Below are positions 1-64,000 of a stretch of 64,000 bases of DNA, piece by piece. The stretch is from the NCBI GenBank assembly GCA_963784645.1, contig CAWARY010000005.1, forward strand, positions 178,656-242,655. The letters run 5' to 3'. Each line of letters opens with the position of its first letter. Within the stretch, counting starts at the first letter, position 1. The stretch is from an uncultured Actinomycetota bacterium (GTDB lineage: Bacteria > Actinomycetota > Actinomycetes > JACCUZ01). Below the pieces are notes generated by a model that saw nothing but the letters and a program-made list of their open reading frames with translations, was not told the origin of the DNA and searched no databases. The translations under genes were made by a program, and so were the position numbers.

Positions 1-2
1 AC

Positions 3-416
3 CTCGACGCCGCGTCCAAGGCGCAGCTGGCCCGAGGTGCCCGCCTGGTCGAGCTGCTCAAGCAGGGTCAGTACTCGCCGTACCCCGTCGAGCACGAGGT
101 CATCTCGATCTGGGCCGGGACGACCGGCAAGCTCGACGACGTCCCGATCGAGGACATCCGGCGCTTCGAGTCCGAGCTGCTCGACTACCTGCAGCGTCAG
201 CACAAGGGCCTGGTCGACGGACTGCGCGAGAGCAAGGAGCTCGGTGACGACACCGTCTCCTCCCTCGAGGACGCCGTCGCCGGCTTCAAGAAGCAGTTCG
301 AGACGTCGTCGGGCGAGCTGCTCGTCAACGACGAGCCGGTGGGTTCGATGGACGAGGACGAGGTCGAGCAGGAGACCATCAAGAAGCACGTCCGCAAGCC
401 GGCGAAGCAGCGCTAG
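3..416 (+). CDS. atpA: F1 ATP synthase alpha subunit, C-terminal fragment (5' partial at window edge)
   Basis: Frame-3 translation ...[30 protein letters not shown] ends at TAG 414-416. It is directly followed by the gamma, beta and epsilon subunit genes. Confidence 0.85.
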
Positions 417-419
417 CCC

Positions 420-1352
420 ATGGGTGCCCAGCTCCGGGTCTACCGCCGACGCATCAGGTCGGTCAACGCGACCAAGAAGATCACCAAGGCGATGGAGCTC
501 ATCGCCGCCTCACGCATCGTCAAGGCGCAGCAGCGGGTGTCGCAGTCCACGCCGTACGCCGAGGCGATCACCCGCGCAGTCTCCGCCGTGGCCAGCTACT
601 CCGACGTCGAGCACCCCCTCACGGGGACCCTGCCCGCCTCGGAGCAGGAGGGCCATGAAGGCCCGGCGCGGGCGGCGGTGCTCCTGGTCACGAGCGACCG
701 TGGGCTGGCCGGTGCCTACTCCTCCAACGCGCTCAAGGAGGGGGAGCGGCTCTCCAACCTGCTGCGCGACAACGGCAAGGAGGTCGTGCCGTTCCTCGTC
801 GGGCGCAAGGCGGTCGGCTTCTACCGATTCCGCAACCGCGAGGTGGCGGGGCAGTGGACCGGATTCTCGGAGAACCCGACGTACGCCGACGCGAAGAAGG
901 TCGCGGACGCTGTCATCGAGGCGTTCCTGACCTCCAACGACGAGGGCGGCGTCGACGAGATCCACCTCGTCTACACCCAGTTCCAGAGCATGGTCTCGCA
1001 GAAGACTGTGACCCGGCGGCTGCTGCCGCTGGAGATCGAGGAGACCGAGGAGGAGCCCGAGGGCGGGTCGTTCCCGCTCTACGAGTTCGAGCCGTCCGCG
1101 GAGGCAGTGCTCGACGCACTGCTCCCGCGCTACGTCGAGAGCCGCGTCTACAACGCGCTGCTCCAGTCGGCCGCCTCCGAGCTCGCGGCGAGGCGACGCG
1201 CGATGAAGTCCGCCACCGACAACGCCACCGAGCTCATCAAGACCTACACACGCATGGCCAACGCGGCCCGACAGGCCGAGATCACCCAAGAGATCAGCGA
1301 GATCGTCGGTGGCGCGGACGCGCTCGCCAGTGCGACTGCCGGGAGTGAGTGA
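420..1352 (+). CDS. atpG: F1 ATP synthase gamma subunit
   Basis: 310 aa ORF. The N-terminus [40 protein letters not shown] is the canonical gamma signature, and the gene sits between alpha and beta. Confidence 0.95.
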
Positions 1353-3204
<1,852 letters not shown>

Positions 3205-3236
3205 GGCGTGTCCGCGCCGACCACCACGGGGGCCCG

Positions 3237-3680
3237 ATGGGCCTGATCGGGGTGGTCGACGTGCTGGGGGCGCTCGTCGTCCTCGGTCTGGTCGCGATGG
3301 GCCTGCTCGTCCTGCGCCGCCGGTTCATCAGCCGCAGTGGCGGAACGTTCGACTGCAGCCTGCGGCTGCGCCCGACGTCGACCAGCCGCACCGGTCAGGG
3401 CTGGACTCTGGGCATCGCGCGCTACTCCGGGGACTCCCTCGAGTGGTACCGCGTCTTCTCCTACGCCCTGCGTCCCAAGCGGGTGCTCGGCCGCCGCGAC
3501 CTGCAGGTCGTCGAACGTCGCGCGCCGCGCGGTCCGGAGGTGTTCTCCCTGCTGTCCGGCGCCGTGGTGGTGCGATGCGTGGGTGACGGCGGCCCGGTCG
3601 AGTTCGCCATGAGCGAGGACACCCTGACCGGCTTCCTCTCCTGGGTCGAGTCGTCCCCGCCCGGCATCCCCGCCCCGTAG
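3237..3680 (+). CDS. DUF2550-family membrane-anchored protein, conserved downstream of atpC in actinobacteria
   Basis: 147 aa with an N-terminal TM helix. It occupies the same position as the M. tuberculosis Rv1312-like gene after atpC. Confidence 0.7.
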   Translation: MGLIGVVDVLGALVVLGLVAMGLLVLRRRFISRSGGTFDCSLRLRPTSTSRTGQGWTLGIARYSGDSLEWYRVFSYALRPKRVLGRRDLQVVERRAPRGPEVFSLLSGAVVVRCVGDGGPVEFAMSEDTLTGFLSWVESSPPGIPAP

Positions 3681-3698
3681 CGCCAACCCAGATCTTTT

Positions 3699-3745
3699 GT
3701 GCGCCGACACACCGGATCTTCGGCGTGTCCGGTGTGTCAGCGCAC
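3699..3745. terminator. Bidirectional hairpin terminator between convergent genes (17-bp stem GTGCGCCGACACACCGG / CCGGTGTGTCAGCGCAC, 13-nt loop)
   Basis: A near-perfect inverted repeat is seen directly in the sequence. It lies between the DUF2550 stop (3680) and the adenosyltransferase stop (3765). Confidence 0.5.
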
Positions 3746-3764
3746 ATTCCGCGGGCGAGCCGCG

Positions 3765-4337
3765 TCAGCGGTTGGCGCCGGGCACCCAGAGGACGTCGCC
3801 GAGCTCGCGGTTGGCGTAGCGGGCCAGGACGAAGAGCAGGTCCGAGAGCCGGTTGAGGTAGGTGGCCGTCAGCGGGTTGACCTGGTCGCGGTGCGCCTCG
3901 ACCGCCCGCCAGGTCGCCCGCTCCGCCCGGCGCACCACCGTGCGCGCCACGTGCAGGTGGGCGGCGGCCGCCGTCCCGCCGGCCAGGACGAACGAGCGCA
4001 GCGGCTCGAGGTCGGCGTTGAACCGGTCGATCTCGGCCTCCAGCGCGTCGACCTGGGCCTGGACCACGCGCAACGGCGGGTACTCCGGGTCGTCCTGCAC
4101 CGGGTTGCACAGGTCCGCGCCGACGTCGAAGAGGTCGTTCTGGACCCGGGCCACGACGGCGGCGACGTCGTCCGGCAGCCCCCCGGTCGCAAGGGCGACC
4201 CCGAGGAAGGCGCCGGCCTCGTCGCAGTCGGCATACGCCTCCAGCCGGAAGTCGTTCTTGGAGATCCGGCCGCGGCCGCCCCACCCGGTCGAGCCGTCGT
4301 CGCCGGTGCGCGTGTAGATGCGGGTGAGGTTGACCAT
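3765..4337 (-). CDS. PduO-type ATP:cob(I)alamin adenosyltransferase
   Basis: 190 aa, [42 protein letters not shown]..., the conserved PduO/CobO-type N-terminus. Synteny with M. tuberculosis Rv1314c next to murA. Confidence 0.8.
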
Positions 4338-4361
4338 GCGATCCACTCTAGGGTGACCCGC

Positions 4362-5645
4362 ATGGAGAGGTTCCGAGTCGTGGGTGGCGCCCGGCTCGAC
4401 GGCGAGGTCCGCGTCACGGGTGCCAAGAACAGCGTGCTCAAGACGATGGCCGCGGCGCTGCTCGCCGAGGGCCGGACCACGCTCACCGAGGTGCCGCACA
4501 TCCTCGACGTCGAGATCATGAGCGAGCTGCTGCGCCGGCTGGGCTGCACCGTCGACTACGAGCCGACGGCCTCGAAGGTCACGATCGACGTGCCGGCCGA
4601 GCTCGGCCACCAGGCCGACTACGACCTGGTCCGACGGATCCGGGCCTCGATCTGCGTGCTGGGCCCGCTGCTCGCGCGCTGCGGGCAGGCCGAGGTCGCG
4701 ATGCCCGGCGGCGACGCGATCGGCACCCGCCCGCTCGACTTCCACATGGCCGGGCTGACGAAGCTCGGTGCCGAGCTCGAGAACGAGCACGGCTACATCG
4801 TCGGCCGGGCTCCGAAGGGGCTGTCCGGGGCTACCGTCTGGCTGGACTTCCCGAGCGTCGGCGCGACCGAGAACGTCCTGATGGCGGCCGTCCTCGCCGA
4901 GGGCACCACGGTCGTCGACAACGCGGCGCGCGAGCCCGAGATCGTCGACCTGTGCCAGATGCTGCAGCAGATGGGCGCGCAGATCGACGGGCTGGGGACC
5001 TCGACGCTGACCATCGAGGGGGTCGAGCGCCTGTCGCCGACCACCCACGAGATCGTCCCGGACCGGATCGTCGCCGGCACCTGGGCGTTCGCGGCGGCCA
5101 TGACGCGCGGTGACATCACCGTGCGCAACGCGCGTCCCGAGCACCTCGAGATCGCCCTGGACAAGCTCACCGGTGCGGGTGCCCAGATCCAGGCGGTCGA
5201 GGACGGCTTCCGGGTCGTGCAGGACGCCCGGCCGGTCGCGGTCGACGCGGTGACCCTGCCGTACCCGGGGCTGGCCACCGACCTCCAGCCGCTGGTCATG
5301 GCGCTCAACTCCGTCGCCGACGGCGCCGCGATGATCACCGAGAACATCTTCGAGGGGCGCTTCGTCTTCGCCAGCGAGCTGGCCCGGCTCGGGGCGAACG
5401 TGCGCACCGACGGGCACCACGCGGTCGTCCGGGGCATCGAGCGGCTGTCCGGGGCGCCGGTGCGCGCGAGCGACATCCGGGCCGGCGCCGCGCTGACCCT
5501 GGCCGGGCTGGTGGGCGACGGCATCACCCACGTGCACGACATCTACCACGTCGACCGCGGCTACCCCGGCTTCGACCAGGCGCTGCGGAGCCTCGGGGCC
5601 GACGTCACCCGGGAGCAGGACCCGGACGCCGCGTTCGACCAGTAG
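4362..5645 (+). CDS. murA: UDP-N-acetylglucosamine 1-carboxyvinyltransferase
   Basis: 427 aa, [37 protein letters not shown]..., a full-length MurA. Its position matches Rv1315. Confidence 0.92.
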
Positions 5646-5666
5646 GTACCGCCCGGTCGCGGACTC

Positions 5667-5993
5667 TCAGGGCGAGGCGAGCAACCGGCGGGCGGTGGCC
5701 TCGTCCTCCTCGAGGACCATCAGTCGCGGCCCGTCGGTCGTGGTCACCAGCTGGGCCTTGATACCGGCGGCCGCCAGCCGCTGCCGGTCGACCTCGCCCT
5801 CGATGAACGTCCCGGGCGCGGCGATCGCGACCATGAGGCCGTAGTCGTCCGCTGTGCCGGCGCTCGGCCGGCGCGCGACGAGTGACGTGCTGCGGCCGCC
5901 GTACGCCCAGCGGAGCAGGAGGGCCAGGACGCCGACGACGAGCACGGACGTGATGAGCGAGGTCCAGTCCGGCACCGGCCCAGTCTCGCCCAT
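5667..5993 (-). CDS. Small membrane-anchored hypothetical protein
   Basis: 108 aa from the ATG at 5993 (MGETGPVPDWTSLITSVLVVGVLALLL...). It has a single TM segment, and the upstream in-frame extension is GC-frame noise. Confidence 0.5.
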   Translation of the reverse strand: MGETGPVPDWTSLITSVLVVGVLALLLRWAYGGRSTSLVARRPSAGTADDYGLMVAIAAPGTFIEGEVDRQRLAAAGIKAQLVTTTDGPRLMVLEEDEATARRLLASP

Positions 5994-6018
5994 GGCGCGC
6001 TGGCTAGGCTTCCGGCCC

Positions 6019-6876
6019 ATGACCGGAACCACTCTCGCCGTCGTCGGAGCGGGCCTCATGGGCTCCGGCATCGCCCAGGTCTCCGCGGTCGCGGGGCACG
6101 ACGTCGTGCTGCGCGACGTCACCGACGAGGCGCTCGGGCGCGGCCGTGCCGCGATCGAGAAGTCGCTGTCGCGGTTCGTGGCGAAGGGCACGCTCGAGCA
6201 GGCCGACGCCGAGGCCGCGCTGGGGCGGATCACGACGACCACCGACCTCGACGCTGCCGGCACCGCCGACGTCGTGGTCGAGGCGGCGTTCGAGGACGTC
6301 GAGGTCAAGCAGGAGGTCTTCCGCCAGCTGGACCGGATCTGCCACGAGGGCGCCGTCCTCGGGACCAACACCAGCGCGATCCCGATCACGACGATCGCGT
6401 CGGTGACCGGGCGGCCGGAGGCCGTGGTGGGCATGCACTTCTTCTCGCCGGTGCCGATGATGGCGCTCTGCGAGCTGGTGCGCGGCCACAAGACCAGTGA
6501 CGCGACCCTGGCCGCCGCCCGGGGGTTCGCCGAGGGGGTCGGCAAGACCTGCGTCGTCGTCAACCGCGACGTTGCCGGCTTCGTCACGACCCGGCTGATC
6601 TGTGCGCTCGCGATGGAGGCGATCCGGCTGGTCGAGAACGGCGTGGCCACCGCCGAGGACATCGACACCGCCTGCAAGCTGGGATTCGGGCACGCGATGG
6701 GCCCGCTGGCGACTACCGACCTCACCGGCGTCGACATCCTGCGCAACGCGAGCATGAACATCTACCGCGACACCGCGGACGAGAAGTTCTTCCCGCCGGA
6801 GACGCTCTCGCGGATGGTGGCCGCGGGCGACCTCGGCCGCAAGTCCGGCCAGGGCTTCTACTCCTACGAGAGCTGA
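6019..6876 (+). CDS. 3-hydroxybutyryl-CoA / 3-hydroxyacyl-CoA dehydrogenase
   Basis: 285 aa with an NAD-binding motif VVGAGLMGSGIAQ and the typical HBD C-terminal domain. Confidence 0.85.
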   Translation: MTGTTLAVVGAGLMGSGIAQVSAVAGHDVVLRDVTDEALGRGRAAIEKSLSRFVAKGTLEQADAEAALGRITTTTDLDAAGTADVVVEAAFEDVEVKQEVFRQLDRICHEGAVLGTNTSAIPITTIASVTGRPEAVVGMHFFSPVPMMALCELVRGHKTSDATLAAARGFAEGVGKTCVVVNRDVAGFVTTRLICALAMEAIRLVENGVATAEDIDTACKLGFGHAMGPLATTDLTGVDILRNASMNIYRDTADEKFFPPETLSRMVAAGDLGRKSGQGFYSYES

Positions 6877-6980
6877 GCCGCCCGCGCCCCTGCCGTGACC
6901 GGCCGGGGTCAGAGCGCTTCGGACAGGGGCCTGCTCGCCTGCCGGGCCGTCCGCCGTCGCCCAGGGGCACCCCGGTTTCC

Positions 6981-7033
6981 ATGATCCACAGGGGATCTGT
7001 TGGATATTTCCCAACGGATCCGCTGTGGATCAT
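6981..7033. repeat. Family-1 palindromic intergenic element, full copy (arms ATGATCCACAGGGGATCTGTTGG / CCAACGGATCCGCTGTGGATCAT, loop ATATTTC)
   Basis: Inverted repeat with 23-bp arms and 2 mismatches. Related copies occur at 44161-44217 and, truncated, at 32644-32688. Confidence 0.6.
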
Positions 7034-7091
7034 GAACTGGCGGGTGCATCAGGAGGGTTCCGGCGCTCTGACCTGGGACGAAGTGGTTCCG

Positions 7092-7138
7092 GTTCACTCG
7101 AGTCACACAAGTCACAGGCGTCACAGCGTGGCGTCAAG
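7092..7138. promoter_or_regulatory. Array of 4-5 (G)TCACA half-sites at about 10-bp phasing, upstream of the STAS gene
   Basis: GTTCAC-N4-GTCACA-N3-GTCACA-N3-GTCACA-N7-GTCAAG, read directly in the 368-bp intergenic region. Confidence 0.3.
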
Positions 7139-7244
7139 AATTCCTCAAGTCCTCGCTCTACCGTCAGGAACCACGAGAACGACGGCAACCTCGCCTCGCT
7201 CTCGCGCGTCTACTGGTACGAGAAGCAGGGTGGGGGTGACCGGG

Positions 7245-7562
7245 ATGGCTGTCGTCGTCGCAACGGAGCGCGAGATCGTGCTGTCCGGCCGGCTGGACGT
7301 GAGCAGCGCGGCCGATGTCCGCGCGGCACTGCACGAGGCCATCGACCTGGGGGCCGGCGACCTGGTGGTCGACCTGGCCGGGGTCGACTGGGTCGACGCC
7401 ACCGGGCTCGGTGTCCTGCTGGGTGCCGACCGCCGGGCCAAGCAGCTCGGCCGCCGGTTCGTCCTGCGCGATGCCGCCCCGCGCGTCCGCCGGATCCTGC
7501 GGGTCACCCGGCTGCACCGGGTCCTGACCCTGGACCAGGCTGCCGCGTCCGTCGCCGTCTGA
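7245..7562 (+). CDS. STAS-domain anti-sigma factor antagonist
   Basis: About 105 aa, MAVVVATEREIVLSGRLDVSSAADVRAALHEAIDLGAGDLVVDLAGVDWVDATGLGVLL, a SpoIIAA-like fold. Confidence 0.75.
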   Translation: MAVVVATEREIVLSGRLDVSSAADVRAALHEAIDLGAGDLVVDLAGVDWVDATGLGVLLGADRRAKQLGRRFVLRDAAPRVRRILRVTRLHRVLTLDQAAASVAV

Positions 7563-7612
7563 CCGGCCCGCGGACCAGCCGGTCCCGGGGGCCGGCAGCA
7601 GCGTAGTTACCG

Positions 7613-9667
7613 GTGAGTAGGATCCGTGCCGTGCGGGACCAGCCGTGGGTCATGCGGACGTACGCCGGGCACTCCTCGGCGGCGGAGTCGAACGCGCTGT
7701 ACCGGCGCAACCTCGGCAAGGGCCAGACCGGCCTCTCGGTGGCCTTCGACCTGCCGACCCAGACCGGCTACGACCCCGACCACGAGCTGTCCCGCGGTGA
7801 GGTCGGCAAGGTCGGGGTGCCGGTCAGCCACCTCGGCGATGTGCGCGCACTCTTCGACGGGATCCCCCTGACGGGGATGAACACGTCGATGACGATCAAC
7901 GCGACGGCGATGTGGCTGTTCGCGCTGTACGAGACGGTGGCGCTGGAGCAGGCGGGCATCGGACCCGACGGCTCGGGGGGCGGGGTGGACGGGGCGGCCG
8001 CGGCCGAGGTGCGCGGCCGGCTCGCGGGTACGACGCAGAACGACATCGTCAAGGAGTACCTCTCGCGCGGCACCTACGCGTTCCCCCCGGCGGCGTCGAT
8101 GCGGCTCACGACCGACCTCATCGCCCACACCGTCACCGAGGTGCCGAAGTTCAACCCGATCAACATCTGCAGCTACCACCTCCAGGAGGCCGGTGCGACG
8201 CCGGTACAGGAGATCGCGTTCGCGATGTCGACGGCGGTGGCCGTGCTCGACGCGGTGCGCGACGCCGGCCAGGTACCCCCGGAGCGGTTCGGCGATGTGG
8301 TGGCCCGGATCTCGTTCTTCGTCAACGCCGGCGTCCGGTTCGTCGAGGAGATGTGCAAGCTGCGCGCCCTGGTGCAGCTGTGGGACGAGACCACGCGCGA
8401 CCGGTACGGCGTCACCGACCCGAAGAACCGGCGGCTGCGCTACGGCGTGCAGGTCAACTCGCTCGGGCTCACCGAGGCGCAGCCTGAGAACAACGTGCAG
8501 CGGATCGTCCTGGAGATGCTCGCGGTAACCCTGTCCAAGGACGCCCGGGCGCGCGCGGTCCAGCTGCCGGCGTGGAACGAGGCGCTCGGCCTGCCGCGGC
8601 CGTGGGACCAGCAGTGGTCGCTGCGCATCCAGCAAGTGCTCGCCTACGAGTCCGACCTGCTCGAGCACGAGGACCTGTTCGCCGGCTCGCACGTGGTCGA
8701 GGCGAGGGTCGGTGAGATCGTGACGGCCGCACGCGCCGAGATGGCGACGATCGCGGACATGGGCGGCGCCGTCGCGGCGGTCGAGAACGGCTACCTCAAG
8801 TCCGAGCTGGTCTCGTCCCACGCCCGTCGACGGGCCCGCGTCGAGTCCGGCGAGGACGTCGTCGTGGGGGTCAACCGGTTCACCGAGACCGAGCCCAGCC
8901 CGCTCACCGCTGACCTCGACACCGCGATCCAGACCGTCGACAAGGACGTCGAGGAGCGCGCAGTCGCCGCCGTGCGAGCCTGGCGGGAAGGACGCGACGC
9001 CGGGGCCGTCGAGGCCGCGCTGGCGAGCCTGCGCGACGCCGCGACAGGCACCGGCAACCTCGTCCCGGCGTCACTGGCCTGCGCCCGTGCGGGCGTCACC
9101 ACGGGGGAGTGGGCCGGTGTGCTGCGGGAGGTCTTCGGTTCCTACCGCGCGGCGACCGGTGTCGCCGGAGCGGTCGGCATCAGCAGCCTGGTCGGCACGG
9201 CCGGCGACGACCTGCGGGCCGTGCGCGAGCTGGTGGCCCGCACCAACGGCGAGCTCGGTACCCGGCTGCGGCTCCTGGTCGGCAAGCCCGGCCTCGACGG
9301 CCACTCCAACGGTGCGGAGCAGATCGCCGTACGCGCCCGCGACGCCGGCCTCGAGGTCGTCTACCAGGGCATCCGGTTGACCCCGGGCGAGATCGCCGCG
9401 GCCGCCGTCGAGGAGGGCGTCCATGTCGTCGGGCTGTCGATCCTGTCGGGGTCGCACCGGGAGCTGGTGCCGGAGGTGCTGCAGCTGCTGCGCGACGCGG
9501 GGGCGGGCGAGCTGCCGGTCGTGGTCGGCGGGATCATCCCCGAGTCCGATGCCCGGTGGTTGCGCGAGCAGGGCGTGGCCGGCGTCTTCACGCCCAAGGA
9601 CTACGGCATCACCGAGATCATCGGCCGTATCGTCGAGCTCGTCCGCACCGCACACGACCTCGACTGA
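7613..9667 (+). CDS. Coenzyme B12-dependent acyl-CoA mutase, with catalytic and B12-binding domains fused (MeaA/Ecm-like ethylmalonyl-CoA or methylmalonyl-CoA mutase family)
   Basis: 684 aa. The N-terminal mutase barrel (MRTYAGHSSAAESNALYRRNLGKGQTGLSVAFDLPT) is followed by a C-terminal B12 domain carrying a DxHxxG motif (GLDGHSNGAE). Confidence 0.8.
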   Translation: MSRIRAVRDQPWVMRTYAGHSSAAESNALYRRNLGKGQTGLSVAFDLPTQTGYDPDHELSRGEVGKVGVPVSHLGDVRALFDGIPLTGMNTSMTINATAMWLFALYETVALEQAGIGPDGSGGGVDGAAAAEVRGRLAGTTQNDIVKEYLSRGTYAFPPAASMRLTTDLIAHTVTEVPKFNPINICSYHLQEAGATPVQEIAFAMSTAVAVLDAVRDAGQVPPERFGDVVARISFFVNAGVRFVEEMCKLRALVQLWDETTRDRYGVTDPKNRRLRYGVQVNSLGLTEAQPENNVQRIVLEMLAVTLSKDARARAVQLPAWNEALGLPRPWDQQWSLRIQQVLAYESDLLEHEDLFAGSHVVEARVGEIVTAARAEMATIADMGGAVAAVENGYLKSELVSSHARRRARVESGEDVVVGVNRFTETEPSPLTADLDTAIQTVDKDVEERAVAAVRAWREGRDAGAVEAALASLRDAATGTGNLVPASLACARAGVTTGEWAGVLREVFGSYRAATGVAGAVGISSLVGTAGDDLRAVRELVARTNGELGTRLRLLVGKPGLDGHSNGAEQIAVRARDAGLEVVYQGIRLTPGEIAAAAVEEGVHVVGLSILSGSHRELVPEVLQLLRDAGAGELPVVVGGIIPESDARWLREQGVAGVFTPKDYGITEIIGRIVELVRTAHDLD

Positions 9668-9715
9668 CGCCGCCCGGCACGCCCGGGAGGTACGGAGGAA
9701 GGACCGCCGCCCGCC

Positions 9716-10990
9716 GTGCCGCGCCCGCTGACGTCCGCGTTCCGCCGGGTCGCGGTCGACGTCACCCCGCTGCGGCAGCCGGACTTCCGCCGGCTCTTCA
9801 TCGGGCAGGGCGTGTCGTTCGTCGGCTACCAGCTCACCGCCGTCGCGGTGCCGGTGCAGATGTACGACGTCACCCGGTCGTCGCTGTGGGTCGGGCTCAT
9901 CGGTCTGGCAGCGTTCGTGCCGCTCGTCGTCTTCGGGCTCTACGGCGGTGCCGTCTCTGACGCGGTGGACCGGCGGCGGCTGTACATCGCGTCGTCGTGC
10001 CTGGTGTGGGGCGTCACCGGCGGCCTGCTCCTGCAGGCGCTGCTCGGGCTGGACAACCGCTGGGTCCTGCTCGGACTGGTCGCCCTCCAGTCGGTGGGCT
10101 TCGCGGTCTCCTCGCCCTTGCGCGGCGCGATCCTGCCCCGGCTGCTGCACCGCGACCAGGTCCCCGCGGCCAACACCCTCAACTTCACGATGAGCAGCGT
10201 CGGCACCGTCATCGGGCCGCTGACTGCGGGGCTGGTGCTCGCGAAGTCGACGTACGCCGTCGCGTACGGCATCGACGCGGCGTTGTTCACGGTCGGCTTC
10301 TACGCGGCCCTGCGGCTGCCGCCGCTCCCACCGGTCGGGGTCGTCGTCCGGCCGGGGCTGCGCTCGGTGCTCGACGGCCTGCGCTTCATCGCCGCCAAGC
10401 CGGTCGTGCTCATGTCGTTCGCGGTCGACATCGTGGCGATGCTGTTCGCGATGCCGCGTGCGCTGTTCCCGGAGGCGGCCGAGCAGCGGTTCCACGACCA
10501 GGCCGCGGTGGGCTGGCTGTTCGCGGCGATCGCGATCGGCGCAGTCGTCGGCGGGCTGGCCAGTGGCTGGATCGGACGGGTGCAGCGGCAGGGCGTGGCA
10601 CTGGTGGCCGCGGTGTGCGGCTGGGGCGTCGCCGTCGCCCTTGCCGGGCTCGCGCACGCGCTGTGGCTCGCCGTGCTGCTGCTCGCGGTGGCCGGTGCGG
10701 CCGACCTGGTGTCGGCCGTCTACCGGCAGACGATCCTGCAGACCTACGCGCCCGACGAGATGCGCGGCCGGATGCAGGGCGTCTTCATCGTCGTGGTGGC
10801 CGGCGGCCCGCGCCTCGGCGACCTGCGGGCCGGCGGCACGGCCGCGGCGGTGGGCGCGACGACGTCATGGGTCGGCGGCGGCATCGCCTGCGTCGTCGTG
10901 GTGCTCGGTCTGGCCCTCGCCGTCCCGGCGCTGGTGCGCTACCGGACGCCGCCGCCGAATCCGGTCGACCCGGTGACCGGCCCGGCCTAG
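9716..10990 (+). CDS. MFS transporter (EntS/enterobactin-exporter-like)
   Basis: 424 aa with about 12 TM helices. GTG start with an upstream GGAGGAAGGA ribosome-binding site. Confidence 0.8.
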   Translation: MPRPLTSAFRRVAVDVTPLRQPDFRRLFIGQGVSFVGYQLTAVAVPVQMYDVTRSSLWVGLIGLAAFVPLVVFGLYGGAVSDAVDRRRLYIASSCLVWGVTGGLLLQALLGLDNRWVLLGLVALQSVGFAVSSPLRGAILPRLLHRDQVPAANTLNFTMSSVGTVIGPLTAGLVLAKSTYAVAYGIDAALFTVGFYAALRLPPLPPVGVVVRPGLRSVLDGLRFIAAKPVVLMSFAVDIVAMLFAMPRALFPEAAEQRFHDQAAVGWLFAAIAIGAVVGGLASGWIGRVQRQGVALVAAVCGWGVAVALAGLAHALWLAVLLLAVAGAADLVSAVYRQTILQTYAPDEMRGRMQGVFIVVVAGGPRLGDLRAGGTAAAVGATTSWVGGGIACVVVVLGLALAVPALVRYRTPPPNPVDPVTGPA

Positions 10991-11001
10991 CGTCCTGTCC
11001 C

Positions 11002-11868
11002 ATGCCGTACGCCAGCACGCGGACCGGCCGGGCCGACGCCGCGGAGATCACCGCCGCCCTCGCGGCGTGGACACCGCCGACCTGGACAGGCCAGCTGCAC
11101 CCGGGCGACATCGGCTGGCAGCTGCGGCTGGAGGACGAGCAGGTCGACGGGTCGTTCCTCGTGGTCCGGGACGGCGCGACGATCGTCGCGGTCGCGCTGG
11201 TCGACGACCCGCACACGGTCCGGCTCGCCGTCGACCCGGCGCGCGCGCACCACACCCCGCTGGCTGACTTCCTCGCCGACGCGGTCGAGGACCTGGTCGG
11301 CGACGGGGAGGCGTGGGCTGCCGGACTGCCGCTCGCAGGCTGGGGCGCCGTGCTGGCGGACCGGGGCTGGTCGGCTGACGGTGACCCGTGGGTCGCGCTG
11401 CACCGCGCGCTCACGGGAGCCGGCCGCGCAGCCCTCCCCGACGGGGTCGCTCCGGTGGCCGGCGACAGGGATGTCGCCGACCGGGTCGCCGTGCAACGGG
11501 CGGCCTTCGAGCGCTCCACGTTCACGGCGGCGCGCTGGGCGCTGATGGCCGCCGGTCCGTCGTACGACGGCGGGCTGGACCTGCTCGCGCGCGACCGGGA
11601 CGGGACGCCGGTGGCCGCCGGGACGGCGTGGCACGCGGGCGCGGGACGCTGCGCGGTGCTCGAGCCCGTCGGCACGCACCGCGACCACCAGCGGCTCGGC
11701 CACGGCCGGCGGCTCCTCGACGGGCTCTGCTCCCAGCTTGCGGCGGCGGGTTCCGCCAGCGTGGCCGTCGCGACACCGGCCTCGAACGAGGGAGCCGTGC
11801 GCGCCTACACGGCCGCGGGGTTCCGCGTGCTGGGGCTGCTCACGGACGTGCACCGGCCGGCTGGCTGA
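11002..11868 (+). CDS. GNAT-family N-acetyltransferase
   Basis: 288 aa. The C-terminal region carries an acetyl-CoA binding-like motif (RLGHGRRLLDGL). Confidence 0.6.
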   Translation: MPYASTRTGRADAAEITAALAAWTPPTWTGQLHPGDIGWQLRLEDEQVDGSFLVVRDGATIVAVALVDDPHTVRLAVDPARAHHTPLADFLADAVEDLVGDGEAWAAGLPLAGWGAVLADRGWSADGDPWVALHRALTGAGRAALPDGVAPVAGDRDVADRVAVQRAAFERSTFTAARWALMAAGPSYDGGLDLLARDRDGTPVAAGTAWHAGAGRCAVLEPVGTHRDHQRLGHGRRLLDGLCSQLAAAGSASVAVATPASNEGAVRAYTAAGFRVLGLLTDVHRPAG

Positions 11869-12841
11869 CCGGCTCGGCCGAGGGGATGCCGGCCAGCAGG
11901 GCTTCGACCTGGGCGAGCACGTCGTCGGCGCAACCCCAGGACAGCGTGACGCCGGCGCCGCCGTGGCCGTAGCAGTGCACCACGCCGCCGGGGGAACCGT
12001 CGGCGTGCGGCACGGTCTCCAGGCGTACCGAGGGCCGGGCCGGCCGCAGGCCGACGCGGTGGCCGAGGACCCGCGCCCCGCGCAGGGCCGGCACCAGCTC
12101 GACCGCCCGCGCCAGCATCTCGCTGGCGGTGGTGGGGTCGGGCTGCAGCGTCCAGTCGCCGTCCTGCGCGGTGCCGCCGACGACGACGTCGTGCTCCCGC
12201 GGGACGACGTACATCGGGCGCTCGTCGGGTGAGGTCTCGGAGACGAGCAGCCACTCGTGGACACCGGTCTGCGCGACCCGCACGACCTGGCCGCGCACCG
12301 GGTGCAGGGACGGGTCGTGGGCCAGGGCCCGGGATGCCAGCCCGGTGGCGTTGACGACCACGCCGGAGGTGGGCAGCCCACTCAGCCGGGCCCGGGTGAC
12401 AGTGCCGCCGGTCTGCTCGAGGCGGCGCACCAGGTGCGCGAGGTAGCTGCCCATCTCGGCGATCGGGAGCGCCAGCCGCCAGCCCCTGCTGAAGCCGGGC
12501 GCCGGGTCGACGACCGTGTCCAGCCGCGGGACGGCCGACCGCCACCAGGGCTGCTCGGGAGCGCCGCCGGGCAGCAGCTCGACGCCCTCGCGGACCCGCA
12601 CCCCGGTGCCGGGGGAGCCGGCCAGCTCGGTGAGCACGTCGTAGGTGCGAGCCGACCAGGCGGTGACCTTGTCCTGCGGGAGGGCCCGGTAGGGGTACCA
12701 GAGCGCCGCGGCCACCGACGAGGTCGTCTCGGCGGGGAGGTCGCGGGCCAGCACGTGGGTCTCGTGGCCGGCCTCGGCCAGCCGGACCGCGCAGGTCAGC
12801 CCGGTCACCCCGGCGCCCACCACGATCACCCGCACACCCAC
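11840..12841 (-). CDS. FAD-dependent oxidoreductase, D-amino-acid oxidase family
   Basis: GTG start with an N-terminal Rossmann motif VIVVGAGVTGLTCAVRLAEAGHE. The C-terminus (...HCYGHGGAGVTLSWGCA) is DAO-like. Confidence 0.7.
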   Translation of the reverse strand: MGVRVIVVGAGVTGLTCAVRLAEAGHETHVLARDLPAETTSSVAAALWYPYRALPQDKVTAWSARTYDVLTELAGSPGTGVRVREGVELLPGGAPEQPWWRSAVPRLDTVVDPAPGFSRGWRLALPIAEMGSYLAHLVRRLEQTGGTVTRARLSGLPTSGVVVNATGLASRALAHDPSLHPVRGQVVRVAQTGVHEWLLVSETSPDERPMYVVPREHDVVVGGTAQDGDWTLQPDPTTASEMLARAVELVPALRGARVLGHRVGLRPARPSVRLETVPHADGSPGGVVHCYGHGGAGVTLSWGCADDVLAQVEALLAGIPSAEPVSQPAGARP

Positions 12842-12920
12842 AGCGACCCAGCCTGCCGTACGCCGCCCGGCCGGGGAAGTCCCGCGCCGTGGAAGCCGCC
12901 CGCGCGTCGCCAGGAAAGAT

Positions 12921-12988
12921 CGTTTGCGACCTGAGCCCCGGACACGCCGGGGTACCCACCGGCGTGTCGGGGATCCAGGTCGCAAACG
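12921..12988. repeat. Family-2 palindromic intergenic element (nested inverted repeats CGTTTGCGACCTG...GACACGCCGG / CCGGCGTGTC...CAGGTCGCAAACG)
   Basis: A 68-bp hairpin-forming element. The second copy is at 60540-60607. Confidence 0.6.
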
Positions 12989-13085
12989 AGCGCCCTCCGG
13001 GTGCGGCACCCCGGGGGAGGCAGGCTGCGGGCCATCTTTGCCAAGAAGTGTTGGCAAAGGAGTGTTGGCATGGCATCCTCGGGGC

Positions 13086-13658
13086 ATGGCCGACCGCTTC
13101 CTCGACGTCTCCGACCCGCTGGCGCTGCGCGCCCTGGCCCACCCGCTGCGCGTCCGGCTGCTGCGGCTGGTCCGCGAGCACCGGCCGGTGACCAACGCCG
13201 AGCTGGCGGCGCTGGTGGGGGAGTCGACCGCGAACGTGAGCTACCACCTCTCGGTGCTGGCCCGGCACGGCTTCGTGGAGCCGGACCCCACGCCCGGCGC
13301 CACCCGCCGGCACAAGCCGTGGCGCACGACGTACGACCGGATGCGGATGCACTCGAGCGAGGGCGCCACGCCGCTGGAGAGCTCCGGCGGCGGTGCGCTC
13401 GCGGCGCTGCTGGCCGACGACCGCGCGACGCAGGACGCCTACCTGGCGGCGCCGAGCGCGCCGGAGGGCAGCACGTGGGACGCCGCCGTCTTCCAGATCT
13501 CCCGGCTGGTGCTCGACGCCGCGCGTGCCGAGGAGCTCGCCACCGAGGTGAGCGCCCTGCTCGACCGCTACCACGGCGACGCCGACCCCGGCCCGGACGA
13601 GGCACGGTTCGCCGTGTCGTTCGTGGCCGTCCCGGTCGGCGAGGGGGTGCCGCGATGA
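13086..13658 (+). CDS. ArsR/SmtB-family HTH transcriptional regulator
   Basis: MADRFLDVSDPLALRALAHPLRVRLLRLVREHRPVTNAELAALVGESTANVSYHLSVLARHGFV. It overlaps the MFS start (ATGA). Confidence 0.75.
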   Translation: MADRFLDVSDPLALRALAHPLRVRLLRLVREHRPVTNAELAALVGESTANVSYHLSVLARHGFVEPDPTPGATRRHKPWRTTYDRMRMHSSEGATPLESSGGGALAALLADDRATQDAYLAAPSAPEGSTWDAAVFQISRLVLDAARAEELATEVSALLDRYHGDADPGPDEARFAVSFVAVPVGEGVPR

Positions 13659-14911
13659 GTCCGCTCACCGGCCCGCTCCGGCGTCGCGACGTGCGGTTGC
13701 TGATCACCGGGTCGACGGTGTCCCTGGTCGGCGACGGCATCTACGGCATCGCGATGGCGGTGGCCGTCCTGCACCTCACCGGCAGCGCCACCGCCCTGGC
13801 GGCGATGGCGGTCGTGAACCTCGTGCCGCGGGTGGCCTTCGGGCTGATGGGCGGCGTGCTGGCCGACCGGCTCAGCCGCCGGGCGATCCTCGCGGTATGC
13901 GACCTGGTGCGGCTCGTCGTGGTCGCCGCCCTCGGTGCGCTGCTGCTCGCCGGTGACCCGCCGCTGTGGCTGCTGCTGGTGCTGGTCGCGCCGCTGGGTG
14001 CCGCCTCCGGTGCTGCGAACCCGGCCTTCAGCGCGATCCTGCCGGACCTCGTCGACGAGGAGGAGCTGGTCGCCACCGGCGGCCTGCTCGGCACGGTCAG
14101 TCCGATGGCGCAGATGGTGGTCGGCCCGGCCGTCGGCGGTGTGCTGGCGGCCTGGCACCCGGGGGCGGCGCTGCTCGTCGACGCCGCGACGTTCGCCGTG
14201 TCGGCCTGGTGCGTGCTGCTGCTCCGCCCGCCCGTGCTGCACGCGCCGGGCGAGGGCCCCCGGCCGCTGCCGTGGGCCGACTTCCGGGAGGGACTGGCCT
14301 ACGTCCGGCGCACGCCGTGGCTCGCCGTCAACCTGCTCTCCGGGCTCGTCATCACCTTCACCGTGTCCGGGACCATGCAGATGCTCCCGGTGCTGGTCTC
14401 CCGCGGCTACGGCGCACCGGTCGCGAGCTTCGGCTACCTGATCGCCGCGGGCGGGGTCGCCGCCACCGTCGCAGCGGCCGTCGTCGGCTCCCGGCCGCGC
14501 CCCCGGCGCCCGCTGGCGACGTCGTACGCGACGTACGCCCTGGGCCTGGGCGCCGTCGCCGGCCTGGGCGTCGCGCCGGGGCCGGTGGTCGGCGCGGTGT
14601 TCATGGTGGTGTTCTTCGTCGGTGCGACGGCGGGCAACGTGCTGCAGGACAGCGTCCTGGGCTCCCGGGTGCCCCGGGAGCTGCGCGGCCGGGTCGGGTC
14701 GCTCGACTGGGTCGCGGCGACGGCGGCCGCTCCGCTCTCGGTCGTGGTCGCCGCGCTCTCGGCCGACCATGCCGGCATCCGCCCGACGTACGTCGTGGCC
14801 GGCCTGGCCGCCGCCCTGTGCTCGCTCGCGGGGCTGGTGCTGCTGCGCCGCACCGGCGAGCCGACCGACACCCCGGCCCCGTCCGCCACGGCCCTGCAGT
14901 CGATCACGTAA
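13655..14911 (+). CDS. MFS transporter
   Basis: 418 aa, polytopic. It appears translationally coupled to the ArsR regulator. Confidence 0.85.
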   Translation: MSPLTGPLRRRDVRLLITGSTVSLVGDGIYGIAMAVAVLHLTGSATALAAMAVVNLVPRVAFGLMGGVLADRLSRRAILAVCDLVRLVVVAALGALLLAGDPPLWLLLVLVAPLGAASGAANPAFSAILPDLVDEEELVATGGLLGTVSPMAQMVVGPAVGGVLAAWHPGAALLVDAATFAVSAWCVLLLRPPVLHAPGEGPRPLPWADFREGLAYVRRTPWLAVNLLSGLVITFTVSGTMQMLPVLVSRGYGAPVASFGYLIAAGGVAATVAAAVVGSRPRPRRPLATSYATYALGLGAVAGLGVAPGPVVGAVFMVVFFVGATAGNVLQDSVLGSRVPRELRGRVGSLDWVAATAAAPLSVVVAALSADHAGIRPTYVVAGLAAALCSLAGLVLLRRTGEPTDTPAPSATALQSIT

Positions 14912-14981
14912 ACGTGATCCACCGTCTCCTCACACGGGTTGCACGCCGTGCAAGGCGCATGTCGACCACGTTTACGTGATC
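14902..14981. repeat. Nested dyad-symmetry element: outer arms GATCACGTAAACGTGATCC / ACCACGTTTACGTGATC around an inner palindrome TTGCACGCCGTGCAA
   Basis: Read directly. It overlaps the MFS stop codon and lies between the convergent MFS and nucS genes. Confidence 0.5.
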
Positions 14982-14989
14982 GCCGGACG

Positions 14990-15041
14990 AGGGGGGAACG
15001 GGGCCGGACGAGGAGCGGGGCGGGGGCGGGGGGGGCGGGGG
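14990..15041. other. G-run tract (GGGGGG, GGGG, GGGG, GGGGG, GGGGGGGG, GGGGG), potential G-quadruplex; C-rich on the nucS strand
   Basis: Six G-runs of 4 or more fall within 52 nt, immediately 3' of the nucS stop. Confidence 0.4.
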
Positions 15042-15713
15042 TCAGAACAGGCGGGCGCCGACGTCGTCGACACCGCGCAGCGCGTCGTAGTCGAGGACGA
15101 CGCAGTCGATGCCGCGGTCGGTGGCCAGGACCCGGGCCTGCGGCTTGATCTCCTGGGCGGCGAACACGCCGCGTACCGGCATCAGGTGCGGGTCGCGGTT
15201 GAGCAGCTCGAGGTAGCGGGTGAGCTGCTCGACGCCGTCGATCTCGCCGCGCCGCTTGATCTCGATCGCCACGGTCGCCCCGCTGCGGTCGCGAGCCAGG
15301 AGGTCGACCGGACCGATCGCCGTCGGGTACTCGCGGCGCACCAGCCGCCAGCCGGCGCCGAGGGTCTCGATCTGGTCGGCGAGCAGCGCCTGCAGGTGGG
15401 CCTCGACACCGTCCTTCACCAGTCCCGGGTCGACGCCGAGCTGGTGACTGGTGTCGTCCAGGACCTCCTCGACCGTGATGACCAGCTGCTCGCCGCCCTT
15501 GTTCGTGACGGTCCAGACGCCCTCGTCCGGACCGGTGCCGACGCGCAGCGTGCACGGCGGCGTCATCCACATCAGCGGCTTGTAGCCGCCGGCGTCGGAG
15601 TGCACGAGCACCGAGCCGTCGGACTTGACCAGCAGCAGCCGGGGAGCGCTCGGGAGGTGGGCGGTCAGCCGGCCGACGTAGTCGACCGAGCACCGGGCGA
15701 TGACCATCCGCAC
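15042..15713 (-). CDS. nucS: Endonuclease NucS (mismatch-specific endonuclease)
   Basis: 223 aa, [40 protein letters not shown]..., the conserved NucS family. Confidence 0.9.
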
Positions 15714-15724
15714 GAGGGGCGAGG

Positions 15725-16111
15725 CTAGCCGACCGGCGGGGCCGCCTCGTCAGCGGCGAGCATGTCCTCCAGCTCGAGGAGCCGCAGCAGCCGCAGCACG
15801 CTGCGCCGGCAGTGCCGCAGCTCGACGCTCCCGGAGCGCTTGGCGAGCATCGCCCGGGCGAGCAGCAGCGGCGAGATCCCCGAGGCGTCGGCGAAGCCCA
15901 CGCCGCTCATGTCGACCACCAGGCGGGTGCACAGGGGTGCGCGCCGGGCCGCGAGCGCCTGGTCGACGACGGCCTGCAGCAGCGGCGAACTGGTGATGTC
16001 GAGCTCGCCGTCCAGGCGGACGGTCACCGTGGCCCCCTCCGGCCGGACGTCGACGGCAAGCGTCGACTGAGCGCTGCGCAAGCCCCGTGCTCCCTCTCCC
16101 ACGACGGCCAC
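15725..16111 (-). CDS. STAS-domain anti-sigma factor antagonist (start uncertain, GTG)
   Basis: The C-terminal 110 aa, [56 protein letters not shown], are SpoIIAA-like. The upstream ORF extension is GC noise. Confidence 0.55.
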
Positions 16112-16218
16112 CCCGTCGGGACCGTCTGGCACGGCCGCGCGCGGGCGACCGTGCGACCTGTCTACCCCATCGGACCCCTGGCATGCCCGGCGCCGCAGGA
16201 CCTGGGAGGATCGACCGC

Positions 16219-17994
16219 ATGTCACGTGACTTCCGCACCGTGGGCGTCGTGGGTCTGGGCACCATGGGTGCCGGGATCGTCGAGGTGTTCGCCCGCGAGG
16301 GGCTGCAGGTCGTGGGCGTCGAGCCCACCGAGGAGGCCCTCGAGCGCGGCCGCGGCCACCTGCGCAACTCCACCGACCGCGCGGTCAGCCGGGGAAAGCT
16401 CACCGAGGCCGACCGGGACGCCCTCGTGGCCCGGGTCACGTTCACGACGTCGATGGAGGACCTCGCCGACGTCGACCTCCTCGTCGAGGCGGTGCCCGAG
16501 CGGCTGGACCTCAAGCAGGAGGTCTTCGCGGCCGCGGACAAGATCTGCCGGCCCGACACCGTGCTCGCCACCAACACCTCCTCGCTGTCGGTCACCGAGA
16601 TCTCGGTGGCCACCTCGCGGCCGTCGCAGGTCGTCGGCATGCACTGGTTCAACCCGGCGCCGGTCCTCAAGCTGGTCGAGGTGGTACGCACCGTCGTGAC
16701 CGAGCAGGAGGTCGTCGACGACGTCACCGCGCTGGCCGAGCGGCTCGGGAAGAAGCCGGTCGTCATCGGTGACAAGGCGGGGTTCATCGCCAACGCCCTG
16801 CTGTTCGGCTACCTCAACCACGCGGTGTCGATGCTCGAGTCGCGCTATGCGACCCGCGAGGACATCGACGCAGCGATGCGGCTGGGCTGCGGCTACCCGA
16901 TGGGTCCGCTGGCCCTGTTGGACCTGATCGGTCTCGACACGGCGTACGAGATCCTCGACACGATGTACCGGCAGTCGCGCGACCGGCTGCACGCGCCGGC
17001 GCCGATCCTCAAGCAGATGGTCACGGCCGGTCTCCGGGGTCGCAAGACCGGGCGCGGCTTCTACACCTACGAAGGCCCCGACTCGCCCAAGGTCGTCGAC
17101 GACGCCCTGACACCGGGTGCGGGCGGCGCACACCAGGCCGGTCGCGACGTCCGGCGCATCGGCGTCGTCGGCTCGGGCACGATGGCCACCGGCATCGTCG
17201 AGGTGCTCGCCAAGGCGGGCTACGACGTGCTGTACGTCGCGCGCGGTGCCGAGAAGGTCGCCCGGGTGCGCGCCGACCTCGAGCGGTCGCTGGACAAGGC
17301 CGTGCTGCGCGGCAAGCTCGAGCAGGCCGATCGCGACGCCGCCGTGTCACGGGTCACCGGGTCGGCGCGGCTCGACGACCTCGCCGACCGCGACCTCGTC
17401 GTCGAGGCGGTCGTCGAGGAGCTGTCGGTCAAGCAGGCGCTGTTCTCTACCCTCGACGAGATCTGCCGGCCCGGCACCGTCCTCGCGACCACGACCTCGT
17501 CGCTGCCGGTGGTCGAGCTGGCCGCCGCCACCGGCCGGCCGGCCGACGTCGTCGGCCTGCACTTCTTCAACCCCGCGCCGGTGATGAAGCTGGTCGAGGT
17601 CGTGAGCACGGTGTCGACCGCGGACGACGTCGTCGCCACCGTCCGGCAGGTCTGCGAGCGGGCCGGCAAGCACGCCGTCGAGTGCGGCGACCGGGCCGGG
17701 TTCATCGTCAACGCGCTGCTGTTCCCCTACCTCAACGACGCCGTGAAGATGCTCCAGGCGCACTACGCGAGCGTCGAGGACATCGACGCCGCGATGATCG
17801 TCGGCTGCGGCTACCCCCTTGGTCCGTTCGACCTGCTCGACGTCGTCGGCCTCGACGTCGCGTACGCCATCCAGCGCACGCTCTACCTCGAGTTCCGCGA
17901 ACCGGGGTTCGCGCCGGCGCCGCTGCTCGAGCAGCTCGTCACCGCCGGCTACCTCGGTCGCAAGGCCGGCCGCGGGTTCCGCGACTACCGCTGA
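16219..17994 (+). CDS. Tandem-duplicated 3-hydroxyacyl-CoA dehydrogenase (two complete HBD modules fused)
   Basis: 591 aa carrying two NAD-binding motifs (VGVVGLGTMGAGIVEV and IGVVGSGTMATGIVEV), each followed by an HBD C-terminal domain. Confidence 0.85.
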   Translation: MSRDFRTVGVVGLGTMGAGIVEVFAREGLQVVGVEPTEEALERGRGHLRNSTDRAVSRGKLTEADRDALVARVTFTTSMEDLADVDLLVEAVPERLDLKQEVFAAADKICRPDTVLATNTSSLSVTEISVATSRPSQVVGMHWFNPAPVLKLVEVVRTVVTEQEVVDDVTALAERLGKKPVVIGDKAGFIANALLFGYLNHAVSMLESRYATREDIDAAMRLGCGYPMGPLALLDLIGLDTAYEILDTMYRQSRDRLHAPAPILKQMVTAGLRGRKTGRGFYTYEGPDSPKVVDDALTPGAGGAHQAGRDVRRIGVVGSGTMATGIVEVLAKAGYDVLYVARGAEKVARVRADLERSLDKAVLRGKLEQADRDAAVSRVTGSARLDDLADRDLVVEAVVEELSVKQALFSTLDEICRPGTVLATTTSSLPVVELAAATGRPADVVGLHFFNPAPVMKLVEVVSTVSTADDVVATVRQVCERAGKHAVECGDRAGFIVNALLFPYLNDAVKMLQAHYASVEDIDAAMIVGCGYPLGPFDLLDVVGLDVAYAIQRTLYLEFREPGFAPAPLLEQLVTAGYLGRKAGRGFRDYR

Positions 17995-18004
17995 TCGGCG
18001 GCAC

Positions 18005-18259
18005 GTGAGCGACGACTGGGTGGTGCGGCAGGTCACAGGCTCCGCCTCGACCCGCGCCTACCGCTGCCCGGGGTGCGACCACGAGATCCGCCCGGCCACC
18101 CCGCACGTCGTCGCCTGGCCGGCCACCTACGGCGGTGAGGGCGACCGCGACGAGGACGCCGGTCTCGGTGAGCGGCGGCACTGGCACACCGCCTGCTGGC
18201 GGGCGCGCGACCGGCGGGCGCCGAAGACGCAGCGGTCGCGCAACGCGCCGCGCTACTGA
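18005..18259 (+). CDS. Small conserved hypothetical protein with CxxC...H...C (zinc-ribbon-like)
   Basis: 84 aa from a GTG start, VSDDWVVRQVTGSASTRAYRCPGCDHEIRPATPHVVAWP...HWHTACW. Confidence 0.45.
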   Translation: MSDDWVVRQVTGSASTRAYRCPGCDHEIRPATPHVVAWPATYGGEGDRDEDAGLGERRHWHTACWRARDRRAPKTQRSRNAPRY

Positions 18260-18268
18260 AGGAGCCGG

Positions 18269-19042
18269 ATGACCGAGCACCACCTGTCGACCTACGGCGC
18301 CGAGGAGCTGCGCGCCGCGACGGTGCTGCCCGCTGACCGGAGGCCGATCGAGCTGAACACCGCCGACGGCCTGCGCCTGGTCGGCGAGCTGGCCCTGCCG
18401 GTCGACCGCCCTCCGGTCGCGACCTTGATCTGCCTGCACCCGCTGCCGACCCATGGCGGGTTCATGGACAGCCACGTGCTGCGCAAGGCGTCCTACCGGC
18501 TGCCGGCTCTCGCCGGGATCGCGGTGCTGCGGTTCAACACGCGGGGCACGTCGTCGCCGGCCGGCACCAGCGAGGGTGCCTTCGACAACGCGGTCGGCGA
18601 GCGCTTCGACGTCGCAGCCGCCATCGAGTACGCCGAGTTCCACGACGACCCGCCCCTGCCGGACAGGTGGCTGCTGGGCTGGTCGTTCGGCACCGACCTG
18701 GCACTGATGCACGGGCTGGACCCGTCGGTCACCGGCGCGATCCTGCTGTCCCCGCCGCTGCGGTTCAGCAGCGACGAGCACCTCGACGAGTGGGCCGCGT
18801 CGGGCCGGCCGGTGCTGGCCCTGGTGCCCGAGCACGACGACTACCTCCGGCCCCCCGAGGCGCGCGTGCGGTTCGGGCGCATCCCGCAGGCCGAGGTCGT
18901 CGGGGTCGACGGCGCCAAGCACCTCTGGGTGGGGGAGCCAGCCGTGCGCCGGGTGCTCGACGAGATCGTCCGGCGGGTCGCCCCGGACGCATACCCGCTG
19001 CCCACCACGGTGCCGCCGGGGATGCCCACGGCCGAGGGGTAG
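18269..19042 (+). CDS. Alpha/beta hydrolase fold protein
   Basis: 257 aa with a nucleophile-elbow-like GWSFG motif. Confidence 0.7.
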   Translation: MTEHHLSTYGAEELRAATVLPADRRPIELNTADGLRLVGELALPVDRPPVATLICLHPLPTHGGFMDSHVLRKASYRLPALAGIAVLRFNTRGTSSPAGTSEGAFDNAVGERFDVAAAIEYAEFHDDPPLPDRWLLGWSFGTDLALMHGLDPSVTGAILLSPPLRFSSDEHLDEWAASGRPVLALVPEHDDYLRPPEARVRFGRIPQAEVVGVDGAKHLWVGEPAVRRVLDEIVRRVAPDAYPLPTTVPPGMPTAEG

Positions 19043-19132
19043 CAGCGTGGGGATCATGACGGGCCGGTGACGTCCGACCGGGACACCGGTCGGGACCGCG
19101 CGGCGCGGGGACCGGCGACGTAGCGTGACGCC

Positions 19133-20275
19133 ATGAGCGTCGCGACCAGGGGCACGGCACGTCGCTGGGCCGCGGCGCTGGCCGGCCTGGTCGCCGTCGC
19201 GGCGGCACCGTCGGCGTGGGCGCACGTCCCGGCGGCGGAGTCGGAGCTGTCACCGCGGCAGCTCCTCGCCCGGGCGCAAGGCTCGGCGGCAGTGCCCCAC
19301 CACGGGCTGGCGGAGAGCGTCGGGACCCTGGGGCTGCCCGACCTGCCCCGGCTCGGCGACGTCGCGGCGCTGCTCGGCTCCACCACGAGGACCCGGGTCT
19401 GGTGGCGGTCGCCGGACGCCTGGCGGGTCGACCGGATCACCCCCACCGGTGAGTCCGGCACCTACGCGATCCCCGGGGGCGTCCAGACCTGGGACTTCGA
19501 GTCCGGGGCCGTGCGCCGCGAGCTCGGCGCCACCCCTGTCCGGCTGCCGCGCGTCGACGACGTCCTGCCGCCGCAGGCGGCCCGCCGGGCCCTGGCCGGT
19601 GTCACCGCGCGGGACCGGGTCACCGCGCTGCCCGCCCGCCGGGTGGCGGGGCGGACCGCGGACGGCCTCCGGGTGGTGCCCACCGACCACCGCAGCACGG
19701 TGGGGCACCTCGACGTCTACGTCGACAAGGCGACCGGGCTGCCGCTGTCGGTCGTCGTCGTGCCGCGCGGCACCGACGTGGCGGCCATGCGCTCCGCGTT
19801 CGTCGACGTCACGATCGGCCGCCCGGCCGCCGGCGCCCTGGAGCCCCGGGTGCCGCGGTTCGGTCGGATCCGCACCACGCGGACCCCCGACCTGGCCGCT
19901 GCGGTGGACCGCTTCGCCCCCTTCGCGTTACCTGTCGAGCTTGCCGGGCTCACCCGCGGGCCGGACATCCTCGGCAGCGGTGGCGGCACCGGGACGTACG
20001 GAGAGGGGCTCACGCGCTTTGTCGTCCTCCCGCTCTGGTCGAGCCTGGGCCGGTCCGCGTCGACCGCCGCCGCAGCGGGCGGCGGCACGGTGCTGGACGT
20101 CGGTCCGGCGGGTACGGCCGTCCTCGTGAGCACCCCGCTGCTCAACGCGGTCGTGGTGCGTGCGGGCGGCGGCGGCCGACGTACCCGTTCGTACCTGGTC
20201 GCCGGCACCGTTGTCCCCACCGTGCTGCAGGCCGCCGCGCGGGCCCTGCTCGACGACCCGCCGCCGTTCCGGTGA
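19133..20275 (+). CDS. Secreted protein (signal peptide ...AAAPSAWAHVPA) of unknown function, co-operonic with an ABC-2 exporter
   Basis: 380 aa with an N-terminal signal peptide. Its stop overlaps the GTG start of the ABC ATPase. Confidence 0.55.
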   Translation: MSVATRGTARRWAAALAGLVAVAAAPSAWAHVPAAESELSPRQLLARAQGSAAVPHHGLAESVGTLGLPDLPRLGDVAALLGSTTRTRVWWRSPDAWRVDRITPTGESGTYAIPGGVQTWDFESGAVRRELGATPVRLPRVDDVLPPQAARRALAGVTARDRVTALPARRVAGRTADGLRVVPTDHRSTVGHLDVYVDKATGLPLSVVVVPRGTDVAAMRSAFVDVTIGRPAAGALEPRVPRFGRIRTTRTPDLAAAVDRFAPFALPVELAGLTRGPDILGSGGGTGTYGEGLTRFVVLPLWSSLGRSASTAAAAGGGTVLDVGPAGTAVLVSTPLLNAVVVRAGGGGRRTRSYLVAGTVVPTVLQAAARALLDDPPPFR

Positions 20276-21210
20276 CGGACCGCGCGGACGAGGTCGTCGC
20301 GACGAGCGGGCTGACGAAGCGCTTCGGCTCCGTGCTCGCGGTCGACGACGTGTCGATCGAGGTCCGCCAGGGCGACCGCTACGGCTTCCTCGGACCGAAC
20401 GGCTCCGGCAAGACCACCACGGTGCGGATGCTGCTCGGCCTGGTCTATGCGACGTCGGGCAGCGTGGAGCTCTTCGGCCGCCGGATGCCCGGCCCGGCGC
20501 GCGGCACGCTGTCGGACGTCGGCGCGCTGATCGAGGGGCCGGCGTCCTACGGCCACCTCTCGGCGCGGACCAACCTCGCCCTGATGGACGCCGCCGGCCC
20601 GGGCAGCTCCCGGCGCACCCGGCGCCGGCGGATCGAGGGCGTGCTCGAGCAGGTGGGGCTCGACGGAGTCGGTCGACGGCCGGTGAAGGCCTTCTCGCTC
20701 GGGATGAAGGCCCGGCTCGGTCTGGCCGGCGCACTGCTCCGCCGGCCGCGGCTGCTGGTGCTCGACGAACCGACCAACGGGCTCGATCCGCAAGGGATCC
20801 ACGAGGTGCGCGACCTGCTCCTCGAGCTCAACCGTGGCGGCACGACCCTCTTCGTGTCGAGCCACCTGCTGGCCGAGGTCGAGAGCCTGTGCACACGGGT
20901 CGGCATCCTGCAGGCCGGTCGGCTCGTCGCGCAGGACGACCTCGCCACGCTGCAGGCGCCGACCGGGCTGGTACTGGTGCGGACGCCGGACCCGGACCTG
21001 GCGGTCTCGGTGCTCGACGGCCGGGTCGAGCGCCGCCACGGCAACCTGCTGGCCGTCCGCGCCTCGACCGCGGAGGAGCTGGCGGGGCTGCTCGTCCAGA
21101 GCGGTGTCCGGCTCACCGAGCTGCGCGCCGAGCGGCGGACCCTCGAGGAGGTCGTGCTCGAGCTGACCGGGCCCGGCTCGGACCGGGTGGCGCGAGGGCC
21201 GGACCGGTGA
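20272..21210 (+). CDS. ABC transporter ATP-binding protein
   Basis: Walker A GPNGSGKTT, signature LSLGMKARL and Walker B LLVLDEPTNGLD. Confidence 0.9.
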   Translation: MTDRADEVVATSGLTKRFGSVLAVDDVSIEVRQGDRYGFLGPNGSGKTTTVRMLLGLVYATSGSVELFGRRMPGPARGTLSDVGALIEGPASYGHLSARTNLALMDAAGPGSSRRTRRRRIEGVLEQVGLDGVGRRPVKAFSLGMKARLGLAGALLRRPRLLVLDEPTNGLDPQGIHEVRDLLLELNRGGTTLFVSSHLLAEVESLCTRVGILQAGRLVAQDDLATLQAPTGLVLVRTPDPDLAVSVLDGRVERRHGNLLAVRASTAEELAGLLVQSGVRLTELRAERRTLEEVVLELTGPGSDRVARGPDR

Positions 21211-22028
21211 TCGCCGTCGAGCTGGTCAAGCTCTTCCGCCGGCCGCGCACCTGGGTCACGGTCGGGCTGCTCTGCTTGCTGCCCACCGTCGTCGCGGTCT
21301 TCCTCGCAGTGACCGACGTGGCCCCCCGCCCGGGCGAGGGACCGGCCTTCCTGTCCGCGGTGCTCGCCAACGGTGCCCTGTTCCCGGCTGCCGCGCTCGG
21401 CATCGTGCTCCCGCTGTTCCTGCCGGTGGCCGTCGCCGTCGTGGCCGGTGACGCGGTAGCGGGCGAGTCGGCCGCGGGGACGCTGCGCTACCTGCTCGTC
21501 CGCCCGGTAGGACGCACCCGGTTGCTGCTGGCCAAGCTGCTGTCGGTGGTGGTGTTCCTCGTCGTCGCCGTCACCGCGGTCGCGGCGACCGCCTACGAGG
21601 TGGGTACACGCCTGTTCGTGCCGGTGGCCGGCTCGCCGGCGGAGGTGGTCACCGGCCTGTCGGGCAGCACCCTGACCTCGCAGCAGCTCGCCGTCCGCAC
21701 GATGCTGGTCATCGGCTACATCACGTGGTCGATGCTCGGGGTCGCGGCGGTCGCGCTTTTCCTGTCGACTCTCACCGACTCGCCGCTCGCGGCCGCACTC
21801 GGGGCGCTCGCGGTGCTCGTCACCAGCCAGGTGCTCGTCACCCTCGACGCGGCCTCGTCGGTGAAGCAGTACCTGCCGACGCGTTACTGGCTGGCCTGGG
21901 TCGACTTCTTCCGCGACCCCATCCTGTGGCACGACATCCGGCTCGGGGTGCTCGTGCAGGGCGCCTACGCCGTCGTCTTCCTCGGCCTCGCCTGGGCGGC
22001 GTTCACGACCCGCGACGTCACGAGCTGA
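21207..22028 (+). CDS. ABC-2 type transporter permease
   Basis: 273 aa with six predicted TM segments. The GTG start overlaps the ATPase stop. Confidence 0.7.
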   Translation: MIAVELVKLFRRPRTWVTVGLLCLLPTVVAVFLAVTDVAPRPGEGPAFLSAVLANGALFPAAALGIVLPLFLPVAVAVVAGDAVAGESAAGTLRYLLVRPVGRTRLLLAKLLSVVVFLVVAVTAVAATAYEVGTRLFVPVAGSPAEVVTGLSGSTLTSQQLAVRTMLVIGYITWSMLGVAAVALFLSTLTDSPLAAALGALAVLVTSQVLVTLDAASSVKQYLPTRYWLAWVDFFRDPILWHDIRLGVLVQGAYAVVFLGLAWAAFTTRDVTS

Positions 22029-22029
22029 C

Positions 22030-22800
22030 TCACCCGGGGCACGCCGCAGGTGCCTGCGGCCTCGGCACCCGCAAGGCGTCGAGCACGAGCGACTGCACCG
22101 CGGTGTCGGTGGGGAGCTGACCGTGGGCGACCCGCCTCCCGGGGCAGACGTCCTGCACGACGAGGTCGAGGGCGCCCTCGAGGTCGGCGCTGTCCGACGG
22201 CGTGACCACCTGGTCGTCGGTGGTGCGGATGCTCACCCAGATCGGGCCGGGCGGCGTCTCGTCGCCACGGTTGAGGCGGCCCAGCAACGGGCTGTCGGGC
22301 GCGAGCTCCTGGCAGGCGGGTGGGCAGGAGTCCGGCGCCAGCACCGACGCCAGTGCCGCGATCTCGGTGCCGTGATGGGGGGACCCGAGCGTGACGACCC
22401 GTCGGGCCTGGCCTGCGCCGCCGCCCTCCGCGACCCACAGCCGGGCCACCACGCCGCCGGCGGAGTACCCCACGACGTCGACCGAGGGCGCTCCCGCCGC
22501 CAGCGCCGCGTCGGCGGCCGTCGCCAAGGCGGCTGCCTGGTCGGCGAGCGGTCCGGTGCCGTCGCCCGGCAGCCGGACGACGGTCGCCTCGCGGCCGGCC
22601 GCCCGCAGCACGGCGGCCAGCCGGTCGAGGGCCGTCGCGCTGCCGCCGTACCCGGGCACGAGCAGGACGGGACCGGGCCGGTCCTGGGCCACCGGCGTGG
22701 TGGGCTGCCGCGACCCGCGGAGCGCGACGGCCACCACGACCAGCGCCAGCAGCACCAGTGCCACCACCACGGCGACGAAGACCCGGCGGCGCGCACTCAC
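22030..22800 (-). CDS. Membrane-anchored alpha/beta hydrolase (lipase/esterase-like)
   Basis: GTG start at 22800. An N-terminal TM segment is followed by a VGYSAGG nucleophile motif. Confidence 0.6.
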   Translation of the reverse strand: MSARRRVFVAVVVALVLLALVVVAVALRGSRQPTTPVAQDRPGPVLLVPGYGGSATALDRLAAVLRAAGREATVVRLPGDGTGPLADQAAALATAADAALAAGAPSVDVVGYSAGGVVARLWVAEGGGAGQARRVVTLGSPHHGTEIAALASVLAPDSCPPACQELAPDSPLLGRLNRGDETPPGPIWVSIRTTDDQVVTPSDSADLEGALDLVVQDVCPGRRVAHGQLPTDTAVQSLVLDALRVPRPQAPAACPG

Positions 22801-22852
22801 CCCCCGACCGTACGGTGGGCCACTGCCGAGCACCGCCGTGGAGGAGGACCCT

Positions 22853-23917
22853 GTGCACGTCCTGGTCACCGGAGGTTGCGGCTTCGTCGGCTCCCACGTC
22901 GTGGAGGAGCTGCTCGCGTCGGGTCACGACGTGCGCGTGCTCGACGACCTGTCGACCGGCCGTCGGGAGCACCTCCCGGCCGGGGTCGACATGCGGGTGG
23001 GTGACGTCACTGTGGAGGGCGACGTCGCGGCCGCCCTCGACGGCGTCGACGCCGTGTGCCACCAGGCGGCGAAGGTCGGGCTCGGCAGCGGGGTCGCCGA
23101 CCTCGCCGACTACGTGCGTCGCAACGACCTCGGTACAGCGGTGCTGCTGTCGGCGATGGCAGCGGCCGGCACCGCCCGGCTGGTGCTCGCGTCGTCGATG
23201 GTGGTCTACGGCGAGGGCGGCTACGACTGCGCGGAGCACGGGGCCGTGACGCCGGGAGCGCGCCTGCGTGCCGACCTCGACGACGGCCGGTTCGAGCCGC
23301 CGTGCCCCGTGTGCGCGGCGCCGTTGTCGGTGCGGGAGGTCGACGAGTCGGCGCGGCTGGACCCGCGCAACGGCTACGCCGCCTCGAAGGTGGCTCAGGA
23401 GCACCTGGCCGCCACCTGGTCAGCGGTCACCGGGGGACCAGCGGTGGCGCTGCGCTACCACAACGTCTACGGCCGACGGCTGCCCCGCGACACGCCGTAC
23501 GCCGGCGTGGCGGCGCTGTTCCGGTCGGCCCTGGCCCGTGGCGAGGCGCCCAGGGTCTTCGAGGACGGCCGGCAGCTGCGCGACTTCGTGCACGTGCGGG
23601 ACGTCGCGGTCGCCAACCGGCTGGCCCTCGAGTCGTCCGGCGTCGCGGCCGGTCGGCTCACGGCGTACAACATCGCGAGCGGTCGGCCGCGCACGGTGGG
23701 CGAGCTGGCCGTGGCACTCGCGGACGCCGTGGGTGGACCACGTCCGGTGGTGACGCGGGAGTTCCGGATCGGCGACGTGCGGCACGTCGTCGCCTCGCCG
23801 GCGCGGGCCGGCGCGGAGCTCGGCTTCCGCGCGGCCACCGGGCTCGAGGCCGGTGCGGGTGACTTCGCGGCCGAGGACACCGGTGCCGGAGGTCGGGCAG
23901 GTCTTACGGGTTCGTGA
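22853..23917 (+). CDS. NAD-dependent epimerase/dehydratase (UDP-sugar 4-epimerase-like)
   Basis: VLVTGGCGFVGSHVVEEL Rossmann motif with a YxxxK-type catalytic region. GTG start behind a GGAGGAGG ribosome-binding site. Confidence 0.8.
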   Translation: MHVLVTGGCGFVGSHVVEELLASGHDVRVLDDLSTGRREHLPAGVDMRVGDVTVEGDVAAALDGVDAVCHQAAKVGLGSGVADLADYVRRNDLGTAVLLSAMAAAGTARLVLASSMVVYGEGGYDCAEHGAVTPGARLRADLDDGRFEPPCPVCAAPLSVREVDESARLDPRNGYAASKVAQEHLAATWSAVTGGPAVALRYHNVYGRRLPRDTPYAGVAALFRSALARGEAPRVFEDGRQLRDFVHVRDVAVANRLALESSGVAAGRLTAYNIASGRPRTVGELAVALADAVGGPRPVVTREFRIGDVRHVVASPARAGAELGFRAATGLEAGAGDFAAEDTGAGGRAGLTGS

Positions 23918-23987
23918 CGTCCGCGGCAGGTCGGTCCGTGCTGCTCTAGCGTCGGGGGCGCAGGTCACGACCGTCCGGAGGAGCCAG

Positions 23988-24686
23988 GTGTCCCGCACCA
24001 AGATCCTCGTCGCCGAGGACGACCCGACGATCGCCGACGTCGTCTGCCGCTACCTGGTGCACGACGGTCACGAGGTCGAGCACGTCGCCGACGGCACCAC
24101 GGCGCTCAACCGGGCCCTGTCCGGCAGCCCCGACCTCGTGGTGCTCGACGTCATGCTGCCGGGGATGGACGGTTTCGAGGTCTGCCGTCGCATGCGGCGG
24201 TCCGTGACGACGCCGGTCGTCCTGCTCACTGCGCTCGGCTCCGAGAGCGACCGGATCACCGGGCTCGAGATCGGCGCCGACGACTACCTCACGAAGCCGT
24301 TCAGCCCGCGGGAGCTGACCCTGCGGGTGCAGGCGGTGCTCCGCAGGGCCAGGGGCTCGGCGGGCGCCCGGCAGGTCGGGGTGCAGCGCGACGGCGACCT
24401 CACGGTCGACCTCGGCGCGCGACAGGCGGTGCGCCGCGGCGCCGAGCTGGTGCTCACCACCCGGGAGTTCGACCTGCTCGCGTTCTTCCTCAGCAATCCC
24501 GGCCAGGTGTTCTCCCGCAAGGAGCTGCTCTCGAGCGTCTGGGGCTGGACCGTGGGCGACGAGTCGACGGTCACGGTGCACGTCCGCCGCCTGCGGGCAA
24601 AGGTCGAGGACGACCCGGCGGTCCCGCAGCGCGTCCTCACGGTGTGGGGCTCGGGCTACCGCTACCAGCCGCAGGAGCAGTCGTGA
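23988..24686 (+). CDS. OmpR-family response regulator
   Basis: Receiver domain (KILVAEDDPTIAD...LVVLDVMLPGMDG) plus a winged-helix C-terminal domain. Confidence 0.9.
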   Translation: MSRTKILVAEDDPTIADVVCRYLVHDGHEVEHVADGTTALNRALSGSPDLVVLDVMLPGMDGFEVCRRMRRSVTTPVVLLTALGSESDRITGLEIGADDYLTKPFSPRELTLRVQAVLRRARGSAGARQVGVQRDGDLTVDLGARQAVRRGAELVLTTREFDLLAFFLSNPGQVFSRKELLSSVWGWTVGDESTVTVHVRRLRAKVEDDPAVPQRVLTVWGSGYRYQPQEQS

Positions 24687-25831
24687 TCCCGGCGGCGGAC
24701 GTCGGTGTCGTCGCCGAGCTGACCGTCGCCTGCGCGGTCGTCGCCCTCGTCGTCGGAGGTGCGCTGCTGCGGCTGCTGCGCGGCCGCTCGGTGGTCACGC
24801 ACCTGCTGGTCGTCAGCTCTGCGGCGCTGGCAACCGTCGCCGGCGCCGTTCTCCTCACCACCCGGCAGATGTTCCTCTCCTCGCACGACTCGCGGGTGGT
24901 CCTCGTCGTCAGCGCGCTGGCGACCGTCTCGGCCGTCGGTGTGGCCCTGCTGCTGGGCGGCTCGCTCCGCCGGGCGGGACGGGCGCTGGCGACCGCCGCG
25001 GTGAAGGTCGGCGAGCCGGCGTACGACGGGTCGCCTGACATGCCGACCGGCGAGCTGCGCACCGTCGCTGCTGCGCTGGACGACGCGCACGCCCGGCTGG
25101 CCCGCGCCCGCGCCGCCGTCGAGGCCACCGAGCAGAGCAGGCGGCAGCTCGTGGCCGGCATGAGCCACGACCTTCGCACGCCCCTCGCCGGGATGCGCGC
25201 GATGGTCGAGTCGCTGGAGGACGGCGTCGTGGCCGACCCCGAGACGGTGCGCCGGTACCACCGTCAGCTGGGTGTCGAGGTCGACCGCGTCGCCCAGATG
25301 GTCAGCGACCTGTTCGAGCTGTCGCGCGTCGAGGGGCCGATGCGCCTGCACCTGGAGCGCGTCGCGGCCGGGGACCTCGTCGACGAGGCGTTGGCCAGCG
25401 CAGACCCCGTGGCGCGGGTCAAGGGGATCCGGCTGGTGGGGGAGGCCTCGCCGGCGCTACCGGTCGACGTCGACCCGGACGAGTTCGGCCGGGTGATGCG
25501 CAACCTGCTGCTCAACGCGATCCGGCACACGCCCAGCGACGGGACGATCGCTGTGACCGCCGTCGGCGGCAGCGACGGCGGTCGTGACGGCGGCATGGTC
25601 CGCATCACGGTCTCGGACGCCTGCGGCGGCATCCCCGACGACGACCTGCCACGGCTGTTCGAGACGGCGTTCCGCGGCAGTGCCTCCCGGAGCTCGGCCG
25701 ACGGCGAGGGCGGCGGCTACGGGCTGGCGATCGCACGCGGCATCGTCGAGGCTCATCGCGGCGCGATCGCGGTGGCCAACCACCACCCCGGCTGCCGCTT
25801 CGAGATCCTCCTCCCGCTCGCCGCCGACTGA
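24683..25831 (+). CDS. Sensor histidine kinase
   Basis: Two TM helices, an H-box (MSHDLRTPL) and N/G boxes (LLNAIRHT, GGGYGLAIARGIV). The GTGA overlap indicates translational coupling to the response regulator. Confidence 0.85.
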   Translation: MIPAADVGVVAELTVACAVVALVVGGALLRLLRGRSVVTHLLVVSSAALATVAGAVLLTTRQMFLSSHDSRVVLVVSALATVSAVGVALLLGGSLRRAGRALATAAVKVGEPAYDGSPDMPTGELRTVAAALDDAHARLARARAAVEATEQSRRQLVAGMSHDLRTPLAGMRAMVESLEDGVVADPETVRRYHRQLGVEVDRVAQMVSDLFELSRVEGPMRLHLERVAAGDLVDEALASADPVARVKGIRLVGEASPALPVDVDPDEFGRVMRNLLLNAIRHTPSDGTIAVTAVGGSDGGRDGGMVRITVSDACGGIPDDDLPRLFETAFRGSASRSSADGEGGGYGLAIARGIVEAHRGAIAVANHHPGCRFEILLPLAAD

Positions 25832-25863
25832 CGGTCCGCCCGTAGGGTCGGGTCCGGAGCCTC

Positions 25864-27180
25864 TCACCAGACGTCGCGGACGAGCAGCTGGAAGGCGAGG
25901 GCGCAGGCCGCGTTGACGGCGAGCCAGCCACGGGCCCGACCGGGGAGGCCGGCGGTCAGCAGCACCAGCCACGGCGCGAACGGCAGCCAGATCCGCTCCA
26001 CCTCCAGGCGCGTGACGCCACTGACCGCGAGGAGCAGCAGGGCGACGGCGGCGGATCCGGCCAGCACGGTCGGCACCCGACCCGGGCGACGGGTCAGCGC
26101 CGCGGCGGTGGCCGGGCCCACGAGGACGCCCAGGATCGCGAGGTCGGCGACGAGGGAGTAGAGGTAGGGCCGGTCGTCACCCTTCCCGAGCTGCCAGGCC
26201 CGGTGGGTGGCCTGGACGCCGTCGAACCACCAGAAGCCGGCGGCCGTGAAGGCGGCGGGAACGACAGCGAGACCGGCAAGCAGGGCGACCACCGGACCCA
26301 CCAGCGAGCGGCCGCCGCCGCCCGGCAGCCCGTGTCGTCGTACGCCGAGCCAGCCCACGGCGGCCAGCACCGCGCCGTAGGGGAGCAGGCCGTAGCTCAG
26401 GTACGGCAGCGAGCCGGCGAGCAGGCCGGCGACCACGAGCAGCGGCCACGACCCGCGGCGCAGCGCGACCGCCAGCGTCGCGGCCGACCAGGCACCGACG
26501 CCGAGGAAGAACGCGTCCGCGCTGGTCGCCACGGTGATGGCGAACGGGGCCAGGACGAGGAACGGCAGGGCCCGCCGTGCGGTGTCCTCGTCGCCCAGGG
26601 CCCGCACGGTGACCAGCACGGCGGCGACGGCGGAGCTGCCGACGGCGATGACGAGCGCGCCCGCCCACCCTGGACCGGTCGCGCCGAGGCGGTCCCACGC
26701 CCAGAACACGAGGACCATCAGCGGCGGGTGGCCGTTCACGTGCACCGGCAGGTCGCGGTGGGCAACCGCGTCGGCGAAGCCGACCAGGAAGGCGTGCGGG
26801 TCGTTGCCCACCCGCGGGACTGCTGGCAGGTACTCGTGGGCCCGGCCGAGCGGGCCGCCGATGGAGTCGTGTCCGTCCCAGACCGCGAGACCGACGGCCC
26901 AGGCGGCGGCCGCCGCGGCTGCGCCCACCGGCAGCACCCGCCAGGCCAGCCGCTGGGCGACCACCGGCAGCACGACGACGCCCAGGACGGCCAGCAGCGT
27001 CCCCGGGACGACCGCGCGGGGCAGGAACCGGTAGTGCCCCTGGAACGGCGGGGCGTGCACGTTGAGCGTGCCGTCGGGGAGCAGGTCGTGGCCCCAGACC
27101 ACCGCGACGGCGAGCAGCAGCAGCCAGCCGGCGAGCGCGGCTGCCACCGGCCGGAGGGAGCGAGCTGGGCCTCCGCGCAC
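25864..27180 (-). CDS. Polytopic integral membrane protein (GT-C / DUF2029-like, possible glycosyltransferase)
   Basis: 438 aa with more than 10 TM helices and a GTG start. It is divergent from the GT2 operon. Confidence 0.5.
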   Translation of the reverse strand: MRGGPARSLRPVAAALAGWLLLLAVAVVWGHDLLPDGTLNVHAPPFQGHYRFLPRAVVPGTLLAVLGVVVLPVVAQRLAWRVLPVGAAAAAAAWAVGLAVWDGHDSIGGPLGRAHEYLPAVPRVGNDPHAFLVGFADAVAHRDLPVHVNGHPPLMVLVFWAWDRLGATGPGWAGALVIAVGSSAVAAVLVTVRALGDEDTARRALPFLVLAPFAITVATSADAFFLGVGAWSAATLAVALRRGSWPLLVVAGLLAGSLPYLSYGLLPYGAVLAAVGWLGVRRHGLPGGGGRSLVGPVVALLAGLAVVPAAFTAAGFWWFDGVQATHRAWQLGKGDDRPYLYSLVADLAILGVLVGPATAAALTRRPGRVPTVLAGSAAVALLLLAVSGVTRLEVERIWLPFAPWLVLLTAGLPGRARGWLAVNAACALAFQLLVRDVW

Positions 27181-27280
27181 CTGCCGAGGCTATGTGACCC
27201 TCACGCCTGCCGGGTCCTCCGGATCCGCCTGTCATCGTTCGGTAAGGGTTGAGGTGCGCCGAGGGTGGCAACATCACCGG

Positions 27281-27931
27281 GTGATCGTCGACGTGCTGCT
27301 CCCGTGTCTCGACGAGGCGGCGGCGCTCCCCTGGGTCCTCGACCGGATGCCGGTCGGCTACCGGGCGATCGTGGTGGACAACGGCTCGGTCGACGGATCG
27401 GCCGACGTCGCCCGGGCGCACGGCGCCGCCGTTGTCGTGGCGACGCAGCGCGGCTACGGCGCCGCCTGCCACGCGGGGCTGCTCGCGTCGACCAGCGACG
27501 TGGTGTGCGTCATGGACGCCGACGCCTCGCTCGACCCGGCCCAGCTCCCCGAGGTGGCAGCACCCGTGCTGGCCGGCGCGGCCGACCTGGTCCTCGGCCG
27601 CCGCACCACGCGGTCGCTGAGCGCCTGGCCGGTCCCGGCCCGGCTGGCCAACATCGCTCTGGCGCGGACCGTCCGGCGTCGCACCGGGCTCGCCGTGCGC
27701 GACCTGGGTCCGGTGCGCGCGTTCCGTCGCGAGGACCTGCTCGCACTCGACCTCAGGGACCGCCGGTCCGGCTACCCGCTCCAGACGCTGCTCGCTGCCC
27801 ACGCCGCTGGCTGGCGGGTCGCGGAGGTGCCGGTGAGGTACCTGCCCCGGGTCGGCAGGTCCAAGGTCACCGGCACCCTGCCCGGGTACGTCCGTGCGGT
27901 CCGCGACATGCGCGCGGTGCTGGCGCAGTGA
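27281..27931 (+). CDS. Family-2 glycosyltransferase (polyprenol-phosphate sugar synthase-like)
   Basis: DxD-type GT-A fold with VVDNGSVDGS and VMDADAS motifs. Confidence 0.75.
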   Translation: MIVDVLLPCLDEAAALPWVLDRMPVGYRAIVVDNGSVDGSADVARAHGAAVVVATQRGYGAACHAGLLASTSDVVCVMDADASLDPAQLPEVAAPVLAGAADLVLGRRTTRSLSAWPVPARLANIALARTVRRRTGLAVRDLGPVRAFRREDLLALDLRDRRSGYPLQTLLAAHAAGWRVAEVPVRYLPRVGRSKVTGTLPGYVRAVRDMRAVLAQ

Positions 27932-28590
27932 CCGGCCCGGTGCCGCGTCCGGCGCAGGTCGTCGTCCTGGCCAAGACCCCGGTGCCCGGCCGGGTGAAGA
28001 CCCGGCTCACGCCGCCTTACGCGCCGGTGGAGGCGGCCGCTCTGGCCGAGGCCGCCCTCGTCGACACCTTGCGCGCTGCGTCGGGCGCCGCCGTGACCAG
28101 GGTCCTGCTCGTGCTGGACGGTGAGCCCGGTGAGTGGCTGCCGGCGGGTGTCGCCGTCCGTCGGCAGCGACCGGGCGGCCTGGACGAGCGGATCGCGCAC
28201 GCCCTGGTCGACGCCCACCTCGACCTCGAGCTGCCCGTGCTCCTCGTGGGCATGGACACCCCGCAGCTCGCAGCGGCCGATCTCGACCACGCCGTCGACC
28301 GGCTGCTCGAGCCCGGCACCGACGCCGTGCTCGGCCCGGCCGTCGACGGGGGCTACTGGGCACTGGGGCTGCACCGGCCACTCCTCGAGCACGTCCTGTC
28401 GGTGCCGATGTCCCGCCACGACACCGGCACCCGGCAGCTGGACCGGCTCGAGTCGTGCGGTCTGCGGGTGCGGCTGCTCGAGACCCGTCGCGATGTCGAT
28501 CGGGCTGCCGACGCGGCGCTGGTCGCCGCCGAGGCGCCGCACAGCGCGTTCGCCGCAGCGCTGGCCCGGCTCTCGGCCGGCGCCGCATGA
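27928..28590 (+). CDS. DUF2064 / TIGR04282-family protein (nucleotidyltransferase-like, glycosyltransferase-associated)
   Basis: 220 aa, VVVLAKTPVPGRVKTRLTPPYAPVEAAALAEAALVDTL. It overlaps the start and stop codons of both neighbours. Confidence 0.6.
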   Translation: MTGPVPRPAQVVVLAKTPVPGRVKTRLTPPYAPVEAAALAEAALVDTLRAASGAAVTRVLLVLDGEPGEWLPAGVAVRRQRPGGLDERIAHALVDAHLDLELPVLLVGMDTPQLAAADLDHAVDRLLEPGTDAVLGPAVDGGYWALGLHRPLLEHVLSVPMSRHDTGTRQLDRLESCGLRVRLLETRRDVDRAADAALVAAEAPHSAFAAALARLSAGAA

Positions 28591-29210
28591 TGGGCCGGCT
28601 CTACTCCGGCGCCCTGCGCGACGGTGGCCGGCTGGAAGCGGTCTACCCGGACGGCACCCGCGTGGCCGTCCCGGTGGAGTCGTGGCGGGGACCGCTGCAG
28701 CCGGGCGACGTCGGCCTGCTCGACCGCTGCACCGGTGAGACCCTCGACGTCGGGTGCGGCCCGGGGCGGCTCGCTGCCGCGCTACGGCGGCGCGGCGTCC
28801 CGTCGGTCGGCATCGACGTGAACCCCGACGCGCTCCGGCTCGCCCGGGCGGCCGGTGCACGCGTGCACCGGTGCTCGGTGTTCGGCGACGTCCCACGGCC
28901 CGGCCGCTGGGCCACCATCCTGCTCGTGGACGGCAACATCGGCATCGGCGGCGTCCCCGTGGTGCTGCTCCGCCGGATCGGCGCACTGCTGTCCCCGAAC
29001 GGCCGCGCTCTCGTCGAGGTGGAGGGTCCCGACTCCTCCAGCAGTCGGACCCGGCTCAGGCTGGCCAGCGGCGAGCACCTGTCGCAGCCGTTCCCGTGGG
29101 CGCACCTGGCCCTGCGCGACACCGACGGCGTCGCAGCGCTGGCGGGGCTGCGTGCCGACGAATCGTGGCAGGACTCCGGCCGCTGGTTCGTCGCGCTGCG
29201 ACACGCCTGA
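28587..29210 (+). CDS. Class I SAM-dependent methyltransferase
   Basis: LDVGCGPGRLAAAL is a SAM-binding motif I. Confidence 0.6.
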   Translation: MMGRLYSGALRDGGRLEAVYPDGTRVAVPVESWRGPLQPGDVGLLDRCTGETLDVGCGPGRLAAALRRRGVPSVGIDVNPDALRLARAAGARVHRCSVFGDVPRPGRWATILLVDGNIGIGGVPVVLLRRIGALLSPNGRALVEVEGPDSSSSRTRLRLASGEHLSQPFPWAHLALRDTDGVAALAGLRADESWQDSGRWFVALRHA

Positions 29211-29242
29211 GCCCCACCGTCGACCAAGAGGTTGTGACGCGC

Positions 29243-30448
29243 ATGGTGCCGAGGGTCCTGACCAACAGGCCACCCTTCTGGCCGAGGTTCACCAGCCCGG
29301 TCCGGTCGACGGCGGTGACCGCCCGGCTCGGCCGGGTGCTCGGGATCATGTTCGGGATCTGCTTCGTCACCGGCCTGGCCAGCCACTACCAGTACCACCC
29401 GTGGAGCTGGCTGCCCGAGCCGGCGAGCCCGGTGTGGCTCTACCGGGTGACGCAGGGAACTCACGTCGTGACCGGGATCGCGTGCATCCCGCTGCTCCTC
29501 GTGAAGCTCTGGTCGGTCTATCCGAACCTGTTCCGCTGGCCGGCCGTGCGGTCGGCCGCACAGGCGATCGAACGACTCTCGGTCTTCGTGCTCGTCTCGT
29601 CGTCGCTGCTCCAGCTGTTCACCGGGTTCTTCAACATCCTCGGCTGGTACCCGTGGCCGTGGCACTTCGTCCGGGTGCACCACTACCTGGCGTACGTGGT
29701 GATCGGCTCGATCCTGCTGCACATCGCCGTGAAGCTCCCCGACATCGCCTACGGTCTCCGCACCCGCGTCGCCGACGGCGACGTCCTCACGGAGACACCG
29801 TGGAGCGAGAACCCGGACTCGCACAGCAACGCCGGCGCCGACGTGCTGCCGCCGCCACCGGAGGCCATCAGCCGCCGCGACCTCCTGCTGGTCACCGGCG
29901 CCGGTGTGGGCCTGGTGGTCGTCACCACCGCGGGACAGACACTGACACCGCTGCGTCCCCTGGGACTGCTCGCGGCCCGGGACCCGGGCAAGGGCACGCA
30001 GGGGCTGCCGGTCAACCGCACCGCGCTGCAGGCCGGCGTGGTCCAGACCGCCCGGGACCCCGACTGGACCCTCGAGGTCCAGGGCGACCGGCCCTACCGG
30101 ATCGACCTGGCCGAGCTCGAGTCGCTCGTCGACCACGAGGCCAGCCTGCCCATCTCCTGCGTCGAGGGCTGGAGCGCCGCTGCACACTGGCGCGGTGTGC
30201 GGCTGCTCGACCTCGTGCTCCGGGCCGGCGGGAGCTCCGCGTCGCGGGTCCGCCTCCTGTCGTTGCAGACCCGCGGCGCCTTCGGGAGCAGCGCCATCGA
30301 GGGGCCGCAGGTGGCACACGCCCTGCTGGCGACGCATCTCAACGGGCAGCGGATCGACATCGACCACGGCTACCCGCTGCGGCTGATCGCGCCCAACCGG
30401 GCCGGGGTGCTCAACACGAAGTGGCTGACGAAGATCGTGGTGAGCTGA
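29243..30448 (+). CDS. Molybdopterin-dependent oxidoreductase (sulfite-oxidase / MsrP-like catalytic domain) with an N-terminal 4-TM domain
   Basis: About 400 aa. An N-terminal membrane domain with conserved His is followed by a C-terminal Moco-binding domain (...SCVEGWSAAAHWRGVRL...). Confidence 0.7.
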   Translation: MVPRVLTNRPPFWPRFTSPVRSTAVTARLGRVLGIMFGICFVTGLASHYQYHPWSWLPEPASPVWLYRVTQGTHVVTGIACIPLLLVKLWSVYPNLFRWPAVRSAAQAIERLSVFVLVSSSLLQLFTGFFNILGWYPWPWHFVRVHHYLAYVVIGSILLHIAVKLPDIAYGLRTRVADGDVLTETPWSENPDSHSNAGADVLPPPPEAISRRDLLLVTGAGVGLVVVTTAGQTLTPLRPLGLLAARDPGKGTQGLPVNRTALQAGVVQTARDPDWTLEVQGDRPYRIDLAELESLVDHEASLPISCVEGWSAAAHWRGVRLLDLVLRAGGSSASRVRLLSLQTRGAFGSSAIEGPQVAHALLATHLNGQRIDIDHGYPLRLIAPNRAGVLNTKWLTKIVVS

Positions 30449-30449
30449 C

Positions 30450-30893
30450 GTGCGACGGTGGCGCCGCGTGCTGGGCGGCGCGGGCGTCCTGCTGCTCGGG
30501 TACGGCGGTCTGCAGCTGGTGACCGGCAACTCGACGGCCGACCTGCTGTCCATCGCGCTCTGGCTGGTTGCCGCGGTGGCGATCCACGACGGGCTGGTCT
30601 CGCCCACCGTCCTCGGGGCCGGCGCGATCTTGCGCCGCGTGCCTGCCGGGCCGCGCCGGTTCGCCCAGGCCGGGCTGGTCGTGGGGGCGATGCTCGTCGT
30701 GATCGCCGTCCCGCTGATCCACCGCGAGGGCACCCAGCCGGAGAGCAAGGCGCTGCTGCTGCGCGACTACGGCGCGAACCTCGCCGTGCTGCTGGCGTTG
30801 GTCGCGGTGGTCAGCGTGGTCGCCTACGTCGTGCACGTCGTCCGCGCGCGCGGCGATCGCCGCGGCACGGTGTCCGACCCGACCCGGGGCTAG
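30450..30893 (+). CDS. Small integral membrane protein (4 TM)
   Basis: 147 aa, hydrophobic. Its GTG start lies 2 nt after the preceding stop. Confidence 0.45.
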   Translation: MRRWRRVLGGAGVLLLGYGGLQLVTGNSTADLLSIALWLVAAVAIHDGLVSPTVLGAGAILRRVPAGPRRFAQAGLVVGAMLVVIAVPLIHREGTQPESKALLLRDYGANLAVLLALVAVVSVVAYVVHVVRARGDRRGTVSDPTRG

Positions 30894-30986
30894 CGTCCGC
30901 AGTACCTCCGGTGCGTGGGTCCCGCGCCTGCTGGCCGCAGACGTCGGGGATCTCCCGGCTCCGTGGCCGGGGTAGCGTCGCTCGGC

Positions 30987-31772
30987 ATGACCGTCGCGCT
31001 GCACGTCCGGGAGGCCGGCTCCGGCCGCCCCGTCGTCCTGCTGCACGCCTTCCCGCTGTCCTCGGCGATGTGGCTCGACCAGCGGAACGCGCTCGGGGAC
31101 CGCTACCGCGTCATCACCCCGGACCAGCGCGGCTTCGGCGGCTCGCCGCTGGGCGACGACCCCCCGTCGCTCGACGAGGCCGCCGACGACCTGGCCGCGG
31201 TGCTCGACGGGCTGGGTCTTGACCGGGTGGTTCTCGGCGGCCTGTCGATGGGCGCCTACGCAGCGATGGCGTTCCTGCGCCGGCACCCCGGCCGGGTGAG
31301 CGCCCTGGTGCTGGCCGACACCAAGGCGGGTGCCGACGCGCCGGAGGCCGCCGCCAACCGGGAGCGCATCGCGGCCCGGCTGGAGGCCGACGGCAGCACC
31401 GACGCGCTCGTCGAGGACGTGCTGCCGGCACTCCTCGGCGCCACGACGGTGCGCGAGCGACCGCTCGCTGCGGGACGGGTGCGGGCCCTGCTGTCGTCGG
31501 CTCCGCCCGCGGCGGCCGCGTGGGCGCAGCGGGCCATGGCCGCACGCCCGGACTCCATGCCCACGCTGCGCGAGGCCGACGTCCCCGCCCTGGTGCTGCG
31601 CGGCGACGAGGACGCGCTGTCGTCGCAGGACGACGCCGAGGCCATGGTCGAGGCGCTGCCGCAGTCCCGGCTGGTCGTGTTGCCCGGAGCCGGGCACCTC
31701 ACCGCGGTCGAGGTGCCCGAGGCGTTCGGCAAGGCGGTCGGCGCGTTCCTTGACGGGCTGCCGGGGGGCTGA
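30987..31772 (+). CDS. Alpha/beta hydrolase
   Basis: Contains HAFPLSSAMW and a GLSMGAY nucleophile elbow. Confidence 0.75.
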   Translation: MTVALHVREAGSGRPVVLLHAFPLSSAMWLDQRNALGDRYRVITPDQRGFGGSPLGDDPPSLDEAADDLAAVLDGLGLDRVVLGGLSMGAYAAMAFLRRHPGRVSALVLADTKAGADAPEAAANRERIAARLEADGSTDALVEDVLPALLGATTVRERPLAAGRVRALLSSAPPAAAAWAQRAMAARPDSMPTLREADVPALVLRGDEDALSSQDDAEAMVEALPQSRLVVLPGAGHLTAVEVPEAFGKAVGAFLDGLPGG

Positions 31773-31789
31773 GTCCGCGGGTCACCGGC

Positions 31790-32548
31790 TCAGGAGTCTG
31801 ACCTCGCCTCGATCGCATCCAGGTCGCGCACGGCGTAGCGGTGGTGCTCCCACTCCTCGCCCAGGATCACGTGCAGGCACGAGAGGACGGTCTCCGGGTA
31901 CTCGGGGGCGTGGGGGTTCCTGCGCGTCTCGGCCAGCACCTCCGGGGTGACGGAGGCGAGGAAGTCGCGCACCATCGCGACGCGACCCTCGCGGACCTCG
32001 AGCACCTCGGCATACGTCGGCGTCTCCGTGGCGAAGACCGACATGTCGCGGCCGTCGGCCTCGAAGCTGGCGTCCGGCTGGCCGATGGGGTGGAACGGCT
32101 GTTCGAGCTCCAGGACGGCCTTGCCCAGCCACATGTCCGTGGCGAGGACCAGGTGTCGCAACGTCTGCGCGAACGACCACTCGCCCCCCACCGAGACGTC
32201 GACCGTGCCGCCCGGCAACGCCGAGACCCGCTCGAGCGTGACCGCCCAGGTGCGCTCGAGCGCGGCCCAGGCGGCGCGCAGGCCGTCCGGGGCCCCGGCG
32301 CGGCGGTCGGCGCGGCCGGGGAAGCGGCGGTTGAGCTCGGCCTCGACGAGGGGGATCACGTCGACGCCGTTGACGCGCAGGAATCCCTCGCCGTCGAAGA
32401 GCCACGGCGCGTCGATGTCCGCCCCCAGCACGTCGACCGCACGCATCTGCACGCCGGACAGGTCTGCTCTGACGAACCGGGCGCCACGCAGGTCGGCGTC
32501 GACGAACTCCGCCCCCTGCAGGTCGTCGGAGCGGGTGAACGTTGCCAT
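31790..32548 (-). CDS. Pentapeptide-repeat plus DinB_2/DUF664-domain protein
   Basis: The N-terminus carries pentapeptide repeats (ADLRGARFVRADLSGVQMRAVDVLGADI). A strong AAGGAG ribosome-binding site precedes the ATG. Confidence 0.65.
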   Translation of the reverse strand: MATFTRSDDLQGAEFVDADLRGARFVRADLSGVQMRAVDVLGADIDAPWLFDGEGFLRVNGVDVIPLVEAELNRRFPGRADRRAGAPDGLRAAWAALERTWAVTLERVSALPGGTVDVSVGGEWSFAQTLRHLVLATDMWLGKAVLELEQPFHPIGQPDASFEADGRDMSVFATETPTYAEVLEVREGRVAMVRDFLASVTPEVLAETRRNPHAPEYPETVLSCLHVILGEEWEHHRYAVRDLDAIEARSDS

Positions 32549-32643
32549 GACTTCTCCTTGTCGAGCGCCGGTCGCCGCTGGCGCACGCTAGCCGTTGGTC
32601 GCGAGCCAGACGTGGATGTCGCCTCGCCCGTCGCATTTCCAGA

Positions 32644-32688
32644 GGAGATCTGTTGGAGAAACTGCTACCGATCCCCTGTGGATCACGG
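32644..32688. repeat. Family-1 palindromic element, truncated copy (lacks the left TGATCCACAG terminus)
   Basis: GGAGATCTGTTGG-AGAAACTGCTA-CCGATCCCCTGTGGATCACGG. It abuts the 80-bp repeat A. Confidence 0.5.
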
Positions 32689-32700
32689 GATGGACGGTCA

Positions 32701-32780
32701 GGGCGGGATCGCCGGGAAACCGTTGTGGACAAAGGGTTTCCACGGGTACGCGTGTGCGCTAGGCTTCGAACATACGTTCG
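32701..32780. repeat. 80-bp direct repeat, copy A (78/80 identical to copy B at 33461-33540)
   Basis: GGGCGGGATCGCCGGGAAACCGTTGTGGACAAAGGGTTTCCACGGGTACG... Similarity to copy B extends back to 32658 (AACTGCT). Confidence 0.7.
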
Positions 32781-32923
32781 CGAGCCTGACTGGGATATTC
32801 GCAACGATCCGGCGCGCGCCCTCCGACGGGCCGTCGATGCCGGGCCGGGCCGGGTGGTCATCGGGTGTGCACTCGTCGTGTGCCAGCTCCCGACGACGCG
32901 CGCCTGGGTAGCGCTCACACGTT

Positions 32924-33308
32924 GATCGTGAAGCCGAGCTCGTAGTCGCTGGCGGCCTCGCCGCCGGCGCCCCAGTTCTCCACAGCACTCTCCCTGAGCA
33001 GAATCGGACACGCCGTCACGCGGGATCCCCATCCCCTCAAGTCGCTGAACGATCTCGCGGTACAGATCGCGCTTTGCCTTGATGGTTCGGCCGGAGAAGC
33101 AGTCGATTGTGACGCGGGTATATGCGTCAGCCGCTCCGTCCTCGAGCCCGCTCACCATGCGGTGCGGCTCGAAGACGGCAAGTCGGATGTAGCGATCCTC
33201 TTCGGGGATCTTGAACGCGGCTACGAGGCTTTCGTGCACCGCGTTGATGATGGCGACTTCTTGCTCCGGCGTGTAGTGCCTGCGAACTTCGATCAGGGTG
33301 CTGGGCAT
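32924..33308 (-). pseudogene. Tautomerase-family (4-OT-like, Pro-1) gene interrupted by a +1 frameshift; low-GC codon usage
   Basis: The N-terminal 99 codons read MPSTLIEVRRHYTPEQEVAIINAVHESL...GIPRDGV. The conserved C-terminus ILLRESAVENWGAGGEAASDYELGFTINV* is in the +1 frame. The span is 385 nt (3n+1). Confidence 0.6.
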
Positions 33309-33460
33309 GTACCAGAGATATCAGGCCCGCACGTCCGTCGATCGGGCAACAGGCGTTCACGACGCGCTTGGCGTGTCTGTCATTTCGGGACCAGGGAAGA
33401 GGCATTGATTCGACGGGTTGTCCGCGATGAGCGCAGTCGCTAACTGCTGCACTCCCGGGC

Positions 33461-33540
33461 GGGCGGGATCGCCGGGAAACCGTTGTGGACAAAGGGTTTC
33501 CACGGGTACGGGTGTGCGCTAGACTTCGAACATACGTTCG
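33461..33540. repeat. 80-bp direct repeat, copy B, forming the leader/promoter region of the DUF222/HNH gene
   Basis: It ends 49 bp upstream of the HNH gene ATG. Confidence 0.7.
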
Positions 33541-33588
33541 AGCGGTCGGAGGTGGGGTGCGTGGAGGCGTCGCTCGCGCCGATGCTCG

Positions 33589-35055
33589 ATGCTGTCGCCG
33601 GACCCTGCCGACCTGCTGGACCCGGTGCTGGCGCCCGATCCGCTGCCCGACGGATGGCTGGACGGGTGCGCCGACCAGGCGCCGGACTTCTTCGTGCCGA
33701 TCGACTCGGTCGCCTGGGACGCGGACGGCGAGGGTGCCGAGGTGGATGGCTGGCCGCCGAGCGACCTGCTGAGCGACCTCGACGACGTGCCTCCGGGTCC
33801 GCTGCTGGCGAGCCTGCTGGCCGCGACCGACCTGGCGGGCTGCTCGGACTCGGACCTGGCGGGTGCGGTGCGTGCCGCGTACCGGTTGCAGTCGTGGGCG
33901 GCGGCGCTGGAGGTCGAGGCGACGAACGTGCTGGTGGACCGGTGCGCGTCCTGGCGCGGGGTGGCGCCTGCCGGGGAGCAGGTGGCGGGGGAGTCGGTGT
34001 CGGCGGAGCTGATGGCCGCGGTCGAGATCGGCTGCGCGCTGGACCTGGCCCCGCAGACCGCCCGCGCCAAGGTGGTGCTGGCCCGGGACCTGGCCCGGCT
34101 GCCCGCGACGCGGCTGGGCCTGGCCGCGGGGGTCCTCGACCTGGCGAAGGCGCGGCTGCTGGTCGACGAGCTGCGGCCCCTGGACGACGAGCTGGCCGCC
34201 GAGGTGGAGGCCCGGATCGTGCCCGGCGCCGCGGGCCGGACCCGGGCGCAGCTGCAGAGCCGGCTGCGGCGGGCGGTGCTCGCGGTCGACCCCGCGGCGG
34301 CGCTGGCCCGGCAGGAGAAAGCCATAGCCGACCGGCGGGTGGAGGTGTTCCCGCTCAGCGACGGGATGGCCGGGCTGACCTACACCGACACCGCGCAGAA
34401 GGTGCACGCCCTGTACCTGTGGCTGACCGGCCGCGCGCACGCCGCGCGAGGCCCGGCCGGGACCGACGACCGTACGATCGACCAGGTCCGGGCTGACGTG
34501 CTCGGTGACCTCGGGGAGCAGGGGCTGGCGTGCGGGGACCTGCCGGTGCGGCACGGGCGGCGCCCGCAGATCCAGGTCGTCGTGGGGGTCGGGACGCTGC
34601 TCGGGCTGGACGAGCTGCCCGGTGAGCTGGTCGGGTACGGGCCGGTCACCGCCGACACCGCCCGTCGGATCGCCGCCGACGGCACGTGGCGGCGGCTGCT
34701 GAGCGACCCGCGGACCGGCCGGTTCGACGAGCTGTCGGTCGAGAGCTACCAGCCCCCGCAGGACCTGGCCGACCACGTGATCACCCGGGACCGGACCTGC
34801 CGCACCCCCGGCTGCCGCACGGCGGCGCACCGCTGCGACCTGGACCACCGGGTGCCGCACCCGCGGGGCCCGACCTCGGCGGGCAACCTCGACGCGGCCT
34901 GCCGCAGCCACCACACCGTGAAGACCCACACCGACACCACCGTCGAGAGCGACGGTCACGGCGGGCTCCGGTTCACCCTGCCCTCCGGACGCACCTACCG
35001 GCGACCCGCCGACCCCGTCCAGGACGACCTGTTCAGCGACATCCCCCCGTACTGA
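33589..35055 (+). CDS. DUF222 plus HNH endonuclease domain protein (13E12-repeat family)
   Basis: 488 aa. The C-terminal HNH motif is ...TCRTPGCRTAAHRCDLDHRVPHPRGPTSAGNLDAACRSHHTVKTH. Confidence 0.85.
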   Translation: MLSPDPADLLDPVLAPDPLPDGWLDGCADQAPDFFVPIDSVAWDADGEGAEVDGWPPSDLLSDLDDVPPGPLLASLLAATDLAGCSDSDLAGAVRAAYRLQSWAAALEVEATNVLVDRCASWRGVAPAGEQVAGESVSAELMAAVEIGCALDLAPQTARAKVVLARDLARLPATRLGLAAGVLDLAKARLLVDELRPLDDELAAEVEARIVPGAAGRTRAQLQSRLRRAVLAVDPAAALARQEKAIADRRVEVFPLSDGMAGLTYTDTAQKVHALYLWLTGRAHAARGPAGTDDRTIDQVRADVLGDLGEQGLACGDLPVRHGRRPQIQVVVGVGTLLGLDELPGELVGYGPVTADTARRIAADGTWRRLLSDPRTGRFDELSVESYQPPQDLADHVITRDRTCRTPGCRTAAHRCDLDHRVPHPRGPTSAGNLDAACRSHHTVKTHTDTTVESDGHGGLRFTLPSGRTYRRPADPVQDDLFSDIPPY

Positions 35056-35176
35056 GAACGGGCCCGACGGCGCGACATCAGTGCCGGCAGCCGGACCGCC
35101 GTCACGACTGGTCGACGCCGCTGTCGGTCGCCCGACCTACGGTGGGGTGCAGGCACTCGCGGCGACGGAGGACCCC

Positions 35177-35734
35177 ATGACCACTCTCACCGGTCGGCCG
35201 AGGACCGCGCTGCTCGTCATCGACGTGCAGAACGGCGTCGTGGGCGAGGCGCACGAGCGTGACCGGGTCGTCGGCAACATCGTCGTCCTCGTCGACAAGG
35301 CCCGGGCGGAACAGGTACCCGTGGTCTGGGTGGCGCACTCCGACGAGGACGGGATGCCGCGGGGGTCGCAGGCCTGGCAGTACGTCGACGAGCTCCGCCG
35401 CGACGGATCGGAGCCGCTGGTGCACAAGACCTACGGCGACTCGTTCGAGGACACCGACCTCGAGTCGGTGCTCGCCGGCCTCGAGGTCGGCCGGCTGGTC
35501 GTCACCGGTGCGCAGACCGACGAGTGCATCCGGTCCACCCTGCACGGGGCGATCACGCGGGGCTACGACGCGACCCTGGTGGCTGACGCGCACACCACCG
35601 AGGACCTCAGTGAGTGGGGTGCGCCGCCGCCGGACCAGGTCATCTCGCACACCAACATGTACTGGTCCGGCCACCGCGCCCCTGGCCGCACGGCCGGCAC
35701 GGTCGACACCGCCGACGTGGACTTCACCGCCTGA
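35177..35734 (+). CDS. Isochorismatase-family hydrolase
   Basis: TALLVIDVQNGVV...GAQTDECIRSTL with a catalytic Cys. Confidence 0.8.
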   Translation: MTTLTGRPRTALLVIDVQNGVVGEAHERDRVVGNIVVLVDKARAEQVPVVWVAHSDEDGMPRGSQAWQYVDELRRDGSEPLVHKTYGDSFEDTDLESVLAGLEVGRLVVTGAQTDECIRSTLHGAITRGYDATLVADAHTTEDLSEWGAPPPDQVISHTNMYWSGHRAPGRTAGTVDTADVDFTA

Positions 35735-35809
35735 GGGCGACGGCGCCAGCAGGACCGCTCTCCACCGCTGCCGCCGCTCAGGTGACTCCGGGTAGCGCGA
35801 GGGCTGGGA

Positions 35810-37087
35810 TCAGGTGCGGTCCATGCGCGGGATCGCGACCTGGCGGACCACCAGCAGCAGCGCGGCCGCGATCGGGATCGCCAGCAGCGCACCGACCACA
35901 CCCAGCAGGGCTCCGCCGAGCAGCACGGCCACCACGGTGACCGGCGCCGGCACGTCGACGGCACGACGCATGACCCGGGGGTAGACGACGTAGTTCTCGA
36001 GCTGCTGGTACGCGACGTAGAACGCCACGCACAGCAGCCCGGTCGTCACCGACTGGGTGAAGCCGATCAGGGACACGACCGCCGCCGCGATGGTCGCGCC
36101 GACGAGCGGGACCAGGTCGAAGATCGCCACGAGCACGGCGAGCGCCAGGGCGAACGGCATCCCCACGGCGAGCAGGAAGGCGTAGGAGACCGTCCCCGCG
36201 ATGAACGCGACCGACAGGGCGCCGCTGACGAACCCGCCGATACGGTTGATGACCTCGTCGCTGAGCAGGGTCACCCGCTCGCGCCGGGTGGCCGGCACCA
36301 ACCGGTAGGCCTGACGCTTCATGCTGGGCAGAGCAGCAAGGAAGTACAGGGTCATGATGAGCAGCGAGAACGCGCTGAACAGCGTGCTGACGACGATCCG
36401 CCCGACACCCACGAGACCGCCGAACATCCGTTGTCCGAGGTCGCCGGAGGTCACGTAGTTCTGGGCCCGCTCGATGATCCCGTAGTCCTGGTCGAGCTGG
36501 CGGATCGTGGGGTTCCGGCGCAGGTCCGCGAGCAGGTCGGGCAGCTCCTTGATCAGCGCGTTGGTCTGCTCGACGACCGGCGGGACGACGGCGAAGCCGA
36601 AACCGACGAAGGCGCCGATCACGCCGACGAACACGATGGTGATGGCCATGCCGCGGCGCATGCCGCGGGACACCAGCCACTCGGTGACCGGGCTCAGGCC
36701 GATCGCGAGGAACAGCGCGACCACGATCAGGACGATGACGCTGCGGGCCTCGACGACCGCCTGCACGAGGAAGTAGGCGACGAAGACGCCGAGCGCGCCG
36801 AGGAAGCCCAGCATGAACGGCGAGTCGCGCCGGATCGGCCGACCCAACCGGCCGAAGGCCGGGTCCTCGCTGTCGGAGCGGGCCTCCAGCTCGCTCGCGT
36901 GGGCCGCCCGGGCGGACTGCCGCGCGTCGGTGTCGGCACGCACCGCCTCGTCGCGGGCGCCCTCGGCCTCGTCCCGCGCGTCCTCGGCCTCGTCGCGCGC
37001 ATCCTCCGCCTCGTCGAGGACCCGGTCCAGCGTCGTCTCGTCCACGGGGCCGGACGGGTCTCCGTCCGGCCCCCCGGCCCGTGCCAC
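35810..37087 (-). CDS. AI-2E family transporter (PerM-like permease)
   Basis: 425 aa. A low-complexity acidic N-terminus is followed by 7-8 TM helices. Confidence 0.8.
   Translation of the reverse strand: MARAGGPDGDPSGPVDETTLDRVLDEAEDARDEAEDARDEAEGARDEAVRADTDARQSARAAHASELEARSDSEDPAFGRLGRPIRRDSPFMLGFLGALGVFVAYFLVQAVVEARSVIVLIVVALFLAIGLSPVTEWLVSRGMRRGMAITIVFVGVIGAFVGFGFAVVPPVVEQTNALIKELPDLLADLRRNPTIRQLDQDYGIIERAQNYVTSGDLGQRMFGGLVGVGRIVVSTLFSAFSLLIMTLYFLAALPSMKRQAYRLVPATRRERVTLLSDEVINRIGGFVSGALSVAFIAGTVSYAFLLAVGMPFALALAVLVAIFDLVPLVGATIAAAVVSLIGFTQSVTTGLLCVAFYVAYQQLENYVVYPRVMRRAVDVPAPVTVVAVLLGGALLGVVGALLAIPIAAALLLVVRQVAIPRMDRT
36945..37020. repeat. 3.5 tandem copies of a 21-bp unit inside the AI-2E transporter CDS (encodes DEAEDAR x3)
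   Basis: gcctcgtcscgcgcrtcctcg units are visible directly. Confidence 0.6.
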
Positions 37088-37093
37088 CGAGGA

Positions 37094-38218
37094 CTAGCGC
37101 TTCGCTGCGGAGGACTTCTCCGGCGTGATCGTCGTCGTGGGTGCGGCGGTGGTGGGTTTGTCGCCGCCTCCGGTGTCCGCGCCCGCGTGGCCCGTCGCGT
37201 CGCCGGTGGCGTCCTTCGCGGCCGGCTGCTCGCCGGGTGCCGTGGAAGGCGAGGTCGCGGCCGCGTCGGTGCCGGCGACCTTGGTTGCCTTCGCACCATC
37301 GCTGGGCTGGGCCGGTCCGCTGGCCTGGGGGGTCTGGTCGGTGCCGTCGGTGCCGAGCGGGTCCGGCAGTGAGGCGCCGGTGAGCGTCGCCAGCATCTGC
37401 CGGACGTTGGTGAGCTGGGAGTTGATGCTGTCGCGGCGCTGGGTCGCGGCACTCAGCTCGCGCTCGGACTCGGTGCGGATGCGCTCAGCAGTGGCCTTCG
37501 CCTCCGCGACGATGTCGTCGGCCTGCCGGCTGGCCTCGTCGCTGGTCCGCTTGGACTTGCGGTCGGCGTCGGCACGCAGCTTCTCGGCCTCCAGCCGCAG
37601 CTGCTCGGCGCGGTTGCTCACCGCCGCGAGCTGCTGCTCGTTGGCCTTCATCTGCTCGGTGAAGTCGCGCTCCGACTGGTCGCGGCGGTGCGCGAGGGTC
37701 GTCTCGAAGTCCGCTGCGGCCTGGGCAGCCTTGGCGCGGTTGTTCTCGAACAGGGCCTCGGCCTCCTCGCGGCGAGCCTTCGCGTCGCGCTCCGAGTCGT
37801 CGCGCAGGGTGTCGGCCCGCTTCTTCGCGTCCTGCAGGACCTTCGCCGCCTCTGTGTCGGCGTCGGTCCGCCGCTCCTGGGCGTAGCGCTCGGCAGCCGT
37901 GCGGATCTTCTCCGCGTCCTGCTCGGCGAGCGTGCGGTGCTGGACCGTCTCGTCGACGGCGGCGGAGCGCAGCACCTGCGCCTCCTCCTCGGCGAGGCCG
38001 AGGATCTGCTCGATCCGCGCCCCCAGCCCGGCGAACGGTGCGCCCTTCTCGGCCGGGTCCTGCTGCGCGGGTGCCTCCTGCGCGCGCCGCTCGGCCTCGT
38101 CGGCCCGGCGGCGCTGCGTCTCGAGCTCCCGCTGCAACGCGGCGAGATGCTGGTCGACCTGAGAGGGCTCGTAGCCCCGTCGAACGACCTCGAAGGACTG
38201 GCTGGGGGTGTTGTTCAT
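37094..38218 (-). CDS. DivIVA-domain protein
   Basis: The N-terminus FEVVRRGYEPSQVDQHLAALQRELE is the DivIVA signature. A long coiled coil and a Thr/Ala/Pro-rich tail follow. Confidence 0.75.
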   Translation of the reverse strand: MNNTPSQSFEVVRRGYEPSQVDQHLAALQRELETQRRRADEAERRAQEAPAQQDPAEKGAPFAGLGARIEQILGLAEEEAQVLRSAAVDETVQHRTLAEQDAEKIRTAAERYAQERRTDADTEAAKVLQDAKKRADTLRDDSERDAKARREEAEALFENNRAKAAQAAADFETTLAHRRDQSERDFTEQMKANEQQLAAVSNRAEQLRLEAEKLRADADRKSKRTSDEASRQADDIVAEAKATAERIRTESERELSAATQRRDSINSQLTNVRQMLATLTGASLPDPLGTDGTDQTPQASGPAQPSDGAKATKVAGTDAAATSPSTAPGEQPAAKDATGDATGHAGADTGGGDKPTTAAPTTTITPEKSSAAKR

Positions 38219-38262
38219 GGATCAGGTCCTGTCGTCTACAGCAGTACGGAGCGGGGTTCGAG

Positions 38263-39747
38263 TCATCGTGCCACGTCGGCGTCCTGGGGGTCCCGGACCG
38301 GTGCGCCGGGGACCGAAAGCGCATCGATCACCCCGGACAGGCGACCGAGCTCGCCGGCGATCTCGTCCCGGCGGGTCGTGAGCGCGGCCACCTCGGCCCG
38401 GGCCTCGTCGAGCATCTGCTGGCCCTGGGTGCGCACCTCGTCGGCCTCGATCCGGGCGGCGCCCACGATGCGGACAGCCTCGGCCTGCGCGGTGCGACGG
38501 GCCTCCTGCGCCTCGCGCTGGGCGGCCGCCGTCTGCTCGGCCACTCGCTCGCGCAGCGCCTGGGTGTTGGCCTCGGCCTCGGTCTCCCGCCGGGTCGCCC
38601 GCGAGTCGATCTCGGCGACCTTGGCCAGCGACTCCTCGACCGTGCGGCTCGCCCGGTGGCTCGCGTCGGCCAGCCGGCGCTCGGCCTCGGCGTGGGCCGC
38701 GCCCAGCGCCTGCTCGGCCTCGGCCTCCATCGCGGCGGCCTTCGCCTCGGCCTCGGCCAGCCGCTGCTGGCACGAGGCCTGGGCGCCGGCGAGCAGGTCC
38801 TCGGCCTGTGCGCGTCGCTCGGCGACGGCCCGGGCGCCCTCGGCGTGCGCCTCGGCGCGGATCCGGTCGGCGTCGGTCGCGGCGGCGGCGAGCACCTCGT
38901 CGACGGTGCGCTTGGCCCACGCGGTCTGCTCGTTGGCCTCGGCCAGCAGCGCGTCGGCCTCCTGACGCGCCGCCGCGCGGAGCTTCTCGGCCTCGTCGGT
39001 GCCCGCCGCGAGCAGGGTGGCGTGCTCGGCACGCACCCGCCCGGTGTCCGCGTCCAGCGCCTCGCGGGCCTGGCGGGCCAGGTCGTGGGCCTCGGCGAGG
39101 GCCGCGTCGGCCTCCTGCCGGGCGGCGGCGACCATCGCCTCGACCTCGGCCTGCACCTCGGTGGCTCGCTGTGCGGCCTCCTCCTCGACCTCGCGGCGGC
39201 GACGGGCGGCTTCCTCCCGGGCTTCCGAGACGATCGCGTCGGCATCCTGGTGCGCCTTGTCGCGATGAGCCTGGGCCTGGGCCCGCATCGACTCGGCGTC
39301 GGCCGCGGCGACGTCGCGCAGGGTCCCGGCCTCGGCCTGGCCGCGCGCCACCAGGTCGTCGGCCGTCGCCGACGCGGACGACACGACCAGGGCAGCCTGG
39401 TCGGCGGCGTCGGTGAGCAGCTGGTGCGCCTCGTCGGCGGTGTCCGCGCGGAGCCGTTCGGACTCGAGGAGGGAGGTCTCGAGGCGCCGGGCCGCCTCTT
39501 CGAGCGCGTCGGCCCGGCGGCGTACGGCCTCCTCTTCGAGGCGGGTGGCGTCGGCGTGCCTGCCGGCGATCTCGGCGTGCAGGTGGCGGGCCTCGGCGTG
39601 CAGCGCGTCGGCCTCGGCACGCCGGTCGGCTGCCTCGCGCTCGGTCTGCTCGCGCAGGCGGTCGGCCTGCGCCTGGGCGGCCTGCAGGAGCCGGCCGGCC
39701 TGCTCGGCGACCGGCTCGTCGGCGTCCGACGACAGGTCCTGCACCAT
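38263..39747 (-). CDS. Ala/Glu/Arg-rich coiled-coil protein (apolipoprotein/ATP-synthase-B-like heptad repeats)
   Basis: 494 aa from the ATG at 39747 (MVQDLSSDADEPVAEQAGRLLQAAQAQADRLREQTEREAADRRAE...). Confidence 0.6.
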   Translation of the reverse strand: MVQDLSSDADEPVAEQAGRLLQAAQAQADRLREQTEREAADRRAEADALHAEARHLHAEIAGRHADATRLEEEAVRRRADALEEAARRLETSLLESERLRADTADEAHQLLTDAADQAALVVSSASATADDLVARGQAEAGTLRDVAAADAESMRAQAQAHRDKAHQDADAIVSEAREEAARRRREVEEEAAQRATEVQAEVEAMVAAARQEADAALAEAHDLARQAREALDADTGRVRAEHATLLAAGTDEAEKLRAAARQEADALLAEANEQTAWAKRTVDEVLAAAATDADRIRAEAHAEGARAVAERRAQAEDLLAGAQASCQQRLAEAEAKAAAMEAEAEQALGAAHAEAERRLADASHRASRTVEESLAKVAEIDSRATRRETEAEANTQALRERVAEQTAAAQREAQEARRTAQAEAVRIVGAARIEADEVRTQGQQMLDEARAEVAALTTRRDEIAGELGRLSGVIDALSVPGAPVRDPQDADVAR

Positions 39748-39845
39748 GGGGCAGCATCGTGTCAGACCCGGCGCCCGGCTGTCAGACCCGGTCGGCGCCC
39801 GTGGTGCGGTCTTGACCGTCGAGCGGGGTCCGGCCCGGACCTGCC

Positions 39846-41210
39846 TCAGACGTCGCGGAACCGGTTGATGGCGGTCTCGTGCCGCGAGCGGAGCTCGTGG
39901 TCGCGGATCCCGAGGCCTTCCTCGGGGGCGAGGCAGAGGACACCGACCTTGCCCTGGTGCACGTTCGTGTGCACGTCGTGGGCGGCCTGCCCGACCTGGT
40001 CGAGGGGGTAGCTGCGCGAGAGCGTGGGGTGGATCTTGCCCCGGGCGACCAGGCGGTTGGCCTCCCACGCCTCGCGGTAGTTGGCGAAGTGCGAGCCGAT
40101 GATCCGCTTGAGGCTCATCCAGAGGTAGCGGTTGTCGTACTCGTGCATGAACCCGCTGGTCGAGGCGCAGGTGACGATGGTGCCGCCCTTGCGCGCGACG
40201 AAGACCGATGCGCCGAAGGTCTCGCGGCCGGGGTGCTCGAAGACGATGTCGACGTCGTCGCCCCCGGTCAGCTCACGGATCTTCTTCCCCAGCCGCATCC
40301 ACTCCTTGGGGTCCTGCACCTGACGGCCGCCTTCGTCCTTCCAGAACCGGTAGTCCTCGGCGCTGCGGTCGATGACCAGCTCGGCGCCGATCGATCTGGC
40401 GATCGCGGCCTTCTCCTCGCTGGACACCACGCAGACCGGCGTCGCTCCGCCGTTGACCGCCAGCTGGGTGGCGTAGGAGCCCAGGCCGCCCGAGGCGCCC
40501 CAGATCAGCACGACGTCGCCCTGCTTCATGCCCGCACCGTTGCGCGAGACCAGCTGCCGGTACGCCGTGGAGTTGACCAGCCCGGGGCTGGCCGCCTCCT
40601 CCCAGGTGAGGTGGGCCGGCTTGGGCATCAGCTGGTTCGACTTCACCAGGGCGAGGTGCGCGAGGCCGCCGAAGTTCGTCTCGAACCCCCAGATCCGCTG
40701 CTCCGGGTCCAGCATCGTGTCGTTGTGCCCGTCGGGCGACTCCAGCTCGACGGACAGGCAGTGGGCGACGACCTCGTCGCCCGGCTTCCAGGCGTGCACG
40801 CCCGGTCCGGTGCGCAGGACGACGCCGGACAGGTCCGAGCCCAGCACGTGGTACGGCAGGTCGTGCCGTTTCGACAGCGGCGAGAGGCGCCCGTAGCGCT
40901 CCAGGAACGAGAACGTCGGCACCGGCTCGAAGATCGCCGACCAGACGGTGTTGTAGTTGATCGCCGAGGCCATCACCGCGACCAGCGCCTCGCCCGGGCC
41001 GAGCTCCGGGGTCGGCACGTCCTCGACGTGCAGCGACTCGCGCGGGTCCTTGTCGCGCGACGTCCGGCCCTCGAACATGGCGGTCTCGTCGCGGTGCACC
41101 GTCACGGCCCGGTAAGCCTCGGGTACCGGCAGCGCGGCCAGGTCGTCGGCCGACGCACCGGCCAGCACTGCCTCGAGGATCTCCTGCACGTCGGCCTCCG
41201 GGGGGCTCAC
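39846..41210 (-). CDS. ccr: Crotonyl-CoA carboxylase/reductase
   Basis: 454 aa. It carries MDR-family NADPH and enoyl-reductase motifs (IWGASGGLGSYATQLA) and is full-length Ccr-like. Confidence 0.85.
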   Translation of the reverse strand: MSPPEADVQEILEAVLAGASADDLAALPVPEAYRAVTVHRDETAMFEGRTSRDKDPRESLHVEDVPTPELGPGEALVAVMASAINYNTVWSAIFEPVPTFSFLERYGRLSPLSKRHDLPYHVLGSDLSGVVLRTGPGVHAWKPGDEVVAHCLSVELESPDGHNDTMLDPEQRIWGFETNFGGLAHLALVKSNQLMPKPAHLTWEEAASPGLVNSTAYRQLVSRNGAGMKQGDVVLIWGASGGLGSYATQLAVNGGATPVCVVSSEEKAAIARSIGAELVIDRSAEDYRFWKDEGGRQVQDPKEWMRLGKKIRELTGGDDVDIVFEHPGRETFGASVFVARKGGTIVTCASTSGFMHEYDNRYLWMSLKRIIGSHFANYREAWEANRLVARGKIHPTLSRSYPLDQVGQAAHDVHTNVHQGKVGVLCLAPEEGLGIRDHELRSRHETAINRFRDV

Positions 41211-41283
41211 GGGACGGGATGCTGCACTCGGGTCGGCCAGATGCTACTGGCCAGTAACCCGGTGCGGGCAGCCCGGGCCGGGA

Positions 41284-41466
41284 TCAGTCCTCGGAGGGGA
41301 TGAGCACCCAGAGCGCGACGTAGAGCAGGAACTGCGGGCCGGGCAGCAGGCACGACACGACGAACACCAGCCGTACCGTTGTCGTCGACCAGCCGAAGCG
41401 GCGGGCGATGCCGGCGCAGACTCCCGCGATCATGCGCCGGCGTGGTCGTACGAGGTCGGTGGTCAT
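41284..41466 (-). CDS. PspC-domain small membrane protein
   Basis: 60 aa, RMIAGVCAGIARRFGWSTTTVRLVFVV. Confidence 0.65.
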   Translation of the reverse strand: MTTDLVRPRRRMIAGVCAGIARRFGWSTTTVRLVFVVSCLLPGPQFLLYVALWVLIPSED

Positions 41467-41480
41467 GCCCCGACCGTACG

Positions 41481-41903
41481 TCAGTGGTCCGGGGTGGGCG
41501 CGGCCTCGACCAGCTCGACGAGGACGCCCATCGCGTCCTTCGGGTGCACGAAGTTGACCCGTGAGCCCGCCGTCCCGCGGCGCGCCTCGTCGTAGAGCAG
41601 CCGGACGCCCTTGGCACGCAGGTCGGCGCTGGTCACGTCGATGTCGTCGACGCCGTAGGCCACCTGCTGGACGCCCTGGCCCGAGCGGTCCAGGAACTTC
41701 GCGATCGGCGACTCGGGGGACAGCGGCGCGAGCAGCTGGATGCAGGACCCGGAGCCACCCACGTCGAGCATCGCCTCGCGCACCCCCTGCTCCTCGTTGA
41801 CCTCCTCGTGCACCACGTGGACGTCGAACGTGCGGGCGTAGAACGCGATGGCCTCGTCGAGGTCGCGCACGGCGAGGCCGACGTGGTCGATGCGGGTGAG
41901 CAT
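41481..41903 (-). CDS. mce: Methylmalonyl-CoA / ethylmalonyl-CoA epimerase (VOC family)
   Basis: 140 aa, MLTRIDHVGLAVRDLDEAIAFYARTFD. Confidence 0.8.
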   Translation of the reverse strand: MLTRIDHVGLAVRDLDEAIAFYARTFDVHVVHEEVNEEQGVREAMLDVGGSGSCIQLLAPLSPESPIAKFLDRSGQGVQQVAYGVDDIDVTSADLRAKGVRLLYDEARRGTAGSRVNFVHPKDAMGVLVELVEAAPTPDH

Positions 41904-41952
41904 GCGGCTATCGTGACAGCGCCGCACCCGACGTCGCGCAGGAGGTAACACC

Positions 41953-43152
41953 ATGAGCGGATCGACCGGTTCCGTCATCGTCGCCGGGGCCCGCACCCCG
42001 ATGGGCCGGCTGCTCGGGTCGCTGAAGGACTTCTCCGGGGCCGACCTCGGTGCCGTCGCGATCAAGGGCGCGCTCGAGAAGGCCGGTGTCGCTCCCGACC
42101 AGGTCGAGTACGTGATCATGGGCCAGGTCCTGCAGGCCGGCGCCGGCCAGATCTCGGCCCGCCAGGCCGCCGTCAAGGCGGGCATCCCGATGACCGTGCC
42201 GGCGCTGACCATCAACAAGGTCTGCCTCTCCGGCGTCGACGCGATCGCGCTCGCCGACCAGCTGATCCGCGCCGGCGAGTTCGACGTGGTGGTCGCCGGC
42301 GGGATGGAGTCGATGACCCAGGCGCCGCACTTCCTGCCCAAGTCGCGCGAGGGGGTGAAGTTCGGCGACGTGAAGCTCGTCGACTCGATGTCCTACGACG
42401 GGCTCTGGGACGTCTTCACCACCCAGGCCATGGGTGCGCTCACCGAGGCGTGCAACGCCGAGCTGGGCATCTCCCGCGAGGAGCAGGACGCGTTCTCCGC
42501 CCGGTCGCACCAGCGCGCTGCCGAGGCCTGGAAGAACGGCCTGTTCGACGACGAGGTCGTGCCGGTCGAGATCCCGCAGCGCAAGGGAGAGCCGGTGCAG
42601 TTCAAGGAGGACGAGGGCATCCGCGCTGACACCACTGCCGAGAGCCTCGGCAAGCTGCGCCCGGCGTTCAGCAGGGACGGCACCATCACGGCCGGCTCCT
42701 CGTCGCAGATCTCTGACGGCGCGGCCGCCGTGGTCGTCATGAGCAAGGCCAAGGCCGAGGAGCTGGGTCTCACCTGGCTGGCCGAGATCGGTTCCCACGG
42801 TGTCGTCGCCGGCCCGGACTCGACGCTCCAGTCGCAGCCGTCCGCGGCGATCCGGAAAGCCTGCGCCAAGGAGGGCATCAGCCCCGCCGACCTCGACCTG
42901 GTCGAGATCAACGAGGCATTCGCCAGCGTCGGCATCAAGTCGGTGCGCGACCTCGGCATCGACGAGGACAAGGTCAACGTCAACGGCGGTGCGATCGCCC
43001 TCGGGCATCCGATCGGCATGTCCGGTGCGCGGATCGCCCTGCACCTCGCGCTGGAGCTGAAGCGGCGCGGCGGTGGCGTCGGCGCGGCCGCCCTGTGCGG
43101 CGGCGGCGGACAGGGCGACGCCCTGGTGCTGCGCGTCCCGGCAGCCGGCTGA
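41953..43152 (+). CDS. Acetyl-CoA C-acetyltransferase (thiolase II)
   Basis: 399 aa with an active-site Cys in [10 protein letters not shown] and the C-terminal motif [11 protein letters not shown]. Confidence 0.92.
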
Positions 43153-43160
43153 CCCCGCAG

Positions 43161-44135
43161 GTGGTCGCGGCGCCGGGGGTCGGCGCGCTGGTCGAGCGTG
43201 CCCGGGAGGGCGACGCCCGGTCCGTCGCGAAGCTCATCTCGTTGGTCGAGGACGCGTCGCCGAGGCTGCGGGAGGCGATGGCGGCCCTGGCGCCGTACGG
43301 CGGCCGCGCGAGCGTCATCGGCCTGACCGGCGCTCCCGGCGTCGGCAAGTCGACGTCCACCAACGCGCTCGTGACGGCGTTCCGGGGGCGCGGCAAGCGG
43401 GTGGGCGTGCTCGCGGTCGACCCCTCGTCGCCGTTCTCGGGCGGGGCACTGCTCGGCGACCGGGTGCGGATGCAGGACCACGCGCTGGACCGCGATGTCT
43501 ACATCCGGTCGATGGCCAGCCGCGGCCACCTCGGCGGTCTCTCGTGGGCCACGCCGCAGGCGCTCCGGGTCCTGGACGCCGCCGGCTGCGACATCGTGCT
43601 CGTCGAGACCGTCGGCGTCGGCCAGTCCGAGGTGGAGGTGGCGCGGACGGCCGACACCACGGTGGTCCTGCTCGCCCCGGGGATGGGCGACGCCATCCAG
43701 GCCGCCAAGGCCGGCATCCTCGAGGTGGGCGACGTCTACGTCGTCAACAAGGCCGACCGCGACGGTGCCGACAACGCCGTGCGCGAGCTGCGCCACATGC
43801 TGACCCTCGGCGAGCGCCGGTCGCCGGGGGAGTGGCGGCCGCCGATCGTCAAGACCGTCGCCTCCCGCGGCGAGGGCCTCGACGAGCTGGTCGAGGCGCT
43901 GGACAAGCACCGCGCCTGGCTGGAGGAGACCGGCACGCTGCACGAGCGCCGCCTGCACCGCGCCGCCGACGAGGTCGAGGCGATCGCGCTGACCGCGCTG
44001 CGCGAACGCGTGGGCGACCTGCGGACGCGCGACGGCGAGGCCAACCTCGACGCTCTCGCCGCCGACGTCGTTGCCGGCCGCACCGACCCCTACGCCGCCG
44101 CGGATGCACTGCTCGCCGGTCTCACCGCCGGTTGA
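43161..44135 (+). CDS. meaB: MeaB/ArgK-family GTPase (B12 mutase chaperone)
   Basis: GTG start with a P-loop GLTGAPGVGKST. Confidence 0.85.
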   Translation: MVAAPGVGALVERAREGDARSVAKLISLVEDASPRLREAMAALAPYGGRASVIGLTGAPGVGKSTSTNALVTAFRGRGKRVGVLAVDPSSPFSGGALLGDRVRMQDHALDRDVYIRSMASRGHLGGLSWATPQALRVLDAAGCDIVLVETVGVGQSEVEVARTADTTVVLLAPGMGDAIQAAKAGILEVGDVYVVNKADRDGADNAVRELRHMLTLGERRSPGEWRPPIVKTVASRGEGLDELVEALDKHRAWLEETGTLHERRLHRAADEVEAIALTALRERVGDLRTRDGEANLDALAADVVAGRTDPYAAADALLAGLTAG

Positions 44136-44160
44136 CGACTCGCGGCCCTGACCCGCCGCC

Positions 44161-44217
44161 CCGTGATCCACAGCGGATCCATGTGGTTTTTCCTCACCAA
44201 TCCGCTGTGGATCACGG
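44161..44217. repeat. Family-1 palindromic intergenic element, full copy
   Basis: CCGTGATCCACAGCGGATCCATGTGG-TTTTTCCTCA-CCAATCCGCTGTGGATCACGG, with 18-bp perfect arms. Confidence 0.6.
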
Positions 44218-44240
44218 AACTGCGGGTGGCCGGGGCCGGC

Positions 44241-45293
44241 TCAGCGCCCGGTGGTCGGGGGCGGGCTGCTCGACGACGTCCCGGCAGGGCTGGAGGTCGA
44301 CGTCGACGGGGTGGGGTCGGTCGGCGTGGGGGTGGTCGTCGTCTCGGCCGGAGTGGGTGCCGGCGTCGTCGTGGGCTCGGCGGTGGTCGCGGGCGCCGTC
44401 GGGCAGGCGAAGGTGACGTCCTGCTCCACCGTGCGCCCGGCCGTCGTCGTGACGTCCGTGGTGCGACCGCGGGCGCCCAGGACGGACGTGCCGACCGGCG
44501 CGCCCGCGATGCGGTAGCGGTCGCCCTCGCCCAGCCCGCTCAGCCTGACCGCGCTGGTGCGCTGGCCGTCGATCCACAGCCACAGCGGGAAACGGGCGTC
44601 CGGGCAGCTGACGTCGGTCCGGACCCGGCCCTGGACGACCGCTCCGGGCACCAGCGTGGTGACACGCGGCTTGGTGCCGCGCGTACAGCTGAGGTCGTCG
44701 ACGAACATGGGGGCCCAGACCCCGACCGCGGCCGGACCGAGGTTGGTGTTGACACGCCATGACGTGACGAGGACCGGGGCACCGGTGCACGGCACCCGGT
44801 AGGCGCCTGTGACGTCCGTCGTGGCCGCCAGCCGGGTCGGGAGGTAGCCCTTCGCGGTCTGCTCCCCGGTCCAGACGTAGAGGCCGGCCACCGGGGCACC
44901 GGACGGGTCGACGACGCGGCCACGGACGAACGTGGGCGCCACCCGCTCCGGAGGCGCGGTGACCGCGCTGCTCGTCACGGGCGCGGCGGTCTTGCGGCCT
45001 GCGGTCGACGGGACCACCGAAGCCTGCCGGGTCTCCGGTGCGGCGGTCGACGTGCTCACGGACGGTGAGGGCGAGCCGCCGCGGGCGACGTTGACGATCG
45101 TGTTGCGTACGCCGCTCACGCCGCCGCCCAGCGCGAGGCCGCCGAAGATGCCGGAGAGGAAGACACCGGTGACACCGCAGACAGCGGCCGCCCGGTGGAA
45201 CCGACGGAACGTGGCCTCGCGGTACACGCGGCCGAAGCCGTCGGGCGGCGGGGGCAGCGGCTCGATCGGGCGACGGGGCAGGTGCCCCGTCAT
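44241..45293 (-). CDS. Membrane-spanning anti-sigma factor-like protein with an extracytoplasmic domain and a Thr/Pro-rich tail
   Basis: 350 aa from the ATG, which overlaps the sigma-factor stop (ATGA). One TM helix after a cytoplasmic N-terminus. Confidence 0.55.
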   Translation of the reverse strand: MTGHLPRRPIEPLPPPPDGFGRVYREATFRRFHRAAAVCGVTGVFLSGIFGGLALGGGVSGVRNTIVNVARGGSPSPSVSTSTAAPETRQASVVPSTAGRKTAAPVTSSAVTAPPERVAPTFVRGRVVDPSGAPVAGLYVWTGEQTAKGYLPTRLAATTDVTGAYRVPCTGAPVLVTSWRVNTNLGPAAVGVWAPMFVDDLSCTRGTKPRVTTLVPGAVVQGRVRTDVSCPDARFPLWLWIDGQRTSAVRLSGLGEGDRYRIAGAPVGTSVLGARGRTTDVTTTAGRTVEQDVTFACPTAPATTAEPTTTPAPTPAETTTTPTPTDPTPSTSTSSPAGTSSSSPPPTTGR

Positions 45294-45808
45294 CGGACGT
45301 CCTCCAGCCAGCTCGCGAGCCGGCCGCGCGCGTCGAACAGCATGCGCTTGATCGTTCCTTCCGGCTTCCTCAGCGCCGTCGCGACCTCGGCGACGCTCAT
45401 GTCGGCGTAGTAGTGCAGCAGGACGGGCATCCGGAGCCGGTCGGGGAGCCGCTCGACCATGTCCCGCAGCCACGGGTCCGCGGCCGGCGTGCTCACCGGC
45501 GTGGTCTCCTCGAGCCGCGCCTGCAGCTTGCGGTCGCGCTGCTCGCGGCGCCAGCGGTCGCGCACCAGGTTGGTGGCCGTGACGTAGAGGTAGCCCTTGG
45601 GGTCGTGGACCGTGAGCCAGCGCGACAGCAGCCGGGTGAACGCTTCCGAGGCGATGTCGTGCGCGGCGTCCCGGTCGCCGACCAGGGAGGCGCACCAGCC
45701 GGCCAGCTGCCCGTAGTGCTCGTTCCACAACGCCCGGGCAGCGTCCTCCCGGGCGGTCACGGCAGCTGCCGCCACACCCTGGGTGCGGGAGGTCCCCGCG
45801 GTCACCAT
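45290..45808 (-). CDS. ECF (sigma-70 group 4) RNA polymerase sigma factor
   Basis: 172 aa with region 2 (DIASEAFTRLL) and region 4 (MSVAEVATALRKPEGTIKRML). Confidence 0.8.
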   Translation of the reverse strand: MVTAGTSRTQGVAAAAVTAREDAARALWNEHYGQLAGWCASLVGDRDAAHDIASEAFTRLLSRWLTVHDPKGYLYVTATNLVRDRWRREQRDRKLQARLEETTPVSTPAADPWLRDMVERLPDRLRMPVLLHYYADMSVAEVATALRKPEGTIKRMLFDARGRLASWLEDVR

Positions 45809-46075
45809 GACGGCCACGAACCGAGGACGCCGATCGGCGCCGGTCGGTTCACCCCGGTCACGACGACCACGCGGTCCCGCGTGGAGCCGACGTCCCCGTT
45901 CCCGGGGAGCCGGTCGCCCGTCTCCATCCGACCGAGGGTAGCGGGCCGGCCCGTCCGCACCCGGGTACGCTCGGTCACGATCCGGACATGACGGCGCCTC
46001 GGAACCGCGATGGCGTCGTGTCACACGCGGCCACCACCCCGGCCGTCACCGGTGACGAGTCGCGAGGAGCCGCAG

Positions 46076-47749
46076 GTGGACGCCGAGGAGATCCAGCAGG
46101 GTCGGGAGCGCTGGCAGCGTCGTTTCGACGCGGCACGGGTGCGGGAGGCGGACTTCTCCACGCTGTCCGGCGTCGAGGTCGACCCGGTCTACGGCCCGGC
46201 GCCCGGCGACACGGTCGAGGGCTTCGAGCGGATCGGCTGGCCGGGCGAGTTCCCGTTCACCCGCGGCCTGTATCCGACGGGCTACCGCGGGCGCACCTGG
46301 ACGATCCGGCAGTTCGCCGGGTTCGGCAACGCGGCGCAGACCAACGAGCGCTACAAGATGATCCTGGCCGCAGGCGGCGGGGGTCTCTCGGTGGCCTTCG
46401 ACATGCCGACGCTGATGGGCCGCGACTCCGACGACCCGAAGTCCCTGGGCGAGGTGGGGCACTGCGGGGTCGCGATCGACTCCGCCACCGACATGGGTGT
46501 GCTCTTCTCCGACATCCCGCTGGGTGACGTCACCACGTCGATGACGATCAGTGGTCCCGCGGTGCCGGTGTTCTGCATGTACCTCGTCGCCGCCGAGCGG
46601 CAGGGCGTCGACCTCAGCGTGCTCAACGGCACCCTGCAGACCGACATCTTCAAGGAGTACATCGCGCAGAAGGAGTGGCTCTTCCCGCCGGAGCCGCACC
46701 TGCGGCTGATCGGCGACCTCATGCAGTACTGCGTCGAGAACATCCCGGCGTACAAGCCGCTGTCGGTCTCCGGGTACCACATCCGCGAGGCCGGCTCGAC
46801 GGCCGCACAGGAGCTGGCGTTCACCCTCGCCGACGGCTTCGGCTACGTCGAGCTGGGCCTGTCGCGTGGCATGGACGTCGACGAGTTCGCACCGGGCCTG
46901 TCGTTCTTCTTCGACGCGCACCTGGACTTCTTCGAGGAGATCGCGAAGTTCCGCGCGGCCCGCCGGATCTGGGCCCGCTGGCTGCGCGACGAGTACGGCG
47001 CTACCACCGAGAAGGCGCAGTGGCTGCGCTTCCACACCCAGACCGCCGGGGTCTCGCTGACGGCGCAGCAGCCCGACAACAACATCGTCCGTACCGCCGT
47101 CGAGGCGCTGGCGGCGGTCCTGGGCGGCACCAACTCGCTGCACACCAACGCCCTCGACGAGGTGCTGGCGCTGCCGAGTGAGAAGGCCGCCGAGATCGCC
47201 CTGCGCACCCAGCAGGTCATCATGGAGGAGACCGGCGTCGTCAACGTCGCCGACCCGCTCGGCGGGTCCTGGTACGTCGAGGCGCTCACCGACCGCATCG
47301 AGGCCGAGGCCGAGGCGGTCTTCGCCCGCATCCGCGCGATGGGCACGGACGGCTCGATCACCTCGGGCCTGCTGCGCGGCATCGAGGACGGCTGGTTCAT
47401 GTCCGAGATCGCCGAGGCGGCCTTCGCCTACCAGACCGGGCTGGAGAAGGGCGAGAAGAAGGTCGTCGGGGTCAACGTGCACACCTCGACCGTCGAGGAG
47501 CCCTTGGAGATCCTCCGCGTCTCCCACGAGGTCGAGCGCGAGCAGAACCGTGTCCTCGGTGCCCGCCGGGCCGACCGCGACGAGGCCGCCGCTCGCGCCG
47601 CCGTCGCGCGGATGGCCGAGGTCGCCCGCACCGACGAGAACATGGTGCCTGCGATGCTCGACGCCGTCCGGGCCGAGGCGACCCTCGGTGAGATCTGCGA
47701 CGCCCTGCGCGCCGAGTGGGGCGACTACCGCGAGCCGCCACGCTTCTGA
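46076..47749 (+). CDS. Acyl-CoA mutase large (substrate-binding) subunit lacking a B12 domain (IcmA/HcmA-like)
   Basis: GTG start behind a GAGGAG ribosome-binding site, VDAEEIQQGRERWQRRFDAARVREADFSTLSGVEVDPVYGP... There is no C-terminal DxHxxG domain. Confidence 0.8.
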   Translation: MDAEEIQQGRERWQRRFDAARVREADFSTLSGVEVDPVYGPAPGDTVEGFERIGWPGEFPFTRGLYPTGYRGRTWTIRQFAGFGNAAQTNERYKMILAAGGGGLSVAFDMPTLMGRDSDDPKSLGEVGHCGVAIDSATDMGVLFSDIPLGDVTTSMTISGPAVPVFCMYLVAAERQGVDLSVLNGTLQTDIFKEYIAQKEWLFPPEPHLRLIGDLMQYCVENIPAYKPLSVSGYHIREAGSTAAQELAFTLADGFGYVELGLSRGMDVDEFAPGLSFFFDAHLDFFEEIAKFRAARRIWARWLRDEYGATTEKAQWLRFHTQTAGVSLTAQQPDNNIVRTAVEALAAVLGGTNSLHTNALDEVLALPSEKAAEIALRTQQVIMEETGVVNVADPLGGSWYVEALTDRIEAEAEAVFARIRAMGTDGSITSGLLRGIEDGWFMSEIAEAAFAYQTGLEKGEKKVVGVNVHTSTVEEPLEILRVSHEVEREQNRVLGARRADRDEAAARAAVARMAEVARTDENMVPAMLDAVRAEATLGEICDALRAEWGDYREPPRF

Positions 47750-47756
47750 GCACCGT

Positions 47757-47811
47757 GAGTGGCGCGTTGTGGTGGTTCTGTACCGGTAAGAAGTGCCACA
47801 ACGCGCCACTC
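47757..47811. terminator. Perfect 16-bp stem hairpin (GAGTGGCGCGTTGTGG / CCACAACGCGCCACTC) with a 23-nt AT-richer loop, 8 nt after the mutase stop
   Basis: Read directly. Confidence 0.55.
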
Positions 47812-47946
47812 GACGATCGGGACAGGTACGGGAGGCGGGCGGCTGTCACCTCTCCTCCGAAGCCGCTCTGAGCTGCACCGCGACGGCGGGCCAGGGGGCA
47901 GGGGCCGTGTCGGCGGCACACCCGAGCGTGGGGGAGGATGGTCGGC

Positions 47947-48879
47947 ATGTCGCAGTCCAGCTTCAACCCGTACGGCGCCGTCGACCTCTCCGCGCTCGCC
48001 CGGCCGGCCGGCGCCGCCCCGAGCGGCGCCGACGCGCCGCCAGCCGCCGGCGGGGTGGTCGTCGACGTCACCGAGGCCGACTTCCAGGCGGTGGTCCTCG
48101 AGCAGTCGTTGACCGTCCCGGTCGTCATCGACTTCTGGGCCGACTGGTGCGGGCCGTGCAAGCAGCTGAGCCCGATCCTGGAGCGCCTGGCCGCGGCCGA
48201 CGGCGGGACCTGGCTGCTCGCCAAGATCGACCTGGACGCCAACCCGCAGCTCGGGCAGGCGTTCCAGGTGCAGAGCATCCCGGCGGTCTTCGCAGTGGTG
48301 AAGGGGCAGCCCATCCCGCTGTTCCAGGGCGCGCTCCCCGAGGCGCAGGTGCGGGAGTACCTCGACGAGCTGCTGCGCGTCGCCGAGGCGAACGGCGTCA
48401 GCGGTCGCCTCTCGCTCGACGGTGCTGCTCCGCAGCAGGAGGCCCAGGAGGCACCCGAGCCGGAGTCCGACCCGCGCTATGACGAGGCGTACGACGCCAT
48501 CGAGCGCGGCGACCTCGAGGCCGCGGCCGAGGCCTACCGTGGCCTGCTGGCCGATGCCCCCGCCGACCCCGACGCCCGGGCGGGGCTGGGGCAGGTCGAG
48601 CTGCTGCGCCGGACCCAGGGTGTCGACGAGCGGGCCGCGCGCCGGACCGCTGCCGAGAGCCCCGACGACGTCGCGGCCCAGACCGCGGTCGCCGATCTCG
48701 ACCTCCTCGGCGGGCACGTCGAGGATGCCTTCACCCGCCTCGTCGACCTGGTCCGCCGGTCCTCCGGGGCCGACCGCGATGCCGCCCGGGATCACCTCGT
48801 GGGGCTCTTCGAGCTGGTGGGCAGCCAGGACGACCGGGTCGCCAAGGCCCGTACCGCGCTGGCCAACGCCTTGTTCTGA
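47947..48879 (+). CDS. Thioredoxin-domain protein with a C-terminal TPR-like domain (YbbN/CnoX-like co-chaperone)
   Basis: WADWCGPCK active site. ATG with a GGAGGA ribosome-binding site. Confidence 0.8.
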   Translation: MSQSSFNPYGAVDLSALARPAGAAPSGADAPPAAGGVVVDVTEADFQAVVLEQSLTVPVVIDFWADWCGPCKQLSPILERLAAADGGTWLLAKIDLDANPQLGQAFQVQSIPAVFAVVKGQPIPLFQGALPEAQVREYLDELLRVAEANGVSGRLSLDGAAPQQEAQEAPEPESDPRYDEAYDAIERGDLEAAAEAYRGLLADAPADPDARAGLGQVELLRRTQGVDERAARRTAAESPDDVAAQTAVADLDLLGGHVEDAFTRLVDLVRRSSGADRDAARDHLVGLFELVGSQDDRVAKARTALANALF

Positions 48880-48897
48880 CGCAGTCCGCCCCGGCAC

Positions 48898-48939
48898 GAC
48901 GAAGACCGCTCCGGCCGGAGGCGGCGAGAGCGGTCTTCG
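48898..48939. terminator. Hairpin (12-bp stem ACGAAGACCGCTC / GAGCGGTCTTCG) between the convergent trx gene and the small-peptide gene
   Basis: Read directly. Confidence 0.4.
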
Positions 48940-48972
48940 AGGTCGGGCGGGGACGCGCGAGGCGTCCGCTTC

Positions 48973-49044
48973 CTAGAACAGGAAGATGATCAGCAGGATC
49001 ACAGCGATGACGAGTGCGGCGATGGCGATGGTGCGGGTGTTCAT
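48973..49044 (-). CDS. Unannotated 23-aa hydrophobic peptide MNTRTIAIAALVIAVILLIIFLF
   Basis: A GGAG ribosome-binding site lies 6 nt upstream of the ATG. The codons are GC3-rich, typical of the host genome, and the peptide forms a single TM helix. It is too short to appear in the ORF track. Confidence 0.4.
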   Translation of the reverse strand: MNTRTIAIAALVIAVILLIIFLF

Positions 49045-49170
49045 CGGGGCTCCGTTTCGGTGTGGGGCAGGGGTGCTGGACCCCCTGTCTCCCGGGAACG
49101 TCGCGACAAACGTCCGACGGTCCATGTGCAGAGCCGCCATCGCTCCGTGTAGTGAGAGAGTCGCCTTCCG

Positions 49171-50268
49171 TCACGGGTGCGGAGAAGGTGCCCTGAGCCT
49201 CCGACCCCAGAGGTCGCTGTCGCCGTCCAGCACGCCGCGGACCACAAGCTGCCAGCCCAGCCGGGCATAGAGCCGCGGCGCCGGCCGGTCGCTGGCATAC
49301 GTCGAGAGCAGCGCGCGCTCGTGCGGAAGGTCGAGCAGCAGGGCCTCCATCAACGACCGCCCGAAGCCCCGACCCTGCGCTGCCGGGTCGACGGCGAGCT
49401 CGACCACCTCGAAGTGCCCGCCGAGCCACTCGTCGAGCACCGGGCGTGAGCCCTCCGGCGCCGTCTCCTTGAGCCGCTCGGTCCACCACATCCCGTGCTC
49501 ACCGGTGAAGCCGTAGCCGAAGCCGCGCACCACGCCCGCCTCGCGGACCAGCACCAGCCGGAACGCATCGCGTGTCGCGTGGAGCGGGAGCATGTCGGTG
49601 GCGAACCGCTCGACCTGCTCCTCGGTCTCGTCGTAGCCGGGGGCGGTGAAGGCGGCCCGGTACGCCGCCACCACCTCGTCGACGACCGCCACCGCGCCCG
49701 GCCTGTCGAGCGTCTCCAGGGCCGGCGGGTCGGCGGTGAGCTGGTACTCCCACCCCTCCTGCCAGGCGAACGGCGCGTCGACCGACGCCTCGAGGGGCCG
49801 CGCGGTCAGCAACTGGTCCAGCGCGAACCGGGTGGCGGCGTGCCCGACCAGCAGCACGCGCTCGCCGTCGTGGTCGCGGCGCAGCTCATCGAGCAGCTCG
49901 GCGACGCCGCGGACGACGTCTCGGTAGCTCTGCCCGCCCGGGTAGGGCTCGTTCACCCGGCTACGCCGCTGCGCGTGCACCACGTCGAGCGGGGCGCCGG
50001 TCAGGTCGCCGAAGTCGACCTCGCGCAGGCGGGCGTCGGTGCGCACCGGCGGGCCGTCGTCGCTGAACGCCACCTCGACGGTCCGCGCCGCGCGGTGCAG
50101 GTCGGACGTGACGACCAGGTCGATCCCGTCGTCCCGGCGCCGTCGGCCGAGGTCGCGGGCTTGCTCGACCCCGGCGGCAGACAGCTCGCCGGGCAGCCAG
50201 CCGGTGGCCCGGCCGGCCTCGTTGTCCACCGTGGTCGCGTGCGTCTCGTAGACGAGCCGGACAGTCAT
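49171..50268 (-). CDS. Fusion protein: histidine phosphatase (phosphoglycerate-mutase family) N-domain plus GNAT acetyltransferase C-domain
   Basis: The N-terminus LVYETHATTVDNEAGRATGW...LVVTSDLHRAARTV has the RHG-like core. The C-terminus ...ELAVDPAAQGRGFGRSLMEALL is a GNAT motif A. Confidence 0.7.
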   Translation of the reverse strand: MTVRLVYETHATTVDNEAGRATGWLPGELSAAGVEQARDLGRRRRDDGIDLVVTSDLHRAARTVEVAFSDDGPPVRTDARLREVDFGDLTGAPLDVVHAQRRSRVNEPYPGGQSYRDVVRGVAELLDELRRDHDGERVLLVGHAATRFALDQLLTARPLEASVDAPFAWQEGWEYQLTADPPALETLDRPGAVAVVDEVVAAYRAAFTAPGYDETEEQVERFATDMLPLHATRDAFRLVLVREAGVVRGFGYGFTGEHGMWWTERLKETAPEGSRPVLDEWLGGHFEVVELAVDPAAQGRGFGRSLMEALLLDLPHERALLSTYASDRPAPRLYARLGWQLVVRGVLDGDSDLWGRRLRAPSPHP

Positions 50269-50280
50269 GCAGAGCGTCGG

Positions 50281-52566
<2,286 letters not shown>

Positions 52567-52571
52567 GCTGC

Positions 52572-53966
52572 TCACTCCTCGGTCGCGGCGAGTCTGTGGA
52601 TCGCCGCCATGGGGATCTCCAGCCAGGTCGGGCGGTTGCGGGCCTCGTAGAGGACCTCGTAGACCGCCTTGTCGGTCTCGAACGCCCTGAGCAGGACGGT
52701 CTGCGCGCGCGGGTCGGTGCCGCCCGCGCGGGCGTAGCCCTCGCAGAAGGCGTCCCGGTTGTGACCTGCCCACTCAGCGGCGCGGTACTCGCGCTGCGGG
52801 TCGTGGGGGTGGTCGGCGAGCAGGTGGCGCGCGGCGTAGTCGAAGGACCGCAGCATGCCGGCGACGTCCTTGAGCGGTGACTCCAGCCCACGACGCTCGG
52901 CGAGCGGCCGGGCCGGCTCGCCCTCGAAGTCGAGCAGCTTCCAGCCGTCCAGGGTCCGCATCACCTGGCCGAGGTGGTAGTCGCCGTGCACCCGCTGCAC
53001 GCCCACCGGGTGGTCGAGCGCCGCGACGTCGTCGAACGCGCTCTGCAGAGCCGCGACGTACGGCGCCAGCTCGTCGACCTCGGCCGCCGCCCGCTCGAGC
53101 CGGCCCTTCATGGCCTCGGCGAGCGCCGCCAGCTCCTTGCCGTCGAGCGTGCCGGTGGGGAGGACCGCGGCGAGCGCCAGGTGCACCTCGGCGGTCGCCG
53201 CACCGAGGCGCTGCGACTCGCCCGCGAAGTCGCCGCCCACCTCGTGCGCGTGCAGGTCGGCCTCGGCGTAGAGGTCGCGGACGCTGGTCAGCGCCAGCTC
53301 CCACCCGTCGGTCGCGTCCCGGAGGAACGTCTGTGCCATGGCGAGGCTGGCCGTCACAGGGCTGCCCTCCGGGCCCGGCCAGGTGCCCTCGACCCAGCCC
53401 AGCGGGGTGGCGATGTGCGTGCTGCCGGCAGCGGCCAGCGCGGAGTGGACCTCGATGTCGGGGTTGACCCCCGGGGACACCTTCCGGAACACCTTGAGGA
53501 TCACCGTGTCGCCGAAGATGACCGAGGTGTTGCTCTGCTCGGCACCGACCACGATGGACGGGCCGCCCGGGGGCAGCTCGGACAGGGCGGGGTCGCGGTG
53601 GAAGGCGATGCCCGGCACGCTGACCTCGCCGTCGATGCCGTCGATCCAGTGCACCGTCGCGTCCTTGTCGTGCAGTGCGTCGTAGAGGTGCCGGAGCCGG
53701 CCGTCGGCGTCGGTCTCCTCACCGACGAACGCGTGGGCGAGATGCTCCTGCGTGCTGTCGTAGGCCACGAGTGGCAGCTGGTAGGTCTCGGTGTCGCCGT
53801 CCTCGTAGGTGACGGTGACGAAGTCGATCCGGGTGTCGGCCGACGGCCGGCCCACGGTCGCGGTCCCCGTGACCTCCCAGGCCCGGCCCTTCCCCGCGAA
53901 CCACCTCTGGTGGCTCAGGTAGGACGTCAGGTCCAGGGCGTGTCCGGGAGCGGCCGGGGCAGACAT
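52572..53966 (-). CDS. mak: Maltokinase (maltose 1-phosphate-forming)
   Basis: 464 aa, [28 protein letters not shown]..., Pep2-like. The start overlaps the treS stop. Confidence 0.8.
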
Positions 53967-55699
53967 CAGCGGTCTCCTTCCGGAGGGGTCAGCCGGAACC
54001 AGTAGAAGCCGTGGCCGGCCAGGGTGAGCAGGTAGGGCAGCTCGCCGATCTGGGGGAAGTGCACGGTGCCGAGCAGCTCGACCGGGGTCCACGCCTCCCA
54101 GCGGCGCAGATCGAGCTCGACCGGCTGCGGGAAGCGGGAGAGGTTGTTGACGCAGAGGACGACGTCGTCACCGAAGGCGCGCACGAACGACAGGACGCTC
54201 GGGTTGGAGCCACCCAGGTCCTCCCAGCTGCCGAGGCCGAAGGCGGGGTTCTGCTTGCGGACCTCGATCATGCGCCGGGTCCAGTGCAGCAGGGAGGTCG
54301 AGCTGCCCAGCTGTGCCTCGACGTTGGTGACTGCGTGGCCGTAGATCGGGTCCATGATCGCGGGCAGGAACAGCTGACCCGGGTTGGAGGTCGAGAAGCC
54401 GGCGTTGCGGTCCGGCGTCCACTGCATCGGGGTGCGGACGCCGTCGCGGTCGCCGAGCCAGATGTTGTCGCCCATCCCGATCTCGTCGCCGTAGTACAGG
54501 ACCGGGGAGCCGGGCAGGGAGAGCAGCAGGGCGGTGAACAGCTCCAGCTGGTTGCGGTCGTTGTCCAGCAGCGGGGCCAGCCGGCGCCGGATGCCGATGT
54601 TGGCCTTCATGCGGGGGTCCTTGGCGTACTCGCCCCACATGTAGTCGCGTTCCTCGTCGGTGACCATCTCGAGGGTCAGCTCGTCGTGGTTGCGCAGGAA
54701 GATGCCCCACTGGCAGCTGTCCGGGATCGTCGGCGTCTGGGCCATGATCTCCGAGATCGGGTAACGCGACTCGCGCCGGACACCCATGAACAGCCGCGGC
54801 ATCACCGGGAAGTGGAAGGCCATCTGGCACTCGTCGCCGTCGTCGCCGAAGTACTCGACCACGTCGCCCGGCCACTGGTTCGCCTCGCAGAGCATCACCC
54901 GGTCGGGGTACTGCGCGTCGACCTCCTTGCGCACCCGCTTGAGCATCTCGTGGGTGCGGGGGAGGTTCTCGCAGTTGGTCCCCTCCTCCTCGAACAGGTA
55001 GGGCACGGCGTCGAGCCGGAACCCGTCGATGCCGAGGTCGAGCCAGAACTTCAGCGCCTCGATGATCGCGTCCTGCACGGAAGGGTTCTCGAAGTTGAGG
55101 TCCGGCTGGTGGCTGAAGAACCGGTGCCAGAAGTACTGCTTGCGCACCGGGTCGAACGTCCAGTTGGAGGACTCGGTGTCGACGAAGATGATCCGCGCGT
55201 CGGCGTAGCCCTCGTCGTCGTCGGCCCAGACGTAGAAGTCGCCGAACGGGCCGTCGGGGTCGGTGCGGGACGCCTGGAACCAGGCGTGCTGGTCCGACGT
55301 GTGGTTCATGACGAAGTCGATGATCACGCGGATGCCGCGCTCGTGCGCCGCGTCGACGAACTGCACGAAGTCGCCCAGCGTGCCGAACTCCGGCAGGACG
55401 TCGGTGTAGTCGGCGACGTCGTACCCGCCGTCGCGCAGTGGCGACTTGAAGAACGGCGGCAGCCAGATGCAGTCGACGCCGAGCCACTGGATGTAGTCGA
55501 GCTTCTCCATCAGCCCGAGCAGGTCGCCGTTGCCGTCTCCGTTGCTGTCCTTGAACGACCGGACCAGGACCTCGTAGAAGACGGCGCGCTTGTACCAGTG
55601 CGGGTCACGCTCCGCCTCGGGCAGGTCCGCGAAGTTGTCGATCGCGTGCGGCTCGTGGGAGGCGTGGGCTGGGTGCAGGTCCGGCGTCGCCTCGGTCAC
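53966..55699 (-). CDS. treS: Trehalose synthase (maltose alpha-D-glucosyltransferase)
   Basis: GH13, about 577 aa. The GTG start overlaps the glgE stop (GTGA). Confidence 0.9.
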
Positions 55700-57699
55700 T
55701 GGGCCGCTCCGACCTCGCGTCCGCGACGCTCCACGCGGAACACGTGGGCGGGCTCCCAGAAGGGGTCCAGCCGAACGTAGTTCGCCTGGCCCCAGACGTA
55801 CGTCTCGCCGCCGATCTCGTCGTGCACGGCCATGGTGTCGTCCCACTCCATCCCCAGTGCCGGCATGTCCAGCCGCACCGTCGTCTCGCGGGCCCCGTGC
55901 GGATCGAGGTTCACCACCACCAGAACGGTGTCGGTGTGGTGGCCGTCGCCACCGGTGACGGTCTTCGAGTAGCAGATGATCTGGTCGCTGTCGGTGTGGT
56001 GGAAGTGCAGGTTGCGCAGCTGCTGCAGCGCGGGGTGCTGGCGGCGCAGCTCGTTGAGCCGCGTGAGGTACGGCGCGAGCGTGCGCCCCTCGGACTCGGC
56101 GGCCGCCCAGTCACGCGGTCGCAGCTGGAACTTCTCGGTGTCGAGGTACTCCTCGCTGCCCGGTCGCAGCGCCACGTGCTCGAACAGCTCGAAGCCGGCG
56201 TAGATGCCGTAGGTGGGTGACAGGGTCGCGGCGAGCACGGCCCGGATCCGGAACGCCGGCGGGCCGCCGTACTGCAGGTAGGCGTGCAGGATGTCGGGGG
56301 TGTTGGTGAAGAAGTTGGGCCGCAGGAAGTGGCCGGTCTCGGTGGTGAGCTCGTTGAGGTACTCCTCGAGCTCCCACTTCTCGTTGCGCCAGGTGAAGTA
56401 GGTGTAGCTCTGGTGGAACCCGACCTTCGCGAGGGCGTGCATCATCGCGGGCCGGGTGAACGCCTCGGCGAGGAACAGGACGTCGGGGTCGGTCTTGCGG
56501 ACCTCGCCGAGCAGCCACTCCCAGAAGCTGACCGGCTTCGTGTGCGGGTTGTCGACGCGGAAGATGCGGACACCGAGGTCCATCCACGTGCGCACGATGC
56601 GCAGCACCTCGGCGTAGATGCCGTCGGGGTCGCGGTCGAAGTTGACCGGGTAGATGTCCTGGTACTTCTTCGGCGGGTTCTCGGCGTAGGCGATGGTGCC
56701 GTCGGCGAGCTCGGTGAACCACTCGGGGTGCGTCGTGACCCACGGGTGGTCGGGCGTGGCCTGCAGCGCGAGGTCGAGGGCGACCTCCATGCCGAGGTCG
56801 TTGGTCTTCTTCACGAAGGCGACGAAGTCCTTCTCGGTGCCGAGGTCCGGGTGGATGGCGTCGTGGCCGCCCTCCGGCGCGCCGATCGCCCACGGCGAGC
56901 CGACGTCGTCCGGCCCGGGGGTGAGCGTGTTGTTGGGGCCCTTGCGGTTCGTCGTGCCGATCGGGTGGATCGGGGGCAGGTAGACGACGTCGAAGCCCAT
57001 CGCCTGCACGGCCGGCAGCCGCTCGGCAGCCGTCGCGAAGGTGCCGGAGCGGAGCACGCCGTTCGCGTCGGGCGCCGCCCCCTCGGACCGCGGGAAGAAC
57101 TCGTACCAGCTGCCGTACAGGGCCCGCTCGCGGTCCACCCACAGCGGCATCCGTTCGGTGCCGGACACCATCTCGCGCAGCGGGAACTCCGCGAGCGTGG
57201 CCAGCACCTCCGCGGCGTCGGCCGCGGCGAGCCGGGCGGGGACCGGCCGCGACGTGTCGCGCAGCGCGGTCACGGCGTCGAGCAGGGCGCGGCGGCCGGG
57301 AGCGGGCCGGGACGAGGCGGCTGCCCGCTCGTGGACCCGGGCGCCCTCCTCGAGCATGAGCTCGACGTCGACCCCGGCGTCGATCTTGATGTGGGCGTCG
57401 TGCTGCCAGGTGGCGACCGGGTCGCTCCAGCCCTCGACCGCGAAGGTCCAGCGGCCCTCGCTCGTCGGGGTGACCCCGGCCGCCCACCGGTCGGTGCCGG
57501 GGGCGCCGGGGGACATCGGCGTATAGGGCCCCTTGCGACCCTGCGGGTCGCGCAGCACCACGTTGGCGTTGACCATGTCGTGCCCCTCGCGGAACACGGT
57601 CGCGGAGACGGTGAACGTCTCGCCGACGACAGCCTTGGCCGGCCAGCGGCCGCCGGAGACGACGGGCTGGACGTCGAGGATGGGGATGCGTCCGATCAT
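55696..57699 (-). CDS. glgE: Alpha-1,4-glucan:maltose-1-phosphate maltosyltransferase
   Basis: About 667 aa from [24 protein letters not shown]. The upstream in-frame extension is GC-rich noise. Confidence 0.9.
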
Positions 57700-57907
57700 C
57701 GGGCACGAACCTACCCACGCAGCACGCTGCTGCACACTCCGCGTCCGTCTCGTCCCGACAGCCGTCCGGCCGGCACCGGACCGTGGCCGGCGGTGCGAGG
57801 TCCCTCCTCGGTCGACCGGGCGACCGCCTGGTGCGGGTGCACCACGGGGCGTCCGCGGGGCGGGCACGTGGACCGAGCGGCCCCGGCCGCCGACTATCCT
57901 CCGGCCG

Positions 57908-60526
57908 GTGAAGGCGATCCGACGGTTCACCGTCCGTACCGTGCTGCCCCCCGCTCTGGCCCCGCTCGGCGAGCTGGCGCTGAACCTGCGCTGGTCGTGG
58001 GACACCGCGACCCAGCAGCTGTTCGAGGGGCTGGACCCGGTCCTGTGGGAGGAGGTCGGCGGCGACCCGGTGCAGCTGCTCGGCGCGCTCGGCCCGGAGC
58101 GGCTCGCCGCCCTGGGGCAGGACCAGGCCGTGGTCGGGCGGGTCCAGGCGGTCGCGAACGACCTGCGGGCCTACCTCGAGGGCGATCGCTGGTACCAGGG
58201 CGTCGCGGCGGCGGCGACCGGCGTCGACGACGCCGTGCCCGAGGCCATCGCCTACTTCTCGCCGGAGTACGGCATCGCCGCGGCGCTGCCGCAGTACTCC
58301 GGCGGCCTCGGGATCCTCGCCGGCGACCACCTCAAGGCGGCCTCGGACCTGGGTGTGCCGATCGTGGCCGTGGGCCTGCTGTACCGCTCCGGCTACTTCG
58401 CCCAGTCGCTGTCCCGCGAGGGGTGGCAGCAGGAGCGCTACCCGGTGCTGGACCCCGACGGCCTGCCGATCTCGCTGCTGCGCGAGGCCGGCGGCGAGCC
58501 GCTCAAGGTGCAGGTGGGCCTGCCCGGCGAACGTCGGCTGGTGGCGCAGGTCTGGAAGGCGCAGGTCGGCCGCGTGCCGTTGCTGCTGCTGGACTCCGAC
58601 GTCGAGGACAACGCCCCCGCCGAGCGGGAGGTCACCGACCGGCTGTACGGCGGTGGCAGCGAGCACCGACTCCTCCAGGAGATGCTGCTCGGCATCGGCG
58701 GCGTCCGGGCCCTGCGCGCGTTCAGCCGACTGACCGGCGCACCGGCGCCGACGGTGTTCCACACCAACGAGGGTCATGCGGGCTTCCTCGGCGTCGAGCG
58801 GATCCGCGAGCTCACTGAGGCCCACGGCCTGTCGTTCGACGAGGCCGTCGAGGCCGCCCGGTCGGCGACGCTGTTCACCACCCACACGCCCGTGCCCGCC
58901 GGCATCGACCGGTTCGCCCGCGACCTGGTCGCCCAGCACTTCGGCGGCGACAACGCCGCCCCCGGCGTGCCGGTCGACCGGGTGCTCGCGCTCGGCGCCG
59001 AGGACTACGAGGGCGGCGACCCGTCGGTCTTCAACATGGCCGTCATGGGCTTCCGGCTCGCGCAGCGCGCCAACGGCGTCTCCGAGCTGCACGGCCACGT
59101 CGCCCGGGAGATGTTCGCGCGGCTCTGGCCAGGCTTCGACGAGCCCGAGGTGCCGATCGGGTACATCACCAACGGCGTGCACGCCCCGACCTGGGTCGCG
59201 CCGGAGGTGCTCGAGCTGGCCGGCCCCGAGCTGGTCGAGAACCCGACCGAGCAGTCCGCCTGGGACGACGTCTCGCAGGTGTCCGACGCCGACATCTGGT
59301 CGGTGCGCGGCCTGCTGCGGGGCCGCCTGGTCGCCGACGCCCGCCGGCGGGTCCGGTACTCGTGGGTGCAGCGCGGTGCCAGCGAGGCCGAGCTGGGCTG
59401 GGTCGACAAGATCCTCGACCCCGAGGTGCTGACGATCGGTTTCGCGCGCCGGGTGCCGTCGTACAAGCGGCTCACGCTCATGATGCGCGACGAGGAGCGC
59501 CTCACCGCGCTGCTCACGCACCCGGAGCGCCCGATCCAGATCGTGGTCGCCGGCAAGGCGCACCCGGCTGACGACGGTGGCAAGAAGCTCATCCAGGAGC
59601 TGGTGCGTTTCGCGGACGCTCACGGCGTCCGCGACCGGATCGTCTTCCTGCCGAACTACGACATCGCGATGGCGCAGACCCTCTACCCGGGCTGCGACGT
59701 CTGGCTCAACAACCCGCTGCGCCCGCTCGAGGCGTGTGGCACGTCCGGCATGAAGGCGGCCCTCAACGGCTGCCTCAACCTGTCGGTGCTCGACGGCTGG
59801 TGGGACGAGTGGTTCGACGGCCACAACGGCTGGGCGATCCCCACCGCAGACGGTGTCACCGATGCCGACCACCGCGACGACCTCGAGGCGGCGGCGCTCT
59901 ACGACCTTCTCGAGAAGACGGTCTCGCCGTTGTTCTACGACCGCGACCAGCAGGGGCTGCCGGCCAGGTGGATCGAGATGGTCCGGCACACCCTGCAGAC
60001 CCTCGGCCCGAAGGTGCTCGCCACCCGGATGGTCCGCGACTACGTGGTCGGCCTGTACGCCCCGGCGTACCGCTCGGGTCGCGCGCTGGACGGCGGCTAC
60101 TCCGGCGCCAAGGAGCTCGCGGCGTGGAAGACCAAGGTGCGGACGGCCTGGCCGTCGGTGCGCGTCGACCACGTGGAGGCCTCCGGAGTCGACGACGCCG
60201 CCGAGGTCGGCAGCACGCTCGAGGTCCGGGCGTTCGTCTCGCTCGGCCACCTCGCGCCGGAGGACGTCGACGTGCAGGTCGTGCACGGCCGGGTCGACGA
60301 CAACGACCAGATCACCGGCACGTCGGCCGTGTCCCTGCGGCACGAGGAGGTCTACGAGGGCGGCCGGCACCGCTACGTCGGTCACCTCGTCCTGGACCGG
60401 CCCGGACCGTTCGGCTACACCGCCCGGGTCGTGCCGCACCACCGGCTCACGGCCTCCGCCGCCGAGCTCGGGCTCGCCGCGCTGCCCGCCGAGTCCGCGG
60501 GGATGGACTCCGGCGTCCTCCGCTAG
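57908..60526 (+). CDS. glgP: Alpha-glucan phosphorylase (GT35, maltodextrin/glycogen phosphorylase)
   Basis: 872 aa from a GTG start, VKAIRRFTVRTVLPPALAPLGELALNLRWSWD... Confidence 0.88.
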   Translation: MKAIRRFTVRTVLPPALAPLGELALNLRWSWDTATQQLFEGLDPVLWEEVGGDPVQLLGALGPERLAALGQDQAVVGRVQAVANDLRAYLEGDRWYQGVAAAATGVDDAVPEAIAYFSPEYGIAAALPQYSGGLGILAGDHLKAASDLGVPIVAVGLLYRSGYFAQSLSREGWQQERYPVLDPDGLPISLLREAGGEPLKVQVGLPGERRLVAQVWKAQVGRVPLLLLDSDVEDNAPAEREVTDRLYGGGSEHRLLQEMLLGIGGVRALRAFSRLTGAPAPTVFHTNEGHAGFLGVERIRELTEAHGLSFDEAVEAARSATLFTTHTPVPAGIDRFARDLVAQHFGGDNAAPGVPVDRVLALGAEDYEGGDPSVFNMAVMGFRLAQRANGVSELHGHVAREMFARLWPGFDEPEVPIGYITNGVHAPTWVAPEVLELAGPELVENPTEQSAWDDVSQVSDADIWSVRGLLRGRLVADARRRVRYSWVQRGASEAELGWVDKILDPEVLTIGFARRVPSYKRLTLMMRDEERLTALLTHPERPIQIVVAGKAHPADDGGKKLIQELVRFADAHGVRDRIVFLPNYDIAMAQTLYPGCDVWLNNPLRPLEACGTSGMKAALNGCLNLSVLDGWWDEWFDGHNGWAIPTADGVTDADHRDDLEAAALYDLLEKTVSPLFYDRDQQGLPARWIEMVRHTLQTLGPKVLATRMVRDYVVGLYAPAYRSGRALDGGYSGAKELAAWKTKVRTAWPSVRVDHVEASGVDDAAEVGSTLEVRAFVSLGHLAPEDVDVQVVHGRVDDNDQITGTSAVSLRHEEVYEGGRHRYVGHLVLDRPGPFGYTARVVPHHRLTASAAELGLAALPAESAGMDSGVLR

Positions 60527-60539
60527 CCCCACACCATCT

Positions 60540-60607
60540 CGTTTGCGACCTCACTCCCCGACACGCCGGGATGGCCGCCGGCGTGTCCGTGAGCCAGGTC
60601 GCAAACG
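60540..60607. repeat. Family-2 palindromic intergenic element, second copy
   Basis: CGTTTGCGACCTCACTCCCCGACACGCCGGG-ATGGCCG-CCGGCGTGTCCGTGAGCCAGGTCGCAAACG, lying between the glgP and glgX stops. Confidence 0.6.
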
Positions 60608-60643
60608 AGCGAGAGGGGTGGGCGGGCGGTGGGCCGCCGGACG

Positions 60644-62722
60644 TCAGCGGTGCGCGGCGAGGACGACGACCGTGCGGCCGGCGAGGGTAAGGTCGGCGGC
60701 GCTGTCGTGCCGGGCACCGGGGCCCGGCAGCTCGTCGGCGGTGTCGAGCAGCACGTCGTAGGCCGTGCCCCACGCCTTGCCGGGCAGCCGGACGGACACC
60801 GTCTCGGGACCGGTGTTGAGCAGGACGAGCAGCGGCACGGGCGACGAGCCGTCGGCGGCGGGCTTTCCGGACAGGTACATCCCGAGCAGCCTCAGGTCGT
60901 GGTCGAACCACTGCTCCGGTGACATCTCCTCCCCGTCGGGACCGAACCACGCCAGGTCCTTCGTGCCGTCGGCGTGGGCGGGCCGGCCGTCGAAGATCTC
61001 GTCGTGCCGCAGCACCGGGTATGCCGCACGCAGCGCCAGCAGGGCGCGCGTCCACTCGAGCTGCGCCCGCTGCCAGTCCTCGAGCTCCCACGACAGCCAG
61101 GACGTCTCGTCGTCGAGGCAGTACCCGTTGTTGTTGCCGCCCTGGGTGCGCGCGGCCTCGTCGCCGGCCGTGAGCATCGGCACGCCGGTCGAGACGAGCA
61201 GCGTCGTGAGCAGGTTGCGCATCATCCGTCGGCGCAGGGCGAGCACCCCGGCATCGTCGGTGGGACCCTCGGCGCCGCAGCCCCAGCTGTGGTTGTGGTC
61301 GGTGCCGTCGTGGTTGTCCTCGCCGTTGGCCTCGTTGTGCTTGCGGTCGTAGGAGACGACGTCGTGCAGCGTGAAGCCGTCGTGCGCGGTGACGAAGTTC
61401 ACCGACGCGAGCGGGCCGCGCGAGGAGAACAGGTCCGACGAGCCGGACAGCCGGTACGCCAGGTCCCGCACCCCGCCGGAGTGCCCGCGCGCGCCGTGCC
61501 CCGCCAACCAGGCGTCGCGGACGGTGTCGCGGTAGCGGTCGTTCCACTCGGCCCAGGGTGCGGGGAACGCGCCGAGCTGGTAGCCCCCCGGACCGACGTC
61601 CCACGGCTCGGCGACGAGCTTCACGTCCGACAGGACCGGGTCCTGCCCCAGCACCTGGAGGAACGTGCCGTCGGCCTCGAAGCCGTCGCCGCCGCGGGCC
61701 AGGGCCGGCGCGAGGTCGAAGCGGAAGCCGTCGACGTGCATCTCCTCGACCCAGTACCGGAGCGAGTCGGCGACCATCGCCAGGGTGCGGGGGTGGGTCA
61801 GGTCGAGCGTGTTCCCGCACCCGGTGACGTCGAGGTACCGGCGCCCGCCGGCGAGCCGGTAGTACGCCGCGTTGTCGAGGCCGCGCCACGACAGGGTCGG
61901 GCCGTCGGCGCCGCCCTCGGCGGTGTGGTTGTAGACGACGTCGAGCACGACCTCGAGACCGGCGGCGTGCAGCGTCCGCACCATGTCGCGGAACTCGGTG
62001 ACCTGCTGGCCGCGAGCGCCGGACGACGAGTAGCCGGCGTGCGGCGCGAAGAAGCCGAGGGTGTTGTAGCCCCAGTAGTTCGCGAGCCCGCGCCGCAGCA
62101 GCGCGGGCTCGCTGGACAGCTGCTGCACCGGCAGCAGCTCGACGGTCGTGACCCCGAGCGACACGAGGTGCTCCACGGCCGCGGGGTGGGCCAGTCCGGC
62201 GTAGCTGCCTCGCAGGTGCTCGGGAACCCCGTGGTGACGGGCGGTGAAGCCCTTGACGTGCGCCTCGTAGACGACGGTGTCGGCCCATGGCACCTGCGGA
62301 CGTCGGTCGCCCTGCCAGTCGTACCCGGGGTGGAAGACCACGGCGTGCGGCACGTACGCCGCCGAGTCGCGGTCGTCCGGGCTCCGGTCGTCGGTGCCCG
62401 GCCCGGGACCGAGCACGGCCGGGTCGAGCCGCAGACTTCCGTCGATGGCCCGGGCGTAGGGGTCGACGAGCAGCTTGGCGGGGTTGAACCGGTGGCCGTG
62501 AGCCGGGTCCCACGGCCCGTGGACGCGGTAGCCGTACCGCTGCCCCGGCCGGACGCCCGCGACGTACCCGTGCCACACGTCGTGGGTGCGCTCGGTGAGC
62601 CGGACCTGTCGCTCGCCGCCGTCGTCGTCCAGCAGGCAGAGGTCCACGGCCTCGCCCCGGCTGAACACCGCGAACGACGTCCCGTGGTCGTCGGGGTGGG
62701 CGCCGAGGCGGGGGACGAGCAC
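60644..62722 (-). CDS. glgX: Glycogen debranching enzyme
   Basis: About 692 aa from a GTG start (VLVPRLGAHPDDHGTSFAVFS...), GH13 with a CBM48 N-terminus. Confidence 0.88.
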   Translation of the reverse strand: MLVPRLGAHPDDHGTSFAVFSRGEAVDLCLLDDDGGERQVRLTERTHDVWHGYVAGVRPGQRYGYRVHGPWDPAHGHRFNPAKLLVDPYARAIDGSLRLDPAVLGPGPGTDDRSPDDRDSAAYVPHAVVFHPGYDWQGDRRPQVPWADTVVYEAHVKGFTARHHGVPEHLRGSYAGLAHPAAVEHLVSLGVTTVELLPVQQLSSEPALLRRGLANYWGYNTLGFFAPHAGYSSSGARGQQVTEFRDMVRTLHAAGLEVVLDVVYNHTAEGGADGPTLSWRGLDNAAYYRLAGGRRYLDVTGCGNTLDLTHPRTLAMVADSLRYWVEEMHVDGFRFDLAPALARGGDGFEADGTFLQVLGQDPVLSDVKLVAEPWDVGPGGYQLGAFPAPWAEWNDRYRDTVRDAWLAGHGARGHSGGVRDLAYRLSGSSDLFSSRGPLASVNFVTAHDGFTLHDVVSYDRKHNEANGEDNHDGTDHNHSWGCGAEGPTDDAGVLALRRRMMRNLLTTLLVSTGVPMLTAGDEAARTQGGNNNGYCLDDETSWLSWELEDWQRAQLEWTRALLALRAAYPVLRHDEIFDGRPAHADGTKDLAWFGPDGEEMSPEQWFDHDLRLLGMYLSGKPAADGSSPVPLLVLLNTGPETVSVRLPGKAWGTAYDVLLDTADELPGPGARHDSAADLTLAGRTVVVLAAHR

Positions 62723-62767
62723 CGGGCAACGGTAGGCGATCGCCGCGGGCTCGTTACGGTGACGCCC

Positions 62768-63550
62768 ATGACTGAGGCTCTCGTACGGCTCGAGGTGGAG
62801 GACGGGATCGGCACGATCCGCCTCGACCGCCCCCCGATGAACGCCCTCAGCGTGCAGGTCCAGGAGGAGCTGCGCGCGGCCGCCCACGAGGCCGGGGAGC
62901 GGTCCGACGTCGCGGCCGTGGTCCTGTACGGCGGCGAGAAGGTCTTCGCGGCCGGCGCGGACATCAAGGAGATGACCACGATGTCGTACGCCGACATGGT
63001 GGGCCGGTCCGGCCCGCTGCAGTCGTCGTTGACCGCCGTCGCCACGATCCCGAAGCCGGTGGTCGCCGCGATCACCGGCTACGCCCTCGGTGGCGGCTGC
63101 GAGCTCGCCTTGTGCGCCGACTTCCGGGTCGCGGGCGACAACGCCAAGCTCGGGCAGCCGGAGATCCAGCTCGGTGTCATCCCCGGTGCCGGCGGCACCC
63201 AGCGGCTGCCGCGGCTGGTCGGGCCCGCGCGGGCCAAGGACATCATCTTCAGCGGCCGCTTCGTCGACGCGCAGGAGGCGCTCGCGATCGGCCTGGTCGA
63301 CAAGGTCGTGCCGGCCGACGAGGTCTATGCCGCCGCGCGCGCGATGGTCGCGCGCTTCGTCGGCGGCCCGGCGCTCGCGCTGCGGGCCGCGAAGGCCGCG
63401 GTCGACGGCGGCCTCGAGACCGACCTCGCCACCGGTCTCGAGCTCGAGCGCCTGCAGTTCTCCAGCCTGTTCGCGACCGACGACCGCCGCATCGGCATGG
63501 AGTCGTTCGTCGCCAACGGTCCCGGCAAGGCCGAGTTCACCGGCCGGTGA
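62768..63550 (+). CDS. Enoyl-CoA hydratase/isomerase (crotonase family)
   Basis: 260 aa, MTEALVRLEVEDGIGTIRLDRPPMNAL... Confidence 0.85.
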   Translation: MTEALVRLEVEDGIGTIRLDRPPMNALSVQVQEELRAAAHEAGERSDVAAVVLYGGEKVFAAGADIKEMTTMSYADMVGRSGPLQSSLTAVATIPKPVVAAITGYALGGGCELALCADFRVAGDNAKLGQPEIQLGVIPGAGGTQRLPRLVGPARAKDIIFSGRFVDAQEALAIGLVDKVVPADEVYAAARAMVARFVGGPALALRAAKAAVDGGLETDLATGLELERLQFSSLFATDDRRIGMESFVANGPGKAEFTGR

Positions 63551-64000
63551 GCGCCGACCGCACCGCGGCGAGCAGCGACCCGGCCCCGAACCCCGAGCCC
63601 ACCGCGGCCGAGGTCGAGCGCGCGTGGCGCGACCCCAAGCTCGCGAACGTGCTCTACCACGACTGGGAGGCATCGACCTACGACGAGAAGTGGTCGATCT
63701 CCTACGACGAGCGGTGCATCGACTACGCCCGCGACCGGTTCGAGGCGATCGTGGGCCGCGACGACTCCGCGAGCTGGCCCTACGCCGACGCCCTCGAGCT
63801 CGGCAGCGGCACCGGCTTCTTCCTGCTCAACCTCATGCAGGCCGGCGTGGCGGCCACGGGCCACGTGACCGACCTGTCGCCGGGCATGGTCGAGGCCGCG
63901 GTGCGCAACGGAGCCGCCCTCGGCCTCGACGTCGACGGCCGGGTGGCCGACGCCGAGTCGATCCCGTACGGCGACGAGTCGTTCGACCTCGTGGTCGGCC
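63547..64000 (+). CDS. Class I SAM-dependent methyltransferase (3' partial at window edge)
   Basis: GTG overlaps the preceding stop. ...LELGSGTGFFLLNL is a SAM motif I. Confidence 0.55.
   Translation, partial: MSADRTAASSDPAPNPEPTAAEVERAWRDPKLANVLYHDWEASTYDEKWSISYDERCIDYARDRFEAIVGRDDSASWPYADALELGSGTGFFLLNLMQAGVAATGHVTDLSPGMVEAAVRNGAALGLDVDGRVADAESIPYGDESFDLVVG

Follow-up and report, generated by a model that had tools for sequence, protein, structure and literature searches.

A repeated leader with a predicted LexA operator at a 13E12-family DUF222-HNH gene of an uncultured Actinomycetota bacterium

The window considered here, which is the whole 64-kb stretch of DNA that was analysed, carries a gene for a DUF222 protein with a C-terminal HNH motif. 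The short sequence in front of this gene occurs a second time in the window, with no such gene behind it. This raises the question of what the repeated leader does for the gene: whether it is a site to which a nuclease gene spreads, a control element that is duplicated with the gene, or a part of a mobile or defensive unit. The most probable answer, which can be given a probability of roughly 0.8, is a self-contained cassette of ~1.6 kb, in which a LexA-repressed and damage-induced promoter-operator is joined to a single DUF222-HNH nuclease gene whose product ends in an SSB-tip-like tail. Within the large 13E12/DUF222-HNH family of actinobacteria, the locus as such is nothing out of the ordinary. 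The features discussed below are collected in Table 1.

Table 1. Features of the DUF222-HNH locus and of the repeats in the window (positions are those of the window)
Feature	Position	Strand	Remarks
DUF222-HNH CDS	33589..35055	+	488 aa + stop; first in-frame start is ATG 33589
DUF222 (PF02720) region, residues 132-401	33982..34791	+	Pfam E=1.2e-19; all-alpha in model
Predicted HNH core, residues 404-445	34798..34923	+	C404, C409, C416, D419-H420, N433, C438, H442, K445
C-terminal tip S-D-I-P-P-Y, residues 483-488	35035..35052	+	SSB-tip-like; disordered in model
Leader repeat copy B, predicted promoter-operator module of the gene	33461..33540	+	repeat comparison
Leader repeat copy A, solo, no DUF222 gene downstream	32701..32780	+	repeat comparison
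Predicted LexA SOS box TCGAACATACGTTCGA	33526..33541	.	12/12 match to TCGAAC-N4-GTTCGA; 48 nt upstream of ATG
-10-like hexamer TAGACT (TAnnnT)	33520..33525	+	directly abuts SOS box
Palindromic TTGTGGACAA, candidate DnaA-box element	33483..33492	.	includes TGTGGACAA
TTGTGGACAA in copy A	32723-32732		
TAGGCT, -10 of copy A	32760-32765		
SOS box of copy A	32766-32781		one mismatch
GGAGG, Shine-Dalgarno-like	33548..33552	+	sequence; compared with upstream regions of P0056 and L006/L008
Intact family-1 palindromes	6979-7046; 44161-44228		neighbours are unrelated metabolic genes; distance to the gene 26 kb and 9 kb
Decayed family-1 half-palindrome	32632-32699		directly upstream of leader copy A

The gene and its protein product

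The open reading frame agrees exactly with the earlier description in its coordinates and length, and its translation includes CRTPGCRTAAHRCDLDHRVPHPRGPTSAGNLDAACRSHHTVKTH. The position of the start codon differs between the window and the close relatives of the gene. In two of these, P0056 and P0122 (497 aa), the reading frame begins 9 codons earlier, with a GTG that corresponds to position 33561 and has GGAGG in front of it. The window carries a 1-nt insertion relative to the close relatives, by which this GTG is shifted out of frame. The GGAGG is well positioned for the GTG start of the relatives and lies 37 nt from the ATG. Because of this indel, the ATG is left without a good ribosome-binding site, and the efficiency of translation is therefore in doubt.

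The larger part of the protein is covered by the Pfam DUF222 family, with a score of 71.2 bits against a cut-off of 24.4 bits, and PF02720 is also present in nearly all close homologues. The AF2 model has a pLDDT of 86 overall and above 90 across residues 70-320, and the N-terminus is disordered. No solved structure related to the protein was found by sequence or by Foldseek: the profile search of PDB sequences returned only noise, and the full model gave nothing at E<=0.001 against PDB and BFVD. The top Foldseek matches in PDB were helical membrane receptors, which were rejected as meaningless for a protein of this kind.

The C-terminal motif C-x4-C...DH...N...C-x3-H is fused to DUF222 and conserved in homologues, where the core residues of Table 1 are invariant or at least 90% conserved in sets of 28, 83 and 25 sequences. 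Among the 83 sequences H420 is invariant, and D419, N433 and H442, which are invariant in the set of 28, are at least 90% conserved. In the zinc-type cysteine cluster C404 is invariant, and C409, C416 and C438 reach at least 90% conservation. The catalytic His/Asn/His residues are thus intact, both in the window and in the homologues. Two PHROGs profiles named 'HNH endonuclease' (phrog_589 and phrog_333) match residues 389-449 with E=7.4e-6 and 6.8e-5, and the same region of the model has a putative beta-beta-alpha arrangement of strands 417-420 and 434-437 and helix 439-447.

Sister-clade homologues match the Pfam HNH family PF01844. Neither the 488-aa protein nor its C-terminal 119 aa matched this family even at E<=10, and the HNH of the window protein is too divergent for it. 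The NCBIfam search of the protein returned noise, with no HNH model among the matches, and Foldseek gave no significant HNH relative, only weak local matches (probability 0.72-0.80). The model of the isolated C-terminal domain, with a pLDDT of 59.8, is too poor for use. The predicted HNH assignment rests on the PHROGs profiles, the conserved residues and the order of strands and helix in the model, and with it the architecture of DUF222 followed by a C-terminal HNH, proposed in the first-pass annotation, is upheld. Such a domain would form a zinc-stabilised beta-beta-alpha active site, with H420 as the general base, N433, and H442 as a metal ligand. Judged from its sequence, the protein would act as a nuclease, and the large all-alpha DUF222 domain presumably recognises its substrate or DNA.

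The repeated leader and its predicted control by LexA

The gene does have its own repeat leader, as had been claimed: the two copies are 80 nt long each and 98% identical, and none is expected by chance. The solo copy A is directed at the 3′ end of a convergent tautomerase gene. Searches with blastn and tblastn downstream of it detected no leftover of a lost DUF222 gene, and 80 homologous loci showed no further leader of the solo type.

The arrangement of the SOS box and the -10-like hexamer is common to the family. An SOS box with at most 2 mismatches, mostly a perfect one, adjoins the gene start in at least 51 of 71 homologous loci, 3 further loci being added by inspection, and the background is 0.05 per equivalent stretch. 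Of 48 loci, 40 have a TAnnnT hexamer that borders directly on the box or shares 1 nt with it. The exact 22-nt core of the -10 and the box was found in 7 metagenome contigs, 4 of which continue with a DUF222-HNH gene (tblastn). Among the remaining contigs, at least one has a divergent DUF222-type ORF behind the core, and one is too short to call.

The LexA consensus of Mycobacterium tuberculosis is TCGAAC(N4)GTTCGA, and 13E12 genes lie at 6 of the 25 LexA ChIP-seq peaks in this species (PMC3381160). An example of such a gene is Rv2100, in which transcription starts inside a functional SOS box and mutation of the box derepresses the promoter; other 13E12 members of M. tuberculosis are induced through RecA-NDp (PMC3381160). 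The corresponding motif TGTCRGTG is present at the RecA-NDp offset in nine homologous loci. It is absent from the leader in the window, where 3 of 8 positions match by eye at the expected offset. A literature search found no papers that link PafBC with 13E12 in a limited literature set. No lexA gene was located in the 64-kb window, and the scan of positions 32500-33700 for promoters of the E. coli type, a model uninformative for actinobacterial promoters, gave no site.

By its sequence, the leader is best described as a predicted LexA promoter-operator of the kind already known for the 13E12 family, and not as a homing site. Binding of LexA, the transcription start within the box and induction by damage are proposed by analogy with the published experiments in M. 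tuberculosis. During normal growth, a LexA dimer would occupy the SOS box of copy B. Since the box starts directly after TAGACT, it would cover the expected transcription start and block initiation. Upon DNA damage, the RecA-stimulated self-cleavage of LexA would free the promoter and the nuclease would be made. The leader would then be repeated because it is the promoter of the family, whose paralogues duplicate as promoter-plus-gene units, and this LexA operator accounts for the 'repeat leader' without homing. The comparison of loci also shows the SOS operator fused to the -10 to be ancestral in the family throughout Actinomycetota, and no mycobacterial peculiarity.

Copies of the cassette and competing explanations

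The suspicion that the gene is one of several copies was justified by the copy-number survey. A paralogue (P0019) is located on the same 766-kb contig, outside the 64-kb window, in which no second DUF222-HNH gene was found. The nearest relatives come from soil MAGs with 69-76% identity and 2-4 copies each, and the family as a whole comprises 32,864 clusters at 50% identity. The copies are discrete units of ~1.6 kb with unrelated flanks. Loci L001 and L002 share a stretch of 1583 nt at 97.5% identity, and this unit, which lies between unrelated flanks, extends from ~10 nt 5′ of TTGTGGACAA to just past the stop codon. In the syntenic pair L003 and L007, the flanks are 86-88% identical and the gene only 76%. 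The flanks in the window have no synteny with any of the related loci. The neighbours encode DinB_2, tautomerase, isochorismatase and an AI-2E transporter, which are unrelated housekeeping or metabolic genes, with no integrase, prophage gene or transposase among them.

Part of this evidence would also suit a selfish, recombinogenic cassette of ~1.6 kb, in which the promoter-plus-gene unit is what evolves and the breaks made by its SOS-induced nuclease stimulate gene conversion between the paralogues or their ectopic recombination. It would persist and multiply on this account, and not through a service to host repair. The paralogues have the discrete unit in common, the lower identity of the L003 and L007 genes is consistent with replacement or conversion, and the solo leader suggests a past rearrangement at a unit. 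Moreover, the REP13E12 loci of M. tuberculosis are among the top hotspots of gene conversion and inversion (PMC13061034, PMC13157036). Such an explanation is nevertheless unlikely. Neither a transposase or integrase nor terminal repeats or target duplications were detected, phage and plasmid records contain hardly any members of the family, and repeats recombine without needing a nuclease of their own. The catalytic residues and the tail are strongly conserved over the 32,864 clusters, which indicates selection on the function of the protein.

The predicted SOS control of the nuclease is also compatible with an anti-phage or abortive-infection effector, in which a toxic nuclease is released on the SOS signal of infection or prophage induction. 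In M. tuberculosis, prophages of the phiRv1 type attach at REP13E12. PMC13061034 also mentions a putative prophage attachment site. This role is improbable, however, as PADLOC gave no significant match and the surrounding genes are the unrelated housekeeping or metabolic ones named above. No conserved partner immunity or sensor gene is present either, because the unit consists of a single gene.

The homing-like relationship suggested in the first-pass annotation assumes that the family-1 palindrome, which forms TGATCCACAG...CTGTGGATCA hairpins, is the target of the HNH enzyme, and that the gene spreads to such sites. What speaks for it is the degenerate copy directly upstream of leader A and the resemblance of the palindrome arms TGATCCACA to the TGTGGAC/DnaA-box-like element of the leader. 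However, this copy adjoins the gene-less leader A, ~760 nt upstream, and not the leader of the gene itself, and it has lost the hairpin (fold z=-1.9, in comparison to -8.5 and -7.2 for the intact palindromes). Near the intact palindromes there is neither a DUF222 gene nor a leader. In the 80 homologous loci, the palindrome core had 0 matches, and single arms never pair there. The gene is free-standing and intergenic, outside any intron, intein or conserved host gene, and the ends of the unit show neither terminal repeats nor a duplicated target site. Recognition of the palindrome by the nuclease is therefore not borne out by the distant intact copies, the decayed near copy and the 80 loci, and the homing reading is very improbable. 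From the association with two repeat families proposed earlier, the link to the leader repeat remains, whereas that to the family-1 palindrome is weak and comes down to one decayed half-copy nearby.

The idea that the leader is no DNA operator but works as RNA, in the manner of a riboswitch, an attenuator or some other structured 5′ UTR, can draw on the hairpin GGAAACCGTT-7-AAGGGTTTCC and on a folding of the leader that is slightly more stable than that of shuffled sequence (z=-3.1). It is scarcely credible, since the -10 places the hairpin upstream of the expected transcription start, so that it would stay untranscribed. Across loci the arms of the hairpin are not kept, in contrast to the TGTGGAC core, the TAnnnT hexamer and the SOS box, which are palindromic DNA motifs with constant offsets, and the Rfam search of the window gave no match.

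Known systems, the DnaA-box-like element and the C-terminal tail

The 13E12 loci of M. tuberculosis (REP13E12; Rv2100, Rv0336, Rv0515, Rv1702c) resemble the cassette in the combination of DUF222 (PF02720) with a C-terminal HNH, in their multicopy repeats of ~1.4-1.6 kb and in the SOS box TCGAAC-N4-GTTCGA at the promoter. Some of them also or instead use a RecA-NDp/PafBC promoter, and the function of the family is still undefined (PMC3381160, PMC13061034). The copy in the window differs in its origin from an uncultured, non-mycobacterial lineage of Actinomycetota, in an HNH beyond the reach of PF01844 and in a leader without the RecA-NDp motif of other members, and nothing evident at this locus points to a part in prophage attachment. 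Taken alone, the gene matters little, as it is one more copy in a family for which LexA control has already been published in M. tuberculosis.

Colicins E7 and E9 are SOS-regulated HNH DNases of the beta-beta-alpha-metal type, which are repressed by LexA and induced by damage. The likeness lies in an HNH nuclease gene with a LexA operator, here predicted from the sequence. In contrast to the colicins, the protein in the window lacks domains for translocation or for a receptor, and its gene is not accompanied by immunity or lysis genes. The gene is chromosomal and single, not plasmid-borne, and its product is presumably intracellular. HNH homing endonucleases, free-standing or intron-encoded, include I-HmuI and the phage Mob-type enzymes. 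They share the HNH motif, the compact single-gene unit and the several copies per genome, but the gene in the window lies outside any intron, intein or target gene, its family is essentially absent from phage records, and the DUF222-HNH units have no recognisable target or empty-site relationship.

The leader contains a further element, a perfect DnaA-box 9-mer located ~42 nt upstream of the SOS box. This TGTGGACAA is the exact reverse complement of the actinobacterial high-affinity DnaA box TTGTCCACA (consensus from PMC4285127), and the surrounding TTGTGGACAA sits in the loop region of the GGAAACCGTT/AAGGGTTTCC hairpin (33475-33501). A metagenome scan for the 20-mer of the hairpin and DnaA box gave 0 matches. 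The element may have a role in the promoter, as a second regulatory input for the 13E12 family. The output of such a promoter would integrate DNA damage with the status of the replication initiator.

The protein ends in a tail that is similar to the C-terminal tip of SSB (DDDIPF in E. coli, DDEPPF in mycobacteria). Published SSB tips read GADDEPPF and FGGGDDEPPF, and their terminal Phe is essential (PMC3575820, PMC7847540). The family consensus is D-D-[DE]-[P/x]-P-P-F, which gives D-[D/E]-x-P-P-F/Y at the extreme C-terminus. As in SSB, it follows a disordered, acidic and Pro-rich linker of variable length and closes with an aromatic residue. In the model of the window protein, the pLDDT falls below 50 at residues 485-488. 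The PPF/PPY end is at least 90% conserved in close homologues and present in 49 of 78 loci and in 69 of 137 diverse representatives, against a background of zero among other ORFs. The tail is missing in about half of the family and is therefore not essential for the core activity.

The resemblance to SSB is limited to this docking peptide. Only DUF222 was detected in the Pfam search of the protein, with no SSB match, and the model is all-alpha plus HNH. The absence of an OB fold and of a Pfam SSB match makes the tail at most a mimic of the SSB tip. We infer such mimicry from the sequence: the flexible acidic tail ending in D-I-P-P-Y would imitate the tip, so that the nuclease made upon damage could dock onto the readers of SSB tips at SSB-coated single-stranded DNA, or could compete for them. 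This SSB-like docking peptide of the family is previously unremarked, and a search of a limited literature set found no papers linking SSB tails with HNH or SOS. It suggests interaction partners for a family without an assigned function.

A broader and more tentative proposal is that the family consists of stress-induced nucleases which are tied to the replication and repair hub by the SSB-tip-mimic tail and the LexA/DnaA-box promoter (with PafBC in some members), both undescribed before. This proposal is possible rather than probable. The co-occurrence of the SOS box and the tail gave counts of 42/8/3/16, in which the kinship of the loci is ignored. The last residue of the protein in the window is Tyr and not Phe, and several homologues end exactly in DEPPF.

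The leader repeat and its promoter elements

The DUF222-HNH gene is directly preceded by one of two copies, 98% identical, of an 80-nt leader. Read base by base, the leader is a promoter-operator module, in which a small hairpin, a -10 hexamer and a LexA SOS box follow each other (see the table). The box corresponds to the mycobacterial LexA consensus TCGAAC(N4)GTTCGA (PMC3381160). Copy A retains all three elements: TTGTGGACAA, the hexamer as TAGGCT, and the SOS box with one mismatch.

Coordinates of the gene, its leader and the family-1 palindrome in the window
Feature	Position	Strand	Remarks
DUF222-HNH CDS	33589..35055	+	intact ORF, 488 codons
DUF222 (PF02720)	residues 132-401		Pfam E=1.2e-19, 71.2 bits against a 24.4-bit cut-off
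Leader copy B	33461-33540		directly 5' of the gene
Leader copy A	32701-32780		no DUF222 gene downstream
Palindrome TTGTGGACAA	42 nt upstream of the SOS box		within a small hairpin
-10 hexamer TAGACT (TAnnnT)	33520-33525		abuts the SOS box on its 5' side
LexA SOS box TCGAACATACGTTCGA	33526-33541		perfect match to the consensus; end of the leader; 48 nt upstream of the ATG
Family-1 palindrome, intact	6979-7046		between 3-hydroxybutyryl-CoA-dehydrogenase-like and STAS-domain genes
Family-1 palindrome, intact	44161-44228		flanked by the end of a MeaB-like gene and by a convergent gene
Family-1 palindrome, third copy	32632-32699		decayed half-palindrome, z=-1.9; adjoins leader copy A

The conservation of this arrangement was followed across 80 genomic loci with encoded homologues at 31-76% identity. 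Soil and freshwater Actinomycetota MAGs supplied most of the loci; others belong to Kribbella, Jiangella, Actinotalea, Flavimobilis and Actinocatenispora. Of the 71 usable loci, 51 have an SOS box with at most two mismatches beside the estimated start of the gene. Most of these boxes match perfectly (12/12), and the background is 0.05 per equivalent stretch; in three additional loci the box lies slightly beyond the search range. Where the box has at most one mismatch, a TAnnnT hexamer abuts it or overlaps it by one base (40/48 loci). In nine loci TGTCRGTG, the RecA-NDp motif, stands eight bases 5' of the -10. The exact 22-nt core of -10 and box was found by scan in seven metagenome contigs, counting L085, which is too short to call. 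Downstream of the core, tblastn places a DUF222-HNH gene in four of the seven; L083 has a divergent DUF222-type ORF there, and L087 has downstream sequence in common with L083.

In M. tuberculosis, six of 25 LexA ChIP-seq peaks lie at 13E12 genes. The functional SOS box of Rv2100 contains the mapped transcription start, and its mutation derepresses the promoter, while other members of the family are induced through RecA-NDp (PMC3381160), via which PafBC acts (PMC6789036). The promoter architecture published for this family is the same as that at the loci described here, and therefore the leader is the damage-responsive promoter of the 13E12 family, which is already known biology.

A further element of the promoter resembles a DnaA box. 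TGTGGAC/GTCCACA is the top 7-mer in an unbiased enrichment over 48 upstream regions (16/48 against 0.43 expected; 24/48 when TGTGCAC is included). Its offset from the SOS box is fixed at -42 +/- 2 in the nearer clade; in Jiangellaceae the orientation is reversed and the offset ranges from -50 to -56. M. tuberculosis and S. coelicolor both have TTGTCCACA as their high-affinity DnaA box (PMC4285127). Perfect DnaA-box 9-mers occur ten times in 503 kb of loci, nine of them followed by an SOS box 25-70 nt downstream, and only twice in the window, once per leader (0.1 expected). On these sequence patterns the element may be a DnaA site, the site of another dimeric factor, or a marker of the repeated unit's 5' boundary.

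Several loci show variations of the arrangement. At ~2930-2995 of L025 and L080, CTGTGGATGA (DnaA-box-like), TGTCAGTG/TGTCGGCG-N8-TAGAAt (RecA-NDp-like) and a perfect SOS box lie within ~60 nt, which suggests up to three regulatory inputs on one promoter. L064 has another SOS-box-like site at ~4065, ~40 nt past the DUF222-HNH stop codon. This site, TCGAACGCGTGTACGA, follows a TAGAC and may serve as leader for an adjacent unit or for a different SOS gene.

The solo leader of the window, whose DnaA-box-like element, -10 and box occupy 32701-32781, is oriented into the 3' end of a convergent tautomerase gene. It could be the relic of a lost paralogue or could drive an SOS-controlled antisense or short transcript; no further solo leaders were seen among the 80 loci. 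The tautomerase-family gene (32917-33308, minus strand) lies between the leader copies and matches Pfam Tautomerase_2 across its first 100 aa. It seems frameshifted near 33010, with the expected C-terminal part (ending in ILLRESAVENWGAGGEAASDYELGFTINV and a stop) running on in another frame, and could be a pseudogene or reflect a long-read indel error.

The HNH protein and its C-terminal tail

The first-pass annotation described a 488-aa protein with a C-terminal HNH motif of the 13E12 family, and both the ORF and the quoted motif are present in the translation. The Pfam HNH model gives no match to the isolated C-terminus even at E<=10, and NCBIfam none to the protein, so the assignment needed further support. 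Such support comes from PHROGs "HNH endonuclease" profiles, which match residues 389-449 (E=7.4e-6 and 6.8e-5), and from alignments of 28, 83 and 25 homologues. The motif is intact, and across these alignments C404 and H420 are invariant and C409, C416, D419, N433, C438, H442 and K445 invariant or at least 90% conserved. The AlphaFold2 model is confident (mean pLDDT 86, pTM 0.77, HNH region >90); it places a strand at D417-H420, a second strand at 434-437 and a helix at 439-447, so that the modelled topology is a beta-beta-alpha arrangement. Sister-clade homologues from Pseudonocardia and relatives match Pfam PF01844 and are named "HNH endonuclease signature motif containing protein" by NCBI. 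Fold searches returned zero significant matches: the small HNH part resembled HNHc proteins only weakly and locally, and no solved relative of the large, all-alpha DUF222 part was found.

The start of the window gene differs from that of its relatives. Relative to P0056, a frameshifted orthologue from a close relative, and P0122 (497 aa), a 1-nt insertion (region 33561-33591) puts the ancestral GTG and GGAGG ribosome-binding site out of frame. The ATG at 33589 is the first in-frame start and has no obvious Shine-Dalgarno sequence.

Alignment of the C-terminal 104 residues revealed D-x-P-P-F/Y at the end of every close homologue, behind an acidic, Pro-rich and unalignable linker of 0 to ~45 residues. 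The window protein ends in SDIPPY, with a tip disordered in the model (pLDDT <50), and its same-contig paralogue in LDIPPY. PPF, PPY or PF ends occur in 49 of 78 complete loci, relatives at 31-40% identity included; PPF/PPY ends are found in 102 of 113 close homologues and in 63 of 115 of the Pseudonocardia-type set, where 14 more end in x-P-F/Y. The tail is present in 69/137 diverse 50%-cluster representatives, with the consensus D-D-[DE]-[P/x]-P-P-F. Among 2,754 stop-to-stop ORFs of at least 100 aa from the window and all loci, 47 have PPF/PPY ends, and all 47 are DUF222-HNH genes.

The C-terminal tips of SSB are GADDEPPF or FGGGDDEPPF in mycobacteria and DFDDDIPF in E. coli; partner proteins of SSB dock onto this tip, whose terminal Phe is essential, and in mycobacteria it activates ClpX (PMC3575820, PMC7847540). 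Five loci (L021, L026, L050, L052 and L070) end in exactly the mycobacterial DEPPF. From this likeness of sequence we infer that the DUF222-HNH tail mimics the SSB tip. Among the papers searched, none linked SSB tails to HNH endonucleases and the SOS response. The tail and the SOS box tend to occur together (42/8/3/16, Fisher p=2e-7, for loci that are not phylogenetically independent), and a Nanopelagicales subgroup is without both.

The loci of this freshwater acI-type subgroup (L054-L067 and L073; Nanopelagicales/Planktophila) end in ...FFVPARPILDAV/I, with no PPF tail and no upstream SOS box, and so form a natural contrast group for the roles of the two features.

Proposed mechanism and its rivals

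In the most likely mechanism, LexA, on an operator covering the transcription start, would keep the cassette repressed, and DNA damage would derepress it. Its product would be a putative zinc-stabilised HNH nuclease, in which the DUF222 domain presumably provides substrate recognition and the SSB-tip-like tail presumably links the nuclease to the machinery at SSB-coated single-stranded DNA. For regulation, this proposal builds on the promoter sequences and the M. tuberculosis experiments; the enzyme's activity and the tail's function are inferred. Two family-wide features, the SSB-tip-like tail and the DnaA-box-like promoter element, make an old "function unknown" experimentally testable.

In the main rival explanation, the cassette would be above all a selfish, recombinogenic repeat. 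The window holds one copy, but the gene is not single-copy: its 766-kb contig also carries a 658-aa paralogue (P0019), and the nearest MAGs have 2-4 copies each among the fetched loci, in line with the multicopy family proposed earlier. The paralogues have a discrete unit in common between unrelated flanks, with homology running from ~10 nt 5' of TTGTGGACAA to the stop codon or just beyond; between the loci L001 and L002, it covers 1583 nt at 97.5% identity. Neither terminal inverted repeats nor target duplications were seen at the unit ends, and no transposase or integrase was seen accompanying the units. The family comprises 32,864 clusters (50% identity) at E<=1e-3 and 6,389 at E<=1e-30. 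It is essentially chromosomal, with four weak, partial tblastn matches in 50,697 phage records and one in 72,556 plasmid records. The rival fits the discrete unit, the solo leader, and the conversion and inversion hotspots reported at REP13E12 in M. tuberculosis (PMC13061034, PMC13157036). It also fits the syntenic loci L003 and L007 of two MAGs, where the flanks are 86-88% identical and the unit between them only 76%, a pattern that rapid evolution of the unit, or gene conversion replacing it at a fixed site, could explain. A selfish repeat and a LexA-controlled nuclease are not mutually exclusive.

The homing-like relationship proposed between the nuclease and the family-1 palindrome (arms TGATCCACAG / CTGTGGATCA) did not hold up, although the family assignment made with it did. 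The two intact copies are long, near-perfect intergenic hairpins (fold z=-8.5 and -7.2) with no DUF222 gene or leader near either, and the copy near the gene is decayed. The palindrome core has 0 matches across the 80 loci, where single-arm near-matches are never paired, and the gene lies outside any intron, intein or conserved target gene; the relationship is therefore unsupported.

Other repeats of the window

The family-1 palindromes look like a REP/MITE-like element. Their arms, TGATCCACA, resemble DnaA boxes and agree exactly with the consensus given for Caulobacter in PMC4285127; this likeness may be why a link between the two repeat families was sensed in the first-pass annotation. A second palindromic family, TCGTTTGCGACC...GGTCGCAAACGA, occurs at 12920-12992 and 60539-60611 (85% identical) and forms a very stable hairpin (z=-9.6).

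The segments 16390-17036 and 17308-17954 are tandem paralogues, 918 nt apart and 73-74% identical. A third copy (6184-6483), more distant, falls within the 3-hydroxybutyryl-CoA-dehydrogenase-like gene, and the segments probably represent duplicated dehydrogenase genes. A minus-strand gene at 37520-39670 contains fourteen degenerate copies of a ~73-nt unit at spacings that are multiples of 3 (33, 54, 66, 120...), which suggests an Ala/Glu/Arg-rich repetitive, coiled-coil-type protein.

What the first reader, a model, noticed from the sequence alone, without database searches (positions are those of the whole stretch)
48973..49044. Unannotated 23-codon hydrophobic peptide gene with a good ribosome-binding site
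The minus-strand ORF ATGAACACCCGC...TTCTAG encodes MNTRTIAIAALVIAVILLIIFLF, a single TM helix with an N-terminal basic anchor. GGAG lies 6 nt upstream and the codon usage is host-like. It sits 126 bp downstream of the phosphatase-GNAT fusion gene and faces a hairpin shared with the convergent trx gene. Small membrane peptides of this type are often type-I toxins, KdpF- or AcrZ-like regulatory subunits, or sensor-kinase accessory peptides, and they are routinely missed in annotation.
Basis: partly seen in the sequence, partly recalled or inferred. Interest (0 to 1): 0.55.

Follow-up and report, generated by a model that had tools for sequence, protein, structure and literature searches.

The report
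Conserved 23-residue membrane peptide gene
This is a real, strongly conserved gene for a 23-amino-acid membrane-spanning peptide, present in hundreds of soil actinobacterial sequences but in no family database; its role is unknown and is most likely that of a small helper subunit of a larger membrane protein.

Summary
The ORF at 48973..49044 (-) exists exactly as described and is a genuine protein-coding gene. I recovered 59 distinct nucleotide copies and 110 distinct peptide variants. An exhaustive HMMER search gave 591 cluster representatives. Every copy has ATG or GTG at the same position and a stop after 23-24 codons. 55 of 59 have a GGAG-type Shine-Dalgarno. Substitutions fall mainly on third codon positions, and pN/pS is 0.24 against 1.6 and 3.5 in the shifted frames. 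Both flanks are unconserved. Gene callers report it as a 30-87 aa "hypothetical protein" by adding unrelated upstream sequence; the window's own copy is in the database as a 50-aa call. There is no match in Pfam, NCBIfam, Rfam, PDB, phages, plasmids or the literature. In the window's lineage the gene lies after glgB (with or without the phosphatase-GNAT gene), convergent with trx-TPR. It has its own conserved promoter-like block and a terminator hairpin. Elsewhere the neighbours are unrelated, so no partner gene can be inferred. Residues 1-15 (MNTRTIAIAALVIAV) are nearly invariant; the remainder is only hydrophobic. The best reading is a free-standing single-pass micro-protein that binds a larger membrane protein (inferred). 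KdpF membership is rejected and a type I toxin is disfavoured. It is a new member of a known kind, of moderate interest.

The parts
48973..49044 (-). Coding sequence of the 23-aa peptide MNTRTIAIAALVIAVILLIIFLF (ATG 49044..49042, TAG 48975..48973)
   Evidence: sequence; 59 distinct copies share the start position and have 23-24 codons; entropy by codon position is 6.7/2.3/16.4; pN/pS is 0.24 against 1.6 and 3.5 in the shifted frames; the match is always at the extreme C-terminus of database proteins.
49050..49053 (-). Shine-Dalgarno GGAG, 5 nt before the ATG
   Evidence: 55/59 copies have GGAG/GAGG/AGGA at -16..-4; the GGAG-to-start spacing is 5 nt in 30 copies and 6-10 nt in 23; this stretch is unstructured in the presumed short transcript.
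49087..49111 (-). Conserved promoter-like block GTTTGT-N13-GGAGAC (also readable as GTTT-N14-GGGAGA), 43-67 nt upstream of the ATG; sigma-factor type not established
   Evidence: alignment of 24 upstream regions; the only match in the 64-kb window, 0.05 expected. GTTT-N14-17-GGA[GC]A at -62..-77 in 31/65 copies, including all 25 with trx-TPR downstream; background 0.4%. Compared with published SigF/SigB-type consensus sequences.
48900..48939 (.). GC-rich hairpin (13 bp + 4 bp) between the peptide gene and the convergent trx-TPR gene; probable bidirectional terminator without a U-tract
   Evidence: z = -3.1; 32 of 57 family copies have a downstream fold with z < -2 (mean z -2.4), usually a 10-16 bp GC stem within about 50 nt of the stop. 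The simple terminator scan, which requires a T-run, found nothing.
49045..49140 (-). Non-conserved in-frame upstream stretch that gene callers add to the ORF (50-aa form starts at 49125, 55-aa form at 49140); not part of the protein
   Evidence: the N-terminal extensions of 134 database proteins are unrelated in sequence and length; 7/59 copies have an in-frame stop within 10 codons upstream of the conserved start.

Best explanation
The ORF is a genuine, translated, chromosomal gene for a 23-residue single-pass membrane micro-protein. It belongs to an undescribed family that is widespread in soil Actinomycetota; the named relatives are Sporichthyaceae MAGs. Shown: the reading frame, start, SD and stop are conserved, and the sequence evolves under purifying selection at the protein level. 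The flanks are free to vary. Inferred from sequence: in the window's lineage the gene is a small transcription unit of its own, about 180 nt long. It would run from a conserved promoter-like block (49087..49111), through an unstructured leader of roughly 36 nt with an exposed GGAG, to a terminator hairpin (48900..48939) shared with trx-TPR. Also inferred: the peptide inserts with its invariant polar cap (M-N-T-R-T, one Arg) on the cytoplasmic side and about 19 hydrophobic residues spanning the membrane. Residues 1-15 are almost invariant on all helix sides, while residues 16-23 only need to be hydrophobic. The most likely mechanism is therefore that the cytoplasm-proximal two thirds of the helix packs tightly, surrounded on all sides, against a conserved larger membrane protein or into a homo-oligomer. 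It would then act as an accessory or regulatory subunit, in the way KdpF, AcrZ, MgtS, CydX or sarcolipin act. The partner is not encoded next to it and remains unknown.
For: The gene is real. 59 distinct nucleotide copies all start with ATG (52) or GTG (7) at the same codon and stop after 23-24 codons. Entropy summed by codon position is 6.68/2.32/16.41. Invariant T3, A10 and V12 each use all four synonymous codons. Both flanks have entropy of about 1.7-1.9 bits, apart from the SD. pN/pS is 0.24 in frame (0.40 for codons 12-18, which were in no search pattern), against 1.6 and 3.5 in the shifted frames. The only consistently open antisense frame has no conserved boundaries. The short form is the product: the extensions are unrelated and in-frame stops lie just upstream in 7 copies. 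Family size: 335 proteins by profile search and 591 cluster representatives at E<=1e-3 by exhaustive HMMER, always matching at the C-terminal end. Own transcription unit: the promoter-like block is conserved in 31/65 copies against a 0.4% background. Other lineages have different -10-like hexamers. Downstream hairpins are common across the family. The leader is unstructured. The gene is free-standing: it occurs after glgB, after His_Phos-GNAT, next to thrS, galE, rsmD/recG, sodA and PAP2, with a near-identical peptide each time. Constraint pattern: M1, T3, R4, I6, A7, A10 and L11 are invariant and T5, I8, V12, I13, A14 and V15 are at least 90% conserved in 110 distinct cores. General precedent: the small membrane proteins that have been studied well act as regulators of larger membrane proteins (abstract of PMC11539335).
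Against: There is no direct evidence of translation or membrane insertion. No partner gene co-localises in any context, so the 'accessory subunit' step is inference from the conservation pattern and from analogy. My specific prediction of a single conserved helix face (T3/A7/A10/A14) failed: the conservation moment was 0.13 and 1057 of 5000 permutations did as well. No similar chain exists among solved structures, including actinobacterial membrane complexes (best hit was the Vpu TM at E=6). The gene is missing from the same intergenic gap in a close relative (L003) and from 76 of 80 trx-TPR loci within +/-4 kb, so it is not fixed at this position and may be dispensable. Part of the apparent invariance is ascertainment: the searches required shared 5-residue words or the pattern TRTIAI[AL]AL. 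Within the glgB lineage the peptide (68-95% identity) is no more conserved than GlgB or trx-TPR. The promoter assignment rests on sequence alone. The -10 differs from the SigB/SigF consensus at a nearly invariant position, and co-transcription with the upstream gene is not excluded because no hairpin separates them.
Confidence: 0.55

Rival explanations
1. Type I toxin-like peptide. A small hydrophobic peptide damages or depolarises the membrane when made, and is normally held in check by an antisense RNA or by mRNA structure.
For: The size and composition fit, being comparable in length and hydrophobicity to known type I toxins of 18-30 aa (own knowledge). It is a free-standing mini-gene in intergenic gaps between convergent genes. 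One contig carries two tandem copies (L115). Presence at a given locus is variable. In a read-through transcript from the upstream gene, the predicted fold pairs the SD region with upstream sequence (z = -2.0, not tested for conservation).
Against: No conserved sequence accompanies the ORF on either side across contexts, so no conserved antitoxin RNA is evident, and there is no Rfam match. In the transcript expected from its own promoter, the SD and start are unpaired. The 15 N-terminal residues are almost invariant across unrelated genomic contexts, which is not expected for a generic membrane-damaging helix. There is one copy in 64 kb. It is absent from viral contigs, phages and plasmids.
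Confidence: 0.12
2. Last gene of the alpha-glucan operon (glgE-treS-mak-glgB-phosphatase/GNAT-peptide), functionally tied to that pathway. For example, it could be a membrane tether or regulator for the phosphatase-GNAT enzyme or for glucan handling at the membrane.
For: The peptide lies on the same strand directly after glgB or after the His_Phos-GNAT gene in at least 16 copies, including long MAG contigs. No terminator-like hairpin lies between the GNAT gene and the peptide in the window. Two database proteins (P0136, P0138) are GNAT C-terminal halves read through in frame into the peptide. In M. smegmatis, treS/mak are reported with SigF-type promoters (PMC4694148), and the block here resembles that type.
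Against: Near-identical peptides sit in contexts with no glg genes: thrS, galE, rsmD/recG, sodA. The His_Phos-GNAT gene is often absent between glgB and the peptide (L002, L004, L085). L003 has glgB-GNAT-trx without the peptide. A conserved promoter-like block lies between the upstream gene and the peptide. The two fusions are 2 of 591 and can arise by chance: one frame in three, with few stops in high-GC DNA.
Confidence: 0.1
3. The real product is the longer 50-55 aa protein called by annotation pipelines, with a soluble N-terminal part and a C-terminal anchor.
For: The frame is open to 49140, with ATG codons at 49140 and 49125. A 50-aa call exists in NCBI/ENA. Within the glgB lineage the translated extension shows a recurring 'TF..A.PGDR' motif.
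Against: That motif is the translated image of the conserved promoter-like DNA block. Extensions differ completely in length and sequence between lineages. In-frame stops lie 2-9 codons upstream of the conserved start in 7 copies. The SD sits in front of the short start in 55/59 copies.
Confidence: 0.03
4. Not a protein gene: either a chance ORF inside a conserved RNA or DNA element, or a leader peptide that regulates a downstream gene.
For: It is very short, there is no experimental evidence, and hydrophobic leader peptides rich in Ile/Leu/Val/Thr do exist (own knowledge).
Against: Variation is concentrated at synonymous sites and conservation stops exactly at the start and stop codons. There is no Rfam hit. 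The next gene downstream is convergent, and a terminator hairpin follows the ORF directly, so there is nothing to attenuate.
Confidence: 0.02

Closest known systems
KdpF (about 29-aa subunit of the KdpFABC K+ pump; Pfam PF09604)
   Same: A single hydrophobic helix of under 30 aa that is often missed in annotation. It works by packing against a large membrane protein. Mycobacterial KdpF has a loosely similar 'LVIAV' stretch (recalled from memory, not tested).
   Different: There is no Pfam match even at E<=10. It is never next to kdpABC in any of more than 60 contexts. It lacks KdpF's polar C-terminal tail (own knowledge). Not a member.
AcrZ, MgtS, MgtR and CydX: enterobacterial small membrane proteins that bind pumps, transporters or oxidases
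   Same: The general mode proposed here: a free-standing or operon-end gene for one transmembrane helix that modulates a bigger membrane protein. The well-studied small membrane proteins act as regulators (abstract of PMC11539335).
   Different: There is no sequence relation. They come from different phyla. Those proteins are 30-49 aa with polar tails, whereas this one is almost pure helix with a 5-residue cap. No partner is known.
Sarcolipin / phospholamban-type micropeptide regulators of P-type ATPases
   Same: A short polar N-terminal cap containing Thr and Arg ahead of a single helix (sarcolipin begins MGINTRE, from my own knowledge). This suggests a possible regulatory phospho-site at T3 or T5.
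   Different: Those are eukaryotic. There is no detectable homology (PDB profile search). The resemblance is recalled from memory and is only a lead.
SafA, a conserved small transmembrane protein of Actinobacteria that protects the housekeeping sortase (PMC9282373, seen)
   Same: An actinobacterial precedent for a conserved small transmembrane protein acting through direct contact with a membrane enzyme.
   Different: SafA is genetically linked to its partner srtA and acts through an FPW motif (abstract). The peptide here has no linked partner and no such motif.
Type I toxins (for example Ibs, about 19 aa, and TisB, 29 aa, of E. coli)
   Same: Very short, very hydrophobic, free-standing genes in intergenic regions, sometimes in tandem copies (own knowledge; tandem copies on L115).
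   Different: No conserved antisense or flanking RNA element. The SD is exposed. The N-terminal two thirds are nearly invariant across contexts. It is not on mobile elements.

Membership tests
Small single-pass membrane proteins (generic kind) | Short ORF (50 aa or fewer) with conserved start, ribosome-binding site and stop | tested here: met
   59/59 copies share the start position, 55/59 have an SD, and all have 23-24 codons.
Small single-pass membrane proteins (generic kind) | Purifying selection on the encoded amino acids | tested here: met
   (entropy 6.7/2.3/16.4 by codon position). (pN/pS 0.24 in frame, 1.6 and 3.5 out of frame).
Small single-pass membrane proteins (generic kind) | One hydrophobic stretch long enough to span a bilayer, with a flanking positive charge | tested here: met
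   Read directly from the sequence: R4 followed by 19 uncharged hydrophobic residues; the composition of 110 cores is I, L, V, A, T, R, F, N with almost no G or P.
Small single-pass membrane proteins (generic kind) | Peptide is made and sits in the membrane | not testable with these tools
   Needs Ribo-seq, proteomics or tagged expression.
KdpF (PF09604) | Match to the family profile | tested here: not met
   only DUF131 (E=0.31) and Synaptobrevin (E=2.6) appear at E<=10, with no KdpF; nothing in NCBIfam.
KdpF (PF09604) | Encoded directly upstream of kdpA-kdpB-kdpC | tested here: not met
   the neighbours are glgB, His_Phos-GNAT, trx-TPR, thrS, galE, recG, sodA and others, never kdp.
Type I toxin-antitoxin | Small hydrophobic toxin peptide | tested here: met
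Type I toxin-antitoxin | Conserved antisense/antitoxin RNA overlapping or adjacent to the toxin gene | tested here: inconclusive
   The flanks are unconserved across contexts and there is no Rfam hit. An antisense RNA confined to the ORF itself cannot be excluded from sequence.
Type I toxin-antitoxin | Translation start sequestered in mRNA structure | tested here: not met
   the 53-nt leader plus start folds at -5.9 kcal/mol, z = +0.9, with the SD unpaired. In a hypothetical read-through transcript the SD region is paired, but this was not tested for conservation.
Type I toxin-antitoxin | Toxicity on overexpression | not testable with these tools
   Experiment needed.
SigB/SigF-type (group 3 stress sigma) promoter | -35 element GTTT | tested here: met
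   cGTTTG is invariant in 31 copies. Published consensus forms: GTTT-N14-19-GGGTA (PMC4694148) and GTTTGC-N14-GGGTAC-type (PMC8346170).
SigB/SigF-type (group 3 stress sigma) promoter | Spacing of 12-15 nt between the hexamers (N14-19 in the 4-mer/5-mer notation) | tested here: met
   GTTT-N14/15-GGGAGA, i.e. GTTTGN-N13/14-GGAGAC.
SigB/SigF-type (group 3 stress sigma) promoter | -10 element GGG(T/A)A(T/A), with G1-G3 and A5 nearly invariant | tested here: inconclusive
   Neither register fits fully. GGGAGA has G at position 5. GGA(G/C)A(C/T) keeps G1, G2 and A5 but has A at position 3.
SigB/SigF-type (group 3 stress sigma) promoter | Transcription depends on that sigma factor; same motif upstream of other regulon genes | tested here: not met
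   Sigma-factor dependence itself cannot be tested with these tools. For the regulon part, one search shows the motif occurs only once in the 64-kb window, so the window gives no support for a regulon.
Leader peptide / attenuator | Followed on the same strand by the regulated gene(s) | tested here: not met
   a terminator hairpin follows, and the next gene is convergent in most contexts.

The most novel reading that the evidence does not exclude
The peptide is a stress-sigma-controlled micropeptide regulator, an actinobacterial counterpart of sarcolipin or KdpF. Its invariant cytoplasmic cap (N-T-R-T) would be a Ser/Thr-kinase target, and its all-round conserved helix would plug into a conserved transporter or respiratory complex of soil Actinomycetota. 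A variant reading is that it tethers the neighbouring phosphatase-GNAT enzyme of the alpha-glucan cluster to the membrane, as the two read-through fusions hint.
Probability: 0.1. Interest if true: 0.65.

Novelty: new member of a known kind. Interest (0 to 1): 0.4.

Why it matters
Small membrane proteins are systematically lost or mis-started in annotation, especially in high-GC genomes, where spurious upstream extensions are easy to make. This case shows a large family with no Pfam, NCBIfam, PDB or literature record (591 cluster representatives and 110 distinct sequence variants). Its true 23-24-aa product is hidden inside 30-195-aa 'hypothetical proteins'. A profile built from the 23-aa core would correct hundreds of gene calls. 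The near-invariance of residues 1-15 across unrelated genomic contexts marks the family as a good candidate for finding a new accessory subunit of a conserved actinobacterial membrane machine. The finding does not bear on any long-standing open question.

Tried and rejected
1. Family libraries. Pfam and NCBIfam at E<=10 gave only chance hits for both the 23-aa and 55-aa forms.

2. Rfam at E<=1 over 47500..50500 gave only two chance hits: mir-339 (E=0.16) and DUF3800-IV (E=0.68).

3. The simple sigma-70 and terminator scan found nothing. It requires a T-run that actinobacterial hairpins often lack.

4. Looking for the peptide next to trx-TPR orthologues in 80 species found only 4 positives.

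5. The look-up of the window's own record through P0001 found nothing on record.

6. A PDB profile search gave no relative.

7. My first promoter regex (GG.A..) was too strict, matching 13/56. It was revised after inspecting the alignment.

8. The hypothesis of one conserved small-residue helix face (T3/A7/A10/A14) was rejected: p is about 0.21.

9. The antisense shadow ORF was rejected as a coding alternative because its boundaries are not conserved.

10. A phage, plasmid or viral origin was not supported, with the caveat that BLAST's low-complexity filter may mask the query.

11. A search for domain fusions among the long hits found only two GNAT read-throughs and otherwise no domains.

12. 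A full-text search for fragments of the peptide sequence returned no paper.

It was repeated with P0001 as the first row.

Full report
**Observation**

The minus-strand ORF at 48973..49044 encodes MNTRTIAIAALVIAVILLIIFLF, as reported. GGAG lies at 49053..49050, five bases before the ATG. The upstream His_Phos_1+GNAT gene (49171..50268) ends 126 nt away, and its domains are confirmed by Pfam. The convergent thioredoxin-TPR gene (47938..48879; Thioredoxin + TPR_20) ends 93 nt beyond the peptide's stop. A 13+4 bp GC-rich hairpin at 48900..48939 lies between the two genes (z = -3.1). A short ORF means little in itself here, because 48 ORFs of at least 20 aa overlap this 5-kb stretch. The verdict therefore rests on comparison with other genomes.

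**It is a real protein-coding gene**

- A word-seeded search of 5.8 billion proteins with the longest in-frame form (55 aa) returned 34 proteins. All of them end in M[NST]TRTIAIAALVIAVILL plus a few hydrophobic residues, and their N-terminal parts are unrelated.
- A profile search raised this to 335 proteins.
- An exhaustive HMMER search of 1.84 billion cluster representatives gave 591 hits at E<=1e-3 and 112 at E<=1e-10. In all 150 hits listed, the match lies at the extreme C-terminus.
- In all 134 proteins I inspected, the conserved core is the last 23 aa (76 proteins) or 24 aa (53 proteins).
- From genome MAGs, contig look-ups and a metagenome scan I collected 59 distinct nucleotide copies.
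- Every copy has ATG (52) or GTG (7) at the same codon and stops after 23-24 codons. 55 of 59 have GGAG, GAGG or AGGA at -16..-4.
- Over codons 1-18, column entropy summed by codon position is 6.68, 2.32 and 16.41 bits.
- The invariant residues T3, A10 and V12 each use all four synonymous codons.
- The 25 nt upstream (apart from the SD) and the 40 nt downstream are essentially random, at 1.6-1.9 bits per column.
- Pooled pN/pS is 0.24 in the annotated frame, against 1.6 and 3.5 in the two shifted frames. For codons 12-18, which were in no search pattern, it is 0.40.
- The one antisense frame that stays open is the acidic mirror image of hydrophobic codons, and it has no conserved boundaries.

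An RNA element, a chance ORF and an antisense gene are therefore excluded for practical purposes.

One caveat applies. The searches needed shared 5-residue words or the pattern TRTIAI[AL]AL, so the apparent invariance of residues 3-11 is partly ascertainment.

**The product is the 23-aa form**

- The window has in-frame ATGs at 49125 and 49140.
- The collection holds a 50-aa NCBI/ENA protein identical to 48973..49125 (P0001). 'Unannotated' is thus only partly true: a pipeline called the ORF from the wrong start.
- I could not retrieve the source record itself.
- The extensions differ completely in length (6-170 residues) and in sequence between family members.
- Seven copies have an in-frame stop 2-9 codons upstream of the conserved start.
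- The recurring 'TF..A.PGDR' in some extensions is the translated image of a conserved DNA block, described below.

**Genomic setting**

The window carries an alpha-glucan cluster on the minus strand, running glgE, treS, maltokinase, glgB, His_Phos-GNAT and then the peptide. A glgP gene and a glgX-like gene lie beyond it. On the other side are trx-TPR, a methylmalonyl-CoA-mutase-family gene and an ECF sigma factor.

The arrangement glgB-(His_Phos-GNAT)-peptide, convergent with trx-TPR-mutase, recurs widely:
- 19 copies have trx-TPR convergent downstream, usually within about 100 nt (1.9-2.7 kb away in L001 and L005).
- 16 copies have glgB upstream.
- 9 copies have the phosphatase-GNAT gene directly upstream.
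- These include contigs of 0.7-3.8 Mb.

In these loci the peptide is 68-95% identical to the window's copy. That is similar to trx-TPR (69-86%) and GlgB (74-90%), so these hosts are fairly close relatives. The named ones are Sporichthyaceae MAGs.

The gene is not tied to this place:
- A close relative with the same gene order has no trace of it in the gap (L003).
- 76 of 80 trx-TPR loci from other Actinomycetota lack it within 4 kb.
- Near-identical peptides occur beside thrS, a galE-like epimerase, rsmD/recG-like genes, a Fe/Mn superoxide dismutase, a PAP2 gene, a lytic-transglycosylase-like gene and permeases.
- No gene travels with it.
- It was not found in viral contigs, phage genomes or plasmids. 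BLAST's low-complexity filter may hide such a query.
- The window has a single copy. One metagenome contig has two tandem copies (L115).

**Transcription signals (inferred)**

- In the window's lineage the upstream regions align poorly, except for a block cGTTTG-N12/13-(G/A)GGAGA(C/T)A at -62 to -77, a C-rich stretch, and the SD.
- The pattern GTTT-N14-17-GGA[GC]A is present at that distance in 31 of 65 copies, including all 25 with trx-TPR downstream. Only 0.4% of random 130-nt segments have it.
- In the window it occurs only once, at 49088..49111, where 0.05 matches are expected by chance.
- Other lineages have different upstream hexamers, such as cAGACT, AAGACT, TAGGGT and TTGGAC-N18-TAGAGG. 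Each lineage therefore seems to have its own promoter, and no regulatory element is shared.
- The block resembles the published SigF consensus of M. smegmatis, GTTT-N14-19-GGGTA (PMC4694148). It also resembles S. coelicolor SigB-homologue promoters such as GTTTGC-N14-GGGTAC (PMC8346170).
- However, it departs from the consensus at one of the nearly invariant -10 positions in either register. I treat the sigma assignment as a lead, not a finding.
- The presumed leader is unstructured, with the SD free (z = +0.9).
- Most copies are followed by a strong GC hairpin (mean z -2.4, and 32/57 below -2).
- No hairpin separates the peptide from the upstream gene in the window, so some read-through transcription is possible. 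In that longer RNA the predicted fold pairs the SD region (conservation not tested).

**What the peptide looks like**

- Among 110 distinct cores, M1, T3, R4, I6, A7, A10 and L11 never vary.
- T5, I8, V12, I13, A14 and V15 are at least 90% conserved.
- Position 9 is A or L. Positions 16-23 vary among I, L, V and F. One fifth of variants end in Arg.
- Gly and Pro are almost absent, and there is no acidic residue except Asp at position 2 in some variants.
- I expected one conserved face of small residues (T3, A7, A10, A14), but the test failed: the conservation moment was 0.13 and 1057 of 5000 permutations did as well.
- The pattern is instead a gradient. The cap and the first two thirds of the helix are constrained on all sides, and the last third needs only to be hydrophobic.
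- By the positive-inside rule (established knowledge), the cap with R4 faces the cytoplasm.

**Mechanism**

What is shown is a conserved, selected coding sequence with translation signals. What is inferred is that the peptide spans the membrane and that its cytoplasm-proximal part is fully enclosed by protein contacts. Those contacts would be either a larger partner or copies of itself. It would then work like the known accessory micro-subunits KdpF, AcrZ, MgtS, CydX, sarcolipin and, among Actinobacteria, SafA. I give this reading about 0.55.

The rivals rank as follows:
- **Type I toxin, 0.12.** The size and free-standing layout fit. Against it are the lack of any conserved companion RNA, the exposed SD, the strict sequence conservation and the absence from mobile elements.
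- **Pathway-specific role at the end of the glg operon, 0.10.** Synteny, two GNAT-peptide read-through fusions and the lack of an intervening terminator fit. Against it are the many glg-free contexts, the intervening promoter-like block and L003.
- **The longer 50-55 aa protein, 0.03.**
- **A non-coding or leader-peptide reading, 0.02.**

**Comparison with known families**

There is no match in Pfam, NCBIfam, Rfam or the PDB, and no paper in the library contains the sequence. KdpF membership fails on both testable criteria. The family is best filed as a new, undescribed member of the known kind 'small single-pass bacterial membrane proteins'.

**Verdict**

- The specific functional suggestions are unsupported or disfavoured.
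- Interest is moderate at 0.4. It is a solid and sizeable new small-protein family and a clear annotation lesson for high-GC genomes. It has no known partner, no phenotype and no link to an open question.

Noticed in passing
L115:19-93 and L115:135-206 (metagenome contig JGI12272J11983_1024480): Two tandem copies of the peptide gene lie about 45 nt apart (MDTRTIAIAALVIAVILVLVIFVI, then VDTRTIAVAALVIVVILVIVFVI), each with its own GGAGGA. This is the only multi-copy case seen.
   Followed up: no
P0136 (161 aa) and P0138 (179 aa), database proteins: The C-terminal GNAT half of the upstream phosphatase-GNAT gene is read through in frame, across the promoter-like block, into the peptide. This could be an assembly or ORF-calling artefact, or a rare real fusion hinting at a functional link.
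   Followed up: partly
L003:4928-5076: A close relative with the same glgB, His_Phos-GNAT, trx-TPR order has a 150-nt gap with no trace of the peptide gene. Presence at this position is therefore variable within the lineage.
   Followed up: partly
window 49171..50268 (-): The histidine-phosphatase + GNAT fusion gene is inserted between glgB and the peptide in only some relatives: 9 copies have it, while L002, L004 and L085 lack it. It is the most divergent gene of the block (53-82% identity, against 74-90% for GlgB).
   Followed up: no
window 45290..46045 (-); also L142-L144 and L147: An ECF-type sigma factor gene (Sigma70_r2 + r4_2), followed in relatives by a domain-less gene of about 350 aa (possibly an anti-sigma factor), is conserved next to the mutase/trx-TPR pair.
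   Followed up: no
Upstream of the start codon in L002, L085, L088, L090, L095, L096 and others (not in the window): The SD is embedded in a perfect 14-nt palindrome, ATCGGAGCTCCGAT, that ends in the first two bases of the start codon. It could be a small SD-masking hairpin or a protein-binding site. The window has CGGAGCCCCG instead.
   Followed up: no
window 49045..49140 (-): In a hypothetical read-through transcript from the upstream gene, the predicted fold pairs GGCGGCUCUG (about 49125-49134) with the SD region CGGAGCCCCG (z = -2.0). Translation might therefore depend on which promoter is used. Conservation of this pairing was not tested.
   Followed up: no
window 49068..49156 (+): A weak Rfam hit to the animal mir-339 precursor (26 bits against a 60-bit gathering score, E = 0.16). 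It is a chance match to local hairpin potential.
   Followed up: yes
L146:5288-5914: In one 138-kb metagenome contig the peptide gene lies 155 nt upstream of, and on the same strand as, a Fe/Mn superoxide dismutase gene. Together with the thioredoxin neighbour elsewhere, this is a faint oxidative-stress theme.
   Followed up: no
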